Assembly: GCA_014075255.1 (NCBI GenBank)
Contig: CP046178.1
Coordinates: 1,504,894-1,568,893 of the forward strand
Direction: 5' to 3'
Origin: Gammaproteobacteria bacterium
GTDB taxonomy: Bacteria > Pseudomonadota > Gammaproteobacteria > UBA4575
Length of the DNA: 64,000 nt
Positions 1-64,000 of this stretch are shown in pieces. Made by a program: the position numbers and the translations under genes. How positions within the stretch are numbered: position 1 is the stretch's first letter; every line of letters begins with the position of its first letter. The notes beneath the pieces are model-generated. The model worked only from the letters and a program-made list of their open reading frames with translations. It had not been told where the DNA came from and ran no database searches.

Positions 1-1
1 C

Positions 2-454
2 GCAGAAAAGGCATTTGAATATTTTGACAAAGACGGTAACGGCATGCTCAATGAGAGCGAGAAAGCCTTAGCACGCCGTGCACATAATGTTATCGATTAT
101 AACGATGACGGCGCCATTAACCGTGCTGAATTTCATCGTGCTAGAAGAGTGCATAATGCCGCTGACTATAATAACGATGGTGAAATTGGTCCACGTGAAG
201 CAAACCGTGCAAAACGCTTCCATGAAGCTGCAGATTACAATGACGATGGGAAAGTCTCACGAAAAGAATATAAACGGGCCGGAAAGATTCATAATGCTGC
301 CGACAAAAATAACGATGGCAAAATAGGACCAAGAGAATATAAACACGCAAAGAAAAAGCATGATCGAATCGATGTTAACGATGATGGAAAAGTAAGCAAA
401 AGAGAATACAAGCACGCCAAGCGTCATAAGAAGCATCATGACAAACGCAACTAA
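2..454 (+). CDS. EF-hand calcium-binding tandem-repeat protein (5' end outside window)
   Basis: Frame is open from position 2. At least six ~23-aa repeats each carry a canonical EF-hand loop DxNxDGxIxxxE (DYNDDGAINRAEF, DYNNDGEIGPRE, DYNDDGKVSRKE, DKNNDGKIGPRE, DVNDDGKVSKRE). They alternate with a basic RAxRxHxAA segment. The C-terminus is His/Lys-rich. Confidence 0.6.
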   Translation, partial: AEKAFEYFDKDGNGMLNESEKALARRAHNVIDYNDDGAINRAEFHRARRVHNAADYNNDGEIGPREANRAKRFHEAADYNDDGKVSRKEYKRAGKIHNAADKNNDGKIGPREYKHAKKKHDRIDVNDDGKVSKREYKHAKRHKKHHDKRN

Positions 455-476
455 TGAGCACATGGATGCACGCTTA

Positions 477-510
477 AGAGTCGCACCAAGGAAGGTGCGC
501 TCTATTTTGC
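477..510 (+). terminator. putative intrinsic terminator after the EF-hand gene
   Basis: Imperfect stem agagtcgcacc / ggtgcgctct with loop aaggaa, followed by attttgc. Confidence 0.4.
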
Positions 511-683
511 TGTGTACATCCATTCCAGAAACGAGCAACCATTTAAACTGGTGTGTGGAAGATCACATTTATAACAACCTATTTGCCGCTCAGGGTGTAA
601 GTCAAACCTCTTGTTCCGTCTTCCATTTTATTCATGGAGGTAAAGCCTAATATTTACGCACATCTAATCGTTGGGTTTAGAAT

Positions 684-911
684 ATGTTACATACAGATAA
701 AAACTCTCAGACCACCAAGACTGAGAGCACTCAAATTAATCGAAGAAAAAATTCAGATCGCAGAAAATCTGATGAAGAAATTCGTTTTCCTTTCGTAGAT
801 GATGATAGCAAGCTTGTTATGAAAGAAAGAAGGAAATCAAGTCGAAGAACTACAAACTCTAAGATAATCAACAACCCGTTAAAAGCAGTTTCTAAGCTTT
901 TCAAGAAATAG
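684..911 (+). CDS. hypothetical small basic (R/K/S-rich) protein
   Basis: 75-aa ORF in an otherwise non-coding gap. No recognisable domain and a weak RBS. Confidence 0.25.
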   Translation: MLHTDKNSQTTKTESTQINRRKNSDRRKSDEEIRFPFVDDDSKLVMKERRKSSRRTTNSKIINNPLKAVSKLFKK

Positions 912-913
912 AC

Positions 914-1402
914 TTACGGAATAAAGACACATTCAATTCCAACTTGTTTGTCATTAGCGACCAGCTCATAAACAGGATAAGTTCCATCACCATCACCTGA
1001 TTTTACATATACTAATTTTTCATTATTAAATAAAATTTCACCTGAAAAATTAAGAGTTAACTCATCATCTAACTCCATCATGGTCCATTCCTCGTACGAC
1101 TCAAAGTCCTCTTTGATACTAGCTAAAAACAACTCGTAGTCAATGAAACCCACAAAAGCGTGATCGATTTCAACTGCGCCAATCTCATTACCAAGTTTTG
1201 GATCTGAATCAACTTTCCTCATCCTTACACGATGCGCATGAAATGGAACTGGAACGTAAATTTCTAATATGTATTCACCAGGCTCGCAGGTAATCGAAGG
1301 TCCTTCTGGTGTAATTTCATTATTGCTGAGCATCACCATTGCATCTTTAATGGCAAGTGTTTTTCCTTTAACTTCGATTCTAGTTACTTCATTCCATTTC
1401 AT
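914..1402 (-). CDS. hypothetical cytoplasmic protein
   Basis: 162-aa ORF with a GDGDG motif. No family recognised from sequence. Confidence 0.5.
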   Translation of the reverse strand: MKWNEVTRIEVKGKTLAIKDAMVMLSNNEITPEGPSITCEPGEYILEIYVPVPFHAHRVRMRKVDSDPKLGNEIGAVEIDHAFVGFIDYELFLASIKEDFESYEEWTMMELDDELTLNFSGEILFNNEKLVYVKSGDGDGTYPVYELVANDKQVGIECVFIP

Positions 1403-1588
1403 AGCAGTTCATAAATTTTGGGATTCTATTACAACATTACATAACTGCCTTAGGTCGTTAGCAGTGATTAAACTTCAACAATTTCTGATTTCAAACTAGT
1501 TACGAATGCGGCGATTTCTTCACATTCTTGCTGCGGCACACTTATCAAATTAATATTCATAATATCTGTTCAGAATCGAAAACAGTTT

Positions 1589-2053
1589 TTAACCAGGCAC
1601 CCTTGTATACACCCACCTATCTTCATTTTCTCGATAGTAACCTTTAACTAATTCCTTCTCAGAAAATCCCATTCTTTCTGCTAAGCATTGCATGGCCATA
1701 TTATTCGTATCTGTTGTTAATTGAACTGAAATTTTATTTTCATCATATTTTTCACATAGTACTTTCAGCAGTTTTCTACCAACACCTTGGCCGGTATAAC
1801 TTTTTGCCAAAAATACTTTATGTAAAAAATGAAATTTAGGTCGTGTAGATGCAAATGAAAGTGCAACCCCTGCTATTTCTTGATTCTGTTTTGCCACACA
1901 AACATAACCATGCTCCACCCAATGCCTCCACACATGCTCGCCATCAGGAATAAATTCCGAATTTCTATTATGCAACCAGGAGATTCTATCTAACTCTGCT
2001 ATTTCTAGAAAATCGTTAATAGCTGCCCAACTCACTACAAGATCAGACATCAC
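1589..2053 (-). CDS. GNAT family N-acetyltransferase
   Basis: Acetyl-CoA binding motif Q/RxxGxG/A is present (YTGQGVGRKLL). Length 154 aa. Confidence 0.8.
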   Translation of the reverse strand: MMSDLVVSWAAINDFLEIAELDRISWLHNRNSEFIPDGEHVWRHWVEHGYVCVAKQNQEIAGVALSFASTRPKFHFLHKVFLAKSYTGQGVGRKLLKVLCEKYDENKISVQLTTDTNNMAMQCLAERMGFSEKELVKGYYRENEDRWVYTRVPG

Positions 2054-2054
2054 T

Positions 2055-2564
2055 CTATTGCACCAAACCTTCCAAAACTAATTGTGTATACAAGCTAGAT
2101 TCGCGTTTAAAAAAACCTTCCGTGTGGTAAGAGTCTTCTAATTTATACAACTCATAATCTAGATGGTGGCAGACCTCATGAAACAAAGTGCGCATGTAGG
2201 TTTTAAAAGCGACTACTTGTTTACGTTTTGCAGTTAGCATCCATACAGAAATCTCGGCAACTTTTACTTTTTTCGACACAGGTTCATACAAACCGTGCAA
2301 TTCACCATAATTATTATGCGGCCGACTGGTAAGTACCTTTACTTTAATTGGCGGAATTGTAAGTTGGTGGGTGAGCTGATTTACTAATGCTTGGCTGGCC
2401 TGCAATACAATTCTTTTCTCTTTTGATTTTAGCGCTGATTGCACAGAGCGCACCAATGGCAATAATTCAGCTGAATCTTTTAGGCTCACATTAGAAATTT
2501 TATCGCTGGCGCGATAGATTTTTTTATCTTTGGCAGGCAATCTTTTGTAATAAGAATATGGCAT
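2055..2564 (-). CDS. hypothetical protein with HExxH...H zinc-metallopeptidase-like motif (YgjP/SprT-like)
   Basis: Motif FHEVCHHLDYE...H. Appears co-transcribed with the GNAT gene (1-nt spacing). Confidence 0.5.
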   Translation of the reverse strand: MPYSYYKRLPAKDKKIYRASDKISNVSLKDSAELLPLVRSVQSALKSKEKRIVLQASQALVNQLTHQLTIPPIKVKVLTSRPHNNYGELHGLYEPVSKKVKVAEISVWMLTAKRKQVVAFKTYMRTLFHEVCHHLDYELYKLEDSYHTEGFFKRESSLYTQLVLEGLVQ

Positions 2565-2628
2565 CGCTAACTTGTTGGTTGTGAAGCCAACAGTTTAACG
2601 TTTTATAAATCCTGAAACTATAGAGAAT

Positions 2629-3294
2629 TTAAAATTCGTTATGACTTAGTTTACTTAAATCTAAGGTGAATCTAATATCACTCGCTGCAACAGAGATTGA
2701 ATAATCTTCTAATCTTACTAAACCCTGATCGGTACGGTATGCACCATACCCACGCAACATTCCTGCCAAGACAAATTCACCTTGCTCGCAACTAAGCAAA
2801 CCACCACCTGATTCACCCGAATCTATCCCTGCACTGGTATGAATCGCTTCAGCCTTTTTGGAAACAAAGTTGCCTGAACTTGTATGCAAACTTTGTGCAC
2901 GTGGGTACCCAGCTGCCCACACTTCTTGGCTCTCATATAAGTCATTCTTACTTAAAGGAATTGGATAAAGATTTTCAGTCGATACGGATAGTAATGCGAT
3001 ATCGGATTCTTTATCTACCAACAATACTGATGCTAAATACATCGCATTATTAATTTCTACAGCGGTATTATAGTAATCTTCCAAAACATGCGCTGCAGTG
3101 ATTACTAAGTTACTTGACACAACGACGCCACTAGCGTGACTGTTCTCACCGCTTTCGATAGGAACAATAGAATTTAGAATTTGATTAGTAGGCCAATGAC
3201 AAGTGAGATCTGCAGCATAACCTGCCGTGGCAAATAAATATAAAAGAACAATTATAGTAAGGTGCTTCATCTTACGCTCCTTATAATGATGCAA
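2629..3294 (-). CDS. secreted trypsin-like serine protease (S1 family)
   Basis: N-terminal signal peptide. TAAHV catalytic-His motif and a GESGGG motif (a GDSGG variant). Confidence 0.75.
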   Translation of the reverse strand: MHHYKERKMKHLTIIVLLYLFATAGYAADLTCHWPTNQILNSIVPIESGENSHASGVVVSSNLVITAAHVLEDYYNTAVEINNAMYLASVLLVDKESDIALLSVSTENLYPIPLSKNDLYESQEVWAAGYPRAQSLHTSSGNFVSKKAEAIHTSAGIDSGESGGGLLSCEQGEFVLAGMLRGYGAYRTDQGLVRLEDYSISVAASDIRFTLDLSKLSHNEF

Positions 3295-3494
3295 GCATTG
3301 CTTGTGATTATTGTCTGCCTATATTTTATCTACTTATATAGGCAACTCTTAAGAGCAATTCATGCATGCGTATCGGCCTTTCTGCTAAACGGTGTGAAAT
3401 ATTTAACCCTTAGAGCTAATAAAATTAAAAGTTTGAACCTGTTCGCATTATATAATTTATAAGGGCTAATTAATAAAATTTATCACTCTGCAGC

Positions 3495-4409
3495 TTAATC
3501 TTTGCTATCTAGCTCTATAAAACACCAACCCACATCACGCAGCTGTGCTTTAATTTTTTTCTCTAACGCATTAATATTTTCAACTGATTCTTTTGTAGGC
3601 ATGGCATCAGGTAATTTAATTTTTGCTGCCAACATAATCCTTGAACCAAACTGAATAGTGATTACATTAAACAGCTGCTCGACATTTTTATCTTGTTGGA
3701 TAATTTGATTAATTATTTCTCTGACTTCAGGCTCGGCCGACGCGCCTATAATTAATGCTTTAATGCGCCATGCTACGAATATTGAAACTATGATCAATAC
3801 AATGCCAATACAGATAGAACCTATTGCATCATAGATAGGGTTATCCGTGAGTACACTAATGCCCACAAACACAAAAGCAATAATTAAACCTAAGATTGCA
3901 GCACTATCTTCTCCAAGGACAACCACTAACTCAGCATTACGCGTATGCTTTAGCCAATTAGCTAATGACTTTTCACCACGAACATCGTTAATTGCACTCA
4001 AGCAACCTAATAAACTAATTATTTCTATAATTATAGCTACACCTAAAACAAGCAAGCCGATCCACGCTTGATTTAGCGCCTCAGGATGTTGCAATTTATG
4101 CCATCCTTCGTATATAGAAAACAATCCACCTACACTGAACAACAATACGGCAACAACAAAACTCCAGAAGTAGCTATTTTTACCATAACCAAGCGGGTGT
4201 TTTTCATCTGGCTGCTTTTGAGATTGCTTTAAACCCAAATAAAGTAAAACTTGATTGCCGGTATCAGCATATGAATGTATTGCCTCCGCCAACATGCTAC
4301 CCGAGTTAGTATAAATCGCTGCCGCAGTTTTCATTAATGCAATCGCTAAGTTAGCACCGAACGCAAAGAAAATAGCTTTTAATGAAGATGAATGACCTGA
4401 AGCGCTCAT
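3495..4409 (-). CDS. cation diffusion facilitator (CDF) family metal efflux transporter
   Basis: Six TM helices, HSxxDxxN signature (HSYADTGNQ) and a C-terminal cytoplasmic domain. 304 aa. Confidence 0.85.
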   Translation of the reverse strand: MSASGHSSSLKAIFFAFGANLAIALMKTAAAIYTNSGSMLAEAIHSYADTGNQVLLYLGLKQSQKQPDEKHPLGYGKNSYFWSFVVAVLLFSVGGLFSIYEGWHKLQHPEALNQAWIGLLVLGVAIIIEIISLLGCLSAINDVRGEKSLANWLKHTRNAELVVVLGEDSAAILGLIIAFVFVGISVLTDNPIYDAIGSICIGIVLIIVSIFVAWRIKALIIGASAEPEVREIINQIIQQDKNVEQLFNVITIQFGSRIMLAAKIKLPDAMPTKESVENINALEKKIKAQLRDVGWCFIELDSKD

Positions 4410-4424
4410 AGCATTTCTATTCGC

Positions 4425-4886
4425 TTATTTTTTGCAGAAACCTGCAGGGACGACAAAGTCTGCGATGGGAATATCATCTGCATTAACGTAACGATAAGAT
4501 AATGATACTTCGCTATTTATATAACGTCTGGTATTTTTATTTTGACAAGCACTGGTTTTTACAGCAGCTTCGATTTGTTGAGCAAAATTATCCTCCTTAA
4601 CACTGATACCTGCTTGCTGTGTTGAGCCATCGGTTACCATAAATGAATATTCTATCTCCATTCTCCTTGCTTCAACATTTTGAAGCTCAGTATGCGCATC
4701 AATTTTTATCGGCAGCTGTTGTTGTAAGGATTGAATCTCTTGTTGCAGAGCAACTTGCGTGATTTCTGGCTGCTTTTTAAACATCAATGTAACCGTGATA
4801 CTTATGATTATAATTGTTGCGAACAACAAAAAGACTCGCATAGTCTTACTAAGTGACTCTTGTGTTAAATTCTCCCCTGAAGACAT
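4425..4886 (-). CDS. hypothetical membrane-anchored protein
   Basis: Single N-terminal TM helix followed by a soluble domain. Sits between the two CDF paralogs. Confidence 0.45.
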   Translation of the reverse strand: MSSGENLTQESLSKTMRVFLLFATIIIISITVTLMFKKQPEITQVALQQEIQSLQQQLPIKIDAHTELQNVEARRMEIEYSFMVTDGSTQQAGISVKEDNFAQQIEAAVKTSACQNKNTRRYINSEVSLSYRYVNADDIPIADFVVPAGFCKK

Positions 4887-4889
4887 TTT

Positions 4890-5804
4890 CTAATGCGTAA
4901 ACTTCCACGACTCTGCTTCGATAAACACGCGCTTAACATTTACAAAGCTTTGTTTAATATTTTTATCAATATGCGCAATAACAGATTCCATTTGTTCTGT
5001 ATGAATATCATCATTAAACTCAACGCTTAGATTAACCAATATATATTCAGGCCCCATATGCATGGTAAGCACTTCGTTAACGCGCTCTACACCTGTGAAT
5101 CCGTCAACCATTTCTCGTATTCCATCCACGACCTCATCATCTGCACTCTCCCCGATAAGCAAACCTTTAGTTTCATAAGCTAACAATGCCGCCACAAACG
5201 CTAAAATTATTCCTATACCAACCGAAGCAACACCGTCATAAATATAGTTGCCAGTAAGTTGACTGATTGCGATACCAATCATTGCTACAATAAGACCTAA
5301 AGTTGCAGCAGCATCTTCAAGAAGAACTACAAATAAACCAGGATCCTTTCCTTGTTGAATGGCTTGCAAATAATCTTTGGAGCCTTTTACTTTGTTGAAT
5401 TCTTTAATTGCTATGTAAAAAACCCACCCCTCTACAATTAAAGCAAAAGTTAATACGGCATAGTTTACAATTGGATCAGTGATAACTTGAGGATGCTTAA
5501 TATGCTCCAGGCCTTTAACAATAGACAAGCCTGAACCGACCGCGAAAATTAGAATCGCAACCACAAAGCTCCAAAAATACACTTCTTTTCCATGTCCGAA
5601 TGGATATCGTTTGTCAGCAGGTTTCTTTGCCTGCCTTAAGCCGAATAGAAGTAAGACTTGATTGCCAGTATCCACCAATGAGTGAATACCCTCAGAGAAC
5701 ATAGCAGAGCTACCTGTAAATACTGCTGCAGCAAACTTCATTATTGAAATAATTGCATTACCGATCAGCGCTGCAAAAATTACCTTTTTAGAAGAACCTG
5801 CCAT
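4890..5804 (-). CDS. cation diffusion facilitator (CDF) family metal efflux transporter (paralog)
   Basis: HSLVDTGNQ signature. Same architecture and length (304 aa) as 3495..4409. Confidence 0.85.
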   Translation of the reverse strand: MAGSSKKVIFAALIGNAIISIMKFAAAVFTGSSAMFSEGIHSLVDTGNQVLLLFGLRQAKKPADKRYPFGHGKEVYFWSFVVAILIFAVGSGLSIVKGLEHIKHPQVITDPIVNYAVLTFALIVEGWVFYIAIKEFNKVKGSKDYLQAIQQGKDPGLFVVLLEDAAATLGLIVAMIGIAISQLTGNYIYDGVASVGIGIILAFVAALLAYETKGLLIGESADDEVVDGIREMVDGFTGVERVNEVLTMHMGPEYILVNLSVEFNDDIHTEQMESVIAHIDKNIKQSFVNVKRVFIEAESWKFTH

Positions 5805-5867
5805 GTCGTTAGATTATAGAATCACTTACACAATGCAAATGTGTAGATTTGTTAAATATAATTAAAT

Positions 5868-7920
<2,053 letters not shown>

Positions 7921-8008
7921 TCTGTAATTTTAATTGAATCACGACTGCATTGATATGGTTAAGGGATCATTATTGGTATAAGAATTACTTGAATGTGTTG
8001 CTCAAACA

Positions 8009-9037
8009 GTGAACACACCGTACCCTTTTACATATTCTGATTTATTAAACTTATTTATGACTTTTAACGTGGCTATTGTCGGACCTGGCCGAAGCAAGCA
8101 AGGCACAGGCCCATTCATTGCGCGAACTTTTAAACAGCTGGGATGCGACGTCCAAGCTATAGTTAGCAGCTCGCTAGATTCTGGCCATCAGGCAGCCGAT
8201 GTTTTGAAAAATGAGTATGCAATTAATTGCACAGCTTATGAAAATCTTGAAGCGTTATTAAAAACTCACTCAATTGACATAGTCGTAATCAGTAGTCCAG
8301 CCAATACCCACCTTCAGCACCTAATCACAGCAGTCCAGGCAGGATGTCATGTGTTTTGCGAAAAACCTCTTTGGTGGTCTAATTTAGATTTTACTTCTGA
8401 AAGTGATATAAGAAAAATCACCAGTGAAGCTAAAGAGGTAGTAAATTTATGCCGTACCAACAAAGTATTACTGCAATTAAATACTCAATGGCCTTACACA
8501 CTGCCCACATACTATGAGCTATACCCACAACTAAAAAGCCCACAGGCTATCGAGTCATTTTCAATGTGGCTATCGCCACAAAGCCAAGGCAGCGCTATGA
8601 TCGTAGATGCTGTCCCGCATTTATTAAGCATGCTGTTTTCCATAGTCGGCAATGGAAAAATCAATAATATCGAATCAAATTATATTGCAGCAAATCTTGA
8701 TCAGGACTTACTGATTAAATTCGATTACTTACATGCATTCGGGGATACGCGAGTTTCGATCTCACTAACTTCTAGCAATACCTCCCCCAAACCAGCAGCC
8801 TATGCCATTAACGATCTGCGGGCTGATAGACATGTTGAACTCCCTCATTACCTGATATCATTACGCTCAGTTGAACATCAATTACCTGTAGAAGACCCTC
8901 TGGTTTGCTCTATCAAGAACTTTATAAGTACTATTCACTCTAAAGCCACATCTGATGAAGTCACATTAATTGACGGCATGACGCAGCTAGCGCAAATTTA
9001 TCAAGCGGCAACCCAACCAAAGAATACATTGGAATAA
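8009..9037 (+). CDS. Gfo/Idh/MocA-family NAD(P)-dependent oxidoreductase
   Basis: N-terminal Rossmann motif VAIVGPGRS and the conserved EKP motif (VFCEKPLWW). The predicted start is GTG. The stop overlaps the start of the radical SAM gene. Confidence 0.6.
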   Translation: MNTPYPFTYSDLLNLFMTFNVAIVGPGRSKQGTGPFIARTFKQLGCDVQAIVSSSLDSGHQAADVLKNEYAINCTAYENLEALLKTHSIDIVVISSPANTHLQHLITAVQAGCHVFCEKPLWWSNLDFTSESDIRKITSEAKEVVNLCRTNKVLLQLNTQWPYTLPTYYELYPQLKSPQAIESFSMWLSPQSQGSAMIVDAVPHLLSMLFSIVGNGKINNIESNYIAANLDQDLLIKFDYLHAFGDTRVSISLTSSNTSPKPAAYAINDLRADRHVELPHYLISLRSVEHQLPVEDPLVCSIKNFISTIHSKATSDEVTLIDGMTQLAQIYQAATQPKNTLE

Positions 9038-10422
9038 TGGAAAAAATACATACTGAAAGCGGCGAAGTGTTAATGACTCTTTCACCCCTCATTGATTTTA
9101 CTAAGCATAACTTTGAGGAAAAACAAGATTCTACTCCACTTCATGTGAAGACTGTTTCACACGAAGTCGTTAAGCAGACTGAGCTGTCCCCCATTCATGA
9201 CTTCATGGGCAAGCTACGCCAACCGGAAGTGCTTGGTAAATTAAAAGAATACGTCGAATGGCAAGTACAATGGCGCGAAGGTTACGCTAATAACTCTATG
9301 ACGCTTGATGAAGCCTTAGAAATGGCACCTATCAGCGCACCTATTTCTATTAACTTAGACGCTACCACCGTATGCAATTACAAATGTGATCACTGCGTGG
9401 ACATGGATATTCTAAATAAAAATATTCACTACGAGCATGAGAAATTAAAAAACTCACTCACTTATCTAGCAGAAAAAGGCCTACGCTCTGTAATCATTAT
9501 TGGCGGCGGCGAACCCACGGCTTACAAGGGCTTTGAAGATATTGTTCGCCATTTAAAGTCAATGGGCATTCAGATTGGTGTGGTAACCAATGGCAGCTTG
9601 ATGAAGAAAGTTGAAGCAGTTGCCGAAGTGCTAGATGAACGTGATTGGGTGCGACTATCTTTAGATTCTGGAACCAATGAAACCTTTCGCGCAATGCATA
9701 AGCCTGGCAGCAAGAAAGTTACTCTAGAATGGATTTGTAGCCATATTCCTCATATCAAAAAGGTTAACCCAAAATTTAAAATTGGTTTTAGTTTCATTAT
9801 TGTATGGAAAGACTGCGAAACCAACGATACAAAAATCATCGAAAACGTTGATGAGATGCTTGCTGCCGCCAAAATGGCGAAAGACCATCAATTCGATTAC
9901 ATCTCTTTCAAGCCTTTCTTAACGCGCGCAGAGGCAAACAACGCAGAAGTTATCGGCATTGATAAAGAACAAGAGCATGTTGAATCAATCATGAAAAAAA
10001 TTCGTGCTTCAGTTACAGAATCTATGCAATTAGAAGACGATAACTTTGCCGTGATTGAAAGCACAAATTTACGTGTGTTAGAAAATGGCACCTACATGAA
10101 CTACACTGAACAGCCACATAACTGTCATATGCAGTATTTCAGACAAGTACTAAGCCCACTTGGTGTATTCAATTGCCCAGTATATCGCCATGTACCACAA
10201 GCTTTATTAGGTGAAAAACATGCTTACGATACACAAGCTGGTGTTATCGAAACACAAAAAAATACATTGCGCCTTATTGAAGCTTTTGATGCTACAGAAG
10301 AATGCAAAGATGTGACCTGTTTATATAATCATGCAAACTGGTTTATTGAGGATTTAATCAATCATCCTGAAAAACTAGACTCATTAGATTCAAGTTTTGA
10401 TCGTGGCGACTTCTTTCTCTAA
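9037..10422 (+). CDS. radical SAM enzyme with ~100-aa N-terminal extension and Cys-rich C-terminal region
   Basis: CNYKCDHC is a CX3CX2C radical SAM motif. A GGGEP SAM-binding motif is present. Additional Cys residues in the C-terminal third. Translationally coupled to 8009..9037 (ATAATGG). Confidence 0.8.
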   Translation: MEKIHTESGEVLMTLSPLIDFTKHNFEEKQDSTPLHVKTVSHEVVKQTELSPIHDFMGKLRQPEVLGKLKEYVEWQVQWREGYANNSMTLDEALEMAPISAPISINLDATTVCNYKCDHCVDMDILNKNIHYEHEKLKNSLTYLAEKGLRSVIIIGGGEPTAYKGFEDIVRHLKSMGIQIGVVTNGSLMKKVEAVAEVLDERDWVRLSLDSGTNETFRAMHKPGSKKVTLEWICSHIPHIKKVNPKFKIGFSFIIVWKDCETNDTKIIENVDEMLAAAKMAKDHQFDYISFKPFLTRAEANNAEVIGIDKEQEHVESIMKKIRASVTESMQLEDDNFAVIESTNLRVLENGTYMNYTEQPHNCHMQYFRQVLSPLGVFNCPVYRHVPQALLGEKHAYDTQAGVIETQKNTLRLIEAFDATEECKDVTCLYNHANWFIEDLINHPEKLDSLDSSFDRGDFFL

Positions 10423-11430
10423 TAATCTCTGCGCACTTTCGTAGACTTTATCAACTTCGATATTATTCAAACAGTTGTAATGCCCGAAAGGGCATTGCTT
10501 CTTCCAGCAAGGACTGCACTCTAAACCTAAGTATTGAATTTCTTTCTTATCTGTTAATGGCGGTGTGTACTTAGGTGTTATCGCGCCATAGATAGCGACC
10601 ACTGGACTGCCTACTGCTGCTGCTATATGCATTAAGCCAGAATCATTTGTAACTGCCACTTTTACCAGTGAAAGTAAATCAATAGCTTCTTCTAGATTAG
10701 TTTGTCCGCACAAATTAACTGCATCGCCATTTGAAGCTTGAGCAATTTCTTCGCCAATTGGATTATCTTTTTGAGAACCATAAACATACACGTTATAACC
10801 TTGTTGCTTAAATCGAATAGCAAGCTCACCAAAATATTTTCCTGGCCATTGTTTAGATGGTCCAAATTCAGCACCAGGCATGAATGCTATCGAAGGAGTT
10901 AACTCATCAACTCCTACTTTTTTTGCAGTTTGGTGACGTTTTTTCTCGTCCACCATAAGTTGAGGATAGTAGATTTGCGGAGCCTGTTTTATTTTTTCTG
11001 GATCGGCTGCCAGATGCAGATATTTTTCCACAGCTTTATAGGTTAATTCTGTATCAAGCTCTCGCATTTCATTTACAACCCCGTAGCGCATTTCCCCTCG
11101 ATAGGCGATGCGTTTTGGGATTTTGGCAAAATATGGAATTAATGCAGACTTAAAGGTACGCGGCAGAATAATCGCCCGATCATATTCACCTCGCAAGCTT
11201 TTGCCTATTCGATAACGCTCAGCAATTTGTAGCTTACCGTGCTGGAGATTCACTTTTATAACCTGGCGCACTTCTGGCATCCGCGCAAGTACGGGTGCTG
11301 ACCATGCGGGCGCTACCACATCAATGATGTTGCCTGGATTTTGGCGTTTCAGAGCAATGAATAAACTCTGAACCATCACCATATCACCAACCCAAGCGGG
11401 GCCAATTACAAGTATCTTATTTGTACTCAA
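10390..11430 (-). CDS. waaF: ADP-heptose:LPS heptosyltransferase II
   Basis: Strong similarity to E. coli WaaF over the full length (ILVIGPxWVGDM, TNDSGLMHIAAA). Confidence 0.9.
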   Translation of the reverse strand: MSTNKILVIGPAWVGDMVMVQSLFIALKRQNPGNIIDVVAPAWSAPVLARMPEVRQVIKVNLQHGKLQIAERYRIGKSLRGEYDRAIILPRTFKSALIPYFAKIPKRIAYRGEMRYGVVNEMRELDTELTYKAVEKYLHLAADPEKIKQAPQIYYPQLMVDEKKRHQTAKKVGVDELTPSIAFMPGAEFGPSKQWPGKYFGELAIRFKQQGYNVYVYGSQKDNPIGEEIAQASNGDAVNLCGQTNLEEAIDLLSLVKVAVTNDSGLMHIAAAVGSPVVAIYGAITPKYTPPLTDKKEIQYLGLECSPCWKKQCPFGHYNCLNNIEVDKVYESAQRLLEKEVATIKT

Positions 11431-11552
11431 AAGCGATGAATAACCGTAGTAGATTTATAAATAATAATGCACGGATGTATTCTGATATTATGACGTGCAT
11501 ATAATATAAAACACACCACTAAACCAGATAAATCAGCTGGGTATAGAAACAT

Positions 11553-12218
11553 ATGGATATAGAGCAAGCAAGATTCAACATGATTGAACAGCAAATACGT
11601 CCTTGGGATGTATTAGATGTTGATGTTTTGAAGGTTATCGAAGATACACCACGAGAATTGTATGTGCCCACTCAACATCAAAAACTAGCTTTTTCTGATC
11701 TTGAGATTCCTCTCAATCATGATCAATTCATGATGTCGCCCAAATTAGAAGCAAGGATGCTACAAGCATTGCAATTACAAGCAGATAACAATGTTCTAGA
11801 GATCGGTACAGGAACTGGATTTGTTACGGCTTGCCTAGCAAAGCTCAGTAATCATGTTGACACGATAGAACTATACGAAGATCTAAGCGCACATGCCCAA
11901 ACAACGTTACACCAACAAAAAATAACAAACATTTGTTTTAAAACGGGTGACATTTTGGATAAAAGTTTTTTTAGCAGCCATATTAATAAAAAATATGATG
12001 TCATCGCTATTACCGCTTCAATGCCTATTTATAACGATATGTTTGAAGACTTTTTGACCGAAAATGGGCGCATGTTTGTAGTGACTGACAACGCACCGGT
12101 CATGCATGCAAAAATTATTACTCGCATCGATAATCATGGTTTTACCTATACAAATCTTTTTGAAACTAATCTGCAGCCCTTAATAGGCTTACAGGCAGCA
12201 CAGGTATTTGAGCTGTAA
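11553..12218 (+). CDS. protein-L-isoaspartate O-methyltransferase-like protein
   Basis: SAM-binding motif LEIGTGTGF. 221 aa. Overlaps the downstream rhodanese gene. Confidence 0.7.
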   Translation: MDIEQARFNMIEQQIRPWDVLDVDVLKVIEDTPRELYVPTQHQKLAFSDLEIPLNHDQFMMSPKLEARMLQALQLQADNNVLEIGTGTGFVTACLAKLSNHVDTIELYEDLSAHAQTTLHQQKITNICFKTGDILDKSFFSSHINKKYDVIAITASMPIYNDMFEDFLTENGRMFVVTDNAPVMHAKIITRIDNHGFTYTNLFETNLQPLIGLQAAQVFEL

Positions 12219-12558
12219 TGAGACTTTTTTTATTATGTTTAAGGAGTTCAGCCCCCAACAATTACAGGATCATCTCGAACAAGTAAGCAAACAACCGATC
12301 TTATTAGATGTAAGAGAGCCTTGGGAGTTTGAACGTTGTTATATAAAAAATTCAAAGTTAATTCCTATGAGGCAAGTACCCAGTGCATTACGTGAATTTG
12401 ATATAGATGAAGAGATTGTTGTGATATGCCATCATGGAATACGCAGTCGTGCGGTAGCAAACTATTTAGCTCAGCAAAATTATTCAAAAGTGATTAATCT
12501 ATCGACAGGTATTGACGGTTGGGCACGAGATATAGATACCACCATGCCCATCTACTAA
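12208..12558 (+). CDS. rhodanese-like sulfurtransferase domain protein
   Basis: Active-site loop CHHGIRS. 116 aa. Confidence 0.75.
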   Translation: MSCNETFFIMFKEFSPQQLQDHLEQVSKQPILLDVREPWEFERCYIKNSKLIPMRQVPSALREFDIDEEIVVICHHGIRSRAVANYLAQQNYSKVINLSTGIDGWARDIDTTMPIY

Positions 12559-12620
12559 TGAATTACTACCGATCATTCAATATTCCCTTAATACATCACG
12601 TAAATTACAGATACATAGGC

Positions 12621-13973
12621 ATGCAATTTCCAAGTAAAAAGACTCTTAATTTCCCTAATTTCATTCTGCTCAGCACAATATATATGCTGGTATTGTCGTT
12701 TTTTAACCCAGCACATGCATTCAGCCTAATGGATGTATACATGATGGCAAAACAACAAGATGCTGATATTCATGCTGCTGAATCGCGATACAACGCTGAA
12801 ATACTAGAAACACCCATCGCACGCGCCAATGTATTACCACAAGCCAGTATTAATGCCAATACAACAGATGTTAACCAAGAAACCGATGGCTCAACATTTG
12901 GTGTATCTGGCAGAGAAGTAGATTTTAATGATCACGGCTACACGTTAAGCATCACCCAAGCGCTTTACCATCATGATTACTATGTTCAATTACGCCAGGC
13001 GAAAACGTCAGTAGCAAGAGCTGGCATTGATTTAGACGCCTCATATCAAGAACTAATAACACGAACAGCGGATGCATACTTTAACGTTCTAGCCGAACAA
13101 GATAATGTAAATTTTCGAATATCTGAAAAAGAAGCCATTGAACGTCAACTTGAACAAGCTAAAAAGCGATTTGAAGTTGGACTTATTGCCATTACCGACG
13201 TTAAGGAAGCTCAAGCATCTTATGATCTAGCGGTAGCCAGTGAAATCGAAGCCCAAAATGCATTTGAGATATCTAAAGATTCGCTGGAAGTCATTATTGC
13301 TGAACGTGCCAGCGAACTAAATTCTTTGTCTGATCGTATGCAATTAATTACCCCTGTCCCTAATGATGTTGATGAATGGATCAACAAAGCTTTGAATGAA
13401 AATTTAACTTTACTATCCAGTGAACACACAAGAAAAATTGCGCAACAAGAAGTAAAGTTACAACAATCTCAGCACTATCCAAAACTTGATATTGTCGCTA
13501 CGCACACGGACACAGACACTGGCGGATTATCAGGGAATCGAGAATCTGAAGATTCACGTATAGGTCTTGAATTAAGCTTCCCTATATTTGAGGGCGGCCG
13601 CACACACTATCGCACCAAACAAGCACGCTACAGAGCAGAGCTCTCAACAAACGAGCATGAAAAAATACGCAGAGAAACCATAAAAAACACACGTGACGCG
13701 TACTTAAATGTCATTTCTGGCGTCAGTCGAGTAAAAGCGCTTGCACGAGCGCTTGAATCCACAGAAGCAGCAGCTCGCGCTGCAGAAGCAGGCTTTCAAG
13801 TAGGCACCAGAACATCGGTAGACGTCTTGCTAGCTCTACGAGAAACATTCCGTGCTAAACGTGATTATTCACGCGCACGCTATGATTATTTATTAAATAC
13901 ATTGAATTTAAAACAGGCTGTAGGTACTCTTAGTGTTGATGATTTAGTTCAGATTGATGGTTGGCTAAATTAA
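12621..13973 (+). CDS. tolC: TolC-family outer membrane efflux channel
   Basis: Signal peptide ending AHA. Two repeats of the TolC coiled-coil/beta-barrel architecture. The start is taken at ATG 12621 because the ORF-track start at 12519 would add a non-signal N-terminal extension. Confidence 0.85.
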   Translation: MQFPSKKTLNFPNFILLSTIYMLVLSFFNPAHAFSLMDVYMMAKQQDADIHAAESRYNAEILETPIARANVLPQASINANTTDVNQETDGSTFGVSGREVDFNDHGYTLSITQALYHHDYYVQLRQAKTSVARAGIDLDASYQELITRTADAYFNVLAEQDNVNFRISEKEAIERQLEQAKKRFEVGLIAITDVKEAQASYDLAVASEIEAQNAFEISKDSLEVIIAERASELNSLSDRMQLITPVPNDVDEWINKALNENLTLLSSEHTRKIAQQEVKLQQSQHYPKLDIVATHTDTDTGGLSGNRESEDSRIGLELSFPIFEGGRTHYRTKQARYRAELSTNEHEKIRRETIKNTRDAYLNVISGVSRVKALARALESTEAAARAAEAGFQVGTRTSVDVLLALRETFRAKRDYSRARYDYLLNTLNLKQAVGTLSVDDLVQIDGWLN

Positions 13974-15244
13974 TTTCAGATGCTAAAACATTGCACCCTA
14001 CAAGCACTCGATACAAACTTTCACTTCTAGCGCTAAGCCCTCTCGCACTGGCTCATGTAGCCTATCGCGCGTTCAAAGACGGTGGATGGCGTTTCTTCAA
14101 ACAACGATTTGGATTTGGGTATGTGCAAACTAGCTCACGCCCCATACACTTTCATTGTGCTTCGGTAGGTGAATTTATCACTGCAAAACCTCTAATACAG
14201 GTTATACATGCTAAATATCCTGATAAAAATATCGTTGTAACTACAAACACGCCTACTGCAGCAAAATTAGTAAATAAACTCGATCATAAGAATATTACTC
14301 ACCATTATTTACCTATAGACCTAGCCTTTTCTGTTAAACGCTTTTTAAACAAGATTCACCCACATTGCACACTCATTCTAGAAACAGAGATATGGCCCAC
14401 CTACTATTCTTCTGCTGCAAATAAACTAATTCCAATCATAATTATTAATGCCAGGCTCTCAAACAAAACTTCTGAAACAAACCAATTTATTAAAAGTGAA
14501 TATGCACGTGCACTCAAAAATATAAGCTTAATATTAGCCCGCTCAAAAGAAGACCATGATAAATATATAGAACTCGGCGCAATGACTGAAAAATCACACG
14601 CCGTTGGAAATTTAAAATACGCTATAACCGAAAGTGCACATAAAAAACTCGCATGCACCACCATCAAACGTCCTTTTTTCTTAGCCGCATCTACCCACGA
14701 AGACGAAGAAACGCAGATTGCCGAACATGTTGAGTTATTAAAAAGAAAAAACTATTTGCTTATTTTTGCACCGCGTTATCCAGATCGTTGCAAGCAACTT
14801 GCGCAACAGTTTCAAAACAGTGGAATGAAGGTTGCTGTGCGCAGCCAACGCGATGAAATTGTAGACGCAACCGATATTTATATTGTAGACACGTTAGGTG
14901 AATTAAATGTGTTTTTTAACGAAGCTGCGCTAGTATTTATAGGCGGCTCTCTTATCACTCGCGGCGGGCATAACATATTAGAACCAGCAAGTTTTGGGAA
15001 ATGTATAATTGTTGGTCCTCACACGGATAATTTTGCGCTAGAAACCAAAGAATTATTACAAGTAGATGCGCTCATACAAGTAAGAGGTAACCACCAGCTA
15101 GGCACTAAACTCATCAGCTTATTGAAAGATGACTTACAACGAGAACATTATGGAAAAAATGCTATGCATTTTATGGAAAAGCAATCAGGTGTTTTGTATG
15201 CCTACTTAGAGTACTTGCAACCGATCTTAGAAAAATCAAATTAA
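13961..15244 (+). CDS. waaA: 3-deoxy-D-manno-octulosonic acid (Kdo) transferase
   Basis: N-terminal similarity to E. coli WaaA (RFGFGY, HCASVGEF). 427 aa. TTG start overlapping the tolC stop, so the start is uncertain. Confidence 0.9.
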   Translation: MAKLISDAKTLHPTSTRYKLSLLALSPLALAHVAYRAFKDGGWRFFKQRFGFGYVQTSSRPIHFHCASVGEFITAKPLIQVIHAKYPDKNIVVTTNTPTAAKLVNKLDHKNITHHYLPIDLAFSVKRFLNKIHPHCTLILETEIWPTYYSSAANKLIPIIIINARLSNKTSETNQFIKSEYARALKNISLILARSKEDHDKYIELGAMTEKSHAVGNLKYAITESAHKKLACTTIKRPFFLAASTHEDEETQIAEHVELLKRKNYLLIFAPRYPDRCKQLAQQFQNSGMKVAVRSQRDEIVDATDIYIVDTLGELNVFFNEAALVFIGGSLITRGGHNILEPASFGKCIIVGPHTDNFALETKELLQVDALIQVRGNHQLGTKLISLLKDDLQREHYGKNAMHFMEKQSGVLYAYLEYLQPILEKSN

Positions 15245-15258
15245 CCACTTTCCTAGTC

Positions 15259-15987
15259 TTAATCTGCATAACCTTGCATTAGTGATGAGAAGTCTGTTGG
15301 ATGGTAATGAAAATCTTTATTGCTATTCGCTAATTTCTCTAGCGAGCGCTTGAGTCGGCCTAGATTTTGCATCTTCCATTTTTCTGATGAAGCCTTAATA
15401 ATCGATCTATCAAAATCGATCAGGTAAATCTCTTTTTGCTGATCCAGCATAATATTATGTGCATTTAAATCCGCATGATGACAATTATAATGGTGAAATT
15501 TTTTGATAATCTGACCCATTCTCTGCCATTCCTCACTAGAAACAGAATCTTCCACAAGCAGGGAACTAAGTGTTTTTGCATTGGGTATCAAAACTGTGAT
15601 GATGTCTGCTTGATACGTTAATCCATTTCTATGGATATGCGCTGCCGCAGGTATTGGCACAGGAAGCCCAGCTCCATGCATTGTTAACAATATTTCCATT
15701 TCCTGCATGGCTCTGGTTTTAGCCAAGGTCATCCATAAGTACTTATCATCAATGAATATAGCGGGAACACCACCACGCCGATAATGACGCAATACTAAGT
15801 TTATTTCATTATATTCAAAACCATAAATACCCCCTCTGCCATGCTGCAATTCTGCATTGTTAATACTTAGTAGCGAATTAGATTCTAGGAAATCAGGGTC
15901 AAATAACGCTTGCGGAAACCTTTCGAATAGTAATTTATTGTAGGCAACGATATCATCACCCTCATAGTTGACTTCAATATCTTTCAT
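15259..15987 (-). CDS. kdkA: Kdo kinase
   Basis: Kdo/WaaP kinase family motifs (HADLNAHNIM, IDFD). 242 aa. Adjacent to waaA, as in Haemophilus/Vibrio. Confidence 0.8.
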   Translation of the reverse strand: MKDIEVNYEGDDIVAYNKLLFERFPQALFDPDFLESNSLLSINNAELQHGRGGIYGFEYNEINLVLRHYRRGGVPAIFIDDKYLWMTLAKTRAMQEMEILLTMHGAGLPVPIPAAAHIHRNGLTYQADIITVLIPNAKTLSSLLVEDSVSSEEWQRMGQIIKKFHHYNCHHADLNAHNIMLDQQKEIYLIDFDRSIIKASSEKWKMQNLGRLKRSLEKLANSNKDFHYHPTDFSSLMQGYAD

Positions 15988-16061
15988 TACGTTATCTTGA
16001 ATATTTGTTTTTGACTCTAAATCTAATTCTACGTATTTGATTCTACTGATTTAACCCCACA

Positions 16062-17117
16062 ATGAAACATCCGCCAAACTCAATTTGCATACTGCGTTTA
16101 TCCGCAATTGGTGATGTAACCCACATGATCCCAGTAGTACATACCCTGCAAAAATACTGGCCCAGCACCAAACTTACCTGGGTTATTGGTAAAAGTGAGG
16201 CTAATTTAGTCAAGGACCTTCCTGGTATCGATTTCATCATTTTCGATAAATCCAATACTATTGCAAGCTACCGATCCATTGCTAAAGCGATGAGAAAGCA
16301 GTTATTTGATGTATTGGTTTGTGCACAAGTATCATTCCGAGCTAATTTTATCAGCACACTCATACCTGCCAAACTTAAACTTGGTTACGACAAAGCACGC
16401 GCAAAAGATCTACATACACTATTTATTGATGAAAGTATTTCAGATACGCCTGAACAACATGTTTTAGATAGTTTTTTTAGCTTTATTGAATATCTTGGCT
16501 TAAATGAACGCGAACTTAGTTGGAAATATGAAATTTCTGATGACGCTCAAAGTTTTGCAAGTCAACACATCGATAAAAATCGTTTTAATTTAATTATCAG
16601 CCCTTGCTCAAGCCACCCAAGACGCAATTGGAGTAACGCACGTTATGCTGCCGTTGCAGATTACGCAGCTCAAACATTAGATGCACATATAATGTTATGC
16701 GGCGGCCCATCCGATTTAGAAAAAACAGCAGGTATCGAGATTGAAAGATCTATGCAAGCTCGAGCAACAAATTTGATTGGCAAAGACACTTTAAATAAGT
16801 TTCTTGCGCTTTTAAAATATGCTGACGCCATTATCACACCTGACTCCGGCCCGGCACACATGGCAACCGGGTTTAACACCCCCGTACTTGGTTTACATGC
16901 AGCAAGCAATCCTAAACGTAGTGGCCCCTATCTTAGTCAAGATTGGTGTATAGATAAGTATAATGATGCAGCAATAAGATTTAAGAACAAACCTGCCAAT
17001 GAACTTAAATGGGGTACAAAATTAGAATATGATGGCGTTATGGATTTAATCACCGTAGATGACGTTACATGCAAACTAGAACAACTCGTAAAACGACAAA
17101 CAAAAGGCAATAATTAA
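16062..17117 (+). CDS. glycosyltransferase family 9 (LPS heptosyltransferase, possibly heptosyltransferase I)
   Basis: GT9 N-terminal motif ILRLSAIGDVTHMIP. 351 aa. C-terminal region shows the donor-binding motif TPDSGPAHMA. Confidence 0.8.
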   Translation: MKHPPNSICILRLSAIGDVTHMIPVVHTLQKYWPSTKLTWVIGKSEANLVKDLPGIDFIIFDKSNTIASYRSIAKAMRKQLFDVLVCAQVSFRANFISTLIPAKLKLGYDKARAKDLHTLFIDESISDTPEQHVLDSFFSFIEYLGLNERELSWKYEISDDAQSFASQHIDKNRFNLIISPCSSHPRRNWSNARYAAVADYAAQTLDAHIMLCGGPSDLEKTAGIEIERSMQARATNLIGKDTLNKFLALLKYADAIITPDSGPAHMATGFNTPVLGLHAASNPKRSGPYLSQDWCIDKYNDAAIRFKNKPANELKWGTKLEYDGVMDLITVDDVTCKLEQLVKRQTKGNN

Positions 17118-17127
17118 ATATACAAAT

Positions 17128-17514
17128 ATGGAAAACATTAACATACCAATCTCCCCCGGTGAGCTCTTAGACAAAATCACAATATTAGAAATTAAATCTG
17201 AAAATATTGAAAATGAAGAAAAACTTGCTAACGTTGCAATAGAACTGAATCTTTTAAGTAAAATTTGGGGAAATACATCGCAAGATTCAGATCTCGAAGC
17301 TCTAAAAAAAGAGTTAAAAGACAATAATAAAGCTCTATGGGAAATTGAAGATAAAATTCGTATCAAGGAATCTAATAAAGAATTTGATCACGTATTTATT
17401 GAATTAGCTCGCTCTGTATATATTCAAAATGACAAGCGCGCAGATACGAAGAAAAAAATTAACCTAAAGCTTGGATCGATGATCGTTGAAGAAAAATCTT
17501 ATGCGGATTACTAA
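17128..17514 (+). CDS. hypothetical cytoplasmic protein
   Basis: 128-aa acidic/coiled-coil-like ORF inside the LPS core locus. Confidence 0.5.
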   Translation: MENINIPISPGELLDKITILEIKSENIENEEKLANVAIELNLLSKIWGNTSQDSDLEALKKELKDNNKALWEIEDKIRIKESNKEFDHVFIELARSVYIQNDKRADTKKKINLKLGSMIVEEKSYADY

Positions 17515-17515
17515 G

Positions 17516-18208
17516 TTACTTGCCACTTACATTCCGATTGCGATACCAGACAGAAAGCGCATACATCATCATAAAGAGTGCGAGTAAACATTCTTTAGTT
17601 TCACCCGCACGTATATCCAAGACAACTGGGATATCTATTTCAAGCAGCCTATAGACTTTCTCATGCCAGCTTACTAACAAAGAAAGTAATGCAGCTGGCA
17701 AACAAACATAGGTCGGCAACAACCAATCATAAAATGACTCTTTATTAGGCATATGATGTTTATACCTTCTAAATATAGGAATTAACACTCCACCAATCAA
17801 AGCAGCTAGTGACAATAAAGTTCTGGGTATTTGATCAAATATAGCAGCAGTATTATGTAAATTGGTTTCTTGTTGATCGTTAAACTCAGTCCACTGTTGC
17901 GGAGTACCCCAGCCAAAAAAGTGCTGCCCCCAGCTCATTTCTTCGCCAGCATAATAAATAGCACCTAGTAAAAATAAAACCATCCAGATCTTCAAGCCAG
18001 AAAACTGTACTCTCTGTTTTGCAAATAAAAATAACAAACAGGCAATTATTGCAGTAAGTAAAAATAACACTGTAATATTTTCGATTATCCCCTTTTCTCC
18101 ATACATATATGCATCTGTATGCACGCCTATAAAACGAGCTATATAAGGCATCACCGCAACAACAATGGGTAACAACAACCAAACTATTTTATGTAAATCT
18201 TTACTCAT
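17516..18208 (-). CDS. hypothetical polytopic membrane protein
   Basis: About 6 predicted TM helices with a conserved-looking EEMSWGQHFFGW segment. Confidence 0.5.
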   Translation of the reverse strand: MSKDLHKIVWLLLPIVVAVMPYIARFIGVHTDAYMYGEKGIIENITVLFLLTAIIACLLFLFAKQRVQFSGLKIWMVLFLLGAIYYAGEEMSWGQHFFGWGTPQQWTEFNDQQETNLHNTAAIFDQIPRTLLSLAALIGGVLIPIFRRYKHHMPNKESFYDWLLPTYVCLPAALLSLLVSWHEKVYRLLEIDIPVVLDIRAGETKECLLALFMMMYALSVWYRNRNVSGK

Positions 18209-18223
18209 AAATTTTACGCAACC

Positions 18224-18853
18224 TCAATTTCTACCAATCCATTTTTTTTGCTTACCCCTTCTATCCCAGTTTCTTAAACTACGGTAGTCACGAAATGATT
18301 TTTTTCGGATACCTAGTTTAAATGCAAGCCCAACAATTGGATTAGGCGGGAAAAGATATTGCGGCATAATATTAAAATCATACAGCTTAGGAATCCATTT
18401 TCCACTTGCTTTATTTACAAGCACATTACCAACACTAATATCTAGATCGTGTATGCCATTTGCCTCTGCTTCGCGCACTATTTCGTAACCGGACTCCAAT
18501 ATTTCACTAGGTAAACAACCAAGCTCAACTATCACTTGTTTTAGTATTTGTCCCGTAACCCGCTCTTGAACCATACAGTGAGTAAACTCGCCATCCTGTG
18601 GAAATACTCTATAAGGCTTAGCAATATATCGCTTTATTTTCGGCAACTCATACAGAGCCACATTTCTACCATATTCATACTTAGCGATATCAACTTGATA
18701 TTTATGTGCATATTTTTGCGCCACCTCTTCATGGTAGATCTTTATAATTACCGGCTCGCTATCTACGTATGCGTTATATGCGTGAGCACGCCCACCTCTA
18801 CCAATATACTCAGCAATTTCAATATCATTCGGTAAATTTATTTTTGATTCCAT
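18224..18853 (-). CDS. small protein-kinase-like fold protein (putative LPS/sugar kinase)
   Basis: Glycine-rich loop GRGGRAHAY, VIIKIY lysine, catalytic loop HDLDISVGNVLV and DFN motif. 209 aa. Confidence 0.55.
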   Translation of the reverse strand: MESKINLPNDIEIAEYIGRGGRAHAYNAYVDSEPVIIKIYHEEVAQKYAHKYQVDIAKYEYGRNVALYELPKIKRYIAKPYRVFPQDGEFTHCMVQERVTGQILKQVIVELGCLPSEILESGYEIVREAEANGIHDLDISVGNVLVNKASGKWIPKLYDFNIMPQYLFPPNPIVGLAFKLGIRKKSFRDYRSLRNWDRRGKQKKWIGRN

Positions 18854-18905
18854 GGAACTTTTTCTTGTTAGGGATATGCGCTCATCCAGGCGATCTATTA
18901 TTACA

Positions 18906-19820
18906 CTAACGCAACACTAAACTTTTCATTAATCTTGGAAAATGCTTCAAATTTAATACCGCTCTTGGCTCAAGCTTGGCAGCATTTAAATAATTTTGTG
19001 ATGCAATTTTATAATCTTTATTGATACAAGATATTCTGCCAACTTTTAAATATCTTTTTACCAATACATGCTTTTTTAATTTTAATAGCTCGTTGCTAGA
19101 AGGCAGGCTCGCAAATAATTCCTCAACACCATGTACTCCAGTTTCTATAATTCGTTGATAGTTTTCGCGCAAGCTATCTGTATGCCTTGGCATCTCCACT
19201 AAGATGTCTGGAATAGAAACACATTTATAATGATACATAACATGGCTAAAAAACATAGTGTCTTCATCCACATGCACCTTTAAAGGAAATTTAATCTTAT
19301 CTAATACACATCGCTTTAACACTGATGAACTAGGTCGTAGACCAACCATCTTTCCATTCAGAAGAGTTATAACGTTTTCCAAATTGCTCTCTACTAATTT
19401 TACAGGCGTACGTAATCGCAATTCACCACTGTAGCTTACAGCTTGATAACCACCAAAGATCATATCTATTTCTGATCGATTACTAATTTCCTCATAAACA
19501 ACCTTCAAAGTACCCGGCAACAACTTATCATCCGCATCCAGAAATAGTAAATAATCCCCACTGGATCGTTTATATCCATAATTTCTTGCGGTGGATACAC
19601 CTTGATTATCTTGATAAAAGTAACAAATATTAGAATTAGAATACTTGCCCTGCAGAGCCTCTACTACCGTGCTTGTATGATCCGTTGAACCATCATCCAC
19701 AACGATGATTTCGTGAGCAGACATGGTTTGATCAATAACTGACTTGATCGCTACGTCAATATAGTCTGCATAATTAAAACTGGGAATAATTATAGATAAT
19801 TTTATATTGTGATTGGACAT
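18906..19820 (-). CDS. glycosyltransferase family 2
   Basis: LSIIIPSFN...VVDDGSTD and DADD motifs. Confidence 0.8.
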   Translation of the reverse strand: MSNHNIKLSIIIPSFNYADYIDVAIKSVIDQTMSAHEIIVVDDGSTDHTSTVVEALQGKYSNSNICYFYQDNQGVSTARNYGYKRSSGDYLLFLDADDKLLPGTLKVVYEEISNRSEIDMIFGGYQAVSYSGELRLRTPVKLVESNLENVITLLNGKMVGLRPSSSVLKRCVLDKIKFPLKVHVDEDTMFFSHVMYHYKCVSIPDILVEMPRHTDSLRENYQRIIETGVHGVEELFASLPSSNELLKLKKHVLVKRYLKVGRISCINKDYKIASQNYLNAAKLEPRAVLNLKHFPRLMKSLVLR

Positions 19821-19835
19821 GGTTAGTTTTTAATT

Positions 19836-20765
19836 TTGCCTTATAATCCAATACAAGAAATTGTTAAAACAAACATGATTTTTAAAAAACTACCTGTGAA
19901 ATATATAGATGGCAAAAGTGGCGTCTATGCAATTTCCCCTAATATATCAGATAAAAACACCTTGCTCAGTTGGATTCAAAACAAGAATTTCGAAAAATTC
20001 GTAAATGGTGGTAATCAATTACTTCGACACACCCGCAAACGAAACAAACTATATACTTTTCAACACCCAATTTTTGATAAACAAGTTATCCTCAAGGTTT
20101 CCGAAATAGACAAGCAATACAAGCTTACGAGAAGAGTTAACTTATATCTATCCACCTTACTTAATGATTATAATTTTCGTGCATTTTCTGGCGCATGCCT
20201 TTTGCGTGAAAATGATATTACTTGCCCAGAGCCGATAGCCTACTGGAACGAAAAGCATTATTTTTTAATTAAAAAAAGTTATTATCTTTATGAAATGATC
20301 GAAGCTGATAACACTGTACACAGCTTTGCTGAAAAGTTGAGCGCTAAACGTAAATCCAGCTTAGACGAAATACAGAATGTGCTCGCAAACAAAATAGTTC
20401 GCGTTGTGCAAAGTATACATAGCGCAGGCTACAGACAAGGCGACCCTCACCCTGGTAATTTTTTAATTTCAAACTTTACCAAAAAGATATCAGAGCTGAC
20501 TACTGATGAAATAAACCAAGCACAAATATCTATCATAGACCTAGATAAGTTCAGTAATGCTCGAATTAATGCTAGCCATATAAAGCTATTTTTTGATGTT
20601 CGCTGTTTTAGACGTTGCACACTAGGCAAACTAAACCAGCAAGATATGTTAAAGATTTATATGGGAAATAAACATTCTAAATTATGGGCTATAGTTTTAG
20701 AATTTTGGATGCTTGGTGGGTTTAATTTCACCAAGTGGTTTAAATTTGAGAAAAAAAGAAAATAA
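19836..20765 (+). CDS. lipopolysaccharide kinase (Kdo/WaaP/InaA) family protein
   Basis: Catalytic loop GDPHPGNFLI and IIDLD motif. 309 aa. Confidence 0.6.
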   Translation: MPYNPIQEIVKTNMIFKKLPVKYIDGKSGVYAISPNISDKNTLLSWIQNKNFEKFVNGGNQLLRHTRKRNKLYTFQHPIFDKQVILKVSEIDKQYKLTRRVNLYLSTLLNDYNFRAFSGACLLRENDITCPEPIAYWNEKHYFLIKKSYYLYEMIEADNTVHSFAEKLSAKRKSSLDEIQNVLANKIVRVVQSIHSAGYRQGDPHPGNFLISNFTKKISELTTDEINQAQISIIDLDKFSNARINASHIKLFFDVRCFRRCTLGKLNQQDMLKIYMGNKHSKLWAIVLEFWMLGGFNFTKWFKFEKKRK

Positions 20766-22190
20766 TTAACTAGTTTTTATTTTTGAAATAAGCTCAGAAG
20801 TTGACCTAGATTGAACATATTCAATAGTCTTAACTTCACCACCATTTGCAGTTACCGATTCACCACCAACAATATCTTCTATCTTATAATCTCCACCTTT
20901 AACCAGAACATCCGGCAATATTGCACGAATTAATTCTTCAGGCGTGTCTTGATCAAACTCTACTAGCCAATTTACAGCTTGCAAACTAGACAAAACGGTC
21001 ATCCTATCCTTAATTTTATTGATTGGTCTAGAACCACCTTTAATTTTATTCACCGAACGATCAGAATTAACGGCCACAATTAATACATCACCAAGTTCTT
21101 TTGCTTTCGACAAATATTCAACATGACCAGAATGCAGAATATCAAAACAACCATTGGTCATAACAATTTTTTTTCCTTCACCTCGAAGAGATTTTACTTT
21201 TTTAATCAAGTCATCTTGAGGAATTATCTTGCCTAAAATTTCACTAGATCTATTGAGTTCATGTTCAATTTCGTTTCTTGTTACCGTAGCTGCACCAAGT
21301 TTACCCGCCACAACGCTCGCCGCTGCATTAGCAATGTTCACAGCATCTTCGAATGAAGAATCTGCAGCATAAGAGGCCGCTAATACGGAAATAAATGTAT
21401 CGCCAGCACCGGTTACATCAAACACTTCTTTGGCTCGGGCTGGAATATTCACAGTTTTACCTGATTTCTCTATAAGCATAACGCCTTTTTCACTGCGAGT
21501 AATGATTAAAGCGTTTAGATTTAGCTCGCTTAACAAGCCTAATCCTTTATCTACTAATTCTTGCTCACTGGAAACTTGCCCAACTACAGCTGTAAACTCT
21601 GATTGATTAGGTGTAATTGCGGTTACATTTTTATATTTAGAAAAGTCACCCCCTTTAGGATCCACAAAGATACTAGTACCCATAGAGTTGGCTTTGTTAA
21701 TAATCTCAGCAATGTCCTTTAATGCGCCTTTTTTATAGTCTGATAAAATCAGAACATTGTGCCTTTCGATTTCATTACAAACCCTGCTAGTTAATTTACT
21801 GACACTATCTCCTGAAAACTCACCTTCAAAATCTAAGCGTATTAGTTGTTGGTGGCGGCTGAGAACACGTAGCTTAGCTACGGTTTTTGCTAACGGATCT
21901 TTTATGCAATGCAGAGCTACATCTTCCTGCTGCAATAATTTTTCTAAGTGCTCTGCAGCCTCATCTTCACCCAGCAATCCTGCCAGTGTGCACTGACCGC
22001 CTAATGCAGTGATACTACGAGCCACATTACCCGCCCCTCCAGGCCGCTCTTCAAAATCTTTGACCAACACCACAGGCACTGGTGCTTCTGGAGAAATTCT
22101 TTGTGTATCGCCATTCCAGTAACGATCTAACATTAGATCACCCGCAACAAGAATGTTAGCCTTTGAGAAATCTGGTAAAGAAGTTGGCAT
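20766..22190 (-). CDS. hldE: bifunctional D-beta-D-heptose 7-phosphate kinase / D-beta-D-heptose 1-phosphate adenylyltransferase
   Basis: N-terminal ribokinase-like domain plus a C-terminal cytidylyltransferase domain (TNGCFDILHSGHVEYL). 474 aa. Confidence 0.95.
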   Translation of the reverse strand: MPTSLPDFSKANILVAGDLMLDRYWNGDTQRISPEAPVPVVLVKDFEERPGGAGNVARSITALGGQCTLAGLLGEDEAAEHLEKLLQQEDVALHCIKDPLAKTVAKLRVLSRHQQLIRLDFEGEFSGDSVSKLTSRVCNEIERHNVLILSDYKKGALKDIAEIINKANSMGTSIFVDPKGGDFSKYKNVTAITPNQSEFTAVVGQVSSEQELVDKGLGLLSELNLNALIITRSEKGVMLIEKSGKTVNIPARAKEVFDVTGAGDTFISVLAASYAADSSFEDAVNIANAAASVVAGKLGAATVTRNEIEHELNRSSEILGKIIPQDDLIKKVKSLRGEGKKIVMTNGCFDILHSGHVEYLSKAKELGDVLIVAVNSDRSVNKIKGGSRPINKIKDRMTVLSSLQAVNWLVEFDQDTPEELIRAILPDVLVKGGDYKIEDIVGGESVTANGGEVKTIEYVQSRSTSELISKIKTS

Positions 22191-22207
22191 ATGTAAAATG
22201 TAAGTAA

Positions 22208-23020
22208 TTAATACTGTGACACGCCATTCTCAATACGTGTGACGTTTGATTGTATACGCTCTTTAAGCCTTTGCTCATTATCTTCAAGGTGTGAGCGATC
22301 ATTCAAAGAATGCCACAAATGTAGTACCGATACAGCATTAACACCCTCTTTTCTATATACACCATTATTGATGAGTCGAATTGCTAAATCTGCATCTTCG
22401 TGACCCCAACCAACATACTGCTCATCAAATCCATTTACAGCCATGAAATCTTTGCGCCACATTCCTAGATTACAGGTTTTGACCCCATACCATTCTTTCT
22501 TTTTTAGTTTTCTCAACCACCCAATTGGCAACCGTACTAATGGGAGAACTCGTTTAATGTCTTTGATTCTCCAAAGATTCAACAAGTCAGTAAATGTCAG
22601 CTTTGATGGAGCTAGCACAGAACCAACAAACTCTTGGGTATAACTTTCTGACATCATTACACGGCTTCCTCTTAGAAAATAATCCTGCTCCGCTAACTGA
22701 GCGTGCCGTTCTATAAAATCAGGGAAAACTACACAGTCACCATCAATAAATATCAGGTACTCTCCTTTTGCTTTTGCAACTGCTTTATTACGGATTTGTG
22801 CAGCGCGAAACCCATCATCTTCTTGCCAAACATGTTGAATTTTAAATCTTGCTATTTCTTGAAACCTGGCAACTATATCTTTCGTATCGTCGACAGAACC
22901 ATCATCAGCGATTATTAGCTCAAACGATAAGTTCATTTGATCATTCAAGGAATTTAATACACTTAGTAGTGCATCAGGTCGATTGTAAGTGCTAACTATT
23001 ACCGATATATCCACTGTCAT
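22208..23020 (-). CDS. glycosyltransferase family 2 (LPS core)
   Basis: ISVIVSTYNRP...IIADDGS and FIDGDC motifs. 270 aa. Confidence 0.75.
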   Translation of the reverse strand: MTVDISVIVSTYNRPDALLSVLNSLNDQMNLSFELIIADDGSVDDTKDIVARFQEIARFKIQHVWQEDDGFRAAQIRNKAVAKAKGEYLIFIDGDCVVFPDFIERHAQLAEQDYFLRGSRVMMSESYTQEFVGSVLAPSKLTFTDLLNLWRIKDIKRVLPLVRLPIGWLRKLKKKEWYGVKTCNLGMWRKDFMAVNGFDEQYVGWGHEDADLAIRLINNGVYRKEGVNAVSVLHLWHSLNDRSHLEDNEQRLKERIQSNVTRIENGVSQY

Positions 23021-23043
23021 TAATCAGAACATAACTTTTAAAT

Positions 23044-24312
23044 TTATACAGCTTTATTTTTTTGTATCAGATTAAATGCATTACTTAAAAACACTAAGTG
23101 AAGTAACAGAAATATAGAAACCGCGTTATTGATATTTATCCAGGTATGGAAAAAACCGAATAAAAGAAAACAAATAGAAGTGGTCACTCCTGATAATACC
23201 AAATAAGCTATTCTAGGGCTTTGACCATACTGCTTATATATTTTCCAGTAACAATGTATAGGAGCAATACAAACTGCCATAATAAATCCGACAAACCCTA
23301 ACAAGCCTGCTTCTGCCAAAATGCTTACATAAATATTATGCGGAGAAGTTAATAACCAACCATCTTTAATATACGTTCTGCCACTATCCATCAGCGCTTG
23401 CGCATCCAAGGCATAGTCACCCAAGCCTGTGCCAATAATTGGAGACTGTAAAAATATTAATACCCCGGTATGCATCATATGTGGCCTCAAGCCCCATGAA
23501 GAAGAATAATTTTCGCTCGGATTTTTAGCCATGTTTTGCAATTCATTTATACCCTGAAGAAATGACTGCGCAACTGGAGAAGACGGATGCAAAAATACTA
23601 CTGCAATCGCAACACCAAACAATGCAAAGACAAGGGCGGTCTTTTTATTAAATTTATTTATGAAATAAAAACCTAAAAGCCCAATAAATGGGACTACTGA
23701 AAGCATAGCTGCTCTAGTTTGATTTAGCTTGATTGCATATAAAATTATTACTGCTGAAATTAAACCCAAGACAAGAAATTTTGTTTTGCGGTACTCGAAA
23801 ATAATTGCCAGACTCAATAATAAAAATATACTTACCGCAGTCAAGCCATACCTAGACCAATGTCGCGCACCACCAGGTCTTGCCACATCCAACCAATGAT
23901 GTTGATAAATAGCCACCATACCAGTTACCGCACAACCCAGAACAAGTCCCCATGCAATCCATGGCCCAAGCTCAAGACTATATTTGCGGACAAACATATA
24001 CATAGGAATAAAGACTACGAATCTTAAAAATCTTTCATATGACCCAAACCCCTCATTCAAATCACTACTATTTATTAAGGAAAACCCAACCAGCAATACA
24101 TATAGCAAGAAACATGAAAGCAAAAACTTCTCTTCTTTAAATAATTTCTCCAAACTCATCCAAGCAAAAATTAGACTTGGTACTAAAATCAGCAAAAAAA
24201 CACTTGTAGCTCCTGACTTTACGCTTACCGCTACTGAAGGAAGTAAAAAAACTAACAGCCCGATAGGAATAAATTTCCAATTAGGCAAAATTAAATCAGA
24301 TTTTTCAAACAC
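23044..24312 (-). CDS. O-antigen ligase (WaaL/Wzy_C) family membrane protein
   Basis: About 10-12 TM helices. A large periplasmic loop carries the Wzy_C-like segment HNIYVSILAEAGLLG. Confidence 0.75.
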   Translation of the reverse strand: MFEKSDLILPNWKFIPIGLLVFLLPSVAVSVKSGATSVFLLILVPSLIFAWMSLEKLFKEEKFLLSCFLLYVLLVGFSLINSSDLNEGFGSYERFLRFVVFIPMYMFVRKYSLELGPWIAWGLVLGCAVTGMVAIYQHHWLDVARPGGARHWSRYGLTAVSIFLLLSLAIIFEYRKTKFLVLGLISAVIILYAIKLNQTRAAMLSVVPFIGLLGFYFINKFNKKTALVFALFGVAIAVVFLHPSSPVAQSFLQGINELQNMAKNPSENYSSSWGLRPHMMHTGVLIFLQSPIIGTGLGDYALDAQALMDSGRTYIKDGWLLTSPHNIYVSILAEAGLLGFVGFIMAVCIAPIHCYWKIYKQYGQSPRIAYLVLSGVTTSICFLLFGFFHTWININNAVSIFLLLHLVFLSNAFNLIQKNKAV

Positions 24313-24348
24313 GAAATAGAATACTATCTAGGCAAAATAACCAAAGAG

Positions 24349-25281
24349 TTAAGCTACTAGAGTTGCATAAGAAAGCCATGAATCATCGTAGTTATGACGG
24401 CCATACACAGAATCGAAATACATTGATTGAAGTTTTGTTGTAATTTCGCCTCGGACACCTTCACCTATCATGCGATTATCTAGTTCTCGAATGGGAGTGA
24501 CTTCAGCCGCAGTTCCAGTAAAAAACGCTTCGTCAGCGGTATACATTTCATCGCGAGTGATACGTTTTTCTATGACAGGAATATCGAGCAAACCTGCAAG
24601 TGTGATAATTGTTTTACGCGTAATTCCATCTAATGCTGAGGTTAGCTCTGGTGTATACAATTTACCTTTCTTAACGATAAATACATTTTCACCACTACCT
24701 TCAGCCACAAAGCCATCAACATCTAACAATAACGCTTCATCATAACCGTCATGCAATGCTTCGTTTAATGCCAGCATAGAGTTCACGTAATTGCCATTTA
24801 ATTTTGCTTTGCACATTGCAACATTTACATGGTGTCGTGAGTAGGATGATGTTTTTACTCGTATGCCATTCTTCATATTTTCTTCGCCTAAATATGATCC
24901 CCACTCCCATGCAGCAACAATGCAATGTGTCTTCAAATTATCCGCACGCAACCCCATACCCTCTGAACCGTAAAAACACATCGGCCGCATATATCCGTAG
25001 CTCAATTCATTTTTATTAATTACATCAATCTGCGCTTGATTGATTTCTTCTGCTGAAAATGGCATTGGCATGCCAATTATTTTTGCTGAATTGAAAAGTC
25101 TTTCGGTATGATCGTACAATCTAAATATTGCCGTCCCTTGTTCTGCCTTATAAGCACGAACACCTTCAAACACACCTGCTCCATAATGCAGGGTATGCGT
25201 AAGTACATGTGTAGTCGCTTCGCGCCACGGCACAAATTCACCGTCATACCAAATCCATCCATCTCTATCAGACATCAACAC
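24349..25281 (-). CDS. ilvE: branched-chain amino acid aminotransferase
   Basis: Full-length similarity to E. coli IlvE (HYGxxVFEG, EGxGEN, TAAEITP). Confidence 0.9.
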   Translation of the reverse strand: MLMSDRDGWIWYDGEFVPWREATTHVLTHTLHYGAGVFEGVRAYKAEQGTAIFRLYDHTERLFNSAKIIGMPMPFSAEEINQAQIDVINKNELSYGYMRPMCFYGSEGMGLRADNLKTHCIVAAWEWGSYLGEENMKNGIRVKTSSYSRHHVNVAMCKAKLNGNYVNSMLALNEALHDGYDEALLLDVDGFVAEGSGENVFIVKKGKLYTPELTSALDGITRKTIITLAGLLDIPVIEKRITRDEMYTADEAFFTGTAAEVTPIRELDNRMIGEGVRGEITTKLQSMYFDSVYGRHNYDDSWLSYATLVA

Positions 25282-25359
25282 CTGAGCTTAACTCCCTATA
25301 AATTACTCTAAATACAGCCAAGAAAACGTAATCACAAATATGCAGAATTGCATTGTAAA

Positions 25360-28298
25360 TTAAGTAGCATCTGAGTGTAACAGACTTGCCCAATTATTTT
25401 GCACCGCGATTCGCTCATTTTCAAATACATTCATACCCACAGTTTCAGGCAATAACCTTAAGCTTAGTTGATGCAAATACTTACGGTATTTTAGGTAAAT
25501 TTCTTTCAGCTCTTGTACATTCTGCTGCCCCAACAAATCTGCCTGCGCGCAGGCATCAAGAATTCTTATATTATCAGTATGCTCACAAATTTGAGGATGC
25601 TTATCAGAATAACTCAGCACAAGAAATTGCACGATAAACTCAATATCAATTACCCCTCCCACATCTTTCTTAATGTTAAAATCAGCTTCTGTGTTAACTG
25701 GATTCGCATCCAGCATTTTGTTTCGCATTTCTATAATTGAAGACTGAACGTCTCCAACTACGCGTGATTGACACAACACTCGTTGCCTGATTCTTAAAAA
25801 CTCTTTACTGAGCTTCTGACTGCTCGTTATGGCGCGTGCACGCACTAATGCCTGATGCTCCCACATCCAAGCATCATTAATTAGATAATTTTCGTATGCA
25901 TGCATCGAACTAACAATTGATCCCGACTCTCCATGCGGACGTAGTCGCAAGTCAGTATCAAAAACTTTGCCACCTGCTGTAACTGTAGACAAACTATGAA
26001 TAGACTTTTGCACAAGACGAGTAAAAAAAATATCGTTATGTATTTTTTTACTGCCTGCAGCTCCATCTCCACTTGTCTCACAATTTTCTCCCATACTGTT
26101 GTGCAAAAATACAATATCTAAATCTGAACCATAGCCCAGCTCCAAACCACCCAACTTTCCGTATTCAACAATTAACACCTCTGGCACGTAAGTCTGCTCA
26201 CCCAATACGCATTGTGGTTCACCATGCTGTTCTAGCAACATATTATAGGAATACTGGACTGCACTATTGATACAGGTTTCGGCTAACCATGACAAATGAT
26301 CACTTACTTTCATGATTGGATAATTTTCTACAATATCTGCAGCAGCTATTTGGATCATTTGCGTATGCTTAAATTCGCGCAAAGCTTCCATGTATTTTTC
26401 CAAGTCGGAATCGAAATTCACTAAACTTGCGGTTAGTTGTTGCTGCATTTCGAGCATGCCCGGTGGCTCGTATGCATCATCCATACTTAGTATTTCGTCA
26501 AGTAAAATAGGATGGGTTGCAAGATATTGCGAGACCCATGGGCTTGCATGTATAAGCTCAAAGAGTTTTGAAATCTTGTTTTTATTCTCAATCAGCAAAG
26601 AAATATAAGTAGAACGCTGTACAATTTTTTTCAATATATTTAAAAACCGATTAAAAATTGGCAACGGCTCTTCAAATTGCAAAAGTTGTTGCAAAAATAT
26701 TGGCATGAAGCTATCTAACCTAGTTCTTGCTACCGGAATAAGCTTTTTCACAAGACTGCTTACGGCAAAGTTATTCAGCTGCTCATAAATAAACTTTGCG
26801 TCACTAAAGTAATTTTTTGTTAAAACATTTAAACAATGCTGTTCATCGTCAATCTGAAGCCATACCTTTTCTAACTCTTCTTCATCATGTCCATCTTCAT
26901 TTGCAGATTCGTCGTTTCTAATAAAGATTGATATACAGTATTTACTATATTTGTATACTTTTTATACTCAACATAAAATGCTGGCCAATCTTGCACCCCC
27001 ATTAAATATGCATAGTGCGCCTGCTGTTGACGCTCAAACGGTAGCGCATGGATTTGCTGATCTTCACGAAGCTGCAAACCATTCTCCGCCTTACGTAAAA
27101 ATAAATAAGCATCTGTCAAATTCTCAGTCCACTCAGCACTAAGCAAGCTCTGCTCTTGCAACTGCTGCAAAGCTTTGAGTGTAGAACGAATGCGTAATGA
27201 CGAATCTTTCCCTCCATAGATAAGTTGAAACATCTGCGCAATAAATTCAATTTCACGGATACCGCCAAAACCAATCTTCAAATTTTCTTTTGCTGCATCT
27301 TGACGTGCTTTTGCATCCACCAAAGCCTTCATTTCTCGCAATGACTGTATCGTCCCATAATCAAGATAACGTCGATATATGAAGGGAGTGACTTCTTGCA
27401 GGAAATGTTCGCCAACTTGACGATCTCCAGCAATCACACGCGCTTTCATCCACGCATAACGCTCCCAGTCACGCCCATGAGCCTGAAAGTATTGATCAAT
27501 AGATAGAAAACTAGGAACAAGTGTTCCAGAATTTCCAAATGGCCTTAGTCTTGTATCAACACGAAACACAAACCCATCCTGAGTTGGCTCAGAAAGAATT
27601 TTTATAAATAACTGAACGACTTTAAGGTAAAACTCTATCGCCTTACCTGCTTGCTCTTGCCCAACTACTTGTTGATTATTTTCATCGTTATCAGAATAGG
27701 CAAAAACAATATCGATATCTGATGAAAAATTAAGTTCGCCTCCACCTAATTTACCTAACGCAAAAATAACAATGTTTTGCGGTAAAGTTTTTACAAAATC
27801 TTTGACAAGCGATTGTGACTGAAGCCAATCAAAACACCATTGCAATGTTTCTTGAACACAAATTTCTGCAAAAAAGCTTAATTCACTTAGTGTTTGTTGT
27901 ACTGTCGTGTTTTGCTGAAGATCCCGCCAAGCAATTCTTGCAAAGCAAGTTGCTCTTATCTGTCGTAATAGTTGTTGCAACCCCTCAACACTATTAGCCT
28001 CTGAAATGGCCTCACTCAACAAGTGACGATATACTTCTATATCGTAATCAACATGCAGTTCTCCACTGGCCAATAACTTTTTTAGCCACCCAGGATGGGA
28101 AATACAAACACGCTTTATAAAGGGACTCGCATACCAAACTGCGAACAGCTCGTCTCTATTCTCAAGAATATTTGAATCATTTTTGAGATCAACAAGAACG
28201 GTATCAAAATCTTGTTGAAACTTAGATATTGCGGTTTTAGGCGCAGGCTTAAGCATTGGTATATAACAACCTTCGAGACATCTATTCAAACCAGTCAA
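25360..28298 (-). pseudogene. glnE: glutamine synthetase adenylyltransferase glnE, disrupted by a frameshift (or sequencing error)
   Basis: The N-terminal half (26871..28298; KLGGGELNFSSDIDIVF) and C-terminal half (25360..26751; KLGGLELGYGSDLDIVF) are both intact, in adjacent frames, and collinear with E. coli GlnE. The downstream frame stays open across the junction. It keeps the acidic linker homology (NDESANEDGHDEEE). The switch maps to about 26910..26925. Confidence 0.7.
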
Positions 28299-28349
28299 TT
28301 AGCCAGCCTGTTGGCCAACCTGTGCGATTTAGATATTCTAAATGCTAAT

Positions 28350-28368
28350 GAGAATAGGTATCATTTAT
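28350..28368 (+). promoter_or_regulatory. putative Fur box upstream of the Fe3+ ABC transporter
   Basis: gagaataggtatcatttat matches about 13/19 positions of the GATAATGATAATCATTATC consensus. It lies about 40 nt upstream of fbpA. Confidence 0.35.
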
Positions 28369-28408
28369 ATTAAGTTTATCCATAATTATAGTATGGATTA
28401 TATCAACA

Positions 28409-29452
28409 ATGATCGGTGCATATATGAATACAAATATTCTACCTAAAATTTACTCAACCATCGCTCTAGGAATGTTGCTGTTAGCTGCAGTCGCCAGCGC
28501 CGCTGAAGTTAATATTTATTCTGCGAGAAAAGAAGATCTCATCAAACCCATTCTTGAAAAGTTTGAGCAAGACACTGACATTAAAGTTAATCTCATTACA
28601 GGAAAAGCGGATGCACTATTGCAGCGTTTAATTAGTGAAGGTAAAAACAGCCCCGCAGATATTTTAATTACCACAGATGCGGGTCGTCTATACCGTGCAA
28701 AAAATGCAAAGGTCTTACAAAAAATTGACTCCGAAACGTTAACAATCTCGATCCCAGAACAATATCGAGATCCAGAGGGCTACTGGTTTGGCCTAACACT
28801 ACGTGCACGGCCAATCGTTTACGCTACAGATCGTGTGCAGCCCGATCAACTCTCAACTTATGAAGCATTAGTTAATCTGAAATGGAAACAAAAAATTTGT
28901 ATACGATCCTCGGACAACATATATAACCAATCACTCGTCGCTTCTTTAATTGCGCAGTTAGGCGAAGAAGATACCTTTAAATGGACTGAATCATTTGTAA
29001 AAAACTTTGCTCGGCCGCCTCAAGGTGGAGATCGCGATCAAATTAAAGCCATTGCAGCAGGACAGTGTGATATCGCATTAGTAAACAATTATTATCTTGG
29101 CAATATGCTGACCTCTAAAAATGAATCGGAAGCTGAAGCAGCTAAAAAGGTAAAAATATTTTGGCCAAACCAAAAAGATAGAGGCACACATGTCAATATT
29201 AGCGGTGCCGCCATAACCGCTTCATCTAAAAACAAGGAAGCTGCCCTCCAATTACTAGAATTCTTAGTAAGTGATGCCGCACAACAATGGTATGCAGAAA
29301 AAAATCTTGAGTACCCTATCAAACCAGGGATACAACCTAGTGAGATCTTACAGTCATGGGGTGAATTTAAGGCTGATTCATTAAACTTGCATCATCTCGG
29401 CGAACATAATGCGCAAGCCGTGATGATTATGGATCGTGCCAAATGGAAATGA
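28409..29452 (+). CDS. fbpA: Fe(3+) ABC transporter periplasmic substrate-binding protein
   Basis: Signal peptide. Similarity to H. influenzae FbpA (VNIYS, SPADIL, ALVNNYY). Confidence 0.75.
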   Translation: MIGAYMNTNILPKIYSTIALGMLLLAAVASAAEVNIYSARKEDLIKPILEKFEQDTDIKVNLITGKADALLQRLISEGKNSPADILITTDAGRLYRAKNAKVLQKIDSETLTISIPEQYRDPEGYWFGLTLRARPIVYATDRVQPDQLSTYEALVNLKWKQKICIRSSDNIYNQSLVASLIAQLGEEDTFKWTESFVKNFARPPQGGDRDQIKAIAAGQCDIALVNNYYLGNMLTSKNESEAEAAKKVKIFWPNQKDRGTHVNISGAAITASSKNKEAALQLLEFLVSDAAQQWYAEKNLEYPIKPGIQPSEILQSWGEFKADSLNLHHLGEHNAQAVMIMDRAKWK

Positions 29453-29495
29453 GCTAGTGGAATTAGATAAATAAAAATACTTCTGTAACCATCCC

Positions 29496-31172
29496 ATGGA
29501 CGCAACTCACGAAATTGACAAGCAACACATTTTATTGCGCAATTTTTTGCAGCAAAAAAGCAACTTTGGATGGATTCTAGGCACAGTCGTTATTGCCTTA
29601 TTGATTAGCATTCCTGTTCTTACGGTCTTATCTTCAATAATTCTTCCAAGTAGCGATGTTTGGCAACATCTCAAAGCTACAGTACTAACAGAATACATAA
29701 AAAACTCACTCCTGCTAGTAATCGGGGTCAGCGTTGGCACGCTCACCATTGGAATAACAACGGCTTGGTTATGTAGCGTATGCGAATTTCCGGGACGTAA
29801 AATATTTAGTTGGTTATTACTTCTTCCTCTCGCCTTTCCACCCTATATCATCGCTTATACCTACACAGGCTTGCTGGATTTTGCTGGCCCAATACAAAGT
29901 ATCATACGCGAACAATTTGGCTGGGGATTTGGAGATTACTGGTTTCCACAAGTGCGCACTCTTAGCGGTGCAATCACGATGCTATCATTGGTGCTCTATC
30001 CGTATATCTATTTACTTACACGCACCGCTTTTTCAGAGCAATCAGCAAGCTTTCGCGAAGCCAGTCATATACTAGGTATAGGCCTAGGTAAAACATTCCT
30101 AAAAGCTGCATTACCTTTAGCAAGACCCGCGATAATTGCTGGTTTAACACTCGTGGTAATGGAAACTTTAGCAGACTATGGAACCGTACATTATTTTGGC
30201 ATTCCTACCTTTACCACAGGAATCTTTCGTACATGGTTTGGACTGGGTGATCGTGTTGCTGCTACACAATTAGCCAGCCTATTATTACTTTTTGTGTTTC
30301 TAGTAATAATTATCGAACGTTACAGTCGTAAATCAGAAAAATATCAGAATCTTTCTAACGCACAAAAAAAATGGCGCTACCCCTTATCAGGCACCAAAGC
30401 AACGTTAGCAATATTTATTTGCTCAATACCCATTTTGTTAGGATTTATTATTCCAGCACTACAGTTATTTTTCTGGGCCATCAAAACAGCACCGGATATT
30501 GTTAACAACTCGTTTTACGAATTGGTTTTTAACACCATTAGACTTGCATTAATGGTTGCAACACTCGTTGTAGCAGCTGCAACCTTTCTGGCCTATGGGA
30601 AACGCGTAAGCTCTCATTATATCGTCCCTTACAGTGTTAATATCAGCGCAATGGGTTATGCCGTTCCAGGAATTATTATTGCAGTAGGTGTCTTACTACC
30701 TTTTGCATGGTTCGATAATGCGTTGGATTCTTGGTTAGAAAACAACTTTGGAATATCGAGTGGCTTACTATTAACTGGCACACTTGCAGCACTGGTTTTT
30801 GCGCATGTTGTGCGCTTCATGGCAATCGGCCTTAACTCTGTTGATGCAAGTCTTGCTAAAATTCACCGCAATGTTGATGATGCTGCACAACTATTAGGGC
30901 ATAAAACTTTTGATCGTTTCTTCAGTGTGCATCTACCCTTAATCCGTAGCGGTGTGCTTACTGCAGCATTACTTGTATTTGTCGAAGTAATAAAAGAACT
31001 GCCTGCAACATTAGTATTGCGCCCATTTAATTTTAATACCCTCGCTGTTCGAACTTATGAGCTAGCATCAGACGAACGATTAGCGGATTCAGCTTGTAGT
31101 GCACTACTCATCGTTGCAGTAGGTATCCTGCCCATCCTAATCCTAAATCGCTCTATCACTAAGAATCAGTAA
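29496..31172 (+). CDS. fbpB: Fe(3+) ABC transporter permease (duplicated permease domains)
   Basis: 558 aa with two tandem permease modules of about 6 TM each, typical of FbpB/ThiP. Confidence 0.75.
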   Translation: MDATHEIDKQHILLRNFLQQKSNFGWILGTVVIALLISIPVLTVLSSIILPSSDVWQHLKATVLTEYIKNSLLLVIGVSVGTLTIGITTAWLCSVCEFPGRKIFSWLLLLPLAFPPYIIAYTYTGLLDFAGPIQSIIREQFGWGFGDYWFPQVRTLSGAITMLSLVLYPYIYLLTRTAFSEQSASFREASHILGIGLGKTFLKAALPLARPAIIAGLTLVVMETLADYGTVHYFGIPTFTTGIFRTWFGLGDRVAATQLASLLLLFVFLVIIIERYSRKSEKYQNLSNAQKKWRYPLSGTKATLAIFICSIPILLGFIIPALQLFFWAIKTAPDIVNNSFYELVFNTIRLALMVATLVVAAATFLAYGKRVSSHYIVPYSVNISAMGYAVPGIIIAVGVLLPFAWFDNALDSWLENNFGISSGLLLTGTLAALVFAHVVRFMAIGLNSVDASLAKIHRNVDDAAQLLGHKTFDRFFSVHLPLIRSGVLTAALLVFVEVIKELPATLVLRPFNFNTLAVRTYELASDERLADSACSALLIVAVGILPILILNRSITKNQ

Positions 31173-31217
31173 TACCAAGATGCGATTATGCCAAAGAATA
31201 ATAGTGAATAAAAAATT

Positions 31218-32264
31218 ATGACCACAAGACTGGATGTGCGCAACCTTAGTGTTGAACTGCAAGGCAGAAAAGTATTGCAGAATGTTTCGTTGCAATTACA
31301 GCAAGGTCAAATTGCTTCAATGTTAGGGCCAAGTGGCTGCGGCAAAACAACTTTATTGCGAACTCTTGCAGGGTTTCAGCCCGTTGCCAAAGGCGAAATT
31401 TATGTGCACGACAAATTGTTCGGCAAACCAGGTTATTCCTTAGCACCGGAAAATCGGAACCTGGGTATGATGTTTCAAGATTTAGCATTGTTTCCACATT
31501 TAACGGTCGAGCAAAATATTAACTTTGGCCTTAAATCACTTGTAAAATCAGCACAGCAGGCAAGAACTAAACATGTGCTCGAATTAACCGAACTTGATCA
31601 ACAAGAAAAAAAATATCCGCATCAGCTATCTGGCGGCCAGCAACAGCGCGTTGCCTTAGCGCGTGCACTTGCACCGAAACCAGAAATTCTTTTACTCGAC
31701 GAACCTTTTTCAAGCTTAGATCCTGACTTAAGAGAACAGGTTGCCACTGAAGTACGCAAGATTCTTAAACATGAAAATGTAACTGCAGTACTCGTAACCC
31801 ATGACCAGCTCGAAGCTTTTGCTATGGCCGATGAAATTGGAGTAATGGAAAATGGCAACATCGCTCAATGGGACAGTGCCTACAATATTTACCATAAACC
31901 TAAAACCCGTTTTGTCGCTGACTTTGTAGGTTTGGGGAGCATGGTTCCGGCTACAGTTGTAAATGATGAAACACTGGATACAGAATTTGGTGAAGTAAAA
32001 GGTGCGCTTAACGGTGAGCACGCTATTGGCGACACGGTAGACCTATTAGTGCGGCCCGATGACATTCCACATGACGATAGTAGCCATATTACTGCGCTGG
32101 TTGAAGAAAAGCGTTTTCGAGGCGCAGAATTCCTCTACAAATTACGTCTTCAAAGTGGCAATTTTGTACTCTGTTACGCGCCTAGTCACCACAATCATAA
32201 AATTGGTGAACCGATTGGTATAAAGCTGGATCTAGAACATTTAGTGGTATTCCCAAGGGCTTAA
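31218..32264 (+). CDS. fbpC: Fe(3+) ABC transporter ATP-binding protein
   Basis: Walker A GPSGCGKTT, signature LSGGQQQRVALAR, Walker B LLLDEPFS. C-terminal TOBE-like extension. 348 aa. Confidence 0.75.
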   Translation: MTTRLDVRNLSVELQGRKVLQNVSLQLQQGQIASMLGPSGCGKTTLLRTLAGFQPVAKGEIYVHDKLFGKPGYSLAPENRNLGMMFQDLALFPHLTVEQNINFGLKSLVKSAQQARTKHVLELTELDQQEKKYPHQLSGGQQQRVALARALAPKPEILLLDEPFSSLDPDLREQVATEVRKILKHENVTAVLVTHDQLEAFAMADEIGVMENGNIAQWDSAYNIYHKPKTRFVADFVGLGSMVPATVVNDETLDTEFGEVKGALNGEHAIGDTVDLLVRPDDIPHDDSSHITALVEEKRFRGAEFLYKLRLQSGNFVLCYAPSHHNHKIGEPIGIKLDLEHLVVFPRA

Positions 32265-32436
32265 TTGGCATTACTTTGGACATTGAACCTCTATTGGTCT
32301 CCCTTCGTGATGGATAGATATAATCCATTCATAAATGAGCATTCAAGGACTTAGAGGCCTATTATTAAATTGGACTTGACCTTAGGCGTATAAACCACAA
32401 CAATTATAAGGAAGATGCTAACTAGAGGAGTCAAGC

Positions 32437-32808
32437 ATGAGACTTAGTAAATCCATAATTTACCTTTTAATACTTTCATTTATTTTTGTACAAATTTCAC
32501 CCGCTTTTGCTGGCATCGTTGGAACGGATAGTTATCTATCTGAGCAAACTATCCAGCAAGACCGTGAAGACTTACGCGCACTTATGTCACGTGACGAGGT
32601 TCGTTTACTACTAGAAACCAATGGCCTGACTATGGAGCAAGCACAAGCGCGTGTGGATTCTCTGACAGATAAAGAAGTAAGCCAGATGGCGAAGAAATTT
32701 GATGAATTACCTGCAGCAGGTGACGCAGCAGTGGTTGTTCTTGTGATCGCTTTAGTTGTATTGGTCCTTGAACTTGCGGGTATTACCGATATCTTTACCG
32801 GCATTTGA
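32437..32808 (+). CDS. PA2779-family-like small secreted protein with hydrophobic C-terminal tail
   Basis: Signal peptide ending AFA, then a ~70-aa soluble segment, a conserved ELPAAG motif and a 30-aa hydrophobic tail. Paralogous to 50316..50677. TGA stop overlaps the TTG start of the next gene. Confidence 0.6.
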   Translation: MRLSKSIIYLLILSFIFVQISPAFAGIVGTDSYLSEQTIQQDREDLRALMSRDEVRLLLETNGLTMEQAQARVDSLTDKEVSQMAKKFDELPAAGDAAVVVLVIALVVLVLELAGITDIFTGI

Positions 32809-33815
32809 TCGCCCGTAAAATATTTTTCATACTTAATAATGCCCGCTGTATTGCGGGCATTTTTTTGTTCTTAATCTCGCTTTCTGCATGCGTTGCGCCT
32901 CAAACTAAGCAATTACAAATAGAGCGCCCGCACGACCTACCGACCAAAGCGTTTATAAAAAACGTACCCTTTTACCCGCAACAGCAATTTCATTGCGGCC
33001 CTTCTAGCTTAGCCATGGCAATGAATTTTTATAGTAAAAATGTAACGCCTGAAAATCTTGCTAAAGATGTGTTCACTCCAGGCCGCAAAGGCAGTTTTCA
33101 AGCAGAAATGAAAGCAGCGGTACGCAAACGCGGAATGATTGCATATGAGCTCACTCCTGAACTGGTCTATTTACTCGCCGAAGTTTCGGTGGGACACCCA
33201 GTTATTATTTTACAAAACAAATCTATTAAATATTACCCTGTCTGGCATTACGCTTTAGTTATTGGTTATGACTTAAATAAAAAACAAATTTATTTACACT
33301 CAGGCACAAATAAAAATTACGCGGTATCAATGAGTGTGTTTGAATTTACCTGGAAACGTTCGAAACGCTGGGCGATGGCAGTGCTGCCAACAGACACATT
33401 ACCCAATGACCGCAATCTTATAAATGTATTACAAGCGGCAGTAGACTTAGAAGAAGTAGGCCAAGTCGAAGCCGCAAATCAAACGTATCAAACCATTACA
33501 AAACGTTGGCCAGATAGTTTAGTTGCCGTAATGGGTACTGCGAATACGCATTTAACGTTAGACAATCCTGATAACGCTACTAAATTCTATTTGCGTGCTA
33601 TTGAATTGGAACCGCAACGGGCAGATATCTATAACAATCTCGCCTATAGTCTACAAGCACAATCTTGTTACCAGTCATCATTACGTTCAATTAACTGTGC
33701 AATTTCTTTAGATCCCAGTAGTGCTGAATTCCTGGACTCGCATCGCGAAATCACTCAGTCAACCAACAAATCAACCCTAAAGTCTTGCCCGAGAATCCGT
33801 TGTGGCAGCCCATAA
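32805..33815 (+). CDS. PA2778-family-like C39 cysteine peptidase / TPR-repeat lipoprotein
   Basis: Lipobox LSAC. Papain-like C39 active-site context QQFHCGPSSLAMAM plus a downstream His (VWHYAL). C-terminal TPR-like repeats. TTG start is coupled to the upstream gene. Confidence 0.65.
   Translation: MIARKIFFILNNARCIAGIFLFLISLSACVAPQTKQLQIERPHDLPTKAFIKNVPFYPQQQFHCGPSSLAMAMNFYSKNVTPENLAKDVFTPGRKGSFQAEMKAAVRKRGMIAYELTPELVYLLAEVSVGHPVIILQNKSIKYYPVWHYALVIGYDLNKKQIYLHSGTNKNYAVSMSVFEFTWKRSKRWAMAVLPTDTLPNDRNLINVLQAAVDLEEVGQVEAANQTYQTITKRWPDSLVAVMGTANTHLTLDNPDNATKFYLRAIELEPQRADIYNNLAYSLQAQSCYQSSLRSINCAISLDPSSAEFLDSHREITQSTNKSTLKSCPRIRCGSP
32838..32866 (+). terminator. GC-rich stem-loop plus T-run embedded in the signal-peptide codons of the peptidase gene (possible attenuator)
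   Basis: aatgcccgc-tgtatt-gcgggcat followed by ttttttt. It encodes NARCIAGIF of the lipoprotein signal peptide. Confidence 0.4.
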
Positions 33816-33982
33816 GTAATTATGGTGCGGGTTTACTCCCCTACAACCACTCTTGCCTAGGTCTGATTAGATACGTCCATGTAACGATAAATCGATAAAC
33901 CAAACATCGATACACATATGCTGACACCAGCAGTCGATTACATTTACACTATGCAGCCTGTAAATCTCTGCATGGTGTAAAA

Positions 33983-35677
33983 GTGGCCAAACAAAAAACT
34001 AAAAACAAAGCTAGTAGAAAATATTCCTCGATGGTGGTCGATGGGGTTGAGCGTGCGCCCAGCCGCGCCATGCTACGTGCAGTAGGCTTTGAAGATGCAG
34101 ACTTCAACAAGCCACAGATTGGAATCGCTTCTACCTGGAGCATGGTTACCCCCTGCAATATGCACATCGACAAACTTGCTGATGAGGCTGCAAAAGGCGC
34201 GAACCAGGCTGGTGGCAAAGCGGTAATCTTTAACACCATTACAATCTCCGATGGCATTTCGATGGGCACAGAGGGAATGAAGTACTCCTTGGTGTCTCGC
34301 GAAGTAATTGCTGATTCAATAGAAACGGTGGCAGGTTGTGAAGGTTTCGATGGCATCGTCACCATTGGCGGATGCGACAAAAACATGCCGGGATGTTTGA
34401 TTGCGCTCGCGCGTTTGAATCGTCCCTCAGTATTTGTCTATGGCGGAACAATCATGCCTGGCAATTATAAAAACAAAAAAGTGGATGTGGTTTCCGTTTT
34501 TGAAGCCGTGGGGCAGCACGCTAAAAAAGAATTAAGCGATCAAGAACTTAAGCAAGTTGAGTCGACAGCAATACCTGGCGCCGGCTCATGTGGCGGCATG
34601 TACACCGCCAATACCATGGCTTCAGCTATAGAAGCCTTAGGTATGAGTTTGCCTAATAGTTCCGCACAAAATGCCATTTCAAATGATAAGCAAAATGATT
34701 GCATCGCTGCTGGCGAAGCGGTGATGGATTTAATTAAACAAAATATTTTACCCAAAGATATCATGACTAAAAAAGCGTTCCAAAATGCTATTACGGTTCT
34801 GATTACTCTAGGCGGTTCAACCAATGCAGTACTGCACTTACTTGCCATGGCGCATGCTATGGGAGTGAAACTCACCATTGATGAATTCACTCGCGTGGGT
34901 AAAAAAGTACCGGTTCTTGCAGATCTACGCCCGAGCGGCAAATACATGATGTCCGAGCTGATAGAAATTGGCGGCATCCAACCGCTGATGAAAATGCTCT
35001 TGGACAAAGGATTATTACATGGAGATTGCCTAACGGTGACTGGCAAAACATTGGCGCAAAATTTAAAAACTGTTAAGCCTTATCCAAAGTCGCAAGATAT
35101 TATTCGTGATTTTGATAATCCAATAAAAAAAGACAGCCATCTAGTTATTCTATATGGAAACTTAGCGCCCGAAGGAGCTGTGGCTAAAATTTCCGGCAAA
35201 GAAGGTTTAAATTTCACCGGTAAAGCGCGGGTGTTTGCGTCAGAAGAAAAAGCTTTAGAAAAAATTCTAGATGGTGGAATTAAGAAAGGTGATGTAATCG
35301 TGATTCGCTATGAAGGCCCGCAAGGCGGACCGGGGATGCGCGAAATGTTGTCACCTACTTCTGCAATCATGGGAAAAGGACTCGGCAAAGACGTTGCTTT
35401 AATTACCGATGGCCGCTTCTCAGGCGGTAGTCATGGTTTTGTGGTCGGCCACATCACCCCAGAAGCTGCGGTTGGTGGGCCACTCGCTCTAGTAAAGAAT
35501 GGCGATCAAATCACCATTGACGCACAGAAGCGCGAAATCAACGTGAATCTATCTAAGAAAGAACTCGCGCTGCGTAAAAAGAAATGGACTGCACCTAAAC
35601 CCCGTTATAAACGTGGGGTTTTAGCTAAATATGCAGCACAAGTATCTTCCGCATCAAATGGCGCTGTAACGGACTAA
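33983..35677 (+). CDS. ilvD: IlvD/EDD-family dehydratase (dihydroxy-acid dehydratase-like)
   Basis: GCDKNMPG and SGGSHG motifs with N-terminal similarity to IlvD. 564 aa. GTG start. Confidence 0.8.
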
Positions 35678-35929
35678 CCTAATTGATGGCTCTATAAATT
35701 CGCTTTGATGCAGGGAAGCATCACTGATTTACCAGCACATAAGTGATTGTAAATCGTGAAAAAGATATCGCATTATCGTCTTTCGTCTCTGAAGAACTCA
35801 GAATGGCTTCATTCAGAGCTACTAAGTATCTATAAAGCATAAATTGTCAGGCGTGGAATAAGTAGATAGGATTGCCCGTTCTAATTATTACCACTTTAGT
35901 ATTACCACTAAAACTTTAAGGAGCTGTCG

Positions 35930-36568
35930 ATGGCGGAATTACTCACAGGTAAAGCACTAGAAGAGGTCATAGAGCGCAAAAACAAAATGCGTCGCGAAGC
36001 ATATGACCGCCGTGCTGCACAAGAAAATAAAGAAGAAGTTAGCGCAAAAGCATGTGCAAATTTTATGACACTTCCTGAATACCAAAAATCTAATGTTGCT
36101 ATGTGGTACATCGATTGCCGCTCAGAGACTCGCACTAAAGATGAATTAATTGCAGAAGTTAATAAAGGGGAAAAGAAAATTATTGTTCCTTATTGCACTG
36201 AAGACGAAAATGGCGATAACAAGCTTGGCCTGTGGTGGATGGAAAGCTTGGAAGAAATGGTTGTTGGCAAATGGGACATCCTAGAGCCACCTAAAGAATT
36301 ATGGGGCAACCCAGAAAAAGAAGTAACTCCTGAAGAAATCGACATCATTATGGTTCCAGGCACTGGCTTTGATAAGAAAGGTGGTCGCATGGGTAATGGT
36401 CAAGGCTATTACGATCGTTTACTCGAGCAACTTCGCGCAGATTGTCCTCTAGTAGCACTATGTTATGAGTCACAAATGTTTGATGAAATTCTTGTGGCGC
36501 CTCATGATGTATTCATGGACAAAGTGGTTACTGAAGATGCTGTGTACGAAGGCATCGGTCGAGGTTAA
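35930..36568 (+). CDS. 5-formyltetrahydrofolate cyclo-ligase (MTHFS) family protein
   Basis: Conserved VPGTGFDKKGGRMGNGQGYYDRLL block. 212 aa. Confidence 0.7.
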   Translation: MAELLTGKALEEVIERKNKMRREAYDRRAAQENKEEVSAKACANFMTLPEYQKSNVAMWYIDCRSETRTKDELIAEVNKGEKKIIVPYCTEDENGDNKLGLWWMESLEEMVVGKWDILEPPKELWGNPEKEVTPEEIDIIMVPGTGFDKKGGRMGNGQGYYDRLLEQLRADCPLVALCYESQMFDEILVAPHDVFMDKVVTEDAVYEGIGRG

Positions 36569-36573
36569 TTATT

Positions 36574-37497
36574 ATGGCTGCAAAAATTGATGATACTTAC
36601 GCAGAAGCGTTTAAAAGTCTCTATACAGAATTCTTAATCACTGCACGTGACCGCAAATGGCTAGACCACGCGGTTAATGCTGCAACGGGCAACGCATCAA
36701 GTTCAATCTTGTGTGATTGTGAAGCTGGAATGGATCGCTATGTCGGTCCTGGTGGTGATGAAAGTTTTGAGACTCCTGACGGTCGCCCAGGGGCTATCGT
36801 ACAACTTCACATTCCACGCTTTCGCAAAGATCGTGTAAAAGCGTTAGAAAAATCTGCATTAGTGCGTATCAGTCAAAACGTTATGACTTGCCCTACCGCC
36901 TCATGTTTCAACTTGGTTGATTCAGAAGAGTATTACCATATGGGTCGTAAAGTGGCTTACTTTGGTAACGGTTACCAGAAACGTATCGAACGATTTGGTC
37001 GCAAGATGTGGTGGATTCCAACCCTAGGTGGAGAATTCATTTTAGATCGTCGTCTTGGTTATGCAGATGGGCTCATGGGCGGCAACCTTTGGTTCTTCGG
37101 TGACAGTGTGGATTCTGCACTACTTGCTGCAGAAAAAGGCGTGGAAGCGATCCTACCAATGCCGGGTGTTATCTCAACCTTCCCTGGCGGTATTGCAAGC
37201 AGTGGTTCAAAAGCTGGAAGTAACTACGACTTTACCATTGCCAGCACGTACGAAAAATTCTGCCCAATGTTACAAGATGATCCTACGGTTGAAGCTGGAT
37301 TACCAGAAGGCGTTAACTGTGTAATGGAAATCATCATGAATGGCCAAGGTATGCAACCGATTATTGATGCCACGCAAGCTGCGATTAAAGCTTCGGTAGA
37401 CACACCAGGACTGATTATGATTTCTGCTGGCAACTACAATGGAAAGTTAGGTAAGAGCTTTATCTATCTAGATCCAAGTAAACAGCCTGCTGAATAA
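36574..37497 (+). CDS. formylmethanofuran:tetrahydromethanopterin formyltransferase (Ftr/FhcD) family protein
   Basis: N-terminal IDDTYAEAF...FLITA and ...ETPDGRPGAIVQLHIP match the Ftr family. 307 aa. Confidence 0.7.
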   Translation: MAAKIDDTYAEAFKSLYTEFLITARDRKWLDHAVNAATGNASSSILCDCEAGMDRYVGPGGDESFETPDGRPGAIVQLHIPRFRKDRVKALEKSALVRISQNVMTCPTASCFNLVDSEEYYHMGRKVAYFGNGYQKRIERFGRKMWWIPTLGGEFILDRRLGYADGLMGGNLWFFGDSVDSALLAAEKGVEAILPMPGVISTFPGGIASSGSKAGSNYDFTIASTYEKFCPMLQDDPTVEAGLPEGVNCVMEIIMNGQGMQPIIDATQAAIKASVDTPGLIMISAGNYNGKLGKSFIYLDPSKQPAE

Positions 37498-37516
37498 TTA
37501 AGTAGTACATGTTTAA

Positions 37517-37548
37517 AAAAAGCCGCTACTTCTAGCGGCTTTTTTTTT
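37517..37548 (+). terminator. intrinsic terminator after the Ftr-like gene
   Basis: aaaaaaa-agccgcta-cttc-tagcggct-ttttttttt, a bidirectional-looking hairpin. Confidence 0.6.
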
Positions 37549-37616
37549 GCGTAACCTAATTTAGGTATCACTTCCCCCACCTATCCTAAACACAAGTTCT
37601 AAAGCATAATATTCAA

Positions 37617-38507
37617 ATGACTACAGAATTTTCCAAACAATATGAAAGGACTCCTGGCGGCGCAATCCTTATGAATGGAAGCGTGGTTGCCGAAGCTGTT
37701 CAAAGTAAAATAGCCAAGCAGCTAGCACAATCTCCTAACGCAAAGGTAACGCTTGCCACCGTTCTAATAGGAGACGATCCCGCTAGCAAACTTTATGTGG
37801 GCATGAAAGAAAAACGTGCAGCCGCCATTGGCATTCAATCCAAGCATGTTGAACTCGCTGGCAATATATCCATGTCACAAGCCTGTGAAGAAATTATTAA
37901 GCTTGCGAATGATCCAAGCGTGCATGGAATCTTGATTCAGTTACCGTTACCCAAACAACTCGACACACATAAAATTATCGATTTATTGCCGCCTGAAAAA
38001 GATGTCGATGGTTTAAGTGAAAATAATCTGGGCAAACTAATTCGTGGTGTACCTGGATTAGTGCCCTGCACCCCTCTTGGCGTGATGCGCATACTCGAAC
38101 ACTATGAAATAGAAACCAGTGGCAAGCGCGCCGTGGTTATCGGACGCTCTACTTTAGTTGGCCTCCCTCAAGTTTTATTACTAGGCCGTAAAGGCACAGA
38201 TGCCACGGTAACTTTGGCTCATTCTCGTAGTGGTAATATTGGCAAATTTACAAAATCAGCAGACATTGTGATTGCCGCAGCCGGAATTGCCCATCTTGTT
38301 AAACAGGAACACATCAAACCAGGCGCTACTGTGATTGATGTAGGCGTCACTCGAACCGATGAAGGTATTCGCGGTGATGTAGATTTTGATGCCGTGCAAT
38401 CAATAGCGGGTGCCATCACACCTATGCCAGGTGGCACAGGACCTATGACGGTAGCTTGTTTACTAGAAAACACTTTGTATGCGGCCAAATTACAAAACAC
38501 CTTATAA
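37617..38507 (+). CDS. folD: bifunctional methylene-H4F dehydrogenase / methenyl-H4F cyclohydrolase
   Basis: Full-length FolD similarity (LIGDDPAS, HGILIQLPLP, VPCTPLG, VVIGRS, PMPGGTGPMT). Confidence 0.9.
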   Translation: MTTEFSKQYERTPGGAILMNGSVVAEAVQSKIAKQLAQSPNAKVTLATVLIGDDPASKLYVGMKEKRAAAIGIQSKHVELAGNISMSQACEEIIKLANDPSVHGILIQLPLPKQLDTHKIIDLLPPEKDVDGLSENNLGKLIRGVPGLVPCTPLGVMRILEHYEIETSGKRAVVIGRSTLVGLPQVLLLGRKGTDATVTLAHSRSGNIGKFTKSADIVIAAAGIAHLVKQEHIKPGATVIDVGVTRTDEGIRGDVDFDAVQSIAGAITPMPGGTGPMTVACLLENTLYAAKLQNTL

Positions 38508-38749
38508 GCAATGCTCACTGCAAATTGATACAACACATTCGCTAAAACCACTTTTATATCCCTATAATACCCAACTCGTAATATGCAAATGGCTTGAGCC
38601 ACTTTAGGGCTTATGGCAAGATGCTTGACCTTTCGCGCGACTTGTTTGCACGTAAATATATTGGCAGCTCTGGCCATCTCGAATAAAAACTATATATAGC
38701 GGAGCTACTTCTAAACTAAAAATTAATATCACTTATAAAGGTTCTCTTA

Positions 38750-40015
38750 ATGCCTGGACAAAAACTGTCTTATCCTGGAAAAAATTATTTATTCTGCCCA
38801 GGCCCAACACACATACCACAAGCAGTACAAAACGCAATGATCGTTCCTCAAGAAGATCACCGTGCACCAGATTTTCCGGAACTCGTTAAGCCTTTATTAC
38901 GCGACGTTAAAAAGATTTTCAAAACCACTAAAGGCACATGCTTTTTATTCCCAGCAACCGGTACAGCGGGTTGGGAAATTGCCTTAGCAAACACCATGTC
39001 ACCAGGTGACAAAATCTTAACTACACGTTTTGGTCAGTTCAGCCACTTATGGTACGACCTGGCTTGCCGCATCGGCTTGGAAGTTGATCTAATTGAAACT
39101 CCATGGGGTGAAGGTGTTCCTGTTGAGAAGTTTAAGAAAATTCTCCTAGCAGATAAGAATCATGAAATTAAAGCTGTTGTTTGTTGCCATAACGAAACTG
39201 CAACGGGTGTGACCAGTGATATTGGTGCAGTTGGCAAAATGCTAAAGCAAATTAAGCATCCTGCATTATTAATGGTGGACTGTGTAAGTTCTGTTGCCAG
39301 TATCGATTTCCAAATGGATAAATGGGGCGTTGATATCGCGGTAAGTGGTTCTCAGAAAGGCTTCATGCTTCCAGCAGGCATGGCTATCTTGGCATTCAGC
39401 CCACGCGCATTAGCAAAACGTAAATCTGCAAAATGTGCACGCTGTTTCTTGGATATTCAAGACCACATTAATACCAACAAAGATGGTTTCTTCCCTTACA
39501 CTCCATCTGTACCCATGTTACGTGGACTGCGTGCGTCGATTGATTTGATTTTAGGCGAAGGTCTTGATAACTGTCACAAACGTCATTACCGTCTTGCAGA
39601 AGGTGTGCGTCTTGCGGTTAAAGCATGGGGCTTAAAAACTTGTGCAAAATCTTCTAAGTTGAATTCAGATACCGTAACTGCAATATTGGTTCCTGAAAAC
39701 AAAAATGCGAATGAAGTAATCCATATTGCATACCATAAGTACAACATTTCATTAGGTGCTGGCTTATCTAAAGTTGCGGGTAAGGTTTTCCGCATCGGTC
39801 ACCTTGGCGATAACAACGAAGCGCGTATGATGGCAGCTTTAGGTACTGTAGAAATGGCACTGCTAGACGCAGGCATTAAAATTAAGCCAGGAAGTGGCGT
39901 TGCTGCTGCAGGTGAGTACTACCGCAAGACCGGCAAGAAAATTAAAAAGTTTGCTGCTCCGAAAGCAGCACCTAAGAAAAAAGCACCGGCTAAAAGAAAA
40001 GCCCCCAAGAAATAA
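38750..40015 (+). CDS. sga: serine--glyoxylate aminotransferase (class V aminotransferase) with K/A/P-rich C-terminal tail
   Basis: Class V fold with the PLP-lysine context SGSQKG. Serine-cycle gene neighbourhood. About 25 extra C-terminal residues: KKIKKFAAPKAAPKKKAPAKRKAPKK. Confidence 0.85.
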   Translation: MPGQKLSYPGKNYLFCPGPTHIPQAVQNAMIVPQEDHRAPDFPELVKPLLRDVKKIFKTTKGTCFLFPATGTAGWEIALANTMSPGDKILTTRFGQFSHLWYDLACRIGLEVDLIETPWGEGVPVEKFKKILLADKNHEIKAVVCCHNETATGVTSDIGAVGKMLKQIKHPALLMVDCVSSVASIDFQMDKWGVDIAVSGSQKGFMLPAGMAILAFSPRALAKRKSAKCARCFLDIQDHINTNKDGFFPYTPSVPMLRGLRASIDLILGEGLDNCHKRHYRLAEGVRLAVKAWGLKTCAKSSKLNSDTVTAILVPENKNANEVIHIAYHKYNISLGAGLSKVAGKVFRIGHLGDNNEARMMAALGTVEMALLDAGIKIKPGSGVAAAGEYYRKTGKKIKKFAAPKAAPKKKAPAKRKAPKK

Positions 40016-40060
40016 ATAACGAATAGAAAATAAATAGATAACAAATAGAAGGTACATACT

Positions 40061-41002
40061 ATGAGTTTTACACAACCTACACCAGCAAGATCAAGAGTAC
40101 AGCGATGTGAACTTGCTGTTCCTGCATCCAGCGTTAAAATGATTGAAAAATCAGCCGACTGCGATGCAGACTTCGTATTTTTAGATTTAGAAGATGCTGT
40201 TGCTCCTGGAGACAAAGTACAAGCACGCAAGAATGCAATCGAAGCCGTAAATGGTATCGACTGGGCAGGCAAAGGAAAAACCATTGTAGTGCGTATTAAC
40301 GGTCTTGATACTCATTTCATGTATCGTGATGTCATTGATCTTGTTGAACAAGCGGGTAGTAAGCTAGATACGATTTTTATTCCAAAAGTAGGTGACCCAG
40401 CAGACGTATACATGGTGGATGCACTTCTTACTCAAATAGAAGAAGCAAAAGGGTTTAAAAACAAAATAGCCATAGAAGCAATCATTGAAACCGCACTAGG
40501 CATGGCCAATGTAGAAGCCATTGCACAATCTAGCCCACGCCTAGAAGCCTTGCACTTTGGTGTGGCGGACTATTCAGCAAGTACTCGTGCACGTACGGTC
40601 AATATCGGTGGCTTAAATCCTGATTATCCTGGCGATCAATGGCATTCCGCTATTTCACGCATGGTGGTTGCATGTCGTGCATACGGATTGCGTCCTATTG
40701 ATGGTCCATTTGGTGATATCAAGGATCCTGAAGGCTACATGCTTGCATGCCGTCGTGGCGCAGCATTAGGTATTGAAGGTAAGTGGGCCATCCACCCATC
40801 ACAAATCGAAATGGCGAATGAGGTATTTTCTCCACCAGAAGCTGAAGTAGCCAAGGCGCATCGAATTCTTGAAGAACTCGAAAAAGCAGCTAAAGAAGGT
40901 AAAGGCGCGGCAACATTAGATGGCAAAATGATCGATGCGGCTTCTGCAAAAATGGCAGAAAATGTTGTTAGAGCAGCTGAGGCCATTGCTGCGAAGTCAT
41001 AA
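40061..41002 (+). CDS. mcl: malyl-CoA lyase (HpcH/CitE family)
   Basis: CitE/HpcH-like aldolase fold. 313 aa. Sits between sga and mtkAB. Confidence 0.8.
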   Translation: MSFTQPTPARSRVQRCELAVPASSVKMIEKSADCDADFVFLDLEDAVAPGDKVQARKNAIEAVNGIDWAGKGKTIVVRINGLDTHFMYRDVIDLVEQAGSKLDTIFIPKVGDPADVYMVDALLTQIEEAKGFKNKIAIEAIIETALGMANVEAIAQSSPRLEALHFGVADYSASTRARTVNIGGLNPDYPGDQWHSAISRMVVACRAYGLRPIDGPFGDIKDPEGYMLACRRGAALGIEGKWAIHPSQIEMANEVFSPPEAEVAKAHRILEELEKAAKEGKGAATLDGKMIDAASAKMAENVVRAAEAIAAKS

Positions 41003-41048
41003 AGTTAGAATTACCTAACTTTTATTGTTGTTATTTTTTATGTCCTAG

Positions 41049-41080
41049 GTGCCCGCATTGCGGGCACTTTTGTTTCTTCC
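41049..41080 (+). terminator. intrinsic terminator after mcl
   Basis: gtgcccgc-att-gcgggcac followed by ttttgtttctt. Confidence 0.6.
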
Positions 41081-41274
41081 TTTTAGAATTTCTATTTTTG
41101 CCCATCCTTATTGCTCATGAATTGAGCAATTACCCAACAAGAGAGTTTGTCCTTGGGCGTCAGAATAGGCTATAAAAGTCGTTTGGTCTGCCGAAATTAC
41201 AACGATCTATAAGGCGGCCTCCAAGATTAAGCCAATAAGATAAAAACGAATCATTTTCTCGGGAGGGAATTTTA

Positions 41275-42450
41275 GTGGATATCCATGAGTATCAAGCAAA
41301 AGAAATATTATCCGAGTGCGGCGTAGGCATAGCAGCAGGTGGACTAGCATATAGCCCTGAACAAGCAGTTTACCGAGCCAAAGAAATTGGTGGCAGCAAA
41401 TGGGCCATTAAAGCACAAATACACTCTGGTGCTCGCGGCAAAGCTGGCGGTATCAAGCTATGCAGCAATGACGAAGAAATTTGGAATGCAGCGGATGAAC
41501 TATTAGGCAAACGCTTGGTAACTCACCAAACTGGCCCTGCCGGCAAAGTGGTATATCGACTTTACGTCGAGCAAGCTACGGATATTTTAAAAGAACTTTA
41601 TTTAGCACTGGTACTTGATCGCGATAAGCAACGTGTTGTTTTTGTAACCTCAACTGAAGGTGGTATGGATATCGAAGAAGTGGCTGCAACCAAGCCTGAA
41701 GCGATTCACAAATTAGAAGTTGAGCCTGCAGTAGGTCTGCGTGACTTTCAAGCACGCGAACTTGCTTTCGCATTAGGCATAAAGCCTGAACTTACGAGCC
41801 AAGCCGTTCACACAATCAAAGGTGCATATCGTGCATTCCGTGATTACGATGCGACTATGGTTGAAATCAACCCTATGGTCATTACTAAAGATGATCGCGT
41901 ATTAGCACTCGATGCAAAAATGGGTTTTGACGACAACGCATTATTCCGCCGTCCACGGATTGCAGAACTGCGTGATAAATCGCAAGAAGATCCTCGCGAA
42001 ACAGCGGCGTCAGATCGAGGCTTAAGTTATGTAGGCCTAGATGGCGATATCGGTTGCATGATCAATGGTGCCGGTCTTGCTATGGCCACCATGGACATGA
42101 TTAAGCATAAAGGCGGCGAACCGGCCAACTTCCTAGATATTGGTGGTGGCGCTTCACCAGAACGTGTTACCAGTGCATTCAAATTAGTACTTGATGATGA
42201 AAAGGTAAAAGCAATATTAGTTAATATTTTTGCTGGTATTAATCGTTGCGATTGGATCGCCGAAGGTGTTGTACAAGCGTTTGAAAAATTAGAGGTGAAA
42301 GTACCGGTTATCGTACGACTTTCTGGCACCAATGTTGAAAAAGGTATGCAAATACTAAAAGACAGCGGTCAACCACTCATTACAGCGGATACTTTAGACG
42401 AAGCCGCACAAAAAGCGGTAGCCGAACGCAACCGTGTTGCAAAAGGCTAG
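41275..42450 (+). CDS. mtkA: malate--CoA ligase beta subunit (succinyl-CoA synthetase beta-like)
   Basis: ATP-grasp N-terminal [12 protein letters not shown]. Paired with an alpha subunit in the serine-cycle cluster. Confidence 0.85.
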
Positions 42451-42461
42451 GGAGAAATAAA

Positions 42462-43352
42462 ATGACAATAATGATTGATGAAAATACTAAAGTTCTTGTT
42501 CAAGGTTTTACTGGCAAAATCGGAACCTTTCACGCTGAAGAAATGATTGAGTACGGTACCAAAGTGGTGGGTGGTGTTACTCCTGGAAAAGGTGGTCAAA
42601 CACACATGGGATTACCTGTGTTTAATACAGTTAAAGATGCCGTAGCAAGCACCGGTGCCGAAGCTAGTATCGTATTTGTTCCAGGTGGCTATGCTGCAGA
42701 TGGAATTATGGAAGCTGCCGATGGAGGGATTAAAACTTGTGTTTCCATCACGGATGGAATTCCCGCTCAAGACATGATGCGTGTTAAACGTTATATGTAT
42801 CGCTACAAAAAAGAAGATCGTATGCGCCTAACCGGCCCTAACTGTGCTGGTAGCATCAGCCCAGGAAAATGTTTATTGGGCATTATGCCTGGCCATATTT
42901 ATGAAACCGGAAATGTGGGAGTAGTTGCGCGTTCTGGCACACTCGGCTATGAAGCTGCATCACAAATGAAAGCATTAGGCATCGGTATTAGCACCAGTAT
43001 TGGTATCGGTGGCGACCCCATCAACGGAAGTTCACACAAGGATATCTTAGAGTTATTTGAAGCGGATCCTGAAACCAAAGCGGTGATGATGATTGGTGAA
43101 ATTGGTGGCCCACAAGAAGCGGAAGCTGCCGAATACTTTAAAGAGCATATGACCAAACCTTTGGTTGCTTATATTGCAGGTTTAACTGCACCGAAAGGTC
43201 GTCGCATGGGTCACGCAGGCGCGATAGTTTCAGGCAAAGGTGAGAGTGCTGCGGAGAAAGTAGAAATGCTAGAAGAAGCAGGTGTTATTGTTGCGCCAAA
43301 TCCATCTGAGCTAGGCTCAACGATGGAAAGAGTAATGAAAGACATCTCGTAG
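42462..43352 (+). CDS. mtkB: malate--CoA ligase alpha subunit
   Basis: CoA-binding Rossmann fold with the phosphohistidine loop GHAGAIVSG. 296 aa. Confidence 0.85.
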   Translation: MTIMIDENTKVLVQGFTGKIGTFHAEEMIEYGTKVVGGVTPGKGGQTHMGLPVFNTVKDAVASTGAEASIVFVPGGYAADGIMEAADGGIKTCVSITDGIPAQDMMRVKRYMYRYKKEDRMRLTGPNCAGSISPGKCLLGIMPGHIYETGNVGVVARSGTLGYEAASQMKALGIGISTSIGIGGDPINGSSHKDILELFEADPETKAVMMIGEIGGPQEAEAAEYFKEHMTKPLVAYIAGLTAPKGRRMGHAGAIVSGKGESAAEKVEMLEEAGVIVAPNPSELGSTMERVMKDIS

Positions 43353-43377
43353 TTGAAGCTTGTAGGAGAGAATAATA

Positions 43378-44349
43378 ATGAGCAAATTAAAAGTAATCGT
43401 TTCACGCGCCTGGCCTGAAGAAGTTCAAGCCACGTTACGAGAAAAATATGACGTAACGTTGAATGAAAATGACGTGGCCATGTCCAAAGATGAAATGAAA
43501 GAAGCATTAGCTAACTGTGATGCATTTTTACCAACTGTAACTGATCCAGTAGATGCAGAAGTACTCAGTGCAGAACCATTACGCGCAAAGTTCATTGGTA
43601 ACTTTGGTGTTGGTTTTAACCACATCGATTTAGATGCTGCCAAAGCACGCGGCTTAACCGTTACTAATACACCTGAAGTATTAACTGCTTGTACTGCGGA
43701 TATTGCAATGACTTTGATGTTAACGGTTGCACGTCGCACCAGTGAAGGCGAAAGAGAATTACGCTCTAAGTCTTGGGCTGGATGGCGCCCTACTCACTTG
43801 TTAGCCACCAAAGTCACTGGCAAGACATTAGGTTTAATTGGCATGGGACGTATTGCACAAGCCATGGCACAACGCGCGCATCATGGCTTCGGTATGAAAA
43901 TCATTTTTTCTGATCCTTACCCACCTCCTGCTGACGTAATTAAGAAGTACAATGCGCAACAAGTAGACTCGATAGATGAAGTATTAGCCAATTCTGATTT
44001 TGTTTCTATTCACTGCCCAGGCGGAAAAGATACTTACCATCTATTAAATAAAGAAAGCCTTGCGAAAATGAAGCCTTCTGCATTTTTAATCAACTCTGCT
44101 CGTGGAGATGTAATTGATAATGATGCACTCATCGAAGCTCTTAAGAGTGGTGTAATTGCAGGTGCAGGCCTTGATGTTTTTGAAGGAGAACCCGCGTTAG
44201 ATGAGCGTTTTCTAGAACTTGAGAATGCTGTTCTACTTCCGCACTTAGGTAGTGCCTCTATCGAGACACGCGTAGCCATGGGCAATCGAGTGCTTGAGAA
44301 CCTAGAGGCATTTGAAGCAGGCGAAACTCCACGAGATAAGCTCGTATAA
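43378..44349 (+). CDS. hprA: hydroxypyruvate reductase / D-isomer-specific 2-hydroxyacid dehydrogenase
   Basis: GxGxxG motif LGLIGMGRIAQ. D-2-hydroxyacid dehydrogenase catalytic residues. Serine-cycle context. Confidence 0.75.
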   Translation: MSKLKVIVSRAWPEEVQATLREKYDVTLNENDVAMSKDEMKEALANCDAFLPTVTDPVDAEVLSAEPLRAKFIGNFGVGFNHIDLDAAKARGLTVTNTPEVLTACTADIAMTLMLTVARRTSEGERELRSKSWAGWRPTHLLATKVTGKTLGLIGMGRIAQAMAQRAHHGFGMKIIFSDPYPPPADVIKKYNAQQVDSIDEVLANSDFVSIHCPGGKDTYHLLNKESLAKMKPSAFLINSARGDVIDNDALIEALKSGVIAGAGLDVFEGEPALDERFLELENAVLLPHLGSASIETRVAMGNRVLENLEAFEAGETPRDKLV

Positions 44350-44423
44350 GCCAGTAGATAGGCCATCATCGGCCAATCTATGCCCATTCGGGCATATCAA
44401 AATGGCTAGATCAGTCCTATTAT

Positions 44424-44450
44424 GAAGAGGTCCTTTTTTGGACCTCTTTT
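44424..44450 (+). terminator. intrinsic terminator after hprA
   Basis: agaggtcc-tttttt-ggacctct followed by tttt. A smaller hairpin tatgccc-attc-gggcata lies at 44379..44396. Confidence 0.6.
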
Positions 44451-44487
44451 ACTATGTGTAGCTTAAAATTATTAATCTAAAACAAGT

Positions 44488-47265
44488 ATGACTGACAACG
44501 ACTCCCCGCTTTCCTGGACGCAACTTACCAAGGTTGCCACCGGCAGTATGATTATCAATCCTGCGGCATCCTATGAAGATGAATTAGTAGAGTTACTTTA
44601 TCAACAACTACTAAGTGTTATTCGAGCGCGTCAACCTGATATCGAAGCTTATTTTAATGGTCAGCAAGATATTCGCGACTGCCCTACTTCAAAAATTCTA
44701 TATGTCCTGCAAACCTATGGAATATGGTTCCAACTATTAAGCATTGCTGAACAAAATGCCATGGTGCAGCAACGTCGACAAATTGAAAAAGAATATAATC
44801 GTGATCGTGTACCTGGCACTTTTGCGTATTCCTTCTCAAGTGCTGAGCAAAAAGGTATTTCCGCAGAAGATATTCAAACCTTACTAAATAATAGTTTAAT
44901 CAGCCCTGTAATCACAGCGCACCCTACAGAAGCGAAACGTGTAACGGTATTAGAAGTACATCGTCGAATCTATGTATTACTTAAACAGTTAGAACTCGAA
45001 CGCTGGACCCCTAGAGAAAGAGATGACTTAGCTAATGAACTTCGCAACGAAATTGATTTACTTTGGTTAACGGGCGAAATTCGTTTAGAAAAGCCCAGTG
45101 TTGGACAAGAAGTAACTTGGGGCTTGCACTTTTTTGTTGAATCATTATTTGATGGTGTAAAAGAACTGTATGTAGAATTGGATCGCGCATTAGAACAAGC
45201 CTATCCTCATTATGAATTTAAAGTGCCTCCTATTTTCCGTTTTGGATCATGGATTGGCGGAGACCGTGATGGAAACCCAAATGTCACACATAAAGTTACT
45301 GCTTCCGCAATACAAACGAATGCTAAAGCATGCATTAAACGTTATCGGCAAGATATTTTTGAGCTTGGTTCTAAATTAAGTATTGCTAATCATTCAGTCA
45401 ACGTTTCAGAAAACTTTACTAAAGTTTTACAAGAAAAACTTGGAATGCTGGGCGAAACAGAAGCCTATTCACAACGCAATCCAGGTGAAATATTTAGGCA
45501 GTACTTGCGTTACATGTTGGCCAGAATTGATGCGACCTTGAAGCATATTAATGATCCAAGTAAGTCTAAAATTGCCTATCATCGTGCAGCAGATTTATCG
45601 GCGGACCTCTATCTTCTGGAACAAGGACTATCCGATGCCAAATGCGGACATTTAAGTGATGCAGATGTACGACCTCTGCGACACATGGTGGACACCTTTG
45701 GATTTAGAACGGTTAGCTTAGACATTCGAGAAAATACTACGGTAGTTAATAGTGTGCTAGCAGAGATATGGCAAGCATTGCACCAAAAAACTCATATAGA
45801 TTTACCTGATCCAACATCTGAAGAATGGAATAACTGGATTGTTAATCAATTAACGCAACCTCTACGTGTAGTTCCTCGTTTCGATAATTTATCCAAACAA
45901 GCGCAATCTACGTTGGCCATGCTCGAACAAGTTAAGTATTTCCAAAACAAACTAGATCGAAAAGCATTTGGTGTATGCGTATTAAGTATGACGCAAACCG
46001 CAACGGATGTGCTGGGTGTATATCTATTAGCAAAGTATGTAGGACTATTTACTGATTCTGATGGACTTGAAGCATGTCGCATTATGATTGTGCCACTGCT
46101 AGAGACTATTGATGATCTTGAAAACGGCCCAGCTGTATTAGAAGAACTTTTAGAACATGCATTTGTGCGACGCACGATTAAAAAATTCGGTGGCTCACAA
46201 GAGGTTATGGTGGGTTACTCAGATTCTAACAAAGATGGCGGCTTTCTTACCTCTAACTGGATTATCAGCAAAGCTCAATCAGAAATACATGCAGCTGGTG
46301 AAAAACATAAAGTACCGATTTCATTTTTCCATGGTCGTGGCGGCTCGGTGAGTCGTGGCGGTGCGCCGAGTGGTCGTGCGATTGCCGCGCAACCGGTTGG
46401 CACTATTGATGGCCGTATGCGAGTTACCGAACAAGGTGAAGTGGTTTCATATAAATACGCAAACCGTGGCTTTGCTGAAGAACAAATGGAAATTTTGGCT
46501 TCCAGTGTCATCACGCACTCACTTATGTCCGGCAAAGACCCTGCATACCAAAGCAATTCAGAATTAGATGAAGTGCTAGAAGCGCTTTCTGGAACCGCCT
46601 ATGTCGCGTATCGAAAATTAATTGAGCACCCGGGTTTAGTCGACTTTTATCAGCAAGCCAGTCCAGTTGAAGAATTAACCTTAATGAAAATTGGTTCGCG
46701 CCCTGCGCGACGCTTTGGTGCAGCCTCTCTAGATGATCTACGCGCTATTCCTTGGGTATTTGCATGGACGCAAAATAGACTGCTAGTCCCTGGCTGGTAT
46801 GGAGTAGGTAGCAGCTTAGAGCAAATCATCAAGATACGTGGTGAACTCGGCACAGATCTCCTTAATAAAATGTACGAGAAACACCCGCTGTTTAAATTAA
46901 TATTAGACGGTGCTGAAAAAACACTTTTACTAGTAGATATGGAAGTTGCTGAGAAGTATTGCGAACTGGTTACAAACGAAGAACATCGAACTCAGATATT
47001 CTCTGACATAAAAGAAGAATATGAACTGACGAAGAATAATATATTAAAAATTACTGGCGAAGACCAGCTCTGTGATCGCTTCCCTAATTTTAAACGCCAC
47101 TTCTATCGACGCATCGAATCACTCAATCAAGTGGGTATTGAACAGGTAGAACTAGTGAAGAAATTTCGAAGCGAAGGCGATGAAATCCAAAATATAGAAG
47201 ACGTGTTAGTTCCACTATTGTTATCCATTAACTGCGTAGCAGCGGGGATAGGCAGTACTGGTTAA
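44488..47265 (+). CDS. ppc: phosphoenolpyruvate carboxylase
   Basis: VTAHPTE and GRGGSVSRGG motifs. 925 aa. Confidence 0.9.
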   Translation: MTDNDSPLSWTQLTKVATGSMIINPAASYEDELVELLYQQLLSVIRARQPDIEAYFNGQQDIRDCPTSKILYVLQTYGIWFQLLSIAEQNAMVQQRRQIEKEYNRDRVPGTFAYSFSSAEQKGISAEDIQTLLNNSLISPVITAHPTEAKRVTVLEVHRRIYVLLKQLELERWTPRERDDLANELRNEIDLLWLTGEIRLEKPSVGQEVTWGLHFFVESLFDGVKELYVELDRALEQAYPHYEFKVPPIFRFGSWIGGDRDGNPNVTHKVTASAIQTNAKACIKRYRQDIFELGSKLSIANHSVNVSENFTKVLQEKLGMLGETEAYSQRNPGEIFRQYLRYMLARIDATLKHINDPSKSKIAYHRAADLSADLYLLEQGLSDAKCGHLSDADVRPLRHMVDTFGFRTVSLDIRENTTVVNSVLAEIWQALHQKTHIDLPDPTSEEWNNWIVNQLTQPLRVVPRFDNLSKQAQSTLAMLEQVKYFQNKLDRKAFGVCVLSMTQTATDVLGVYLLAKYVGLFTDSDGLEACRIMIVPLLETIDDLENGPAVLEELLEHAFVRRTIKKFGGSQEVMVGYSDSNKDGGFLTSNWIISKAQSEIHAAGEKHKVPISFFHGRGGSVSRGGAPSGRAIAAQPVGTIDGRMRVTEQGEVVSYKYANRGFAEEQMEILASSVITHSLMSGKDPAYQSNSELDEVLEALSGTAYVAYRKLIEHPGLVDFYQQASPVEELTLMKIGSRPARRFGAASLDDLRAIPWVFAWTQNRLLVPGWYGVGSSLEQIIKIRGELGTDLLNKMYEKHPLFKLILDGAEKTLLLVDMEVAEKYCELVTNEEHRTQIFSDIKEEYELTKNNILKITGEDQLCDRFPNFKRHFYRRIESLNQVGIEQVELVKKFRSEGDEIQNIEDVLVPLLLSINCVAAGIGSTG

Positions 47266-47305
47266 ATTTTAAAAACTAAAAATAATAAGACCTAAAATAA
47301 TAAAC

Positions 47306-48163
47306 ATGAAAAAACTTTTATACCATTTTGATACCGATGCTATACCTAGCGTATTTGACTCAGTCGTCGCTTACGATGGTGGCGCCGATCATGTAACTCA
47401 ACTAGGTGGCGTCAATGAAGAAAATTGTGGCGGCCTCGTAGAAGGTGCAATCTATACACGTGCCCCAAAAGACAAAAAGAATACTGCAATTTTTGTAGGG
47501 GGCAGTGATCTAATTGAAGGTCAAAGGCTTTTTCAACTAGTACATGATCAGTTTTTTCAAAACTTCCGTGTATCGGTTATGTTAGACAGCAATGGTTGCA
47601 ATACCACCTCAGCAGCAGGCGTTGCGCTGTTGAGCAAAGCAACTAATTTGCAAGACAAAACTGCAGTAGTGCTCGCTGGCACCGGTCCGGTAGGGCAGCG
47701 TGCAGCAGTGTTACTCGCTAAAAGTGGCGCTAAGGTTCGGCTTACCTCCCGCAAACAGTCCCGCTCAGTGGAAGCCTGTGATGAAATGCGCGAGCGCTTT
47801 GGCGTTGTAATGACGCCTATGCAAGCCAGTGACGATGAATCCATACAAGCTGCAATGGATGGCGCCCATGTCGTATTTGGCGCAGCAAAAGCGGGAATTC
47901 AATTACTCAATGCTAAACAGTGGCAAGATCATCCTACTTTAGAACTGATTGCGGATGTAGGCACCTCTAAAATTCTAGGATTTGAAGGCATTGATGTGAT
48001 GGATAAAGATACTGAACGCCATGGCAAGCGAGTGTTTGGTGGCATCGGCATTGGAGCACTAAAACTAAAACTGCACCGTGCATGCATTGCTAAACTATTC
48101 GAATCAAATGATATTGCATTGGATGCAGAAGCTATTTATAAAATAGCTCAGAGCATGGCTTAA
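47306..48163 (+). CDS. mtdA: NAD(P)-dependent methylene-tetrahydromethanopterin/methylene-H4F dehydrogenase
   Basis: N-terminal LLYHFDTDAIPSVFDSVVAYDGGADHV...IYTR...TAIFVGG closely resembles Methylobacterium MtdA. 285 aa. Confidence 0.8.
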   Translation: MKKLLYHFDTDAIPSVFDSVVAYDGGADHVTQLGGVNEENCGGLVEGAIYTRAPKDKKNTAIFVGGSDLIEGQRLFQLVHDQFFQNFRVSVMLDSNGCNTTSAAGVALLSKATNLQDKTAVVLAGTGPVGQRAAVLLAKSGAKVRLTSRKQSRSVEACDEMRERFGVVMTPMQASDDESIQAAMDGAHVVFGAAKAGIQLLNAKQWQDHPTLELIADVGTSKILGFEGIDVMDKDTERHGKRVFGGIGIGALKLKLHRACIAKLFESNDIALDAEAIYKIAQSMA

Positions 48164-48200
48164 ATAATTTTCTTATGAAGGCTTCCCCAAACTGCTCGAA

Positions 48201-49349
48201 ATGATCGAGCAGTTAATTGCCCTCCCCTCCGTTAGCAGCACCCAAGCTGAAATTGATACTAGCAATCAGCCTGTCGTCAACAGTCTTGCAAATTGGTTAA
48301 ATGACTTAGGTTTTCAAACTGAAATTGTTGCTAATTCTGATTCATCAGATTCTAACTGCCCTAAAGTAAATTTAATTGCCAGTATAGGTGATGGCGACGA
48401 TGGCTTAGTGTTATCCGGTCATACCGACACGGTAAACTTTGACCAAACTGGCTGGAATACCGATCCATTCAAAGCCACTCAAGTAGACGATAAATTATAT
48501 GGGCTAGGCACAGCGGACATGAAATCTTTCTTGGCTATCGCGATTGAGGCGGCAAAAGAGTTTACCAACAAAGATTTTAAGCAACGCTTAACCATCATTG
48601 CCACAGCGGACGAAGAATCCACTATGCAAGGTGCAAAAACGTTAGTTCAAACATTGGAGACTAATGGTCAAAAGCTTGGCAAATATTGCATCATTGGAGA
48701 ACCTACAGACTTAACTCCTATACACCAACACAAAGGTGTAATGATGGAAGCGATTAAAATTCATGGTCAAGCCGGACATTCTAGTGACCCTGGCTTAGGC
48801 AATAATGCATTGGAAGGAATGCGTGTTGTACTTAATGAGCTTGATCAATTCAAACAAGAACTTGCTAATAAATACATCAATCATGACTTTGTTGTACCGA
48901 TCCCGACCTTAAATTTAGGACACATACATGGTGGCGATAACCCGAACCGAATTTGCGGCGATTGCGAATTACATATTGATCTGCGCCCTTTGCCTGGTAT
49001 GCAGATTGATACTCTTAGAGAACAACTTTGCGAACGCGTTACAAAAATAACTGAACCACTAGGTTTAAAAATTGAATTTGAAGCTTTATTTGATGGCGTA
49101 CCTGCTTTTGAGACAGATAAACACTCAAAGATCATTCAACTCACCAAACAATTGAGTAAAAAGAAACCCACAAGCGTTGCTTTCGGAACCGAAGGTCCTT
49201 ACTTTAATGCAATGGGCATGGAAACCGTTGTATTGGGTCCTGGTTCTATAGACCAGGCTCATCAGCAAAATGAATATTTAACGTTAGATTCAATTAATCC
49301 TACGATTGAATTGTTGAAGAATGTGATTCACGAAGTTTGCATTAAATAA
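48201..49349 (+). CDS. argE: acetylornithine deacetylase (M20 peptidase family)
   Basis: M20 metal ligands (GHTDTV, ADEES). 382 aa. N-terminal similarity to ArgE. Confidence 0.8.
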   Translation: MIEQLIALPSVSSTQAEIDTSNQPVVNSLANWLNDLGFQTEIVANSDSSDSNCPKVNLIASIGDGDDGLVLSGHTDTVNFDQTGWNTDPFKATQVDDKLYGLGTADMKSFLAIAIEAAKEFTNKDFKQRLTIIATADEESTMQGAKTLVQTLETNGQKLGKYCIIGEPTDLTPIHQHKGVMMEAIKIHGQAGHSSDPGLGNNALEGMRVVLNELDQFKQELANKYINHDFVVPIPTLNLGHIHGGDNPNRICGDCELHIDLRPLPGMQIDTLREQLCERVTKITEPLGLKIEFEALFDGVPAFETDKHSKIIQLTKQLSKKKPTSVAFGTEGPYFNAMGMETVVLGPGSIDQAHQQNEYLTLDSINPTIELLKNVIHEVCIK

Positions 49350-49482
49350 ACACATGGACGATGTGTGAGTACAGGGACTATGTGCAGGATGCACAAGTGT
49401 CGTGTGAGATAGGATGTCGGAAGCGACCGTACGAATAAGAGGCGCATCCTAGACGATGCCTTCAAATTAACTCTTTTACCTA

Positions 49483-49510
49483 ATGTCCGCTTTCGGCCAA
49501 TAGCGGACAT
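49483..49510. repeat. palindromic hairpin element, copy 1 (atgtccgct-N10-agcggacat)
   Basis: 9-bp perfect inverted repeat with a 10-nt loop. Near-identical arms to the copy at 50273..50300. Confidence 0.5.
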
Positions 49511-49526
49511 TAAACATTCCTTAAGA

Positions 49527-49802
49527 TTAATGAATTACATGCACAGGTTTAAGTGCTTGCCTACCCTGAAACTCTATATAAATACAAAAAGCCCCTTGAT
49601 GGTCGTTTACGGTTCCAATAACTACGTCGCCATTTCTAATTGCACATAACATTGAAAGCTCTGACTCACAAAATGTGCGTGCGACTACATCTATATTTTG
49701 CTCTACAGCTGTTTTAATTCTTTCGTACTCATCAGGTTTAAAGTTCACTAATGTCCGATTTACCAAGGGCTCCTGTTCCAATGAATGTTTAGTTGAATCC
49801 AT
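49527..49802 (-). CDS. hypothetical protein (low-GC insert)
   Basis: 91-aa ORF in AT-rich DNA bracketed by the two hairpin copies. No recognisable domain. Confidence 0.35.
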   Translation of the reverse strand: MDSTKHSLEQEPLVNRTLVNFKPDEYERIKTAVEQNIDVVARTFCESELSMLCAIRNGDVVIGTVNDHQGAFCIYIEFQGRQALKPVHVIH

Positions 49803-49879
49803 ACATCACTCCTAATCTTTAATACTTGTAAATATTAATGAGAATGATTATCATTTGCAAGTAGGCTAATGGAGTATTT

Positions 49880-50263
49880 ATGACTTTTTTCCTCAATGCT
49901 TGGCTAGAACGCGAAAATCCTATTTTGGAGCTAAGAGAATCCATTACAAATAGAATGGTTTATCATATTGAAGGTGACGTGTTAAATGATTGGCTAAATA
50001 AAGGCGAACTTTGTGTGAATGATTTAAATAGCATTGAAGAAACAAGCGAAGTTATTAGAGACTTACTGCTAAAAAGTATTACAGAAGATGTTTCCACCAA
50101 ACAAAAGTGCGACTTCCCTATTAATAATGTAATTAAATTTCCTCGTAGGTTTAGAAGGCCTAGCAAAGGGAATTCTAGCTCTCGAAAAAGTAATAATGTT
50201 ATCTATCTGTATTCATTACTAAGTAAGAGAATTTTAAAGTATCTTGATAATGCTATTTATTAG
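49880..50263 (+). CDS. hypothetical protein (low-GC insert)
   Basis: 127-aa ORF with a basic C-terminus, divergent from 49527..49802. Confidence 0.35.
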   Translation: MTFFLNAWLERENPILELRESITNRMVYHIEGDVLNDWLNKGELCVNDLNSIEETSEVIRDLLLKSITEDVSTKQKCDFPINNVIKFPRRFRRPSKGNSSSRKSNNVIYLYSLLSKRILKYLDNAIY

Positions 50264-50272
50264 ACAGTCCGA

Positions 50273-50300
50273 ATGTCCGCTTTGGGTCGAAAGCGGACAT
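50273..50300. repeat. palindromic hairpin element, copy 2 (atgtccgcttt-N6-aaagcggacat)
   Basis: 11-bp perfect inverted repeat with a 6-nt loop. Its arms share atgtccgct/agcggacat with copy 1. Confidence 0.5.
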
Positions 50301-50315
50301 CACAAAGAAAAACGT

Positions 50316-50677
50316 TTATTTAGCGAGCGCCAAAATAATTACAAGCAACACTAATATCAAAATAGCAGCTGCACCACCTATTCCACCTGCCGCAGGCAGA
50401 TCTTCGAAATTCTGCGCAAATACCCTTATTTCTTCATCGGTTAAGGAGTTAATACGCTCTTGTGCTTGTTCTGCAGTAACGCCATGTTGCTCTAAGAGAC
50501 TGCGCGCTTCAGCTTGATATAAAATTTGATAAAGATTCTCTCTTTTCAGATCAGTATATTGCTCTTGCAATATTTCATTCGTTCCAACCATTCCTGCATA
50601 TGCAGGCATAGTGTGAGTAAATACGAGTGCAAAAACACAAACATAAACAATTGCTAAATGTGAAAATTTAGTCATGG
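50316..50677 (-). CDS. PA2779-family-like small secreted protein (paralog of 32437..32808)
   Basis: Start taken at ATG 50677 (RBS AAGGTGAG). Signal peptide ending AYA. Shares MVGT..L.EQ, LLE..G.T.EQAQ.R..SLTD.E, F..LPAAG and a hydrophobic tail with the other paralog. Confidence 0.6.
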
Positions 50678-50727
50678 GCTCACCTTTTAATGTAAAAATA
50701 CTTGCGGACCGCAAAGTACACCAATTC

Positions 50728-51150
50728 TTAATTAGTTTTCTTTTTCTTAAAACGCTCAAACTTTAATTTGAAAATATTACCTTGCGGTACCGCATCATCT
50801 TCTACAATTAGATCATCAGATACTGCTTGACTATCACGGGTGGAAATCACACGTGCAGCTTCTTCATCTTGACAGGCCACTGGATCAGTGTCTTGATTAC
50901 GGTAATCTTCAGTCGTACAAGGGCGGAAACCTGGAAACACTTTTGATTCATAAATGGTAACAGTTTCACTACCACTTGCCTCTTGTTTTACCGGTGACTG
51001 CGTAGGTGGCGGGGTATCAATAACAATTTCTGGCGGCGGTAGAGCTTCCGAAGTTTCTTCTGCATTAACAACTCCAACAACTAACCATACACACAACATA
51101 ATCCACAAGGTGGACCATAAAGATCTATACATTAATCTACTCATACCCAA
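50728..51150 (-). CDS. hypothetical secreted Pro-rich protein
   Basis: Signal peptide. PPPEIVIDTPPPTQSP segment and two Cys. 140 aa. Confidence 0.45.
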   Translation of the reverse strand: MGMSRLMYRSLWSTLWIMLCVWLVVGVVNAEETSEALPPPEIVIDTPPPTQSPVKQEASGSETVTIYESKVFPGFRPCTTEDYRNQDTDPVACQDEEAARVISTRDSQAVSDDLIVEDDAVPQGNIFKLKFERFKKKKTN

Positions 51151-51206
51151 CTCCTCAGTATAAAAAGATTAAGTCTACCTGCTTAACCTTAAAATTATAT
51201 TAAGTG

Positions 51207-51914
51207 TTATAACTCTGCTTGTTTTCGCTTTGATATTTCTTCGTCTATCGCAGCGATGGATTGTTCCAATTCATTCACAGAATAAATATTTTGAATTAGA
51301 TACTTATCATGCTCAACCATGGCATAAGATTCATCTAATTCTTTTCGGTAACCACCAATGGCCGTATCCGAATCTTGCATATCTGACACTAATCTTTTAT
51401 GAAACTCTGGATTTTCATTAAATTTAAACATCATGGACATATAAACTGCCGAAAAACGAAAATCATAGGATTTATAGTCGCCAATTGAATGTACATCCTT
51501 GCGCGCCTCACGCATATCTACATTAAAGGTATTGCTATAACCCATCAGTGAATCACGAAACTTGCCTTCTATCTTATAATCTTCAATCATCACTGGAATA
51601 ACTTGCGCGATCTTCAAACGCACATCATCGTGAGCCATGATGGTTTCTAACAACCGTTGTTTAGCGACTTCAGGTTCATCGCTAGCTTGGCGAATTACAT
51701 CGAGATCTCGCTGTCGTGTTTCTCGCTCAGCATGCAGCTGCTGCATACTAAGACCGCCTAGATTCTCTGGGACCTTATGCAGTACCTTTACTCGATCTAA
51801 GATAGGAGACTTAATGGTCTCGCCCCCAGCAAAACTGGTTGAACTGATGAAAAGCATCAAAGTTATACATATGCCAGCATTAATTAGCCGTATTTTTCGC
51901 ATTCTTGGTTCCAT
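51207..51914 (-). CDS. hypothetical secreted protein
   Basis: Signal peptide ending SFAGG. Charged helical segments. 235 aa. Confidence 0.5.
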   Translation of the reverse strand: MEPRMRKIRLINAGICITLMLFISSTSFAGGETIKSPILDRVKVLHKVPENLGGLSMQQLHAERETRQRDLDVIRQASDEPEVAKQRLLETIMAHDDVRLKIAQVIPVMIEDYKIEGKFRDSLMGYSNTFNVDMREARKDVHSIGDYKSYDFRFSAVYMSMMFKFNENPEFHKRLVSDMQDSDTAIGGYRKELDESYAMVEHDKYLIQNIYSVNELEQSIAAIDEEISKRKQAEL

Positions 51915-52106
51915 GTTTTTGATTAGATGTATAAAATTCGACCGGCTAGTGAAATAGCGCTACCGTAGGCAAATTCTCTTCACCTATTATAAGGTCCTAA
52001 TGAGGTCTAAGATAGCAAAAGATTAGTACCAATAATCTATGCGAATTCATAGACTTAACAAATACGATACCAATTAATTTTATAAAGTTTTAACCATAAT
52101 TTAGCC

Positions 52107-53420
52107 GTGCCAAAAGATTCCACATTTCAGCTAGAGAGTTTTCGACAAGCTACGCCATATATATATGCGCATCGTAGTAAAACGTTTGTGCTCTACATAA
52201 GTGATGCTTTATTAGCAAAAGACAACCGAGCTTCACTTATACATGATCTGGCACTCGTACATACCTTAGGCGTAAAGCTAATTTTAGTGTTAGGTCTACG
52301 CACGTTTATAGATAAAAAACTTGGCAAACAATCTGCTAGTTCATTTGAGAATAATTGGCGCATTACCAATGCAAAAACATTGGATACCATTAAAGAGGTT
52401 GCAGGATGCGTCAAAACAGACATAGAAGCACTATTTTCTATTGGTCTGGTCAATACACCTATGTCTGGAATGAAGCTGAATGTTGTCAGCGGTAACTATG
52501 TGCGTGCCAAACCGGTAGGTGTGCGCAATGGCACAGACTACCAACACACGGGCGAAGTACGCAGCATTGCCGCAGAAGAAATTCAGAAACAATTAGATGC
52601 AAACAATATTGTATTAATGTTGCCCTTAGGCTATTCGAAAACGGGAGATGTTTTTAATTTAACCAGTATGGAAGTAGCAAAGCATGCAGCGTGTGCATTG
52701 CAAAGTGAAAAACTGATTCTTATGCTAGATAAATTTAGCGTACCTGGAAAAAAGAAACAAAGTGACAATCACTTCAATGTAAATGAAGCTAAAGAGCTAG
52801 CTAAAAAATTACCGAATACCAAACAATTACTTAAAGACTATCTAGGTATAGCTGTGCAAGCTTGTTTAGAAAACGTAAAACGAGTGCATTTGCTAGATGC
52901 TTCTAAACCTGGCGCGCTGCTAGAAGAGCTCTACACCCTAGATGGTGTGGCTACCTTAGTAACTGCAGAAACCTATGACGAAATTCGACCGGCAACCATC
53001 AATGATGTCGGTGGAATTACTGAACTCATTCAACCACTCATAGACAAAGGTGCATTAGTGTCACGTACACGTGAGCAGCTTGAATTAGAAATTGAGAGTT
53101 TTGATGTCATTGAGAGAGATGGCATGGTGCTAGCGTGTGGCGCTCTACAAATTTATGCGCAAGAAAGTGCAGCAGAAGTAGCCTGCCTTGCCGTGCACCC
53201 AGAATACCAATCTAACGGAAGAGGCAGCAAAATGCTGACCCATTTAGAAAAAAAGTCCACAGCAGCTGGGGTCAATCTGCTCTTTGTGCTCACCACACAA
53301 ACCTCTCATTGGTTTCGTGAGCATGGCTTTAAAACCTCCAAAATAGAGTCCCTACCCATGAAAAAGAGGGCTTTATACAACTATCAGCGAAATTCAAAGG
53401 CCTATAGCAAAGCGGTATAG
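52107..53420 (+). CDS. argA: amino-acid N-acetyltransferase (N-acetylglutamate synthase)
   Basis: Full-length similarity to E. coli ArgA (amino-acid kinase-like domain plus C-terminal GNAT; RATINDIGGI, LFVLTT..SHWF). Confidence 0.9.
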   Translation: MPKDSTFQLESFRQATPYIYAHRSKTFVLYISDALLAKDNRASLIHDLALVHTLGVKLILVLGLRTFIDKKLGKQSASSFENNWRITNAKTLDTIKEVAGCVKTDIEALFSIGLVNTPMSGMKLNVVSGNYVRAKPVGVRNGTDYQHTGEVRSIAAEEIQKQLDANNIVLMLPLGYSKTGDVFNLTSMEVAKHAACALQSEKLILMLDKFSVPGKKKQSDNHFNVNEAKELAKKLPNTKQLLKDYLGIAVQACLENVKRVHLLDASKPGALLEELYTLDGVATLVTAETYDEIRPATINDVGGITELIQPLIDKGALVSRTREQLELEIESFDVIERDGMVLACGALQIYAQESAAEVACLAVHPEYQSNGRGSKMLTHLEKKSTAAGVNLLFVLTTQTSHWFREHGFKTSKIESLPMKKRALYNYQRNSKAYSKAV

Positions 53421-53526
53421 CCAGGACGGAGGGGCTTACGCCCAAGCGCTAAGTGACTATAATCAGCGCTGGAAACATACTCCAAACACCACAAAAATAT
53501 TTTACACCAGGGAGAGAGAACAGAAT

Positions 53527-53953
53527 CATGAAGATCGATTCAAAGATATTAATTAGCCTAGGTATTCTTTTAGGCGTCATCCTTACCATGTTTACTGAAA
53601 ATATGTCTTTTCAACCTATCAACACTGCTCTTAAGATTGCTGGCGGTTTATTTGCATTTGCGATCGTTTTAACTTTTATTAAGAATCTAGTCAGAAAAAT
53701 ATCAAGTAGACCAAGAAAAGAAAAAGCTACCACTTCGGGTCTGAGTTCAAATCAAACATCGGGCACGGTTAAATGGTTTAACTATAAAAAAGGGTTTGGC
53801 TTTATCGAACAAGAAAATGGTGAAGATGTATTTGTTCACCACCGTTCTATAATAGGCACGGGTAGAAAATCACTACGCGAAGGCCAAAAAGTTTTAATGG
53901 ATATTGTCGATGGAGATAAAGGCCTGCAAGCCGAGAATGTCAGCCCACTTTAG
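53527..53953 (+). CDS. membrane-anchored cold-shock-domain protein
   Basis: ATG at 53527 is preceded by GGGAGAGAG. Two N-terminal TM helices are followed by a canonical CSD ([20 protein letters not shown]). The ORF-track start at 53453 is probably too far upstream. Confidence 0.6.
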
Positions 53954-54180
53954 TGGCAAAAACTTCAAATATAATTCTAAATCCTATGTTATGGCTAGTG
54001 ATAGCCTTAACATTGGGTTTAGCACCCTTCTCCCCTGAACCTCATGTTTGGGAAAAATTAAAATGGGTTATCTCTGGCGCCGAAGGAATGCGACCGATTG
54101 ATTGGTTTGATTTCTTTTTACATGGCGCTCCATGGGCATTATTGTTTACCTCACTAATTAAAAAGTTTTTTTTCAGATAA
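53953..54180 (+). CDS. hypothetical small membrane protein (overlaps CSD gene stop)
   Basis: 75 aa with two hydrophobic segments. GTG start overlaps the TAG of the upstream gene by 1 nt. Confidence 0.35.
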   Translation: MAKTSNIILNPMLWLVIALTLGLAPFSPEPHVWEKLKWVISGAEGMRPIDWFDFFLHGAPWALLFTSLIKKFFFR

Positions 54181-54303
54181 CAATAAAACAACCCTAGATA
54201 ACCACATGGAAAACAAATTCCATGATATCGCTATAAGCACGTCATATTCTTGCCATAATTAAACTGTTTAATTCGAGGCTCACTAGTTACTAAGGAGTCT
54301 CGA

Positions 54304-54825
54304 ATGTTTTTGGCACATATGCCGGCTGGCTATCTAGCAAGCAAACTCCTAGTTGCGCAATTTTGTTTAGATCCACCTAAAACAAAATGGTTACTGTTCT
54401 TGGGTTTATTAGGGAGCATATTTCCAGACCTGGACATGTTCTATTTTTATTTGATCGATAATAGACAACATGGTCATCACAGTTATTGGACACACATCCC
54501 TTTTTATTGGGTTTGTTTACTAGCGGTTAGTTACACAATAGCAGCCTTTCTTAAATCACGATTTCTTGTAGCTTCTGCAACAGTATTTATTGGCTGCATC
54601 TTGTTGCATTTGTCACTCGATACATTTGCCGGTGGTGGCATCAAGTGGTTATACCCTTTTCAAAATTCATATATCAACATTTTTTCCATACCTGCTCGAC
54701 AAAACTACTGGGTGTGGAATTACATATTACATTGGACTGCATTAGTTGAGCTCAGCATCATTTTTTTTGCAGCCGTAACTTTCTGGAAAACAGATGGGCA
54801 GTCCTATCGACGCCTAAGGAGATAA
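54304..54825 (+). CDS. membrane-bound metal-dependent hydrolase (YdjM/DUF457 family)
   Basis: FPDLDMF and HGHHSYWTHIPF motifs. 4 TM helices. 173 aa. Confidence 0.7.
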   Translation: MFLAHMPAGYLASKLLVAQFCLDPPKTKWLLFLGLLGSIFPDLDMFYFYLIDNRQHGHHSYWTHIPFYWVCLLAVSYTIAAFLKSRFLVASATVFIGCILLHLSLDTFAGGGIKWLYPFQNSYINIFSIPARQNYWVWNYILHWTALVELSIIFFAAVTFWKTDGQSYRRLRR

Positions 54826-54827
54826 AC

Positions 54828-55253
54828 ATGAAAGAAGTATCCATTTTCTCATTCAAACCACAACCTGGTCCCTATGAAACATGGAGCTTATGCTCTGAAC
54901 TGATTTTGAATGGCAAACGTACTGGAAAATATGTGCCAGGTTTTGTGATTGGTGCACAGTACGCGTATAAGAACTTATATCTAATCGTAACTTCCTGGGA
55001 TTGCCCATACGAAGAATCACAAGAGTTTATATTGTTATCAAAAGACTTAACTGTTTTATGCAAAAAACATATTGGCCATATTTACTCAACCGTTTTACTA
55101 GAAAATCATGAACCCATTGCTGAAGATCAAGTGTTATTTCATTGCAGCAACGACACGGATATTTTGGTTACAGCAAAATCTGGTTTACTACACTCTTCTC
55201 CACCTTTTTTTACTACTAAAAAAATACAGCGCGAAATAATGTCTGTTGTGTAA
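54828..55253 (+). CDS. hypothetical protein
   Basis: 141 aa, adjacent to and co-oriented with the YdjM-like gene. Confidence 0.4.
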   Translation: MKEVSIFSFKPQPGPYETWSLCSELILNGKRTGKYVPGFVIGAQYAYKNLYLIVTSWDCPYEESQEFILLSKDLTVLCKKHIGHIYSTVLLENHEPIAEDQVLFHCSNDTDILVTAKSGLLHSSPPFFTTKKIQREIMSVV

Positions 55254-55269
55254 TTAATTTATATACCAA

Positions 55270-55719
55270 TTAAGATAGCCAACTCTTATATTGTTGTTTC
55301 ATTTCTTCAACCATGTCTGGAAGAGGCTGATTTATATCAATATTAAACGAATCACCAAAATATAATTTAAGGCGTACATTCATTTCATCCACACTTAGAT
55401 CAAAGCATTCATTCAAACTTTCTCCTAGTCTTTTAGGGCTAGGTTGAAATTTTGGATCAGGCTGAACAATATTGAATAAACATCGGATTTCACGCTGATA
55501 CTGATTCGCACGCACTTTTAGATCTTCTTTCTCTATTTCATCCTGCATAGGATCTTCGGACGGAAATAATCTTGCCAGTGCTTTCCCTACAACTGCAGTG
55601 AATATTGAAGAGATTAATAGCAATAAATAAATCGATCCGAGCTGATAATTCTCAAAAACAAATAACAACCCTATTGTTGTTGCTATAAATACGACCGCAT
55701 AGATTAAAACTGGATGCAT
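55270..55719 (-). CDS. hypothetical membrane protein
   Basis: Two N-terminal TM helices. 149 aa. Confidence 0.4.
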   Translation of the reverse strand: MHPVLIYAVVFIATTIGLLFVFENYQLGSIYLLLLISSIFTAVVGKALARLFPSEDPMQDEIEKEDLKVRANQYQREIRCLFNIVQPDPKFQPSPKRLGESLNECFDLSVDEMNVRLKLYFGDSFNIDINQPLPDMVEEMKQQYKSWLS

Positions 55720-55789
55720 AATTCCTGATAATTTAATATAGCTTAAATAGTAATTTTCAGTAACTAGAAACTAGCAGTGGAGGAAGTTC

Positions 55790-56224
55790 ATGGTCACACT
55801 AAAAAGAATCTTTATTATGTTTATTTTGTTATTTTCGCAATGCCTTTATGCAACATCACTAGATAAGTATGTAAAAGTTTGTACCGACAATCAAGCTAAC
55901 AAAATGGGCCCTGAATTATGTGAATGCATGGGCAGTAAAGGGAAAGAATTATCCGAAGAAGAGTTTGAATTTTTTTACGCTATAGCTGCGAAAGATCAAG
56001 AAAAAGTAAATAAAGGGCATACAACACTAGAGCCAAACCAGAAAATAAATGTAATGACATTGACTATGACGGGCCCAACTAAATGTGCGAATGAACTTGC
56101 AGCACAGCAAAATTCATCAGACGAAGCAGACAATTCTGATAGTGTGGCTGGTTCTGCTTCAGAAAGTACGAATGATACTGCTTTGGGAACAGTATCTGAA
56201 TCTGCAGATTCAGCAGCACAATAG
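55790..56224 (+). CDS. hypothetical secreted protein with acidic Ser-rich tail
   Basis: Signal peptide. 4-6 Cys. C-terminal low-complexity acidic region. Confidence 0.4.
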   Translation: MVTLKRIFIMFILLFSQCLYATSLDKYVKVCTDNQANKMGPELCECMGSKGKELSEEEFEFFYAIAAKDQEKVNKGHTTLEPNQKINVMTLTMTGPTKCANELAAQQNSSDEADNSDSVAGSASESTNDTALGTVSESADSAAQ

Positions 56225-56291
56225 CTAACCATTAGAAGAGCAGATAAAAATCTGCTCTTCTAATTTATGCTCATCTAATTTTATATTGGGT

Positions 56292-56840
56292 CTATGCTGC
56301 TTTTGCGGCGATATAGCCAGGTTTACCATTAATGGTTGCTGTTCCTGTAACTGGGATAGATCTCACCAAGGTATCTAGAATCGGACACTGCGCTTCAACA
56401 GCATCAACGAGCTGCCTTAGCTCCTCATCGCTTGCTGGACTTTCAATAATGGATTCAAAAGAAAGATCTTGAAAACCTGGCGGGATACCTTTATCCGCAC
56501 CCATACCAAATAAGCCATGCAAATCTAGGTTACCTTCAAGCTTTACTTTATATGATGTTAATTCAATTCCCATTGCAGAGGCTAAAGCTGCATACATAAT
56601 CCCTTGGCAGGTACCCAAAGCGGTAAGAATTAAATCTCCAGGACTTTGTGCAGCATCACCTCCACCAAAAGCTGCAGGCTCATCAACTGGAACAGGCGGC
56701 AAATTTCGAACTTGTGATGTGCAGTGAACATCGCCATCCCAAATTACTTCTGCACGATATTTTAATTGTGCAGATTTTGGATTATCAGTGATTGCTGCCG
56801 CTAAACTATCGACAGCGGTTTTTACGGTTGCTTGTGACAT
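56292..56840 (-). CDS. OsmC/Ohr-family peroxiredoxin-like protein
   Basis: OsmC-like fold with conserved Cys in TALGTCQGIMY. 182 aa. Confidence 0.8.
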   Translation of the reverse strand: MSQATVKTAVDSLAAAITDNPKSAQLKYRAEVIWDGDVHCTSQVRNLPPVPVDEPAAFGGGDAAQSPGDLILTALGTCQGIMYAALASAMGIELTSYKVKLEGNLDLHGLFGMGADKGIPPGFQDLSFESIIESPASDEELRQLVDAVEAQCPILDTLVRSIPVTGTATINGKPGYIAAKAA

Positions 56841-57019
56841 GGTGTCCCTCCTAAAATTTTAGATCTGGGTAAATCGGTATGTAGGTTTGTTTTATTTTCT
56901 TATCTCGTCATGTAATTATAACGCTTATAATATCGCACAAATGGTTTATCTTTATTATAAGACATATAAATTTCTGATAATTATTATAAATAATCCAAAG
57001 TACACAATAATTAATATAT

Positions 57020-57745
57020 ATGTTAACACTGTACCAATTCCCAATTTCTCATTATTGCGAAAAGATACGCTGGTCACTGGAATATAAAAATATTGAATAT
57101 AAAAAAGTAAATTTACTGCCTGGACTTCATACTAAAAAAGCAAAAAACCTTACCTCTACTTCCTCTTTACCGATACTTATTCATGATAAAATAGTAATCA
57201 ACGAATCTAGTAAAATTATTAGCTATCTTGACCAGGCCTTCCCTAACAACTCTCTTACCCCAAGTGACCAGTATTTAAAACAAGAAGCTACACAATGGGA
57301 AAAATTTGCAGACGAAGAAATTGGATCAGATGTACGTCGCATTTGCTATCACACCTTACTGAACCATCCAGATATCATCACTCCTTATTTTACAATTGAT
57401 GGCCCCTGGTATGGAAAGCTCTATATGAATGTCACTTTCCCTAAGTTATCTAAAACTATGCGTAAATTAATGAAGCTTGACGATACAACCGTAATAGAAA
57501 TTAACCAAAGACTCACTCAAACGATTGAAAAGATCTACGCTCATATAAAAGATAGAGAATTTTTTGTAGGCAATACTTTCAGCCGCGCAGACCTTTCAGT
57601 AGCATCATTATTGGCACCGTTATGTAGAACAAAAGGCTATGGCATAGAATGGCCTGAAAAGTTTCCAGAACCTTTACATAGTACTATCCGTAAATACGGA
57701 GATAAACTAGACTGGGTGCATCGCATTTATGAACAATATCGATGA
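57020..57745 (+). CDS. glutathione S-transferase family protein
   Basis: Thioredoxin-like N-terminal domain (LYQFPISHYCEKIRW) plus a helical C-terminal domain. 241 aa. Confidence 0.8.
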   Translation: MLTLYQFPISHYCEKIRWSLEYKNIEYKKVNLLPGLHTKKAKNLTSTSSLPILIHDKIVINESSKIISYLDQAFPNNSLTPSDQYLKQEATQWEKFADEEIGSDVRRICYHTLLNHPDIITPYFTIDGPWYGKLYMNVTFPKLSKTMRKLMKLDDTTVIEINQRLTQTIEKIYAHIKDREFFVGNTFSRADLSVASLLAPLCRTKGYGIEWPEKFPEPLHSTIRKYGDKLDWVHRIYEQYR

Positions 57746-58311
57746 AACGTTGCACTTGGGCTCAAACCAGTCCCTCAGAAGAAAAATACCATGATGAAGA
57801 ATGGGGTGTTCCACTCCACGATGATCGACTTTTATTTGAGTTCTTAATCCTAGAAGGTGCACAAGCAGGTTTAAGCTGGTCTACTATTTTAAATAAACGT
57901 GAAGGCTACAGAAAAGCCTTCGATAATTTTGAAGCTCAAAAAATTGCACGCTATTCAAATAATCAAATAGCAAAGCTACTACTGAATCCTGAAATTGTGC
58001 GCAATAAACTTAAAATTAACTCAGCAGTAACAAATGCTAAAGCTTTTATAGAAATACAACAAGAATTCAAAAGTTTTAATAACTATATTTGGCAATTTGT
58101 AAACGGTAAGCCGATTCAAAATGCATGGAAAATTTCATCTCAAGTCCCTGCTAATACAATAGAATCAGATGCCATGAGTAAAGACCTAAAAATACGCGGC
58201 TTCAAATTTGTTGGCACTACGATCTGTTATGCCTTTATGCAAGCTGTGGGTATGGTAAATGACCATACGGCTGATTGTTTTCGCTACAAAACCGTTAAAA
58301 AGCTAGCTTAA
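57742..58311 (+). CDS. tag: DNA-3-methyladenine glycosylase I
   Basis: Tag family motifs (YHDEEWGVP, FEFLILEGAQAGLSW, Zn-binding Cys/His). 189 aa. Confidence 0.85.
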   Translation: MKRCTWAQTSPSEEKYHDEEWGVPLHDDRLLFEFLILEGAQAGLSWSTILNKREGYRKAFDNFEAQKIARYSNNQIAKLLLNPEIVRNKLKINSAVTNAKAFIEIQQEFKSFNNYIWQFVNGKPIQNAWKISSQVPANTIESDAMSKDLKIRGFKFVGTTICYAFMQAVGMVNDHTADCFRYKTVKKLA

Positions 58312-58312
58312 A

Positions 58313-58624
58313 ATGTCTCTAACCATGCCATTAAGAATAATTGCAGTAATTTTAATTGTAGCAGCTGCATTACAGTTCTTTTTCTATAACCAACTTTTAG
58401 TTAAACCTATAGTAGTAGCGCATGTACTTTTCCTGCTCAGCATTTTTAGTGATCGACATACAAAACGCATTGCAGTAATTACCCTAGGACTAGCGATGGT
58501 GGTACCAATTGGAGCTTGGCGAATGGTAGAAGCCGGCACCGCTACATATAGTTTCTTTTTCATAAATGTTTTAATATTTTTATATATTGCTTTTATTGCC
58601 TTTCAAACATTAAAAGCGAGATGA
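58313..58624 (+). CDS. hypothetical small membrane protein
   Basis: 103 aa, 3 TM helices. Overlaps the downstream gene. Confidence 0.35.
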   Translation: MSLTMPLRIIAVILIVAAALQFFFYNQLLVKPIVVAHVLFLLSIFSDRHTKRIAVITLGLAMVVPIGAWRMVEAGTATYSFFFINVLIFLYIAFIAFQTLKAR

Positions 58625-58974
58625 AAAAACGTATTCTATATACGCTGTTATTTACAGTCATAATTTTACTGGCTATAGATCGAAGTGCTGCCTTTCTTTA
58701 TAAACCCAAACCCGGTTCTACAGATATTGTTCTTTACACAACAAAGTGGTGCCCATATTGCAATAGCCTGCGAATACACTTCCAGGCAAACAGCATCCCT
58801 TTCACGGAACATGATATTGAAAAATCACTTTCGGGCATCGCAGGTTTCTGGGCATTACGTGCTAGAGGGGTTCCAGTATCGGCCATCGGTCCAGAGGTAG
58901 TATATGGTTATGATATTAATACAATAAATAATGCCTTGATCGACCTTGGATACAGCTTAAAACTCATAGAATAA
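58621..58974 (+). CDS. glutaredoxin-like protein with N-terminal membrane anchor/signal
   Basis: CPYC active site in thioredoxin-fold context (VLYTTKWCPYCNSL). 117 aa. Confidence 0.6.
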   Translation: MKKRILYTLLFTVIILLAIDRSAAFLYKPKPGSTDIVLYTTKWCPYCNSLRIHFQANSIPFTEHDIEKSLSGIAGFWALRARGVPVSAIGPEVVYGYDINTINNALIDLGYSLKLIE

Positions 58975-59000
58975 ACTACACTCTATCTGAATACTTACTT

Positions 59001-59519
59001 ATGACATCTATTGTAATCATTGCAATTATTGTTGCTGTACTTATATGGGGGATATTAGTTTACAACAGCCTTGTGTATGACAGAAATACATCCTTTGCAG
59101 CCTGGAGTGACATCGATGTTCAGCTCAAACGTAGACATGATTTAATTCCAAAGCTAGTTGAAGCAATTAAACAGTATGCAGACTACGAGAGCAGCTTATT
59201 ACAATCAGTAACTGAATTACGCTCACAAGCAAAGTCAATTGAAAATATATCAGATCGCGAGAATGTAGAACGCGAATTGCAATCACAAGTGCATAAACTT
59301 ATCGCTGTAGTGGAAGACTACCCAGAATTAAAAGCAAATCAAAATTTTCTGGAACTACAAAAAGATATTTCTGACGTGGAAAATAACATCCAATATGCAA
59401 GACGCTATTACAATGGAGCAGTTCGTAATATCAATACGCGTATTGATTCTTTCCCAGATTTAATTATCGCTCGTTTTTTTAAATACAAATATCATGAATA
59501 TTTTCAATTAGATGATTAA
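59001..59519 (+). CDS. LemA family protein
   Basis: N-terminal TM helix. LemA-type coiled-coil region (RRHDLIPKLVEAIKQYADYE, ENNIQYARRYYN). 172 aa. Confidence 0.8.
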   Translation: MTSIVIIAIIVAVLIWGILVYNSLVYDRNTSFAAWSDIDVQLKRRHDLIPKLVEAIKQYADYESSLLQSVTELRSQAKSIENISDRENVERELQSQVHKLIAVVEDYPELKANQNFLELQKDISDVENNIQYARRYYNGAVRNINTRIDSFPDLIIARFFKYKYHEYFQLDD

Positions 59520-61455
59520 GCAACGCACAATACTTATATTTATAAATACTTTTCTAGCTTTAATAGTTACCTTTTTCTGCTTATCAGAACAGGCTTTTTC
59601 TGCCGAAGAAATCTTATTTTTTGATAGCCACATTCAAGTTCATGACGACTCTAGCATGTCTGTGACTGAAGAAATAACCGTACGCGCAGAAAACAAAAAA
59701 ATAAACCGCGGCATATACCGTGACTTTCCTACAAAATATAACGGAAAACTTGGTAATAAAATTAAAGTCGGTTTTGAAATAATTGAAGTATTGAGAAATG
59801 GTGTATTAGAGCCTTATCATACAAAAAAAATGAGCAATGGCATTCGCATCTATATAGGAGATAAAAATCGCTACATAAATAGAGGCGAACACAAATATTC
59901 CATTAAATATAAAACCAATCAGCAACTTGGTTTTTTTGGCTCACATGATGAACTTTACTGGAACGTTACCGGCAATGGATGGGAATTCCCAATTCTTGAA
60001 GCTAAGGCAAGCGTGCACTTACCAGACTCAATTCAAGCAAGCGAAGTTAAGCTTGAGGCATATACAGGTTTCACTGGTAGTCGTGGCCAGAGTTATGACA
60101 CTGATATAGGTTATTCTGGCAATTACTTATTTAAAACCAATAGACCCCTTGCAAATAGGGAAGGCTTAACTATCGTAGTTACCTGGCCTAAGGGCCATAT
60201 ACATCTGCCGAGTTTCACACAGAAAGCGATATGGTGGTGGCAAGCGAATATCGATAGCCCCATTAACTTACTCGGTTTTTTAGGATTATTAATTTTTTAT
60301 CTAAGTGCCTGGTGGCAATTAGGCAGAGACCCAAAACCGGGTATCATCATTCCCCGCTACCAACCACCTGCAGGTTTTCCAGCTGGCGGACTTCGTTATA
60401 TCAAAGAAATGGGCCACGACAAAAAAGCTTTTACTGCAGCTCTACTAAGTCTTGCAGTAAAAGGTTATTTGAAAATAGAAGAAGTTGGCAAAACATATAA
60501 ATTGCATAAATTAAAGAACACTGATCTCAGATTACCTCCTGGCGAACAAGCAATCCATTCTAGTTTTTTTGGTAAAGCTGATCACAATATAGAGTTAAAA
60601 AATACTAACCATGAAAAAATATCTAAAGCTATCTCGCAACACAAGGGCGCGTTAAAAAAAGAATATAGTCAAAGTTATTTCATTCATAACCGTAAAGTTC
60701 TTTATATAGGCATCCTTATCTCAATAATTATTGGCGCGGTTATTTTGTTCAATTTAAACAAAGGTGAAGATGCTGGAGCAGCATTATTTCTCATATTTTG
60801 GCTATCTATATGGACACCGGTAACCGTTTTTTTAATTCTTGCATGGTTCAACCTTTTTAAATCTCGCTTTACTATAGGAAAGGTGGCAGAACTACCTGTA
60901 GCCACCATTTTTGCAGGAGCATGGTCGGCAGGCGAAATTGGCGCCTTAGTAGCATTATGTTCAATAATAGGTATAGCAAATGGCTTAATGCTAATCTCAA
61001 TTTTTATCGTTAATACTATTTTTTATTTTTTACTCAAAAAACCGACACTGGAAGGAAGAAAACTATTAGACAAAACTGAGGGCTTTAAAAAATATTTAGA
61101 AGTCGCAGAGCAAGAAGAATTAAATTTGAGACACCCGCCCAGAAAAACACCAAAATTGTTTGAGGCTTATTTGCCTTATGCGCTCGCTCTTGGTGTAGAA
61201 AACGAATGGGCAGAACAGTTCACTAATGTATTTAGCATGCACGGCGAAAATAAAGACTATCATCCAGCGTGGTATAGTGGCAGTCATTGGAATAACAACA
61301 ACTTAGGTTCTTTCACTGATTCAGTAGGTAGCTCACTAAACTCAGCAATCTCATCATCCTCAACGGCTCCTGGCTCATCTTCCGGTAGCAGTAGTTTTGG
61401 AGGTGGCGGCTCCTCTGGAGGCGGAGGAGGAGGAGGCGGTGGTGGCGGCTGGTAA
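59512..61455 (+). CDS. DUF2207-domain membrane protein with C-terminal Gly/Ser-rich tail
   Basis: Signal peptide, a large extracytoplasmic domain and a multi-TM region. Ends GSSSGSSSFGGGGSSGGGGGGGGGGGW. Immediately downstream of and overlapping LemA. Confidence 0.7.
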   Translation: MIKQRTILIFINTFLALIVTFFCLSEQAFSAEEILFFDSHIQVHDDSSMSVTEEITVRAENKKINRGIYRDFPTKYNGKLGNKIKVGFEIIEVLRNGVLEPYHTKKMSNGIRIYIGDKNRYINRGEHKYSIKYKTNQQLGFFGSHDELYWNVTGNGWEFPILEAKASVHLPDSIQASEVKLEAYTGFTGSRGQSYDTDIGYSGNYLFKTNRPLANREGLTIVVTWPKGHIHLPSFTQKAIWWWQANIDSPINLLGFLGLLIFYLSAWWQLGRDPKPGIIIPRYQPPAGFPAGGLRYIKEMGHDKKAFTAALLSLAVKGYLKIEEVGKTYKLHKLKNTDLRLPPGEQAIHSSFFGKADHNIELKNTNHEKISKAISQHKGALKKEYSQSYFIHNRKVLYIGILISIIIGAVILFNLNKGEDAGAALFLIFWLSIWTPVTVFLILAWFNLFKSRFTIGKVAELPVATIFAGAWSAGEIGALVALCSIIGIANGLMLISIFIVNTIFYFLLKKPTLEGRKLLDKTEGFKKYLEVAEQEELNLRHPPRKTPKLFEAYLPYALALGVENEWAEQFTNVFSMHGENKDYHPAWYSGSHWNNNNLGSFTDSVGSSLNSAISSSSTAPGSSSGSSSFGGGGSSGGGGGGGGGGGW

Positions 61456-61481
61456 CTAGAGTCATTTGTCGAATAACAAAA

Positions 61482-62459
61482 ATGAATTCAGACCCTCGTC
61501 TCACTCAACTGCATGAGTGGATAAAAGAAATCTTTGGAAATATTGAATACTCGCTAAATTCTGTTTCTGGTGATGCAAGTTTTCGGCGTTATTTTCGCTT
61601 AGTCACTCCACATGCCCAGTACATTGCTGTGGATTCACCACCCGAAAAAGAAAGCAATGATGCATTTATAAATGTAACGCATTTATTGGGTGCAGAAGGT
61701 CTACCTGTACCACATATTCACTACAATTCTTTAGATTTTGGATTTTTTCTATTGAGTGACTTGGGTGACGACATATTACTTAATGTACTCACCACGGAGA
61801 ATGCTGAAAGATTATATCAAAAAGCTCTTAATGCACTGTTATTAATTCAAAAAACAGAGGCCACTAACTTGCCTATTTATGACGAAAAATTATTAGCGCA
61901 AGAAATGGAATTATTTAGAGATTGGTTCCTCATTAAAAAATTAAAATTACAAATCAGTGAAAATGAAAACACCTTACTTAGTGAAGCTTTCAAAAGCTTA
62001 ATTAAAAATGCCACTGAACAACCTCAGGTTTTTGTTCATCGTGATTATCATTCACGCAATTTGATGAATATTGATGGGAAATACCCTGGAATTATAGACT
62101 ATCAAGATGCAGTACTTGGACCCGTCACCTACGATCTTGTTTCTTTATTGCGTGATTGTTACATTAATTGGCCCGATGAGAAGGTAAAAGAATTAGCGTT
62201 AGTTTTCCATAAAAAAGCTATTTCTTGTGAAATAATTAACGAGGTAAGTGAGCAAAATTTTATACAATGGTTTGACTTAATGGGAATTCAACGACACCTT
62301 AAAGCAGTAGGTATATTTTCTCGCCTTAATATCAGAGACAACAAGCCAAACTATTTAGATGATATTCCTCGCACATTAAACTATATAAAATCTATCGCAA
62401 ATATTTATCCACAAACAAAGAGTCTAGCAAGTTTCATCAATAGCAAAGTGAACATTTAA
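61482..62459 (+). CDS. amgK: aminoglycoside-phosphotransferase-fold kinase (N-acetylmuramate/N-acetylglucosamine kinase AmgK-like)
   Basis: APH-like motifs (HRDYHSRNLM, IDYQDA). Located directly upstream of the MurU-like gene, as in Pseudomonas. Confidence 0.65.
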   Translation: MNSDPRLTQLHEWIKEIFGNIEYSLNSVSGDASFRRYFRLVTPHAQYIAVDSPPEKESNDAFINVTHLLGAEGLPVPHIHYNSLDFGFFLLSDLGDDILLNVLTTENAERLYQKALNALLLIQKTEATNLPIYDEKLLAQEMELFRDWFLIKKLKLQISENENTLLSEAFKSLIKNATEQPQVFVHRDYHSRNLMNIDGKYPGIIDYQDAVLGPVTYDLVSLLRDCYINWPDEKVKELALVFHKKAISCEIINEVSEQNFIQWFDLMGIQRHLKAVGIFSRLNIRDNKPNYLDDIPRTLNYIKSIANIYPQTKSLASFINSKVNI

Positions 62460-62466
62460 TATCGTT

Positions 62467-63135
62467 ATGAAATGCATGTTACTCGCAGCTGGATTAGGCA
62501 GACGTCTACACCCTATTACAGATAAAATTCCTAAACCTTTAGTTGAGGTCGCAGGAAAACCACTTATTGAATATCATTTAGAAAACTTAAAATCCGCAGG
62601 TTTCAAGGAAATCGTTATCAATCTTTCGCATCTAGGCGAAATGATAGAAGAGCATCTTGGCGATGGTTCTCGATTTGATTTAGCCATTGAATATTCTCAC
62701 GAAGGCGCAACTCCACTGGAAACTGCAGGAGGAATCATTCGCGCCTTACCATTATTAGGCAATAAACCATTTTTAGTACTCAATGCAGACATTTGGTGTA
62801 ATCACTCGCTGTCATTTGCAAACCTTACACACGGCAAGCTTGCCCATATAGTGCTAGTAGATAACCCAGCACATAACCCTGATGGCGACTTCGTTTATGA
62901 ATTTGGGAGAATATATAATACTGGAAGTAGCCACTTCACCTTTAGCGGTATTGGCATATACGACCCTAATTTATTTAAAGACTTCACAGTTGAAAAACGT
63001 GCTTTAGCGCCGCTTCTTAGAGATGCAATTGATCAAGAACTTGTGAGTGCAGAATATTTTACCGGTAAGTGGTTTGATATTGGAACACAAGAACGTTTGG
63101 TGGAAACTGAAGCTTATGTATCAAAAATTAACTAA
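62467..63135 (+). CDS. murU: N-acetylmuramate alpha-1-phosphate uridylyltransferase MurU-like nucleotidyltransferase
   Basis: Full-length similarity to Pseudomonas MurU (LAAGxGxRxxPxTxxxPKPLV, PLIEYHL, GDGSRF, LVDNP.H...GDF). 222 aa. Confidence 0.7.
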   Translation: MKCMLLAAGLGRRLHPITDKIPKPLVEVAGKPLIEYHLENLKSAGFKEIVINLSHLGEMIEEHLGDGSRFDLAIEYSHEGATPLETAGGIIRALPLLGNKPFLVLNADIWCNHSLSFANLTHGKLAHIVLVDNPAHNPDGDFVYEFGRIYNTGSSHFTFSGIGIYDPNLFKDFTVEKRALAPLLRDAIDQELVSAEYFTGKWFDIGTQERLVETEAYVSKIN

Positions 63136-63158
63136 CTCTTTACAATATTCTTTATTTC

Positions 63159-63923
63159 TCAATAACCAATATATTTATACCAAAACTTACCCACGTACTC
63201 ATGCAATGCATTGCTTGTTTGTTTTAGTGCGCCAGCGTTCGGAATATACTCTTTCAATTCTGAAGTAGAGGCACTGCGTTTATAGAATACAGTCGGCGCG
63301 GAGATTGGATTTAGCCCCACGTCTTCAAAACACCACATTGCTCTAGGCATATGATAAGCATGCGTAACTAACAAAACTTTACTTATAGAATTTTCATTTA
63401 GTATTTTCTTAGTGAACATTGCATTCTCAAAAGTAGTTTTACTTTTTTCTTCCAACCATTTCACTTCAACACCAAAATCTGTTTCAAGTGTCTTTTTCAT
63501 TAACTTAGCTAAAGAATCTCGTTCATCATTCACACTGCCGCCAGAAATAATTATAGGTAGCTGATGCACTTTCGAAAGCCTTGATGCATATCGCAAGCGT
63601 TCTAATGTGGCTGCATTTACCGTATCTAGATTTGCATATTCGCGGGCTATAGGAATTCGTCCCGCTGATAGAACCACTATAGCTTGAGTATCTTGAGGCA
63701 CTTCTTTTAGAACATCATATTCAAATTGCAATGGATCCAACAATTTATGCGCCATGAACGGTGTACTGGCAAAATACAACAGTACCGATGCTAACAAAAT
63801 ACTAAAAGCAGCTGTTTTACGCAGACGAATCAACCAGAAAAATAGGCCAATTGCTAATAAGACGATAAATCCGGATGGAGGGAGCAAAATGTCGCATACA
63901 ATGCGTAATGTTTCAGAGTTCAT
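63159..63923 (-). CDS. YdcF/ElyC (DUF218) family protein
   Basis: N-terminal TM helix followed by a DUF218-like domain (VVLSAG..., IISGGS). 254 aa. Confidence 0.65.
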   Translation of the reverse strand: MNSETLRIVCDILLPPSGFIVLLAIGLFFWLIRLRKTAAFSILLASVLLYFASTPFMAHKLLDPLQFEYDVLKEVPQDTQAIVVLSAGRIPIAREYANLDTVNAATLERLRYASRLSKVHQLPIIISGGSVNDERDSLAKLMKKTLETDFGVEVKWLEEKSKTTFENAMFTKKILNENSISKVLLVTHAYHMPRAMWCFEDVGLNPISAPTVFYKRSASTSELKEYIPNAGALKQTSNALHEYVGKFWYKYIGY

Positions 63924-64000
63924 AGCTTAAGAGTAACTCAATGCTTGCTGCGCTTGAAGGTCTGCATGATAAGAAGATCGCACTAATGGACCACTGGCCA

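Follow-up and report, generated by a model that had tools for sequence, protein, structure and literature searches.

The closest described relatives of the gene considered here are the members of the PA2779 family (DUF6627; type member Pseudomonas aeruginosa PA2779). No paper on the function of PA2779 or DUF6627 was found; in the literature, PA2779 is mentioned only because it neighbors bswR, and the one mention of PA2778 is as a candidate toxin of the T6SS, in a TraDIS preprint; neither an experiment nor a paper linking PA2779 proteins to PA2778 activity was found. The family is sizeable: when 1.84 billion cluster representatives (clusters at 50% identity) were searched with a family profile, 2339 members were found at E ≤ 0.001, nearly all of them 115–140 amino acids long, and the "small" secreted-protein family of the initial annotation is thus a family of 2339 such clusters. 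The DUF6627 gene lies directly upstream of a PA2778 homolog at loci L022, L023, L025–L031, L050–L052, L054–L056, and L058–L063, and outside the lineage discussed below most sampled copies adjoin the gene for this C39-type peptidase with TPR repeats, in each case directly upstream of it. Copies that have no such neighbor ("orphans") are also present in unrelated soil lineages (L044–L048), and they predominate in a methylotrophic, Thiotrichales-like lineage. The lineage is taken to be methylotrophic because the neighboring genes are mtdB, PEP carboxylase, and serine-cycle genes; its relatives are labeled Thiotrichales.

The DNA analyzed (the window; 64,000 nucleotides) comes from a member of this lineage and contains both arrangements. 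One DUF6627 gene belongs to a PA2779–PA2778 type pair. The other is an orphan that stands between argA and argE with two further co-oriented minus-strand ORFs, so that three products of 235, 138 (Pro-rich), and 119 amino acids are encoded there. The genes are as follows.

32437..32808, plus strand: peptidase-linked PA2779 paralog, 123 amino acids, of the "long" form ending LELAGITDIFTGI, with the motif LPAAGD (BLASTP, PF20332, NF033919)
32805..33815, plus strand: C39-like cysteine peptidase of the PA2778 family, carrying TPR repeats and an LSAC lipobox (NF033920, PF13529, PF03412)
50316..50675, minus strand: orphan PA2779/DUF6627-family gene, 119 amino acids plus stop (ORF list, PF20332, NF033919, paralog BLASTP)
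50728..51144, minus strand: 138-amino acid secreted Pro-rich protein with two invariant cysteines and a basic C-terminus (ORF, alignment of six orthologs)
51207..51914, minus strand: secreted protein of 235 amino acids (231 from 51902), all-alpha, and the conserved core of this gene pair (ORF, orthologs)

The orphan ORF (50675..50316) runs from ATG to TAA with its reading frame intact; its start had been placed at 50677, two nucleotides from the true ATG at 50675. Its product scores 80.4 bits against Pfam PF20332 (DUF6627; cut-off 27) and 83.7 bits against NCBIfam NF033919 (PA2779_fam; cut-off 40), and the 32437..32808 paralog scores 84.5 and 96.7 bits against the same two models. With both copies above the curated cut-offs, the initial annotation's identification of a second PA2779-like paralog holds. 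In BLASTP with composition-based statistics the two proteins are 44% identical over 90 residues without gaps (E 9e-30; residues 8–97 of the 119-amino acid protein). All three sequence blocks that had been picked out earlier (MVGT..L.EQ, LLE..G.T.EQAQ.R..SLTD.E, and F..LPAAG) fall inside this ungapped stretch, and since the alignment spans the soluble, non-hydrophobic core, the likeness is not limited to the signal peptide and membrane segment. There is no third DUF6627 copy and no second peptidase homolog within the window. The only PA2778-family gene there, 32805..33815 (317 bits against NF033920, cut-off 150), begins within the last four nucleotides of its DUF6627 neighbor (32805..32808) and lies 17.5 kb from the orphan copy on the opposite strand; it is the sole candidate trans-acting partner within the window. 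No peptidase homolog lies beside the orphan copy, as the initial annotation had said, and downstream of it argE is encoded on the opposite strand past a 0.97-kb spacer. PHROGs, PADLOC, and Rfam searches with the locus gave no matches. The product of 50675..50316 is a true second PA2779/DUF6627 copy, a lineage-specific duplicate that has no partner peptidase of the usual kind next to it, and an ordinary paralog in a catalogued family.

Conservation was assessed in an alignment of 141 sequences (139 diverse representatives and the two window copies). An alanine at position 27, the −1 position of the signal-peptidase site, is found in 135 of the 141 and is followed by G/A-[MIL]-[VI]-x-T, with T32 in 130. 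In the central part G65 and R74 are invariant, R54 is nearly so (134 of 141), and R45, T79-D80, and E82 are also among the best-conserved positions. Just ahead of the membrane helix stands L-P-A-[GA]-G throughout the family (P94 in 137 of 141 and A95 in 131; position 96 is G in 123 and A in 17). Beyond the helix two C-terminal forms occur: a long one with the motif [DE]-L-x-G-x-T-D-[IV]-F, and a short one, to which the orphan copy belongs, that ends with the helix itself or with one basic residue beyond it. The form of the tail was considered as a predictor of peptidase linkage and rejected, because long and short forms both occur beside the peptidase and as orphans. The parts of the orphan protein are encoded as follows.

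50595..50675, minus strand: signal peptide, residues 1–27 (MTK, a hydrophobic core, and AYA, then G28) (sequence, A27 conservation, AlphaFold2 helix 3–20)
50400..50594, minus strand: predicted periplasmic domain, residues 28–92, four short helices (AlphaFold2 model)
50373..50399, minus strand: LPAAGGIGG juxtamembrane hinge, residues 93–101, with the family motif L-P-A-[GA]-G (conservation, low pLDDT)
50319..50372, minus strand: C-terminal membrane helix and a single lysine, residues 102–119, the short form (tail listing, AlphaFold2 helix 101–118)

The signal peptide reads as Sec-type, and AYA|GMVGT fits the family pattern of A-x-A followed by G/A-[MIL]-[VI]-x-T. In an AlphaFold model built with 58 family members as input (mean pLDDT 68.5), the periplasmic domain is predicted to form helices at residues 29–52, 55–63, 68–77, and 80–91; residues 92–100 are of low confidence (pLDDT below 50 at 96–99), and a terminal helix at 101–118 is followed by one lysine. 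The C-terminus thus consists of LPAAGGIGG, AAAILILVLLVIILALA, and K, that is, the family motif and a single helix. The AAGGIGG that had been noted ahead of the tail is indeed present, its Gly-Gly at residues 97–98 of 119. Little importance attaches to this Gly-Gly: it is not the conserved feature, because the peptidase-linked copy in the window has none and reads LPAAGD, the family core being L-P-A-[GA]-G. The LPAAGD of the linked copy is also at odds with the classical double-glycine specificity of C39 peptidases. The orphan copy retains R45, G65, R74, T79-D80, and E82 and carries the substitutions D53Y and R54Q; glutamine or histidine at position 54 is also found in the intact lineage members P0020 and P0016. 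Its terminal 60 nucleotides are 93–98% identical to those of L001, L020, and L033. Because the C-terminal membrane helix is kept, the product is predicted to face the periplasm while tethered to the membrane rather than to be freely secreted, and the "secreted" label of the initial annotation should be amended in this sense. No fold or sequence relative of characterized function was found for DUF6627. A match of the DUF6627 profile to the RseA periplasmic domain (E 0.009, against PDB sequences) was set aside as compositional, as it involves a Q-rich stretch and the membrane topology is opposite.

The two upstream genes had been correctly described as co-oriented and encoding signal-peptide proteins; both ORFs are on the minus strand. 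The Pro-rich ORF had been listed from a TTG at 51150, and the likelier start is the ATG at 51144, 6 nt after GAGGAG, which gives 138 amino acids. This protein has no match in Pfam, NCBIfam, PHROG, or PADLOC, and C76 and C91 are invariant among its six aligned orthologs. The 235-amino acid ORF starts at 51914, and most of its orthologs begin four codons later (51902; 231 amino acids). Its product has 114 homologs and is modeled as all-alpha (pLDDT 81); the predicted fold matches only generic helical structures, and its profile found nothing below E 0.1 among PDB sequences. The pair is accompanied by a DUF6627 gene between argA and argE at L001–L005, L011, L013, L014, L020, L032, L033, and L035, and it occurs with neither a DUF6627 gene nor a remnant of one in L007, L008, L064, L065, and L066, also in settings where its flanking genes are not the same; in three of these five pair-only genomes the large contig that carries the pair has a PA2778 peptidase gene at another position. 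Because the pair occurs alone in these five, it is a separate conserved unit that is older than the DUF6627 gene, which was added in one subclade. On this conservation evidence the association of the three genes is coincidental, and the link to the two upstream genes is, as far as conservation can tell, not a functional one, as the pair exists without DUF6627 and stays intact where DUF6627 is broken.

The three genes are separated by 56 and 52 nt, and a Shine-Dalgarno sequence precedes each gene. Two further elements flank the orphan gene.

50273..50300, no strand assigned: REP-like palindrome ATGTCCGCTTT-N6-AAAGCGGACAT just past the stop codon, with no T run (folding, window count)
50701..50715, minus strand: weak hairpin and T run between the 138-amino acid and DUF6627 genes (consensus scan)

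The palindrome folds at −17.9 kcal/mol (z −3.3) and is present in two copies in the window where none is expected by chance; it could possibly act as a transcript-end hairpin. The same element recurs often near orphan copies in the relatives. The element at 50701..50715 was rejected as an intrinsic terminator (−6.6 kcal/mol, z −0.6). This hairpin is weak and, of the relatives, only the closest one (L011) conserves it, so transcription could read through into the DUF6627 gene; with the short gaps, co-transcription with the upstream pair is possible too.

Several orthologs of the orphan copy are broken. Those at L011 and L035 share a 1-bp deletion near codon 20 and a TAA at codon 82, that at L032 has a TAA at codon 82, that at L033 has a TAA at codon 81, and that at L020 has a TAA at codon 6 and a 1-bp deletion at codon 65; the L020/L033 type also exists in intact form (P0003). 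The sequences with these stop codons and frameshifts are metagenome-assembled genomes and contigs from metagenomes, and assembly error could account for some of the lesions; they lie at three different positions, and one lesion is common to independent samples. At the same loci the 231/235-amino acid gene is full-length at 85–91% identity and the ~138-amino acid gene is full-length at 73–77%. The dN/dS ratio of the orphan gene is 0.21 against L001 and 0.19 against L004, and the ratios of its neighbors (the 138- and 235-amino acid genes, argA, argE, and mtdB) are 0.02–0.08 where dS could be estimated. The orphan copy is thus under weaker purifying selection than its neighbors and has been inactivated repeatedly, in at least four relatives, which makes it accessory and probably redundant. 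A low dS (0.45 for DUF6627 and 1.4–2.3 for its neighbors) might by itself point to recent transfer, but the gene is short and raw nucleotide identity differs only modestly.

The relatives agree with the earlier observation that only one of several copies is linked to a peptidase. The metagenome-assembled genome CAYXVH01, for example, has three copies and one peptidase: L011 at the argA locus, L012 (127 amino acids, unlinked), and L022 beside the peptidase gene. In two relatives the peptidase gene and orphan copies are on the same contig (291,115 and 1,279,210 bp). In a neighbor-joining tree the orphans of the lineage form a sister group to the peptidase-linked clade and split into a long-tail group (127 amino acids) and a short-tail group (118–119 amino acids), the latter comprising the argA-locus copies and copies at other loci (L016, L018, and L019). 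No recurrent neighbor gene common to the orphan copies was found. Intact orthologs of the orphan copy, 46–81% identical to it, persist across many samples. The best 120 peptidase hits (of 261) include no PA2778 homolog from OZ252002.1, a complete chromosome with an orphan long-form copy (P0020); this absence is no more than a hint, since the peptidase of the window itself has no separate entry there either.

These observations can be combined into one account, to which as a whole we would assign a probability of about 0.6. An ancestral peptidase-linked gene gave rise to a sister clade of orphans with long (127 amino acid) and short (118–119 amino acid) tails, and one short-tail copy was inserted at the 3′-end of the unrelated and older two-gene module between argA and argE. 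Its product is predicted to be exported by its Sec signal peptide and cleaved after AYA, and the C-terminal helix to keep it in the inner membrane, with one lysine in the cytoplasm and about 65 acidic, helical residues exposed in the periplasm. These parts of the account, identity, topology, and evolutionary history, are very probably correct. The part that deals with mechanism is more tentative and may well need replacement: the orphan protein would be a membrane-anchored periplasmic partner or substrate, in trans, of the single PA2778 C39 and TPR lipoprotein, the disordered L-P-A-[GA]-G hinge would be the site that the peptidase recognizes or cleaves, and a cut there would free the helical domain into the periplasm. 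Such a role is suggested by the regular adjacency of the two genes and the overlap of stop and start codons at 32805..32808, by the conservation of a hinge that is disordered and adjoins the membrane, and by the presence of peptidase and orphan genes on the same contigs in two relatives. It is weakened by the LPAAGD of the linked copy, by the orphans of unrelated soil lineages, and by the lack of an OZ252002.1 homolog among the best 120 peptidase hits. For the DUF6627 proteins in general, the peptidase is a putative "processing enzyme" on the evidence of adjacency. It is conceivable, though unlikely, that DUF6627 and the PA2778 lipoprotein make up an undescribed Gram-negative periplasmic shedding or sorting system, in which small helical domains would be freed from tail-anchored proteins through cleavage by the lipoprotein at the L-P-A-[GA]-G hinge; in this lineage one enzyme would then serve several dispersed substrates, the orphan protein among them.

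Other readings of the locus differ mainly in what they make of its neighbors and of its state of repair. The three genes could form one operon for an envelope complex in which DUF6627 is the membrane anchor; they share a strand, short gaps (56 and 52 nt), and individual Shine-Dalgarno sequences, the hairpin between the second and third genes is weak (z −0.6), all three products have signal peptides, and the gene order is conserved at 12 loci (L001–L005, L011, L013, L014, L020, L032, L033, and L035). This is quite improbable nevertheless, given that the pair is conserved with neither DUF6627 nor a remnant in five other genome types, that the closest short-form relatives are found at unrelated loci (L016, L018, and L019), that at least four relatives have a disrupted third gene beside a full-length pair, and that the dN/dS of the third gene is about four times that of the pair. 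The same breakage and raised dN/dS, together with D53Y and R54Q at sites of which the second is arginine in 134 of 141 sequences, could instead mean that the orphan copy is an intact-looking duplicate that is functionally dead and heading for loss. Against this, it retains an undamaged frame, signal peptide, motif, and membrane helix, a dN/dS of 0.2 is still that of a gene under purifying selection, intact orthologs (46–81% identity) are present in many samples, and Q/H54 also occurs in the intact P0020 and P0016, and we therefore regard functional death as unlikely.

Two further readings concern the peptidase. If DUF6627 proteins were bacteriocin-like or signaling precursors matured at a double glycine by a C39 peptidase, the orphan would be an extra precursor gene; several precursor genes per processing enzyme are typical of such systems, the partner enzyme is C39-like, and Gly-Gly is present in the family consensus LPAGG and in the orphan copy. 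It is hard to reconcile this with a Sec signal peptide in place of an N-terminal double-glycine leader, a Gly-Gly near the C-terminus just ahead of a membrane helix, a peptidase that stands alone as a TPR lipoprotein instead of forming the N-terminal part of an ABC exporter, a peptidase-linked copy that lacks the Gly-Gly, and homology over the full length with no sign of the hypervariable core typical of bacteriocins, and the precursor reading is accordingly very improbable. Somewhat less remote, yet still improbable, is that LPA[GA]G, the membrane helix, and the basic end constitute a C-terminal sorting signal, with the PA2778 peptidase as a transpeptidase that joins the helical domain to an envelope component. 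This tripartite layout is the best-conserved part of the protein outside G65 and R74, the hinge is disordered, a cysteine peptidase is the regular neighbor, and one enzyme with dispersed substrates fits the gene counts in the lineage; but known sorting signals are borne by many unrelated cargo domains, whereas here they would be confined to one whole-protein family, many members carry TD[IV]F[PT]F after the helix in place of a basic cluster, no NCBIfam sorting-signal model matches at E ≤ 0.1, and there is no sign of transpeptidation. The account of a lineage-specific duplicate anchored in the membrane, with its tentative link to the distant peptidase, is preferred to all of these.

By itself the orphan copy adds little, being one more member of a catalogued family. 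The lineage as a whole is a natural experiment, with one peptidase-linked copy, several orphans, two kinds of tail, and decay of some copies. What is kept where no peptidase gene is adjacent is the signal peptide, the G65/R74 core, the LPA[GA]G hinge, and the membrane helix, and the Gly-Gly and the post-helix TDIF tail are optional. The impression of a three-gene module is corrected as well, the 231- and 138-amino acid proteins being encoded by a conserved unit of their own in methylotrophs. The copies in this lineage could help to address the role that the DUF6627 family plays with its peptidase.

Among systems of known function, LapG/LapA shedding offers a likeness of concept: a cysteine protease of the periplasm cuts an anchored protein of the envelope. 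LapG belongs to peptidase family C93, not C39, and LapA is a giant adhesin. The PAAG of the orphan hinge fits the LapG site pattern, (T/A/P)-A-A-(G/V), and this is no more than a lead; the DUF6627 consensus differs in being PAGG and not di-alanine. The double-glycine leader peptides of class II bacteriocins and competence pheromones resemble DUF6627 proteins in the C39-like class of the partner and in a Gly-Gly that follows an amphipathic helix. The DUF6627 proteins differ from them in having a Sec signal, a motif that is C-terminal and adjacent to the membrane, a TPR lipoprotein as peptidase, and a linked paralog that lacks Gly-Gly; in the orphan protein the signal is Sec-type, the Gly-Gly is at 97–98 of 119, and no C39-domain ABC exporter is encoded nearby. 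Nor does the orphan C-terminus appear to belong with the LPXTG, PEP-CTERM, or GlyGly-CTERM sorting signals, since no NCBIfam sorting-signal model matches at E ≤ 0.1 and homology among the family members extends along the whole protein.

The PA2779–PA2778 pair is nearer. The orphan protein is 44% identical to the DUF6627 member of the window's pair and retains the LPAAG hinge, but its gene is not immediately upstream of a PA2778 peptidase gene, the arrangement by which the two-gene system is recognized; the gene and the pair are 17.5 kb apart on opposite strands, there is no translational coupling to a peptidase, and the orphans form a clade of their own. It is nearest of all to the PA2779 family itself. 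From that family it differs in having no adjacent PA2778 gene, in a short tail that ends two residues after the helix, and in the change of R54 to Q, and it shares with the family a full-length match, a size of ~115–135 amino acids, the signal peptide, the G-x-V-x-T mature N-terminus, the G65/R74/TD.E core, LPA[GA]G, and the membrane helix.

The orphan DUF6627 gene (50316..50675, minus strand), which stands apart from any peptidase gene, has at its 3′ side a segment of about 760 bp (49511-50272) that is flanked by two copies of a REP-like palindrome and contains two divergent small ORFs:

49483-49510, REP-like palindrome, copy 1, ATGTCCGCTTT-N6-AAAGCGGACAT
49802..49527, minus strand, small ORF of 91 aa inside the bracketed segment
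49880..50263, plus strand, small ORF of 127 aa inside the bracketed segment
50273-50300, REP-like palindrome, copy 2, ATGTCCGCTTT-N6-AAAGCGGACAT

These are the only two copies of this palindrome in the whole 64-kb window. The segment is missing at the same position in the syntenic relatives that were aligned across it (loci L001, L004, L020, and L033), neither ORF has a tblastn match in the loci searched (L001-L063), and neither matches Pfam, PHROGs or PADLOC; the bracketed segment looks like a small, strain-specific insertion. In related genomes the same palindrome family, as GTCCGCTTT-N6-AAAGCGGAC and variants, is dense near the orphan DUF6627 copies (loci L006, L012, L017, L038, L040, L043, and others), reaching up to six copies per 6.7 kb. 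Thus, orphan copies tend to be situated in intergenic DNA rich in repeats.

In the orphan gene, the stretch coding for the membrane helix (60 nt, 50311-50370) shows 93-98% identity across relatives, compared with 68-88% for the rest of the gene. The gene has an NG86 dS of just 0.45, and the values for neighboring genes are 1.4-2.3. The helix-segment identity and the low dS could result from conversion events between gene copies, from constraint on codons, or from noise in a short gene. Two C-terminal forms recur in the DUF6627 family; in the long form the membrane helix precedes the conserved motif [DE]-L-x-G-x-T-D-[IV]-F-[PT]-F, and in the short form the protein terminates at the helix. Across the family, neither form correlates with peptidase adjacency.

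Upstream lies a conserved gene pair of unassigned function, whose products are a 231/235-aa all-alpha secreted protein (51207-51914, minus strand) and a protein of roughly 130 aa with two Cys residues (50728-51144, minus strand). In the methylotroph lineage the pair is oriented divergently from argA. Distant homologs of the larger protein (219 aa, about 30% identical) are found on TARA ocean contigs (L009 and L010), where they are solitary and adjoin serine-cycle genes. The divergent promoter region between argA and the 235-aa gene (about 51930-52050) is 85-92% identical to those of L001, L020, and L033, a conservation at least equal to that of the flanking coding sequence in these comparisons, and it matches no Rfam family.

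DUF6627 may occur without a PA2778 peptidase, since the complete 2.76 Mb chromosome OZ252002.1 (L006/L015) carries an orphan long-form DUF6627 gene and contributes no PA2778 peptidase to the top 120 of the 261 peptidase homologs. In the window, the peptidase gene overlaps the stop codon of the DUF6627 gene upstream of it by 4 nt:

32805-33815, plus strand, PA2778-family peptidase gene, lipobox LSAC

Pseudomonas aeruginosa PA2778 is a candidate H1-T6SS toxin in a TraDIS preprint (10.1101/733030), a role that sits oddly with a lipoprotein bearing a signal peptide.
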